Below are positions 1 through 14,014 of a stretch of 14,014 bases of DNA, one piece after another. The stretch comes from Armatimonadia bacterium (GTDB lineage Bacteria; Armatimonadota; Zipacnadia; Zipacnadales; UBA11051). Both the position numbers and the translations under genes were made by a program. How positions within the stretch are numbered: the first letter of the stretch is position 1; each line of letters opens with the position of its first letter. Under the pieces are notes generated by a model. The model was not told the origin of the DNA. It saw only the letters and a program-made list of their open reading frames with translations, and searched no databases. The DNA lies in NCBI GenBank assembly GCA_039683575.1, contig JBDKRC010000214.1, positions 1 through 14,014 on the forward strand. The letters are read 5' to 3'.

Positions 1-19
1 CGGGGGGCTACGCCCCCCG
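1..19. other. Perfect 8-bp GC stem-loop (CGGGGGGC-TAC-GCCCCCCG), possible mRNA stabiliser or pause upstream of tadE-like gene
   Basis: 1-8 pairs perfectly with 12-19. No U-tract follows, and upstream context is outside the window. Confidence 0.4.
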
Positions 20-117
20 TGGCGGCCATCTGCTCATGGGAGGCTACTTCAACTACTTGCTTCTTCGCAGCCGTAAGTGACGGCACCGGCGGGGCCGCGG
101 AAGTTGGACCTGACGAG

Positions 118-591
118 ATGAAAGAGCAATTATCCCCTTCACCTGATGCCGGATGTCGGAAACGGGGAAGCATCACGGTGGAGATGGCGATCGTCACCCC
201 CCTGCTCGTCTTCCTGCTGTTCGGAATCATCGAAGGGGGGTGGATAGCAAGAGACACTCTTGTGCTCGCTTCGGCGTGCCGCGAGGCGGCACGCATAGCC
301 AGCCTGGGGCGCTCCTGCTCACAGATCAGTGCCTGTGCGCGCGCTGCGGCGTGCTCACTGGCAGCGGGCGACATTACAGTGCAGGTTGAGTGCCAGTCGT
401 CAGGCGGAGGCGGGTGGACGGAACTCACCGATACGGCCGAGGGCACCAACTCCGCCATGCCCGGCGGCCAGGTCCGGGTAACACTGACATACCCCCATCA
501 ACTGGTCTGCGGGCCGCTCATGTCGTTGTTCGCGGACGCAGGCGGTAGTACCCGAACTATCCGCAGTACGATGGTCGCCATGAGGGAGTAA
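118..591 (+). CDS. tadE: TadE/TadF-like pseudopilin
   Basis: RKRG|SITVEMAIVTPLLVFLLFGIIE is a prepilin-type cleavage site with Glu+5 and a hydrophobic helix, followed by ACREAARIAS (TadE-like motif). ATG 118 preferred over GTG 19. TAATG overlap with the next gene. Confidence 0.85.
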   Translation: MKEQLSPSPDAGCRKRGSITVEMAIVTPLLVFLLFGIIEGGWIARDTLVLASACREAARIASLGRSCSQISACARAAACSLAAGDITVQVECQSSGGGGWTELTDTAEGTNSAMPGGQVRVTLTYPHQLVCGPLMSLFADAGGSTRTIRSTMVAMRE

Positions 592-1628
592 TGGTGGCGA
601 GGCGGACGACCATGATCAGGAGCAGTGATCTCAGCGAATGGACAGCGCGCGGCGGCTCGATCACACTTCAGGTAGCGCTTGCCCTGGTGGTGCTGGTCAC
701 ATCTGCCGCGTTGTGTTTTGACGTGGGCCAGACTGTCGTTGCGGCACAGATCGCGCAGCGAACAGCAGACGCCGCGGCGCTGGCCGGTGCCTGGGGGGCA
801 ATCACCGGTGCCGAGGCCGCAGCCTCCGACCGCGCCACGAGCATTGTGGCGGCCAACGGCGCAACCTGTTCCTACCCTCTGGCTGTGCCGCCATCCGGAA
901 TCATCTGCTTAGGTTCGGGCTCTGCCATCCCAGGCTACCGCACCCTCACCGCGGGGGAGGAAGCGATCACCGTTCCGGTGAGCGCCTATGTAACGTTCCA
1001 TTTCGCCCCCCTCTTTGGCCTCAACTCCATGACAGTCGTACGGTCGGCCACCGTGGCGCGGGTGCATGCGGCCGGCGCTCCCATTGCCCCCATGTGGATC
1101 AGCAACTCCACCCCCCTCATCGCGGGCACCGACGTGGAGTTGCACGCCAGTACCGCTGAGATTGAGCCTATTCCGGCCGGGAACTTCGGCTGGTTGGAGC
1201 CGCAAGCAGGCGACTTCCGAATGCTCCTGAGTGGCTACCAGATCCCAGACGACATCCGCCTTGCCAATTACGTGCAGGTTGGAGACACCGTGGACGCACG
1301 CACGGGGCAGCAGGTGGGCAATTGGACCAAGACACTCGAAGACCGCCTGGCCCGTGCCACCCTGCCCCCATACTCCAGCCAAACTCCAACAGAAGGCGGC
1401 TATACCGAAGACAACCCGCGTCTTCTGACGATCCCGCTGGTCACAGTCATTGGGGGAGTGGGAACCAACGCCAGCTTTCGCGTCGAGAGGTTCGCCGTGT
1501 TCTGGCTGAAGTCGGTGAGGGGTGGCTCGTCCAAGTCCATTATGGGTGAGTTCCTGCGCTATGATGTGCCGCTGCAGCCGGACACTGCGCAAGACACAGG
1601 GATCTGGACCGTGAGACTGGTTGACTAG
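591..1628 (+). CDS. TadG-like Flp pilus assembly protein (N-terminal Tad domain)
   Basis: N-terminal GGSITLQVALALVVLV...DVG...AQRTADAAALAGA matches the Tad domain pattern, and a GNFGWL motif lies in the C-terminal part. Alternative start ATG 612. Confidence 0.8.
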   Translation: MVARRTTMIRSSDLSEWTARGGSITLQVALALVVLVTSAALCFDVGQTVVAAQIAQRTADAAALAGAWGAITGAEAAASDRATSIVAANGATCSYPLAVPPSGIICLGSGSAIPGYRTLTAGEEAITVPVSAYVTFHFAPLFGLNSMTVVRSATVARVHAAGAPIAPMWISNSTPLIAGTDVELHASTAEIEPIPAGNFGWLEPQAGDFRMLLSGYQIPDDIRLANYVQVGDTVDARTGQQVGNWTKTLEDRLARATLPPYSSQTPTEGGYTEDNPRLLTIPLVTVIGGVGTNASFRVERFAVFWLKSVRGGSSKSIMGEFLRYDVPLQPDTAQDTGIWTVRLVD

Positions 1629-1675
1629 ATTCGCCCTGCCGGCGGCGGGTTCATCACGAAAAGAGACAACGATCG

Positions 1676-2869
1676 ATGCGACTGGTGCTGTGCGAAAACG
1701 AACCAGGAGATGCGGATCGGCTCATCCAGGCGCTTGGCGACACGACGTCTGTCGAGGTGGTTGGGATCGCCCGGGACGGGCTTGAGTGCGCCATGATGGT
1801 GACACAGCTACGGCCTGACCTCGCGCTGATCAGGGCGAACATGGCTGCACTTGATGGTGGCCGGGTCGCCCGCCTCAACGCTCTGACCTCTCCTGACACG
1901 ATCTCTGTGCTCGTTGCAGATGATGAGGCTGCCGCCAACGGCCTGCTCAAGGCCGCCATGCGTTCCGGGGCCAGAGCCGTAACCCATCTGGATGCTGATC
2001 CGGCCCAACTGGTGGGGACGTTGCAGGAACTCCTCCAACTCAGGCCCTCGCGCACGGACGACGACTACCTGCTGGTGAGCGATCCCAGACGTCTGCCAGT
2101 GACGATATCAGTGACGGGGTCCAAAGGTGGGATTGGGAAGACCACCACGGCGACGAACCTCGCCCTGGCCATGCAGCAGCGCTTCCCGGGCCAGGTGGTC
2201 CTGGTGGACTTTGTCGGCCACTATGGCGACATAAGCCTGATGCTCGATCTGAAGCCGCAGAATAACATCCTGGACCTCGCTGGGCTCAAGGAACTGGATG
2301 CCGATATTGTCCAGCCGATGGTATCAGTTCATTCCAGCGGCCTGCACGTGATGGCGGGCGTCAACAGCGCCGATACCCTGACGGCCACTGGAAGACTGTC
2401 ACCGATGCACGTAGCCGGTCTGCTCGGTGTCTTGCGGCGGATCTACCGGATCATCGTGATCGACGTTCCGGCCCTCGCGTACCCGCTGAGCCAATACCTC
2501 TACCAGCGCAGCACGTACATCTGCCTACTCACCTGTCTTTCAGACCTGACAACAGTCCGGAGCACGGCCTCTTTGATGCAATCACTGCTTGCCCAGAGAA
2601 TCCCGGCCAACCGCGTCAAGCTGGTGGTCAGTCGCCATGACACGCGGGACACGTATTCGGTCGCCCAACTGGAGGATTCGCTGAAACATCAGGCGGCCGT
2701 GCTGATCCCCGCGGCCGACGAGGTCGCGACGACCGCCCTGAACCGGGGGATCCCCTATGTGCTGGGCAAGCCGACCTCCCCCCCGGCGATGGCCATTGGA
2801 CACCTGGCGGACCTGATAGTGCGGGACATGGAAGCTGCGGCCCAGGCCGCCTTGGGGAACACCAGGTAA
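1676..2869 (+). CDS. cpaE: CpaE/TadZ-like pilus localisation protein (atypical receiver domain + MinD/ParA ATPase)
   Basis: Receiver-like N-terminus, deviant Walker A GSKGGIGKTT, VVLVD and IIVIDVP motifs, located directly upstream of cpaF. Confidence 0.85.
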   Translation: MRLVLCENEPGDADRLIQALGDTTSVEVVGIARDGLECAMMVTQLRPDLALIRANMAALDGGRVARLNALTSPDTISVLVADDEAAANGLLKAAMRSGARAVTHLDADPAQLVGTLQELLQLRPSRTDDDYLLVSDPRRLPVTISVTGSKGGIGKTTTATNLALAMQQRFPGQVVLVDFVGHYGDISLMLDLKPQNNILDLAGLKELDADIVQPMVSVHSSGLHVMAGVNSADTLTATGRLSPMHVAGLLGVLRRIYRIIVIDVPALAYPLSQYLYQRSTYICLLTCLSDLTTVRSTASLMQSLLAQRIPANRVKLVVSRHDTRDTYSVAQLEDSLKHQAAVLIPAADEVATTALNRGIPYVLGKPTSPPAMAIGHLADLIVRDMEAAAQAALGNTR

Positions 2870-2894
2870 GCCTGCGAGGAGTCAACCACGCACG

Positions 2895-4202
2895 ATGAAT
2901 GCGACCATCCAGGAACTCGCGTCCGAAGCGCCTGACACAATGGATTCGGACCTCGATGAGCTCAAACGCCTCATTCATGACAGGCTGCTGCGTACTACCG
3001 ATATGGCCGCGCTGCAGAAGATGGATGACAAGCGGTTGAGCGCTCGCATCTCAGAGCTTGCCGCCGAGGCCATCGCCGAACAGGGAGAGCACCTCTCGCA
3101 TCGCGCCAGGGAGCAACTCGAGACCGAGGTGCTCAATGAAGTCATCGGTTACGGACCAATTCAGGAGTTCATTGCCGATCCGAGCGTCAGCGAGATCATG
3201 GTGAACGGTCCTCACCAGATAGTGGTTGAGCGTGATGGCGTGCTGGAGTTCACCGGAAGGACTTTCACCGACGATGCCCACATCCGGCGCATCATCGAGA
3301 AGATCGTCAGCCCCCTTGGCCGCCGCATTGATGAAAGCACGCCGATGGTGGATGCCCGACTGCCCGACGGCTCGCGCGTCAACGCGATCATCCCCCCCCT
3401 GTCGCTCGAGGGCGCCTGCCTGACCATCCGCAAGTTCCCGCAGGAGCACCTGAGCCCGCAGGACCTGATGAACTTCGGCACACTGTCAGAGCAGATGTGC
3501 CATTTTCTCGAGGCTTGCGTAACTTCGCGCCTCAATATCATGGTGAGTGGAGGAACCGACAGCGGCAAGACCACGCTCCTCAACGTGCTCTCGTCATTCA
3601 TACCCGAACAGGATCGCATCGTCAGCATCGAGGATGCCGCGGAGCTTCGCCTCCAGCAGCGCCACCGCGTGCGTCTGGAGAGCCGTCCTGCCAACATCGA
3701 GGGCCACGGCGCCATTACCATCCGCGATCTTGTCCGCAATGCTCTGCGCATGCGACCAGACCGCATCATTGTGGGTGAAGTCCGCGGGGCTGAGGCTCTC
3801 GACATGCTGCAGGCAATGAACACCGGACACGAGGGTTCTCTCTCAACCCTGCACTCCAACAGCCCCCGCGACACCGTCTCCCGCTTGGAGACTATGGTGA
3901 TGATGGCGGGCATGGACTTGCCGCTGATGGCGATACGTGAGCAGATCGCGCGGGCCCTGCACCTGATCGTTCATCTGGCCCGGTTTCGCGACGGCAGTCG
4001 CCGCGTTGTCAGCATCGTCGAGGTCCAGCGAATGGAGAATGACCAGGTCGTGCTGCAGGACCTGTTCCAGTTCGACCGCACTGGGATCGATGAAAACGGC
4101 AGGATTACAGGGACCTTCCGCTCTTCCGGCGTCCGGCCGCTGTTCACGAACATACTGAAGGCCGAGGGAGTGGACCTGCCTGCCGATGTGTTTGCCCTGT
4201 AG
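2895..4202 (+). CDS. tadA: CpaF/TadA pilus assembly ATPase
   Basis: EIMVNG, PMVDARLPDGSRVNA, Walker A GGTDSGKTT, IEDAAEL, ALRMRPDRIIVGEVRGAEA and AMNTGHEGSLSTLH motifs. SD GAGGAG at 2876-2881. Confidence 0.97.
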   Translation: MNATIQELASEAPDTMDSDLDELKRLIHDRLLRTTDMAALQKMDDKRLSARISELAAEAIAEQGEHLSHRAREQLETEVLNEVIGYGPIQEFIADPSVSEIMVNGPHQIVVERDGVLEFTGRTFTDDAHIRRIIEKIVSPLGRRIDESTPMVDARLPDGSRVNAIIPPLSLEGACLTIRKFPQEHLSPQDLMNFGTLSEQMCHFLEACVTSRLNIMVSGGTDSGKTTLLNVLSSFIPEQDRIVSIEDAAELRLQQRHRVRLESRPANIEGHGAITIRDLVRNALRMRPDRIIVGEVRGAEALDMLQAMNTGHEGSLSTLHSNSPRDTVSRLETMVMMAGMDLPLMAIREQIARALHLIVHLARFRDGSRRVVSIVEVQRMENDQVVLQDLFQFDRTGIDENGRITGTFRSSGVRPLFTNILKAEGVDLPADVFAL

Positions 4203-4221
4203 GCCAGGCGGAGGAAAGACA

Positions 4222-5184
4222 ATGCTTTGGCTATTGCCGGTGCTCTCGGGGGTTTTCGGGGCCGCCTCGCTGATCATGTTCATCTGGGCGATCCTGATTG
4301 CCGACTCCGAGTCAGGGATGCGGCTGGCTGCGGCCATGCAGGAGGTGAAGCCGTCCGCCGTCACCCCGCCACCGGGCTCGGAGCCGTGGGAGACAGCCGA
4401 CCGAGCCTCAGGTATCTCGCGGATGATAGCGCGCTTGCCCTGGGTGGATCGTCTCCAGGTGCAACTTCTCAGAGCAGGCTGGCTGCTCAAGCCGTCGGAG
4501 TTCATTGCCTTCAGCACACTGGGCGCGCTGCTGCTGGCTGCTCTGTTCATGCTGGTCACCGGCTCAAGCTGGATGGGCATCCCGGGCCTGCTTATTGCCT
4601 TCTGTATCGTCTGGCTGGCCCTCAAGTCACGCCAGGCGAGCCGCAACAGGGCCTTGAGCGCGCAACTGCCCGATGTCCTGGACATGCTGTGTTCATCGTT
4701 GCGGGCCGGCTTCTCCGTCGGCCAGGCAATGAACCGCGTTCAGGGGCAAATGCCCCCTCCCATCGCAACTGAGTTCCGCCACGCCCTTGAGGAGATGCGC
4801 CTCGGCAGGTCCCTTTCAGACGCTCTGGAGACCATGGTCGCGCGCACCTCGAACTACGACCTCGCGCTGGTCGTATCTGCCGTCCAAACCCAACTTGAAA
4901 TAGGCGGCAATATCGCCGAGGTGCTGTCGAATATCGCCTCGATGATCCGCGAGCGCGTCAAGCTCAAGGGAGAGATTGCGGTGGCCTCCGCCGAGGGGAG
5001 ACTCTCAGCGATTGTGCTGCTCGCAATGCCCATAGGCATGGCCCTGATCATCCGCCTCATGAACGGTTCATATCTGGATCCTTTGGTCAGCACCACCGAG
5101 GGCAGGCTCATGCTGGCCACGGGAGCGGTTCTGATGGTTCTCGGAGCGGCGATTCTCAACAAACTCACCGCGATAGAAGTCTAG
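4222..5184 (+). CDS. tadB: TadB inner-membrane platform protein (T2SS F family)
   Basis: QLPDVLDMLCSSLRAG, GGNIAEVLSNIASMIRER and SAEGRLSA motifs plus TM helices. ATG 4222 has SD GGAGG at 4210-4214, a better start than 4186. Confidence 0.93.
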   Translation: MLWLLPVLSGVFGAASLIMFIWAILIADSESGMRLAAAMQEVKPSAVTPPPGSEPWETADRASGISRMIARLPWVDRLQVQLLRAGWLLKPSEFIAFSTLGALLLAALFMLVTGSSWMGIPGLLIAFCIVWLALKSRQASRNRALSAQLPDVLDMLCSSLRAGFSVGQAMNRVQGQMPPPIATEFRHALEEMRLGRSLSDALETMVARTSNYDLALVVSAVQTQLEIGGNIAEVLSNIASMIRERVKLKGEIAVASAEGRLSAIVLLAMPIGMALIIRLMNGSYLDPLVSTTEGRLMLATGAVLMVLGAAILNKLTAIEV

Positions 5185-5219
5185 CCAGCCGGCAATGGGG
5201 CAACGGGGGCAGGTCGCAA

Positions 5220-6152
5220 ATGGTTATTGAGTATCTCATCATTGGGTGTTCGGCTCTTGCCGCAATTATGCTCTACCTCGCGGCCAGGTCACGGGAGGAC
5301 GTGGTGGTCCAGCGGCTTGATGCAGCGATGCGGACCGGTGGCCTGGTAATGTCGGGCAGCAGCATCGATGACAGCCTTTCGCGTTCGCCATACCCGCGGT
5401 TGATCGCGCCTCAACTGGGGCGCCTGCGTGACGCTGCAGCAGGGATTGTCCCGCCGCAAGCAATGGCTCGCATCCGTGCCAGACTGGAGCGCGCGGGCCG
5501 CACCGGCCCCTGGGCCAGCGTCTGCTTCATACTGGTCAAGGTGGGGCTTTTGCTGCTGGGCATAGGGGCGGTCCTGCTGACCATGCACTTCTATGGCGGC
5601 TCCCGGCTGATTGGCGCTCTGATCAGCACTTCCCTGATGCTGGGCGCGCTGTACGCGCCTGAAGCCGGACTGAACATGCTGATCCGCAGGCGACACGATG
5701 AGATCAGGCGCTCGCTTCCGGACGTGATTGATCTCCTGGCGGTGAGTGCGGAGGCCGGGGCGGGCCTTGATGGCTCCCTCGGCACTGTAGCCCGCCGCAA
5801 ACCGGGTGCCCTGTCAGATGAGTTCAACCGGCTGCTACTCGAGGTGAGGCTGGGCAAGGGCCGTGACGAGGCCTGGGCTGATCTCGCTGAACGGGTGGAC
5901 CTCCCGGAACTGCGATCCTTCGTATCGGCGCTTGAGCAGGCTGAGGAGATGGGCGTCAGCATTGCGAACACGCTGCGCGTCCAGTCCGATGCCATCAGAA
6001 TCAAGCACAGCCTGCTGATTCGTCAGCAGGCTGCGACGTTGGCCCTTCGAATGCTGTTCCCCCTCGTCTTCTGCATCCTTCCGGCGCTGTTTGTGGTAGT
6101 TCTCGGCCCCGGCCTCATCTCAATCCACAGGGCGATGAGCGCAACGCACTAG
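5220..6152 (+). CDS. tadC: TadC inner-membrane platform protein (T2SS F family)
   Basis: LPDVIDLLAVSAEAGAGLD, QAEEMGVSIANTLRVQS and MLFPLVFCILPALFVVVLGP motifs; follows tadB. Confidence 0.93.
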   Translation: MVIEYLIIGCSALAAIMLYLAARSREDVVVQRLDAAMRTGGLVMSGSSIDDSLSRSPYPRLIAPQLGRLRDAAAGIVPPQAMARIRARLERAGRTGPWASVCFILVKVGLLLLGIGAVLLTMHFYGGSRLIGALISTSLMLGALYAPEAGLNMLIRRRHDEIRRSLPDVIDLLAVSAEAGAGLDGSLGTVARRKPGALSDEFNRLLLEVRLGKGRDEAWADLAERVDLPELRSFVSALEQAEEMGVSIANTLRVQSDAIRIKHSLLIRQQAATLALRMLFPLVFCILPALFVVVLGPGLISIHRAMSATH

Positions 6153-6820
6153 GCGGGCAATCCGTGGCCAAGGCTGAGCGCGCTCTCCACCAGAAAGATC
6201 GCGGCGTCCGCCCGCAGATTCGACAGGAAATGCACTTCCCGGCACCCCCCTTCCCCCACCGTCCGTAGGGGAATCTCCCGCACCAGCCGCAGGTCAGCCA
6301 CCTGACAGAAGTCCCGGAAGTCTTTGATCGTCGTCAAGTGGATGTTGGGCGTGTCGTACCACTCGTACGGCAGCCGCCCAGTCTTGGGCATCCGCCCGCC
6401 GAACAGGAGCTGTGCCCGCGCCGACCAGTGCGCGAAGTTCGGCAGGGTAATCACGCACTGCTTGCCAACCCGCGCCATCTCCTTGATCAGGAGCAGTGGG
6501 CGGTGCAGCACCTGGATTGTGTTGGTCAAGAGGACGTAGTCAACCGACTGGTCTGCATAGTCGGCCAACCCCTGATCCAGGTCGCCATGGATGATGCTGG
6601 TCAATCCCCGCGCCACGCATGCCTGAATGCACCGCTCGGACAGCTCCAGGCCCTGTGCCCTGACCTGCTTTTCGCGGATCAGCGCCTCCAAAAGCTCCCC
6701 ATTCCCGCAGCCAAGGTCCAGCACGCTGGTACCCCGTGCCACCAGGTCAATGATGTATCGGAAGTCCTGCCGCGGACATCCCGCCAGCTGTTCAGACAGA
6801 ATCTCTGCTTCATTTGCCAT
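6149..6820 (-). CDS. metW: Methionine biosynthesis protein MetW (SAM-methyltransferase fold)
   Basis: VLDLGCGNG, PNFAHW, GRMP and LPYEWYDTPNIHLTTIKDF motifs; starts 3 nt downstream of the metX stop. Confidence 0.95.
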   Translation of the reverse strand: MANEAEILSEQLAGCPRQDFRYIIDLVARGTSVLDLGCGNGELLEALIREKQVRAQGLELSERCIQACVARGLTSIIHGDLDQGLADYADQSVDYVLLTNTIQVLHRPLLLIKEMARVGKQCVITLPNFAHWSARAQLLFGGRMPKTGRLPYEWYDTPNIHLTTIKDFRDFCQVADLRLVREIPLRTVGEGGCREVHFLSNLRADAAIFLVESALSLGHGLPA

Positions 6821-6823
6821 CAG

Positions 6824-7957
6824 CTAACTCCTCTCCTGGCCCGCTAGGAAGCTGCGAACCAGACTTGTCAGGCTGTCCGCCTCCAGCAAGAAGGCGTCGT
6901 GCCCATAGTCCGTCTCGATCTCCGTGTACACGACCTCGCGACCATTCTGCCGGAGCGCCGTGACGATCTCTCGGGACTGATACGACGGGAACAGCCAGTC
7001 CGAGGAGAACGAGATCACCAGGAACTTGGCCTGCGTCTTCTCAAAGGCCGTCCGCAGCGATCCGTAGGCGCGTGTCAGGTCGAAGTAGTCCATCGCCTTG
7101 GTGATGTACAGGTACGAGTTTGCGTCAAACCGCTTCACAAAGCTGTCGCCCTTGTAGTGCAGGTAGCTCTCCACCTGGAAATCGGTTACGAAGTCGTAGC
7201 CGTATTCCGCCTTATCCTGCAGCCTCCGCCCGAATTTGTGGTGCATGGACTGGTCGGACAGGTACGTGATGTGCCCGACCATCCGCGCAATGGACAGACC
7301 GTGGACGGGGATGCTCTTGCCGTAGTACTCCCCGTCCCTCCAGTCCGGATCGGACATAATCGCCTGCCGCCCCACTTCATCGAACGCAATCGCCTGCGGC
7401 GACAGGCAGTGCGTGGTGGCGATGGGCAGCACCAAGCGCACGCGCTCGGGGTAGCTCACCGCCCACTGCAGCGCCTGCATCCCGCCCATGGACCCGCCCA
7501 CGACGGCGCACAACTCGTCAATCCCCAAGTGCTCCACCAGCGCCCGCTGCGCATGCACCATGTCCTCAACGGTAATAACGGGAAAAGACAGGGCATATGG
7601 GCGCCCTGTCTTGGAATTCACGCTGGAAGGCCCGGTGGACCCTTTACAGCCGCCGATGATGTTCGAGCAGATGACAAAGTACTTGTTGGTATCGAAAGCC
7701 CGCCCCGGCCCGATCATCACCTCCCACCAACCGGGGGCCTTCTCCTCGGGGCTGTTGTACCCCGCCACATGCGCATCCCCCGACAGCGCGTGGCACACCA
7801 GGATAGCGTTGTCTTTCGCCGCATTCAGCTCGCCGTAGGTCTCATAGGCCAGCGTAACCGGACCCAGAATCTGCCCATTGGCGAGCACCAGTCCGCCGGG
7901 TGCTTCGGCGAAGGTGAAGTACTTGGTCTCGACTATCCCGACCGATCCGTTGTCCAT
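6824..7957 (-). CDS. metX: Homoserine O-acetyltransferase (MetX, alpha/beta hydrolase fold)
   Basis: [16 protein letters not shown], nucleophile [21 protein letters not shown] and GHDAFLLE motifs. ATG 7957 has SD GAGGT; the longer track ORF (to 8020) runs into the REP element. Confidence 0.96.
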
Positions 7958-7977
7958 GATCCCAACCTCTTTCATCC

Positions 7978-8055
7978 CGCGTAGGCGGGTTCGTCTCGAA
8001 CCCGCGGTTCCACAACCCACGTGGGGTGCGGGTTCGAGACGAACCCGCCTACGCG
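7978..8055. repeat. REP doublet (REPIN-like): two inverted GTAG-type REP hairpins
   Basis: Perfect 28-bp inverted repeat at 7978-8005 and 8028-8055. Each arm is GTAG + GCGGGTTCG-TCT-CGAACCCGC. The 22-nt spacer contains the palindrome CCCACGTGGG. Confidence 0.85.
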
Positions 8056-8070
8056 ACGGATTTGCGGGGA

Positions 8071-9369
<1,299 letters not shown>

Positions 9370-9418
9370 CTATCCCCTTCTCTGCGCAACGTGGCGCGTG
9401 GTAATTGTCACTCTTCTC

Positions 9419-10126
9419 CTAAAACTGGTGGGTAAAGGCCACCGCGAACTGGTTGTCCAGCCCGTCGTTGACGCGGGCGAGGCCGGCGTCTATCGTGGTT
9501 TCGGCGTCTACCGTGTACCGGATTGCGATGTCCTTCCAGTCGTCAACCTCCGGCTGCCCGTAGTACTCCACGCCTGCGATCAGCTTAGGCGTCGCCTGCA
9601 CGCCCAGGAAGCCTCCAAACTGCAGTGAGTGCGAGGTGTCCTTGCCGAAGAGGCCCGAGCCGATGCCGTTGGTGTAGCGGGCCGTCACGCTGGCAATGAT
9701 GGGCTTCTTCGCCGGGAAGATCTTGGTGGCGGCCACGTAGAAGTCACTCGTGGTCGGGCCGCTGGTGGCGTCACGGACGATTGTGCCAATGGCCACCGCC
9801 GGCTTCTCGCCTCTGAATGGCACCGCGATGTACTTGGCGTGGAAGATGTTGAACTCGTTCTGCCCGCCGGCGTTCAAATCGGCGCGTGTCAGACCGACCT
9901 CGAGGTTCTTCGCGGCGCCGTAGGTCACGCCAAAGGTAGTCAGGGAGCCCACTGGCTGCAGGTTCAGGTAATGGCCGGAGACCGACGTCTTGCCTTCGGC
10001 GAGATCGATCGCGAGCGGGTTGAGGAAGACGCCGGTGGGGCCTTCCCAAGTGCCCTGGGCATGGACCGCGGTGACTGCGGAAGCGATCGTCAGTACGGCA
10101 ACGGCAAACAGAATGCTGCTTTTCAT
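9419..10126 (-). CDS. Exported protein, probable outer-membrane beta-barrel of unknown function (YjbH/DUF3034-like)
   Basis: Sec signal MKSSILFAVAVLTIASAVTAVHA|Q, N-terminal EGPTGVFLNPLA, alternating amphipathic beta-strands and C-terminal VAFTHQF (terminal Phe beta-signal). SD GAAAGG before ATG 10126. Family name is tentative. Confidence 0.7.
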   Translation of the reverse strand: MKSSILFAVAVLTIASAVTAVHAQGTWEGPTGVFLNPLAIDLAEGKTSVSGHYLNLQPVGSLTTFGVTYGAAKNLEVGLTRADLNAGGQNEFNIFHAKYIAVPFRGEKPAVAIGTIVRDATSGPTTSDFYVAATKIFPAKKPIIASVTARYTNGIGSGLFGKDTSHSLQFGGFLGVQATPKLIAGVEYYGQPEVDDWKDIAIRYTVDAETTIDAGLARVNDGLDNQFAVAFTHQF

Positions 10127-10143
10127 GGAAGTAGCCTTTCGCA

Positions 10144-10163
10144 CAGCGCCGCCAAGGGCGCTG
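10144..10163 (-). promoter_or_regulatory. 7-bp stem-loop immediately 5' of the beta-barrel gene SD
   Basis: On the minus strand CAGCGCC-CTTGGC-GGCGCTG, followed by TGCGAAAGG. Confidence 0.45.
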
Positions 10164-10258
10164 CAGTATTATTGGTTGGTACTCGTACGACAGGTCTGAT
10201 TGGGGGTTAGTCGAGGGGGTGACGGGGTTAGGAAGCGAGGCTCATACTTCAAGCCGCC

Positions 10259-10303
10259 CTATTCGGCCGCACACCCCTCGCACATGCTACATGACTGTCT
10301 CAT
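10259..10303 (-). CDS. 14-aa Cys/Met-rich peptide MRQSCSMCEGCAAE (candidate leader peptide; absent from ORF track)
   Basis: Minus strand reads AAAGGAGGT-AGCCAA-ATG AGA CAG TCA TGT AGC ATG TGC GAG GGG TGT GCG GCC GAA TAG. Near-full anti-16S SD at 6-nt spacing; 3 Cys + 2 Met inside a cys/met operon. Confidence 0.72.
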   Translation of the reverse strand: MRQSCSMCEGCAAE

Positions 10304-10340
10304 TTGGCTACCTCCTTTGCAGCTAGCAAACTCTCCTGAT

Positions 10341-10373
10341 CCAGTCACGCGGACGACGCGCCCGCGCGACTGG
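10341..10373 (-). other. Strong stem-loop after cysK stop (mRNA stabiliser, processing or pause site)
   Basis: Minus strand CCAGTCGCGCGG...CCGCGTGACTGG gives 12 bp with one G-U pair. No U-tract follows. Confidence 0.6.
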
Positions 10374-10382
10374 TGAATGTAG

Positions 10383-11336
10383 CTAGATATCCACCCGCTC
10401 CAACTCCGCCGGATCATAGGCAAACAGCTCTGTGGACAGGTACCGCTCGCCGGTGTCAGGCAGCACCACGACGATCAGCTTGCCCACATTCTCGGCGCGC
10501 GCGGCGATCTGCAGGGCCGCGTTTGTGGCAGCCCCCGATGACACGCCGGCCACGATTCCCTCGGTGCGGGCCAACTGCCGCGCGGTCGCTATGGCGTCCT
10601 CGCTGGTCACTTTGATGATCTCATCCACCAGTTCTCGCCGCAGTACCTTCGGCACAAAACCGGCTCCGATGCCCTGGATCTTGTGCGGCCCTGGTGCGCC
10701 GCCCGACAGGACAGGGGACTCTGCCGGCTCGACCGCGATCAACTGCAACTCCGGCTTGACCGGCCGCAACGCCTCGCCGATGCCCGTCAGGGTCCCGCCC
10801 GTGCCCACACCGCCGACCACAATATCTACCGCGCCACGCGTGTCCCGCCAGATCTCCGGCCCCGTCCCCATCCGGTGTGCGTACGGGTTGGCCAGATTCT
10901 CAAACTGCTGCAGTAGCAGATACTTCTCATCTGACGCCGCAAGCTGCTCGGCATAGGCCACTGCTCCCTTCATCCCCTTAGCCGCCGGCGTCAGGATCAG
11001 CTTCGCGCCCAACGCCACCAACAGCCGCCGTCGTTCCTCAGTCATGCTCTCGGGCATCACCAGAGTCAGCGCATATCCCCGGACCGCCGCCACCAGCGCC
11101 AGACCGATCCCTGTGTTACCGGAAGTCGGCTCTAGCAACACCGTATCATCCTTGATGCGCCCGATTGCCTCCGCCGCCTCGATCATCGTCAGCCCGATCC
11201 GCTCCTTCACACACGACAGCGGGTTGAACGACTCCACCTTCGCGACCACCCGTCCCGGCAGCCCTTCGGCCAAGCGGTCCAGGTACACCAGCGGGGTGTT
11301 TCCGATCAACTCAGTGATGTTGGTTGCGATAGCCAT
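10383..11336 (-). CDS. cysK: Cysteine synthase A (O-acetylserine sulfhydrylase)
   Basis: IGNTPLV, PLP-lysine [47 protein letters not shown] and [10 protein letters not shown] motifs. SD GAGGTG. Confidence 0.97.
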
Positions 11337-11354
11337 TTCGCCACCTCTTTTTTC

Positions 11355-11382
11355 ACTAACTACATAGAGTTAGTGTAGATTA
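11355..11382 (-). promoter_or_regulatory. Candidate operator copy 1 in cysK 5' leader (TAATCTACACTAACTCTATGTAGTTAGT)
   Basis: Same 28-nt TAAT...AGwTAGT frame as the copies at 11433-11460 and 11567-11594; internally dyad-symmetric. Confidence 0.45.
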
Positions 11383-11432
11383 AAGATAACAGGCAAAAAA
11401 AGAGAGAGCTTGGTGCCCTACACTCACTGCCC

Positions 11433-11460
11433 ACTATCTCTACTTTGTTGGGTGGGATTA
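11433..11460 (-). promoter_or_regulatory. Candidate operator copy 2 overlapping cysK -10/+1 (TAATCCCACCCAACAAAGTAGAGATAGT)
   Basis: Shares TAAT-N12-AGTwGAGATAGT with the copy at the hydE promoter. Confidence 0.55.
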
Positions 11461-11485
11461 TGTACATTGTCTCGGTCCGTGTCAA
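11457..11485 (-). promoter_or_regulatory. Sigma70-type promoter for the cysK-met operon
   Basis: TTGACA (11485-11480), 17-nt spacer, CATAAT (11462-11457). Confidence 0.7.
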
Positions 11486-11543
11486 CAACTATTTTTCTGC
11501 CCGCCACATACCCCTCCACCGAACGCCTGATCATTGCTCACGC

Positions 11544-11572
11544 TTGACTCGTAGACAGTTTATCAATAATAT
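11544..11572 (+). promoter_or_regulatory. Sigma70-type promoter for hydE-larE
   Basis: TTGACT (11544-11549), 17-nt spacer, TAATAT (11567-11572). SD AGGAGAGG lies before ATG 11611. Confidence 0.7.
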
Positions 11573-11594
11573 CCATTGGAATAGTTGAGATAGT
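11567..11594 (+). promoter_or_regulatory. Candidate operator copy 3 overlapping hydE -10/+1 (TAATATCCATTGGAATAGTTGAGATAGT)
   Basis: Matches copy 2. An additional tandem half-site AGTTGGGATAG sits at 11592-11602. Confidence 0.55.
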
Positions 11595-11610
11595 TGGGAT
11601 AGGAGAGGTA

Positions 11611-12666
11611 ATGACAGCCCTGACGCCTGAAGCCCTATCCGCCGCAACCGCCCCCGACCTTGCGGCTCTGCTCGAAACCTCCGACCCCGCGGTCGCCGAC
11701 GCGCTGTTAGCCGCCGCCGATACCACCCGCCGCGAACACCTCGGCGATGGCGTCCAACTCCGCGCGCTCATCGAGTTTTCGAACCATTGCACTCGCACCT
11801 GCCACTACTGCGGCCTCCGCGCCGCCAATGAGGCAATTCCGCGCTACCGCATGCCTTTGGAGGAGATCGTCCAGGCCGCCCTCCGGGCCAGCGCCCTCGG
11901 GTATCAGACTGTTGTACTTCAATCCGGCGAGGACCCCTGGTACACATGCGACCGCGTCTCGTGGCTCGTGCGCGAGATCAAGGCACAGACCGGCACGGCC
12001 ATCACCATCTGCCTCGGCGAGCGCCCTCGCGACCACTACGCAGCCTGGCGCGACGCCGGGGCCGACCGCTATCTCCTGCGCATCGAAACCAGCAGTTCTG
12101 TCCTCTACCATGCCCTGCACCCGGGTATGTCCTTCGGCAACCGTCTGCGCTGCTTGCAGACGCTCAAGGCACTGGGCTACCAGCTTGGCTCCGGCATCCT
12201 CATCGGCCTCCCCGGCCAGACCCCGCTGCTGCTCGCCAAAGACCTCCTCTTCCTCCGCGACCTGCAGCCCGACATGGTCGGCATGGGGCCCTTCATCTCC
12301 CACCCGCAGACTCCGCTTGCCCACCAGCCCGGCGGTGCCCTTGACCTCACCCTGCGCATGATGGCCTTGGCGCGGCTCTTCCTCCCCGGCTGCCATCTCG
12401 TCGCTACCACGGCCCTCGGCAGCATTGACCCGCTCGGACGCGAGCGCGGCCTGCAGGTCGGCGCCAACGTCCTGATGCCCAACGCCACGCCCCGCCAGTA
12501 CCGCGCCGACTACGAGATCTATCCGAACAAGATATGCCTGGACGAAGAGCCCGAACACTGCCGCGGCTGTATCGAAGGCCGCCTCAATACCATCGGCCGC
12601 CACGTCGCCTCGGGCCCCGGCCATGCCACCAGACTGGAGCAGCACCCATGCCCGACACAGCACTGA
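11611..12666 (+). CDS. hydE: HydE-type radical SAM enzyme ([FeFe]-hydrogenase maturase HydE/BioB-like family)
   Basis: RALIEFSNHCTRTCHYCGL (CxxxCxxC), VVLQSGED, RYLLRIET, IGLPGQ, GPFISHPQTPL, ATTAL, GANVLMPN, YEIYPNK and a C-terminal Cx7Cx2C auxiliary-cluster motif. Confidence 0.88.
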   Translation: MTALTPEALSAATAPDLAALLETSDPAVADALLAAADTTRREHLGDGVQLRALIEFSNHCTRTCHYCGLRAANEAIPRYRMPLEEIVQAALRASALGYQTVVLQSGEDPWYTCDRVSWLVREIKAQTGTAITICLGERPRDHYAAWRDAGADRYLLRIETSSSVLYHALHPGMSFGNRLRCLQTLKALGYQLGSGILIGLPGQTPLLLAKDLLFLRDLQPDMVGMGPFISHPQTPLAHQPGGALDLTLRMMALARLFLPGCHLVATTALGSIDPLGRERGLQVGANVLMPNATPRQYRADYEIYPNKICLDEEPEHCRGCIEGRLNTIGRHVASGPGHATRLEQHPCPTQH

Positions 12667-13490
12667 CAACCAAATACGCCGCCCTGCGCGAGCACTTGCA
12701 GCAACTTGGCAGCGTTGTCGTCGCCTTCTCGGGCGGCGTGGATAGCTCGCTGCTACTTGCCGTGGCCCATGAGGCACTGGGCGACAAGGTGCTCGCCGCG
12801 ACCGAAGTCTCACCCATGTACGCCGCCGAAGAACTGCAGCGCGCCCAGACCTTCGCCCGGAGCCTCGGCGTCCGCCACGCCCTGATCGAGACCACTCTCG
12901 ATGTTCCCCAGGTGCTCGCCAACGCCCCGGACCGCTGCTATCACTGCAAGCGCAGCCTCTTTTGCGTACTCCTCACCCGAGCTGCGGCCGAGGGCCTCGC
13001 CCATGTGGTCGAGGGCGCCCACGCCGACGACGTCGGCGACTATCGCCCCGGCCTGCGCGCTGCCGAGGAGCTTGGCATCAAGGCCCCCCTCCGCGACGCC
13101 GGCTTCACAAAGAGCGACATCCGCGAACTCTCGCGCCGACTGGACCTCCCCACCGCCGATCTGCCCGCCCAGGCGTGCCTGGCTTCGCGCTTCCCGTATG
13201 GCAGCCCAATCACCGCTGAGAAACTCCAGCAAGTGGCACGCGCCGAAGCCAGCCTTCGCGCCCTCGGCTTCGCTACCATCCGCGTCCGTCACTACGGCGA
13301 CCTCGCCCGCCTGGAAATACCCACCGTTGATCTCCCCCGCCTATTCAGTAACCAAACGCGAGACGGCGTGGTCGCTGCTGTCAAAGAGGCCGGCTTCACC
13401 TACGTCACCGCCGATCTCCAAGGCTTCCGCTCCGGCAGCATGAATGAGGTTCTCAGTGGAAATGCTTCACCCCGGGGAACATCTATTTAG
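12648..13490 (+). CDS. larE: LarE-family ATP-dependent sulfur transferase (PP-loop), with Cys triad of [4Fe-4S]-type LarE
   Basis: AFSGGVDS PP-loop, RCYHCK, DYRPG, ACLASRFPYG, RVR and GFRSGSMN motifs. ATG 12648 with SD GGAG overlaps the hydE end by 19 nt. Confidence 0.9.
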   Translation: MPDTALTTKYAALREHLQQLGSVVVAFSGGVDSSLLLAVAHEALGDKVLAATEVSPMYAAEELQRAQTFARSLGVRHALIETTLDVPQVLANAPDRCYHCKRSLFCVLLTRAAAEGLAHVVEGAHADDVGDYRPGLRAAEELGIKAPLRDAGFTKSDIRELSRRLDLPTADLPAQACLASRFPYGSPITAEKLQQVARAEASLRALGFATIRVRHYGDLARLEIPTVDLPRLFSNQTRDGVVAAVKEAGFTYVTADLQGFRSGSMNEVLSGNASPRGTSI

Positions 13491-13539
13491 TCAATCGCCG
13501 TTGTAGACATCACAGCCAACGCAAACGGATGCCGCTCGA

Positions 13540-13947
13540 ATGCGTATTGCCGACCTGCTAACAATCCTCGCTCTCGTCCTCTCGACCCTGACGCTGTCGA
13601 GCGCACACCCATGCTTGCCGCTCTCCCCCACGCCCCACCTGCGTGCTCAGGCTTCCGACTGCTGCTGCGCTCCCACCCACTGCGACTGCCACAAGCCTTG
13701 CCTTGGCTCTTCCACTCAGCCGAATGACACCTCAGTTGCAGCCCCAACCTCGACTGATGGGACCTACTTGCTCGCGCTGACCGCTGCTATTGCCGGTGTG
13801 GGCACCCCTGTACTCCTCGATCCGGCCCTGCGCCTCTCGCCGGGTGCTGTCGGCCCCTTCGCCTCGCATCACGCTGCCTGTCTCGGCACTAGTGTCTCGC
13901 CTTCCAAAAAGCTAGACAGTTACACGGCCCTCGGCTGGCCGGTATAG
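13540..13947 (+). CDS. Exported Cys/His-rich small protein, probably 3'-interrupted by an IS after about codon 117
   Basis: Signal-like N-terminus and the DCCCAPTHCDCHKPC cluster. No clear SD. The last ~18 codons overlap the putative IS end and the transposase 3' end on the opposite strand. Confidence 0.55.
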   Translation: MRIADLLTILALVLSTLTLSSAHPCLPLSPTPHLRAQASDCCCAPTHCDCHKPCLGSSTQPNDTSVAAPTSTDGTYLLALTAAIAGVGTPVLLDPALRLSPGAVGPFASHHAACLGTSVSPSKKLDSYTALGWPV

Positions 13948-14014
13948 GTCCAGCGGTATGGATGGGCTTCTTTGGTATTGTAGTAGTCGATGAAGCCGGT
14001 GACTTTGTCGTCCA
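13892..14014 (-). mobile_element. End of an IS630-family insertion sequence (partial, continues beyond window)
   Basis: The transposase-like C-terminus is followed after ~28 nt by ...GAGACAC-TA; + strand C-TA-GTGTCTCG at 13889-13899 fits TA-targeting IS630 ends. Exact boundary is inferred; a second CTAG at 13912-13915 is an alternative. Confidence 0.65.
13920..14014 (-). CDS. C-terminal fragment of IS630-family transposase (partial; absent from ORF track)
   Basis: Minus frame from 14012 reads DDKVTGFIDYYNTKEAHPYRWTYTGQPRAV*, matching the IS630 tail pattern FIxxxNxxxAxP[FY]xWTYxG. Confidence 0.78.
   Translation of the reverse strand, partial: DDKVTGFIDYYNTKEAHPYRWTYTGQPRAV

Follow-up and report, generated by a model that had tools for sequence, protein, structure and literature searches.

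A conserved short open reading frame upstream of metY as a candidate operon-internal leader at the cysteine/methionine branch point

The question raised by this locus is whether a 14-codon open reading frame (sORF) lying between genes of cysteine and homocysteine synthesis has a function and, if it does, whether that function resides in its peptide, its RNA or the act of its translation. The window, by which is meant the whole 14,014-nt stretch of Armatimonadia DNA that was analysed, carries the sORF on its minus strand at 10259..10303 (14 codons and a TAG stop; peptide MRQSCSMCEGCAAE), with the start ATG at 10303..10301 and the stop at 10261..10259. The codons after the ATG are AGA CAG TCA TGT AGC ATG TGC GAG GGG TGT GCG GCC GAA. 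The Shine-Dalgarno (SD) sequence of the sORF, AAAGGAGGT (10310..10318, minus strand), lies 6 nt 5' of the ATG. The 6.23-Mb genome contains AAGGAGGT 90 times and the window contains it once, against an expectation of about 0.2 per 14 kb, and this rarity marks the SD of the sORF as the strongest in the window. The peptide contains 3 Cys and 2 Met residues, the initiator counted, with C-x-x-C-x-x-C spacing. In the long ORFs of this genome 1.4% of residues are Cys and 2.2% are Met, so that four Cys or Met residues among the 13 non-initiator positions represent an enrichment in the window copy. The original prediction had started from these features, namely the strongest SD of the window 6 nt before a 14-residue ORF, five Cys/Met residues out of 14 in CxxCxxC spacing, and a position inside a sulfur operon. 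The SD was confirmed on the minus strand and the composition was confirmed for the window copy.

The position was likewise confirmed, from the matches of the neighbouring genes, all of which are on the minus strand. On the 5' side lies cysK, encoding O-acetylserine sulfhydrylase (10383..11336; TIGR01139, 429 bits against a cut-off of 351; PALP, 227 bits). On the 3' side lie a gene for an all-beta, DUF3034-like protein with a signal peptide (9419..10126; PF11231, a weak match of 30.8 bits against a cut-off of 25), called the barrel gene here, and then metY (8071..9363), metX (6824..8020) and metW (6149..6820), the homocysteine-branch genes presumed to be controlled, of which metY is the first. 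The barrel fold is putative, since the AlphaFold2 model, made from a 3-sequence alignment and consisting of an N-terminal helix followed by 12 strands, reached a mean pLDDT of only 45. A sigma-70-like promoter, TTGACA-17-CATAAT, was called by consensus match (11 of 12 positions) 5' of cysK at 11457..11485 on the minus strand, and it probably drives the whole cysK-sORF-barrel-metYXW unit. No other promoter-like site was found on the minus strand in 9300..11700, including the interval between cysK and the barrel gene. The ATG of the sORF lies 79 nt past the cysK stop in the window, and the sORF starts 10 nt past it in a related genome, G032. The lone promoter-like site 5' of cysK and this 10-nt gap make it likely that the sORF is co-transcribed with cysK, and the operon-internal position proposed originally holds.

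Of 67 genomes from the same order, 6 carry an SD-led version of the sORF, as do 5 metagenome contigs. R1, a sequence model built from 8 sORF copies, was searched against the 67 genomes and matched these six at E < 1e-8, with one copy each and the next best match at E 0.0145. Ten versions were found, nine of them complete and one (L175) partial: MRQSCSMCEGCAAE in the window, MMRCPCSMRQGCTKR in G003, MMRCLCSMRPGCTKR in G002, MRCLCSMRLGCTKR in L173, MRYSCSMREGCTEG in L177, MRPLWYMPEGCMFGQRAGVG in G017 (the same locus as L174), ..MHPGCSPGRSGR in L175, MIKGLSRFAYGMRRGCAGAHCRGPG in G032, MMSFAEFVRGMRDGCARGRGGGG in G018 and MTDTTQFVSGMAYGCKLGHDT in L178. A conserved SD-led short ORF upstream of barrel or metY genes, as would be expected from the original prediction, is thus kept in relatives, and every copy lies 5' of either barrel-metY or metY. 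The barrel gene is missing in G003 and G018, where metY directly follows the leader, and the gene 5' of the sORF varies between cysK, a ThiF-like gene (L178) and a metB-like gene (G017). In blastn comparisons of same-genus genomes, the SD and sORF were the sole matched part of the 238-nt spacer. The element was found at none of 107 more distant metY loci checked with a general model and the motif (this number includes L145-L171, which were covered by two of the checks), and at 3 of the 107, cysK abuts metY without an sORF. In a metY-based contig search, none of the loci among the matches listed, which were 54-66% identical, had the element.

The alignment of the ten versions shows which part of the peptide is kept. 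The Met, Gly and Cys of an M-x-x-G-C core are invariant at fixed spacing in 10/10 copies; in the window the core is Met7-x-x-Gly10-Cys11 (ATG TGC GAG GGG TGT; 10271..10285, minus strand). ATG-N6-GGG-TGT is found in 8 of the 10 copies, with GGG TGC in G018 and GGA TGT in G032. All nine complete copies have an SD of the GGAGG, GGGAG or GGGGG type 5-8 nt before an ATG whose frame reads M-x-x-G-C. That frame is kept while the ORF length ranges from 14 to 25 codons, and a longer motif, F-[AV]-x-G-M-x-x-G-C, is common to the three long forms. The tail of 3-9 codons after the Cys is not conserved (for example AAE, TKR, RGRGGGG and LGHDT), nor is the stop codon. Two population contigs about 97% alike differ within the SD and sORF solely by E14G, in this variable tail. 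The peptides contain 3, 3, 3, 3, 2, 2, 1, 1, 1 and 1 Cys residues (the last being the partial copy), with CxxC only in the window copy, C-x-C in G003, G002 and L173, and adjacent Cys residues in 0/10. Across the alignment, then, CxxCxxC and Cys-richness are restricted to the window and its close relatives and are not features of the family. The proposed Cys/Met enrichment and conservation of Cys codons therefore stand in part: one Met codon and one Cys codon are kept in 10/10 copies, and the other Cys codons are not, Cys-richness is not family-wide, and there is no run of regulatory codons.

The codons themselves carry two kinds of signal. Between lineages the differences include synonymous ones (AGA/CGA, CGC/CGG/CGT, GGT/GGG, GGG/GGA, TGT/TGC and GCA/GCG), which, like the frame kept at varying length and the motif of the long forms, point to a coding sequence. 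Within the genus the conserved codons are fixed even at third positions and the variable codons differ at all three, a pattern that suggests constraint on the nucleotides more than on the protein. The core uses TGT in 9/10 copies and GGG in 9/10, in a genome where TGT accounts for 21% of Cys codons and GGG for 27% of Gly codons. The genome has a single tRNA-Cys(GCA) gene and one tRNA-Gly(CCC) gene, so that UGU is decoded via wobble by the lone tRNA-Cys(GCA) and the exact anticodon for GGG is provided by one gene only. An ORF on the antisense strand was also considered and rejected, as the open frames there have no consistent start or length and share only the reverse complement of the core.

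An untranslated stretch of 130-200 nt comes after the sORF in all copies, with a hairpin before the next ribosome-binding site (RBS). In the window this leader comprises 132 nt (10127..10258, minus strand) and is C-rich and G-poor (C 0.36, G 0.22; 0.33-0.45 and 0.19-0.31 in the family). An in-frame TGA just upstream in L177 and L172 indicates that 10127..10136 belongs to the 5' UTR rather than to a coding region. The most skewed 80 nt (10235..10156, minus strand) are, by composition, a candidate Rho-loading tract. Their C>G skew of 0.56 is at the 99.7th percentile of genome windows, and the tract ranks in the top 3.6% of 728 same-strand gaps, with family values anywhere in the top 1-24%. The first 80 nt of the leader are at the 95th-99.8th percentile in 9/10 copies, and G032 is at the 53rd. 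A rho gene is present in the genome (591 bits, cut-off 509). The term "rut-like" describes the composition of the leader alone; the whole window leader folds with z -2.82 and 7/10 family leaders have z <= -2, and so structured a leader would fit a free Rho-loading site poorly. The hairpin CAGCGCC-loop-GGCGCTG (10144..10163, minus strand; -15.2 kcal/mol, z -2.33) lies just 5' of the next RBS, is kept in 4 copies at genus level, among which L177 shows 2 compensatory pairs, and is followed by GTGCGAAAGG rather than a U-run. Between the sORF and the barrel gene (10258..10127) the minus strand showed no intrinsic terminator (hairpin plus U-run). The idea that the GGGGTGT core pairs with its complement in the C tract was considered as well and rejected, since a comparison of RNAduplex energies with those for 300 dinucleotide-shuffled versions per leader gave fractions of 0.06-1.0 for every one of the 10 copies. 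By eye, the core-C-tract pairing had looked compensatory in G018 and G032.

A long-range helix of 10 bp is predicted between the RBS of the sORF (GGAGGTAGCC; 10306..10315, minus strand) and GGCTACTTCC (10127..10136, minus strand), which occupies the spacer between the SD of the barrel gene (GAAAGG, 10140..10135) and its ATG. In the window its energy is -19.6 kcal/mol, compared with -12.5 +/- 2.5 kcal/mol in shuffles (fraction 0.006). The helix is significant in 4/9 copies (the window, G002, L173 and L177; fractions 0.002-0.016) and not in the other 5; these four copies are close relatives, and the helix is without covariation.

On balance, and with confidence a little above even, we interpret the sORF as a leader ORF that is translated and acts in cis from within the operon, and which would gate the homocysteine/methionine branch through Rho loading and/or RBS masking. 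Ribosomes would load on the very strong SD and read the Met-x-x-Gly-Cys core, which is written in what should be slowly read codons (UGU and GGG). The speed at which they clear the Met...Gly-Cys codons would be set by the charging of Met- and Cys-tRNA, or by the nascent peptide itself, and would in turn decide the state of the 130-200 untranslated nt that follow. There are two plausible outputs. First, Rho could load on the C-rich, G-poor tract and terminate transcription before metY. Secondly, in the genus of the window, the helix between the sORF RBS and the spacer of the barrel RBS could open or close, which would couple translation of the barrel gene to ribosome occupancy of the sORF. Translation of the sORF, ribosome pausing, the action of Rho and the direction of the switch under Cys or Met shortage are steps that we infer from the sequence. 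Besides the lack of a U-run terminator, the structured leader, the unexceptional core-C-tract pairing, the narrow range of the RBS-RBS helix and the nucleotide-level pattern of conservation, two further considerations count against this reading. A stall that exposes the leader to Rho would turn Met synthesis off under Met shortage, which is odd physiology, and a single invariant Met with a single Cys, as the alignment gives them, is fewer regulatory codons than in described amino-acid attenuators. In a bolder and quite unlikely form of the leader reading, M-x-x-G-C would be a ribosome-arrest or sensor peptide that, before leaving the ribosome, reads a sulfur metabolite or soft metal and gates Rho-dependent termination inside the operon, dividing reduced sulfur between the Cys and Met branches. 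Candidate ligands for such a peptide are sulfide/persulfide, homocysteine, SAM and Cu, and its long-form motif would be F-[AV]-x-G-M-x-x-G-C; cysK, being upstream, would be unaffected, and metY-X-W downstream would be gated.

Among the alternatives, the one that survives best is a micropeptide acting in trans, with M-x-x-G-C as its functional site; it could serve as a thiol/thioether ligand of a metal, carry persulfide, or assist MetY, CysK or the barrel protein as a small partner. We regard this as possible, if unlikely. Three invariant residues at fixed spacing are what such a site would show, and Met and Cys are soft-metal ligands; however, the length (14-25 residues) and the flanks are free, and conservation of one Cys leaves no CxxC-type site. 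The metal- or Fe-S-binding CxxCxxC micropeptide offered in the original prediction fares worse than the leader reading, as that pattern is not conserved in relatives. The strong SD fits high output, but the sORF is always tied to a long untranslated leader of conserved composition, which a free-standing small gene would not need, and the peptides have no signal peptide or hydrophobic segment. The long motif shared by the three most divergent copies exceeds the needs of a codon-counting leader, whereas the third-position invariance of GGG TGT argues for a constraint at the level of RNA or decoding. A ThiS-like sulfur carrier with a C-terminal Gly, a candidate raised by the ThiF-like gene beside the L178 copy, was rejected on inspection, because the tails end in G in some copies only and the peptides fall far short of the length that a ThiS-like fold needs.

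That nucleotide-level signal also bears on an RNA element independent of ORF translation, which we consider improbable. Here the sequence would be a structure or a binding site for a protein, sRNA or ribosome, and the "SD", together with the SD-like GGGGTG core, would supply the G-rich side of a pairing with the C-rich tract or with the next RBS. It is true that TGTAGCATG and GGGTGT are fixed at all three codon positions in the genus-level copies while neighbouring codons vary, that the leader is structured in 7/10 copies, and that the sORF RBS pairs with the RBS spacer of the barrel gene. However, 9/9 complete copies keep an ATG at SD distance and in frame with the core AUG, together with a stop, and this holds between lineages that share only 68-71% identity in cysK. 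In 10/10 minimum-energy folds the C tract is the partner of the core, but this pairing is no better than composition predicts, and no helix involving the core shows covariation. The sORF segment by itself has no stable structure (fold z +0.57). Rfam gave no match at E <= 1 in 10100..10400 of the window, and at the same threshold one unrelated miRNA-model match only among the 10 related loci.

A third alternative, put forward in the original prediction, makes the peptide a RiPP-like substrate or a sulfur carrier for a HydE-like radical SAM enzyme (TIGR03956, 364.6 bits) and LarE (TIGR00268, 314 bits), whose adjacent genes lie near cysK on the strand opposite to the sORF. This is very improbable. 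The conserved Cys would suit such a role and the pair adjoins cysK in the window and, in the other orientation, in G032; these, however, are 2 of the 5 loci with enough flank (G003 and G018 were excluded because their contigs end), and the pair is absent there in G002, L177 and G017. The sORF tracks metY and not the pair, and it has no leader/core organisation, protease or exporter.

Finally, it is barely credible that a functionless ORF lies here behind a chance SD: 7 of the 23 AAGGAGGT-plus-start sites in the genome do precede ORFs shorter than 30 codons, but an element with fixed synteny and an invariant motif in 6/67 genomes and 5 metagenome contigs, and the sole conserved part of its spacer, is, judged by its sequence, not a chance ORF. 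A loose scan of the genome for SD-led ORFs of up to 35 residues containing M..GC, with reversed sequence as the control, gave 40 matches against 27, a figure that taken alone would suit chance; of the 40, only the window sORF has a C-rich tail. No second copy was found in the genome, R1 giving no other match below E 0.07 in G000. A regulon of further copies was rejected on the same counts.

The element was compared with known leader systems. Leader-peptide control is textbook knowledge for Trp, His, Leu, Thr and Phe. The trp, his and leu attenuators have tandem regulatory codons, a terminator/antiterminator pair with a U-run, and a position at the 5' end of the transcript. The window element shares with them a short SD-led leader ORF before biosynthesis genes and codons for pathway-related amino acids, and lacks all three of those features. 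No conserved cluster of at least 2 regulatory codons was found in the 10-copy alignment, in which Cys occurs 1-3 times and never adjacently. The original view of a leader enriched in the regulated amino acid, as in classical attenuators, was therefore not upheld, there being no codon run and no U-tract terminator/antiterminator pair. TnaC senses free tryptophan and stalls at its own stop codon beside a mapped rut site, in a catabolic operon. Both tnaC and the sORF are short leader ORFs with few conserved residues at fixed spacing, and both have an untranslated spacer as the presumed place of Rho loading without an intrinsic terminator; tnaC, however, has a known ligand, stall and rut sites, whereas the window element is known from its sequence. 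The tna operon combines the tnaC arrest peptide with Rho-dependent attenuation (PMC10941005).

Three further systems were compared. Leader-ORF control for Cys is known from mycobacteria, where polycysteine sORFs act as cysteine-responsive attenuators (Canestrari et al., bioRxiv 10.1101/834739). In both cases unannotated short ORFs with Cys codons lie on polycistronic sulfur-metabolism transcripts, one sORF gives (here, would give) control at the level of the operon, and an RNA duplex that responds to ribosomes on the sORF is proposed to govern how accessible the next RBS is (here as one of two candidate outputs, in the genus of the window). In contrast, the mycobacterial sORFs, as far as described there, are leaderless, head the transcript and require two or more Cys codons in a row, whereas the window sORF is SD-led, lies inside the operon after cysK, and has no consecutive Cys codons, with one invariant Cys and a Met. 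Their duplex pairs Cys codons with the SD region, and the duplex predicted here pairs the sORF's own RBS with the spacer of the next RBS; the genes presumed to be controlled here also differ in belonging to the methionine branch. Leader peptides with Cys runs and candidate Rho sites were described for the cys operons of Mycobacterium and P. acnes and for cbs of B. longum, where the tna parallel was used to propose termination by Rho (Seliverstov et al. 2005, PMC1262725). Like the present one, those leaders have Cys codons close to the stop, lack a terminator hairpin and are proposed to act through Rho termination; they differ in having Cys-codon runs at the 5' end of cys operons where the present family has M-x-x-G-C before metY. 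That 2005 actinobacterial survey is reported to have found no RNA-level element for methionine operons (PMC1262725). CruR (DUF2946), a copper-responsive uORF of Bordetella, is like the sORF the first ORF of a unit leading to an outer-membrane protein gene (here the putative barrel), and it is described as belonging to the DUF2946 family and carrying CXXC as well as a RAPP arrest motif at its C terminus (Roy et al. 2022, PMC9426467). By inspection RAPP is present in 0/10 sORF peptides, which at 14-25 residues are too short for a Pfam scan. Without an Rfam family, an intrinsic terminator or tandem regulatory codons, the element fits no described attenuator family.

The known RNA-level controls of methionine genes are riboswitches and T-boxes, and no leader ORF in front of metY was found in a literature search. 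If the leader reading is correct, the Cys/Met branch point would have a translation-based switch that lies within an operon and not at its start, and M-x-x-G-C may be a new arrest or sensor sequence. Such elements would be recoverable from uncultured genomes by synteny alone, and annotators would have a defined family of genes of 14-25 codons to call. One further structure in the same interval is a 15-bp GC hairpin at 10341..10373 (minus strand), 10 nt past the cysK stop and without a U-run; its energy is -29.6 kcal/mol (z -5.87), and 0/200 shuffles were equally stable. By eye, GC hairpins are seen at the same place after cysK in G003, G002 and G018.

The sORF is encoded on the minus strand, where an SD, AAAGGAGGT (10318..10310), stands 6 nt ahead of an ATG (10303..10301) that is followed by 13 more codons and TAG (10261..10259). 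Its translation from ATG 10303 to TAG 10259 is MRQSCSMCEGCAAE, which bears out the original prediction of an SD-led sORF at 10259..10318. The predicted rank of this SD as the strongest in the window also stands, because AAGGAGGT occurs once in the window, as against 90 times in the 6.23-Mb genome. The window's own copy is enriched in Cys and Met, as had been claimed, since these residues have genome-wide shares of 1.4% and 2.2%, respectively, in a crude set of 2,787 long ORFs picked by GC3. On the 5' side, a sigma-70-like promoter (TTGACA-17-CATAAT, 11485..11457, minus strand; 11 of 12 consensus matches) precedes cysK (11336..10383, minus strand), and no promoter-like sites were found on the minus strand between cysK and the next gene. 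The gap between cysK and the sORF holds a GC hairpin of 15 bp (10373..10341, minus strand; -29.6 kcal/mol, z -5.87), which lacks a U-run. The sORF stop is followed by an untranslated leader of 132 nt, a signal-peptide protein gene (10126..9419), and metY, metX and metW in that order, all on the minus strand. The "porin" label previously given to the product of 10126..9419 is tentative, since its AlphaFold2 model, an N-terminal helix and then 12 strands, has a mean pLDDT of only 45. The protein's DUF3034 match is weak; the term "barrel gene" is used here as an assumed name.

The original prediction proposed a search of relatives for an SD-led short ORF upstream of the barrel gene and metY, and this search found it conserved. 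Blastn of the 238-nt spacer that holds the sORF against 61 relatives gave matches that cover the SD and sORF part only; the two same-genus genomes G003 (80%) and G002 (76%) both matched query positions 66-115. Among 30 loci read downstream of the best cysK match, one of which ends where cysK ends, the SD-led sORF was present in the window locus, G003, G002, G032 and G018. When an alignment of three barrel proteins was scanned against metagenomes, seven loci were returned, five of which carry the sORF (L173, L174, L175, which is partial, L177 and L178); L174 and the G017 locus are one and the same. The contig of L172 begins downstream of the sORF position, and in L176 the barrel gene lies in a different context and the sORF is absent. 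R1, the sequence-only model built from eight copies, matched six of the 67 order genomes at E < 1e-8 (G000, which is the window's own genome, G002, G003, G017, G032 and G018), with the next-best match at E 0.0145. No second copy was found in the window's genome. The family sample comprises about six independent lineages, too few for a formal selection test.

Outside this family, metY was found without the sORF. Few genomes of the order have metY of the window's type: at E <= 1e-150 it was found in 4 of 67, with the copies of G032 and G017 cut by contig ends. In the phylum sample, metY was present in 71 of 401 genomes at E <= 1e-190. The sORF is absent from all 27 fetched non-family metY loci of that sample (L145-L171), in three of which cysK abuts metY. 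A motif scan of 107 metY loci (L031-L110 among the matches listed, plus L145-L171) identified no SD-led upstream sORF on the metY strand, and R1, run on 100 of these loci, gave a single weak match, on the wrong strand (E 0.033).

The sORF element belongs to the metY unit, because the genes downstream of it are constant and the gene upstream is variable. The sORF is followed by the barrel gene and metY in the window, G002, G032, G017 and L173, and by the barrel gene at the end of the contig in L177, L175 and L178. In G003 and G018, metY follows the leader directly, with no barrel gene between. The gene 5' of the sORF is cysK in most copies, metB-like in G017 and ThiF-like in L178. This last gene, a ThiF/MoeB-like E1 gene at 1920..2615 of the L178 metagenome contig, lies between cysK and the sORF and hints that some relatives may use a protein thiocarboxylate to feed MetY or CysK. 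The cysK-sORF-(barrel)-metYXW cassette has a patchy distribution: three of the four genomes in the window's genus carry it, as does one genome in each of three other families. Between families, metY is 83% identical, whereas cysK is only 70% identical. This pattern suggests that the cassette spread laterally or was lost repeatedly as a unit.

CxxCxxC and Cys-richness, the features named in the original prediction, are confined to the copy in the window and those of close relatives; across the ten peptides of the family the invariant part is M-x-x-G-C only. The three most divergent copies have F-[AV]-x-G-M-x-x-G-C in common. In all nine complete copies an SD stands 5-8 nt ahead of an ATG that is in frame with this core. 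The sORF varies from 14 to 25 codons, with three to nine codons 3' of the core Cys and TAG, TAA or TGA as the stop. Synonymous changes separate the lineages (AGA/CGA, CGC/CGG/CGT, GGT/GGG, GGG/GGA, TGT/TGC and GCA/GCG). The core codons are GGG TGT in eight of the ten copies, even though TGT makes up 21% of Cys codons and GGG 27% of Gly codons in the crude ORF set. The genome has a single tRNA-Cys(GCA), by which UGU is decoded through wobble, and a single tRNA-Gly(CCC). Within the genus, conserved codons are fixed at all three positions and variable codons differ at all three. Two runs gave DNA contigs that are about 97% alike. The SD and sORF differ in them at one site, plus-strand position 10263 (T>C), where GAA becomes GGA and the variable tail has E14G; the upstream spacer has 4-5 changes per contig. 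We read the conservation of the sORF as a probable mix of constraints that act on coding, on decoding speed and on the RNA itself.

The gap from the sORF to the next start codon is 132-204 nt in every copy, and the leader is rich in C (0.33-0.45) and poor in G (0.19-0.31). When ranked by C>G skew among the 80-nt windows of G000, its first 80 nt reach the 95th-99.8th percentile in nine of ten copies, the exception being G032 (53rd percentile). A fairer control used 728 same-strand gaps (120-400 nt). By this measure, the best 80 nt of the window's leader (10235..10156, skew 0.56) rank in the top 3.6%, and those of the other leaders anywhere between the top 1.2% and the top 24%. Folding z is -2 or lower in seven of ten copies (-2.82 in the window). 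The four genus-level copies that are linked to the barrel gene all retain a hairpin ahead of the next RBS (10163..10144, minus strand), and L177 shows two compensatory pairs in it. In the same four copies, the sORF RBS (GGAGGTAGCC, 10315..10306) has 10-bp complementarity to the spacer from the barrel gene's SD to its start (GGCTACTTCC, 10136..10127). Their RBS-RBS duplex reaches -19 to -20 kcal/mol, as against -9 to -12.5 for shuffles (fractions 0.002-0.016); in the remaining five copies the helix lacks significance, and no covariation was found in it. No intrinsic terminator was predicted on the minus strand of the sORF region, no Rfam family matches the sORF/leader region, and a rho gene is present in the genome. 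A compensatory-looking pairing of the core with the C tract failed the shuffle test and was rejected.

The observed anatomy of the sORF region and its conservation fit a cis-acting translated leader ORF: the sORF has a fixed site before metY, a canonical SD and ATG, a free length and free tails, and an invariant short motif in slowly read codons, and a long leader of conserved composition follows it. A free-standing small protein would fit these features less well. The fit to a leader ORF leads us to suggest that the sORF is part of a ribosome-mediated switch, for which two outputs are possible. In one, Rho would load onto the C-rich tract. In the other, which would apply to the window's genus, ribosomes held on the sORF would open the RBS-RBS helix; stalled or queued ribosomes would cover the sORF RBS and free the barrel RBS, so that shortage would turn expression on. 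Alternatively, stalling may strip the G-rich core off the C tract and give Rho access, so that shortage would turn expression off. Such an off-switch would be sensible if sulfide is partitioned to "cysteine first"; it would not be so for methionine shortage.

The nearest described system, so far as the available text goes, is the mycobacterial polycysteine sORF attenuator (10.1101/834739); the Cys-run leaders with candidate Rho sites predicted in Actinobacteria (PMC1262725) are also close. However, the defining features of those leaders, as these texts give them, are missing, as the sORF is not leaderless, has no consecutive Cys and is not at a transcript 5' end. Classical attenuators also differ, in that the sORF element has neither a codon run nor a U-tract terminator. 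Closer in the conserved-residue pattern and the terminator-less C-rich spacer are tnaC (PMC10941005) and CruR (PMC9426467), although the TnaC and CruR motifs, as described there, are both absent from the sORF peptides. The sORF element would work like these systems and is a member of none.

Other elements were observed nearby and in the order. Six other order genomes, from sister families (L123, L126, L128, L136, L135 and L137), have a different SD-led ORF, some 50-60 codons long, in the spacer that separates cysK from the next gene. The conserved N-terminal part of this ORF is rich in Met (VMIRM-x-M, VMGMGM; for example, EAQVMIRMVM and WQVMGMGMP), and a GC hairpin with compensatory changes then follows (GCGCCC/GGGCGC, GCGTCCC/GGGACGC, GCGCCGG/CCGGCGC). 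The ORF stops a few nt before a gene starting LPKSYDEINEKIR, which we take from its N-terminal sequence to be of the COG1900 type of homocysteine synthesis; Rfam gave no match to these spacers. This second ORF is a candidate methionine-sensing leader. The order therefore has two unrelated forms of a putative leader ORF that lies between cysK and a gene for homocysteine formation. The cysK 5' leader (11337..11456, minus strand) is about 120 nt long and AT-rich beyond the genome's norm, with a weak hairpin and T-run (11419..11405) and a second, 8-bp hairpin directly before the SD; it has no Rfam match and may control cysK as an attenuator or riboswitch of its own. A 70-nt near-perfect palindrome in the metY-metX gap (7981..8050), with spurious miRNA-model matches on both strands, could be a stem-loop within the operon. 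Beyond cysK, a radical SAM gene that is HydE-like (above the TIGR03956 cut-off) and larE adjoin it on the plus strand (11611..13490), and the pair is also beside cysK in G032 (L115 1..1400) in another order and orientation; this arrangement places an H-cluster maturase homologue next to sulfur amino-acid genes. The gene after cysK in G057 and G042 (L118 and L125) encodes a signal-peptide protein that contains several CxC/CC motifs (MRRPHPIIILLL…CCDEH…CGCYD).

Follow-up and report, generated by a model that had tools for sequence, protein, structure and literature searches.

Organization of the hydE1-larE1 locus

The window, the whole 14,014-nucleotide stretch analysed here, carries two forward-strand genes, hydE1 (11611..12666) and larE1 (12648..13490), that lie divergently from a reverse-strand block, cysK-OMP-metY-metX-metW. 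hydE1 encodes a 351-residue radical SAM protein of the HydE family, of the auxiliary-cluster subtype, which matches TIGR03956 at 364.6 bits (equivalog cut-off, 254.6 bits). larE1 encodes a PP-loop ATP-dependent sulfur transferase, a LarE of the [4Fe-4S] type (TIGR00268, 314 bits; cut-off, 150 bits). The leftward block begins with cysK (10383..11336), coding for cysteine synthase A (TIGR01139, 429 bits; cut-off, 351), and continues with a gene for a DUF3034-like protein (OMP; 9419..10144) that has a signal peptide and a C-terminal Phe and is probably located in the outer membrane. Beyond it are metY, coding for O-acetylhomoserine sulfhydrylase (8071..9363; TIGR01326, 682.6 bits), metX, coding for homoserine O-acyltransferase (6824..8020; NF001209, 541.5 bits), and metW (6149..6820; TIGR02081, 234 bits), and tad pilus genes occupy positions 1-6152. 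The OMP gene keeps its position between cysK and metY in the congener G002 and in G032, a relative in the same order.

The hydE1 termination codon (TGA, 12664-12666) lies within larE1, whose best-fitting start, judged by its homologues, is ATG 12648 (MPDTALTTKY...), and the resulting overlap of 19 nt agrees with the figure given in a preliminary description of this DNA. The overlap points to co-transcription, and we infer a two-gene operon with its own putative promoter and translationally coupled reading frames. Independent DNA contigs from a near-identical strain (X1 record 4, 10921-12663; X3 record 27, 11541-12837) span the cysK-hydE1 and hydE1-larE1 junctions, and the metatranscriptome run X10 contains, apart from short cysK fragments, contigs only at 12939-13136 and 13380-13559, covering larE1 and its 3' side. 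None of the 14 other scanned open reading frames in the window is a hyd or lar gene, as the preliminary description had also stated.

The region between the divergent genes contains two putative sigma-70-like promoters. That for hydE1-larE1 (TTGACT-17-TAATAT, 11544..11572, forward strand) matches the consensus and is 39 nt 5' of the ATG, and that for cysK (TTGACA-17-CATAAT, 11457..11485, reverse strand) is kept in G002. Each is followed by a copy of a short element: AGTTGAGATAGTTGG at 11583..11597 on the forward strand, 11 nt past the hydE1 -10 hexamer, and GTAGAGATAGTGGG at 11430..11444 on the reverse strand, 13 nt past the cysK -10 hexamer. The two copies form an inverted repeat (11430-11444 / 11583-11597) that is 87% complementary. 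They share the 10-mer GTWGAGATAG, which also occurs at the promoter of this genome's Rrf2 gene, located at C347:35241-35693, in all three cases just downstream of the -10 hexamer; genome-wide there are 33 matches against about 9 expected. The element is not present in the G002 cysK promoter. An Rfam scan of the window (E<=1) gave no riboswitch or known RNA close to cysK or hydE1; what it did return are matches on both strands around 7964-8061 that stay below threshold, and a single other hit at E 0.98.

HydE1 and LarE1 retain the features of their families

HydE1 aligns with Thermotoga maritima HydE chains (PDB 3cix, 7o1p and others) over nearly its full length (342 bits, residues 19-333), and after TIGR03956 its next best models are PylB (135 bits) and BioB (92 bits). 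The radical SAM CX3CX2C motif (C60/C64/C67) is invariant in an alignment of 50 sequences, as are M222 and M289, which from a reading of the pairwise alignment are probably the counterparts of T. maritima M224 and M291, residues named in the review PMC10114646. HydE1 shares with the T. maritima protein a C-terminal auxiliary-cluster motif, CX7CX2C (C309/C317/C320), which marks one of two HydE subsets and is not essential. According to the same review, HydE proteins fall into subsets with and without this cluster, and a channel from HydG through it has been proposed (PMC10114646). The motif is found in five of six HydE1-type proteins and in none of 13 proteins of the HydE2 type, the second HydE of these genomes. 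At a conservation of 90% or more in the other 49 HydE sequences, 76 columns qualify, and the HydE1 clade keeps 71 of them; the five that deviate do not do so consistently within the clade, and these columns thus hold no residue change that defines it.

LarE1 is similarly conventional. It matches Lactiplantibacillus plantarum LarE at 180 bits and has the SGGxDS ATP site of the PP-loop (SGGVDS, residues 28-33) as well as the cluster ligands C97-x2-C100...C177, which are invariant across 28 sequences. Both motifs are those defined for the [4Fe-4S]-dependent T. maritima LarE (PMC9283937). LarE1 also has Ser, Arg and Arg at the positions aligned to S180, R212 and R214 of the sacrificial L. plantarum LarE (PDB 5udq), which bind the P2CMN phosphate, and these residues are invariant or nearly so in the family alignment.

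Complement of hyd and lar genes

This genome (G000, 6.2 Mb) encodes further hyd and lar genes, all of them scattered: HydG (709 bits), HydF (557 bits) and five HydA-type open reading frames (PF02906), these all on other contigs, as well as two LarA proteins, LarB, LarC and second copies of both HydE and LarE. The genome thus encodes the partner proteins known from the T. maritima HydE system and from the T. maritima and L. plantarum LarE systems. The preliminary description had called the pair stand-alone, which is correct within the window and incorrect for the genome; nor are these its only hydE and larE genes, whereas sole copies were among the signs that that description had named as counting against a new function. 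The remaining hyd and lar genes, for which it had proposed a search, are all accounted for.

The congeners G001, G002 and G003 each have LarA, LarB and LarC, and their sole LarE is of the LarE1 type. G001 has HydG and HydF with a HydE1-type protein as its sole HydE, and no HydE is present within 1.45 kb 3' of its hydG, although the sole-copy status is uncertain because that assembly is only 90% complete. The hydG contig of G004 ends 234 nt past the gene. HydE, HydG and HydF co-occur among 41 relatives, in which they are present in 26, 25 and 25 genomes, and all six of the genomes checked that have a HydE1-type gene also have HydG. Many of these genomes have an additional HydG-like gene (245-334 bits); that of G000 is on another contig, between HydA-type genes.

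A HydE paralog clade among sulfur genes

HydE1-type proteins form a distinct clade in the HydE tree (clade A; SH-aLRT 98) that is represented in 7 of 67 genomes of the order. HydE1 and HydE2 are present together in at least five genomes of four families (G000, G002, G017, G032 and G042). Both are long-lived paralogs, and HydE2 stays in hydG-hydE-hydF clusters. Lasting redundancy of HydE is unusual, and some specialization is therefore likely. The two paralogs differ in their surroundings. Neither hydG nor hydF adjoins hydE1 at any of seven loci, the only such item nearby being a HydG-like gene of 34% identity in G002, whereas hydG or hydF is present in the fetched flanks of 8 of 13 HydE2-type and 10 of 11 clade C loci. 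Conversely, sulfur-side neighbors (cysK/metYXW, larE, Rrf2, or tusA-like/thiF) accompany four of the seven HydE1 loci against two of 68 other HydE loci, where both links are loose. HydE1 differs from the T. maritima protein in the same respects: it comes from a paralog clade confined to one order, has a second HydE beside it in the genome, lies outside any hydG or hydF cluster, and has Cys/Met, larE, Rrf2 or tusA/thiF genes as its neighbors.

The gene orders vary among relatives. G001 has Rrf2-hydE1-larE1, G002 and G003 have Rrf2-larE1, G002 also has cysK-OMP-metY-metX-metW-hydE1, and G032 has tusA-like-thiF-larE-hydE1-cysK-OMP-metY, and hydE1 occurs at the cysK-OMP-metY block in three different arrangements. 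The first five genes of the G032 operon (tusA-like, thiF, larE, hydE1 and cysK) are joined by overlaps or a 7-nt gap; its larE is not sister to the LarE1 clade, and its TusA-like match is below the Pfam cut-off (26.2 against 28.6 bits). The resident larE of the order is followed by nadB, both in all ten further genomes fetched and for LarE2 of G000 and of G004, whereas LarE1 forms a clade at genus level whose linkage is to Rrf2 and/or hydE1.

Adjacency of hydE1 and larE is seen in 3 of 24 relatives having both genes, in two families and in opposite gene orders, and is absent from G002, G004, G017 and G042; the 290 nt 3' of hydE1 in G017, on a contig of 1.5 kb, contain no LarE N-terminus that we could find. 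Outside the order, inspection by eye found it in none of the 28 planctomycete genomes with both positions listed (150 of 312 LarE matches were listed). More distant HydE proteins (41-60% identity) at 26 genome and 19 metagenome loci have no larE, cysK, metY or metX within flanks of up to 8-9 kb, and one of these loci has a metW-like open reading frame. The linkage of hydE and larE with cysK and metY, for which the preliminary description had asked about conservation, thus recurs in part within one order and, in the genomes and loci compared here, only there.

Interpretation of the gene pair

Family membership, gene order, copy numbers, paralog clades and recurrent neighborhoods are what we observe here. 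Because both proteins keep the features of their families, and because the LarE1 type is the sole LarE in three congeners and the HydE1 type apparently the sole HydE in one, it is most likely that HydE1 and LarE1 each perform the known job of their own family. HydE1 would accept the Fe(Cys)(CO)2(CN) synthon made by HydG and break the C-S bond of its cysteine, a step toward the [2Fe] subcluster that [FeFe] hydrogenases carry. LarE1 would activate the P2CMN carboxylates by adenylation and exchange them for sulfur bound to its own [4Fe-4S] cluster, which yields the precursor of the nickel-pincer nucleotide. A plausible scenario, to which we give somewhat better than even weight, is that a sulfur or Fe-S-status regulon specific to the lineage has taken in these canonical maturases. 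This planctomycete lineage would have gathered Fe-S maturases that consume cysteine sulfur, and hydE1 and larE1 may be grouped with cysK-OMP-metY-metX-metW for that reason; in the congeners an Rrf2 regulator with three cysteines would stand at its head. A shared reaction is not implied by such a grouping. Recruitment into a sulfur regulon, one of two options in the preliminary description, fits the neighbors and their enrichment at HydE1 loci, tempered by a linkage limited to one order. Its other option, a joint sulfur reaction or a new thio-cofactor, fares poorly, since both proteins keep canonical catalytic and substrate-binding features and close relatives with the full canonical pathway have each of them as the sole member of its family.

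A different account of the paralogs, which we think unlikely, is that HydE1 is a specialized isoform serving a particular hydrogenase, the HydG-like paralog or certain conditions, with a neighborhood that reflects shared transcription and carries no mechanistic meaning. The presence of the auxiliary motif in five of six HydE1-type and no HydE2-type proteins suits this idea, as do the two HydE subsets and the channel proposed in PMC10114646, the five HydA-type open reading frames of this genome, and the second HydG-like genes, of which that in G002 is about 2.5 kb from hydE1 and beside hypA. However, HydG-like genes and HydE1 do not strictly co-occur (G003 has the former without the latter, and in G017 HydE1 is found alongside just one HydG match), and in G000 the location of the HydG-like gene, apart from hydE1 and between HydA-type genes, speaks against it. 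That the adjacency is a chance product of genome shuffling, with neither regulatory nor functional meaning, appears improbable: the dispersal of every hyd and lar gene in this genome, the differing gene orders of the congeners and the rarity of the arrangement all speak for shuffling, but the 19-nt overlap implies co-transcription, hydE1 and larE are neighbors in two families in opposite order, hydE1 recurs in three arrangements at the cysK-metY block, and the sulfur-gene links are concentrated at HydE1 loci.

A new joint function, which we regard as quite unlikely, would have HydE1 act as a radical SAM C-S lyase on cysteine or a cysteine adduct and pass sulfur to the [4Fe-4S] cluster of LarE1 at its open iron site, after which LarE1 would thiolate an adenylated carboxylate (P2CMN or another acid) or feed CysK and MetY; in G032 the TusA-like carrier and the ThiF-type E1 would also take part. 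In its favor, PMC9283937 describes the physiological donor of sulfur to cluster-type LarE as unsettled, with IscS and cysteine effective in vitro and Na2S not, and PMC10114646 considers whether HydE could be a radical SAM cysteine desulfurase. Further points in its favor are a distinct HydE1 clade that is kept beside HydE2 and uncoupled from hydG and hydF, the three arrangements around cysK-OMP-metY, the placement beside larE in three genomes and in both gene orders, and the tight G032 operon. Against it are the lack of any consistent residue change in the HydE1 clade, the presence of LarE1-type proteins as the sole LarE in three congeners with LarA, LarB and LarC, the position of the G032 larE in the LarE tree, not sister to LarE1, the absence of the adjacency from the four relatives and 28 planctomycete genomes noted above, and the absence of a ThiF homologue from G000 (tblastn with G032 ThiF, E<1e-8). 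A complex prediction for HydE1 with LarE1 gave a score of 0.00 (mark 0.32), in a run made without controls, and has no weight here on either side of the question of binding.

Among the known systems closest to this one, sulfur-relay thiolation of the TtuA/TtuB/TtuC type combines a PP-loop [4Fe-4S] enzyme with a ThiF-type E1 and carriers, and protein thiocarboxylates serve Cys and Met synthesis in systems of the CysO-CysM and HcyS-MetY types. The G032 locus resembles these in having a TusA-like carrier, a ThiF/MoeB-like E1, LarE, HydE1, CysK and MetY in one tight operon, and differs in that no ThiS/MoaD-like carrier was identified and in its sub-threshold TusA match. Neither a ThiF/MoeZ-type E1 nor a ThiS/CysO-like or TusA-like carrier is encoded in the window, and such genes are present only in G032. 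We doubt that HydE1 and LarE1 form the heart of a sulfur relay not yet described, one that would supply cluster-type LarE with its physiological sulfur and perhaps also make a thiocarboxylate for CysK and MetY. A full-text literature search found no paper combining LarE, HydE and "radical SAM"; the matches listed for HydE with LarE were unrelated uses of the names, and those for hydE with cysK and hydrogenase included nothing relevant, judging from titles and abstracts.

If the regulon reading is correct, this locus illustrates how dispersed maturases of metallocofactors can come under a sulfur or Fe-S-status regulon, and a HydE annotation distant from hydG and hydF need not signal a new function. 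The HydE1 clade offers a handle on the reasons for an auxiliary cluster in only some HydE proteins and for the persistence of paralogs, as well as on the in vivo sulfur source of cluster-type LarE, for which the G032 operon is the best natural starting point.

Among the other comparisons, we note that counts of Cys plus Met separate the paralogs unclearly (HydE1 19 and HydE2 21; LarE1 7 and LarE2 10), and the idea of a sulfur-sparing isoform was set aside.

Organization of the hydE1-larE1 locus

The window is one whole contig of 14 kb from a 6.23 Mb assembly in 352 contigs (96% complete). Tad-pilus genes (1-6152, forward strand) are followed on the reverse strand by metW (6149-6820), metX (6824-8020), metY (8071-9363), a gene for a DUF3034-like protein (9419-10144) and cysK (10383-11336). 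Divergent from cysK, on the forward strand, lie the radical SAM gene hydE1 (11611-12666; 364.6 bits to the NCBIfam HydE model, cut-off 254.6) and the PP-loop gene larE1 (12648-13490; 314 bits to the LarE model, cut-off 150). The preliminary description had noticed this hydE-larE pair beside cysteine and methionine genes, and the observation is confirmed; the reported 19-nt overlap is also real, as larE1 starts at ATG 12648, the choice that agrees with its homologues, and the hydE1 termination codon is at 12664-12666. A sigma-70-like promoter (TTGACT-17-TAATAT) precedes hydE1 at 11544-11572 on the forward strand and cysK has its own on the opposite strand. Both junctions are spanned by metagenome DNA contigs from a strain that is ~95-97% identical.

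Other hyd and lar genes of the genome

Genome-wide, the pair does not stand alone. The genome encodes a second HydE (HydE2; contig C93, 325 bits, 48% identity to HydE1) and a second LarE (LarE2; contig C323, 311 bits, 57% identity to LarE1), so that hydE1 and larE1 are not its only copies, and the remaining hyd and lar genes are indeed found elsewhere: HydG (709 bits), HydF (557 bits), five HydA-type ORFs, two LarA, and one each of LarB and LarC. These genes are scattered over different contigs, and HydE2 comes after a hybrid histidine kinase. We also note a HydG-like paralog between two HydA-type ORFs (C12:6880-10444; 315 bits, just over the 312-bit cut-off). A second cysK, 62% identical to that of the window, directly follows a second Rrf2-family gene (C150:16787-18167), possibly forming a CymR-CysK-type pair. 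The genome also has a third cysK-like gene (C237) and another metY-like gene (C331), the second of its kind.

Distribution and phylogeny of HydE

HydE-tree neighbours and a DUF1559 protein suggest that the organism belongs to Planctomycetota. Among 41 genomes of the order, HydE is present in 26, HydG in 25, HydF in 25 and LarE in 37, and HydE, HydG and HydF occur in the same genera, the exceptions being G029 and G036, both single genomes that are incomplete. A HydE at least 61% identical to HydE1 is encoded by 7 of 67 genomes of the order: the window genome (G000), G001, G002 and G004 (family f1), together with G017 (f3), G032 (f2) and G042 (f5). In 401 sampled genomes of the phylum, no HydE from outside the order exceeds 57% identity.

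A HydE tree of 55 rows, built with IQ-TREE in quick mode, rooted at the midpoint and supported by SH-aLRT values only, contains three clades within the order. Clade A (support 98) is the HydE1 type, clade B (support 99) comprises 13 rows of the HydE2 type, and clade C, from families f4, f6 and f7, groups with named Pirellulales and Thermoguttaceae MAGs. All three meet one Myxococcota MAG at a single unresolved node. G001 has HydG and HydF and its sole HydE is of the HydE1 type, in a genome that is just 90% complete; no HydE lies within 1.45 kb after its hydG.

Gene neighbourhoods of HydE1

HydG and/or hydF are present in the fetched flanks of 8 of 13 HydE2-type and 10 of 11 clade C loci, and neither is found in the flanks of the seven HydE1-type loci. 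The nearest to an exception is the G002 counterpart of the HydG-like paralog on C12, a gene 34% identical to HydG and adjoining hypA, near hydE1 (L031:2360-4432; 267 bits, below cut-off; ~2.5 kb away).

The arrangements around hydE1 vary. With cysK divergent from hydE1-larE1 in the window, G001 has the order Rrf2-hydE1-larE1, and G002 has cysK-OMP-metY-metX-metW-hydE1 on a single strand (OMP, the DUF3034-like gene), with Rrf2-larE1 elsewhere in the genome. In G032 the order is tusA-like-thiF/moeB-larE-hydE1-cysK-OMP-metY, with overlaps or a 7-nt gap between genes. A fused NfnAB/GltD-like oxidoreductase is divergent from hydE1 in G004, followed by a CHAD protein; the G017 contig is 1.5 kb with no larE after hydE1; and G042 has no recognisable neighbours. 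The congener G003 has Rrf2-larE1 and lacks HydE1. The tusA-like ORF of G032 (87 aa, DLRCP motif; PF01206 26.2 bits, under the 28.6 cut-off) abuts a 259-aa ThiF/MoeB-like E1 with CxxC pairs directly upstream of larE (L040:1351-2394), and no ThiS-like carrier is seen at this locus.

Besides the window, 74 HydE-bearing loci were fetched. Three of the six HydE1-type loci are linked to larE, cysK or met genes, against 2 of the 68 others, both loosely: in G032 a larE lies ~5 kb away from the hydGEF cluster, and one metagenome contig has a metW-like ORF beside HydE. On that contig (L104:1-1866) the methyltransferase ORF (40% identical) immediately precedes the HydE gene, itself a distant one (45% identical). 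Adjacency of hydE and larE is seen in 3 of 24 relatives possessing both genes and, outside the order, in none of 28 planctomycete genomes with both positions among the matches listed. The recurring linkage to larE and cysK/metY is found inside the order, and larE adjacency was not seen beyond it in those matches.

Conserved features of HydE1 and LarE1

Both proteins look canonical in sequence. HydE1 resembles Thermotoga maritima HydE in a near-whole alignment (residues 19-333, 342 bits) and in its conserved methionines: M222 and M289, counterparts of M224 and M291, which are named as conserved in a review (PMC10114646), are invariant in the alignment. HydE1 has a CX3CX2C site and a C-terminal CX7CX2C auxiliary-cluster site; the same review distinguishes two HydE subsets, with and without this cluster (PMC10114646), and the motif is present in 5 of 6 HydE1-type versus 0 of 13 HydE2-type proteins. 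Of 76 columns with at least 90% conservation in 49 other HydE sequences, the HydE1 clade as a whole retains 71, and the five deviating columns are inconsistent among its members.

LarE1 carries SGGVDS, a CXXC...C motif (C97, C100, C177) and, by alignment, the P2CMN-binding Ser/Arg/Arg residues of Lactiplantibacillus plantarum LarE, in agreement with the T. maritima LarE, a characterised enzyme of the [4Fe-4S] type (PMC9283937). In a 40-row tree LarE1 groups with the single LarEs of G001, G002 and G003 (support 95), apart from LarE2 and the G004 LarE and from the hydE1-adjoining LarE of G032. Since LarA, LarB and LarC are all present in G001-G003, each with a single LarE of this type, gene content indicates that the Rrf2-linked LarE1 type must supply LarE function there.

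Elsewhere nadB directly follows larE, in 10 of 10 further genomes of the order fetched and also at LarE2 and at the LarE of G004, where larA comes next (12 genomes in total; loci L133-L142, L029 and L037). A larE-nadB link is understandable, given that nicotinic acid adenine dinucleotide is the compound from which the nickel-pincer cofactor is made.

Rrf2 and promoter elements

The Rrf2 proteins have three cysteines, and their best named matches, CymR (108 bits) and IscR (92 bits), are both under cut-off. The ortholog in the window genome is unlinked to the window (C347:35241-35693), and the palindrome in its promoter, ATCTCTA-N9-TAGAGAT, is perfect, with GTAGAGATAG placed 13 nt downstream of the -10 hexamer. 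This 10-mer recurs 13 nt past the cysK -10 hexamer, GTTGAGATAG is 11 nt past that of hydE1, and the two window copies together form a 15-nt inverted repeat. The 10-mer has 33 matches genome-wide (~9 expected), the remaining 30 in GC-rich, coding-looking contexts, and the element is absent from the G002 cysK promoter. Shared Rrf2 control of the cysK, hydE1 and Rrf2 promoters might tentatively be suggested.

Possible roles of the pair

In the simplest view, HydE1 and LarE1 are probably working members of their families, both Fe-S enzymes that would draw on cysteine-derived sulfur, and this lineage may co-transcribe their genes under or beside a control that responds to sulfur or Fe-S status. Three observations argue that HydE1 is a specialised isoform, if not more: two HydE paralogs have persisted, HydE1 is uncoupled from hydG and hydF, and it has come to lie at the cysK-metY block repeatedly, in three arrangements that differ from one another. 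These observations also leave room for a joint sulfur-relay role of HydE1 and LarE, a role that the G032 operon suggests most strongly. No sequence feature demands new chemistry, and we found no literature linking HydE with LarE or cysK as a module. Of the two interpretations initially offered, recruitment to a sulfur regulon is supported by the conserved, order-restricted synteny; the less likely new sulfur-insertion module is unsupported.

Other features of the window

The DUF3034-like protein, encoded between cysK and metY in G000, G002 and G032, is probably an outer-membrane barrel, judging from its signal peptide and C-terminal Phe, and may allow a sulfur compound to pass as a channel. 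Below-threshold Rfam matches on both strands at 7964-8061, between metY and metX (E 1.5e-5 and 2.3e-5), suggest that the 50 nt separating these genes contain a long palindrome or hairpin; their microRNA names are surely spurious. A 135-aa ORF at 13540-13947 (forward strand), near the contig end at 14014, combines a signal peptide with a Cys-rich stretch, DCCCAPTHCDCHKPC; it matches no family and lacks a paralog elsewhere in the genome.

Near-identical strains (runs X1-X3) have a 9-nt deletion at 11580, adjoining GTTGAGATAG in the hydE1 5' region, and many substitutions across the cysK/hydE1 intergenic region. The ~120-nt cysK leader (11337-11455, reverse strand) matches no Rfam model and shows poor conservation in G002. 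Its predicted fold is stable (-38.5 kcal/mol, z -3.85) and includes a perfect hairpin of 8 bp (11354-11375) and a terminator-like one with a T-run (11419-11405); the leader may act as an attenuator or be a riboswitch of an unknown kind.
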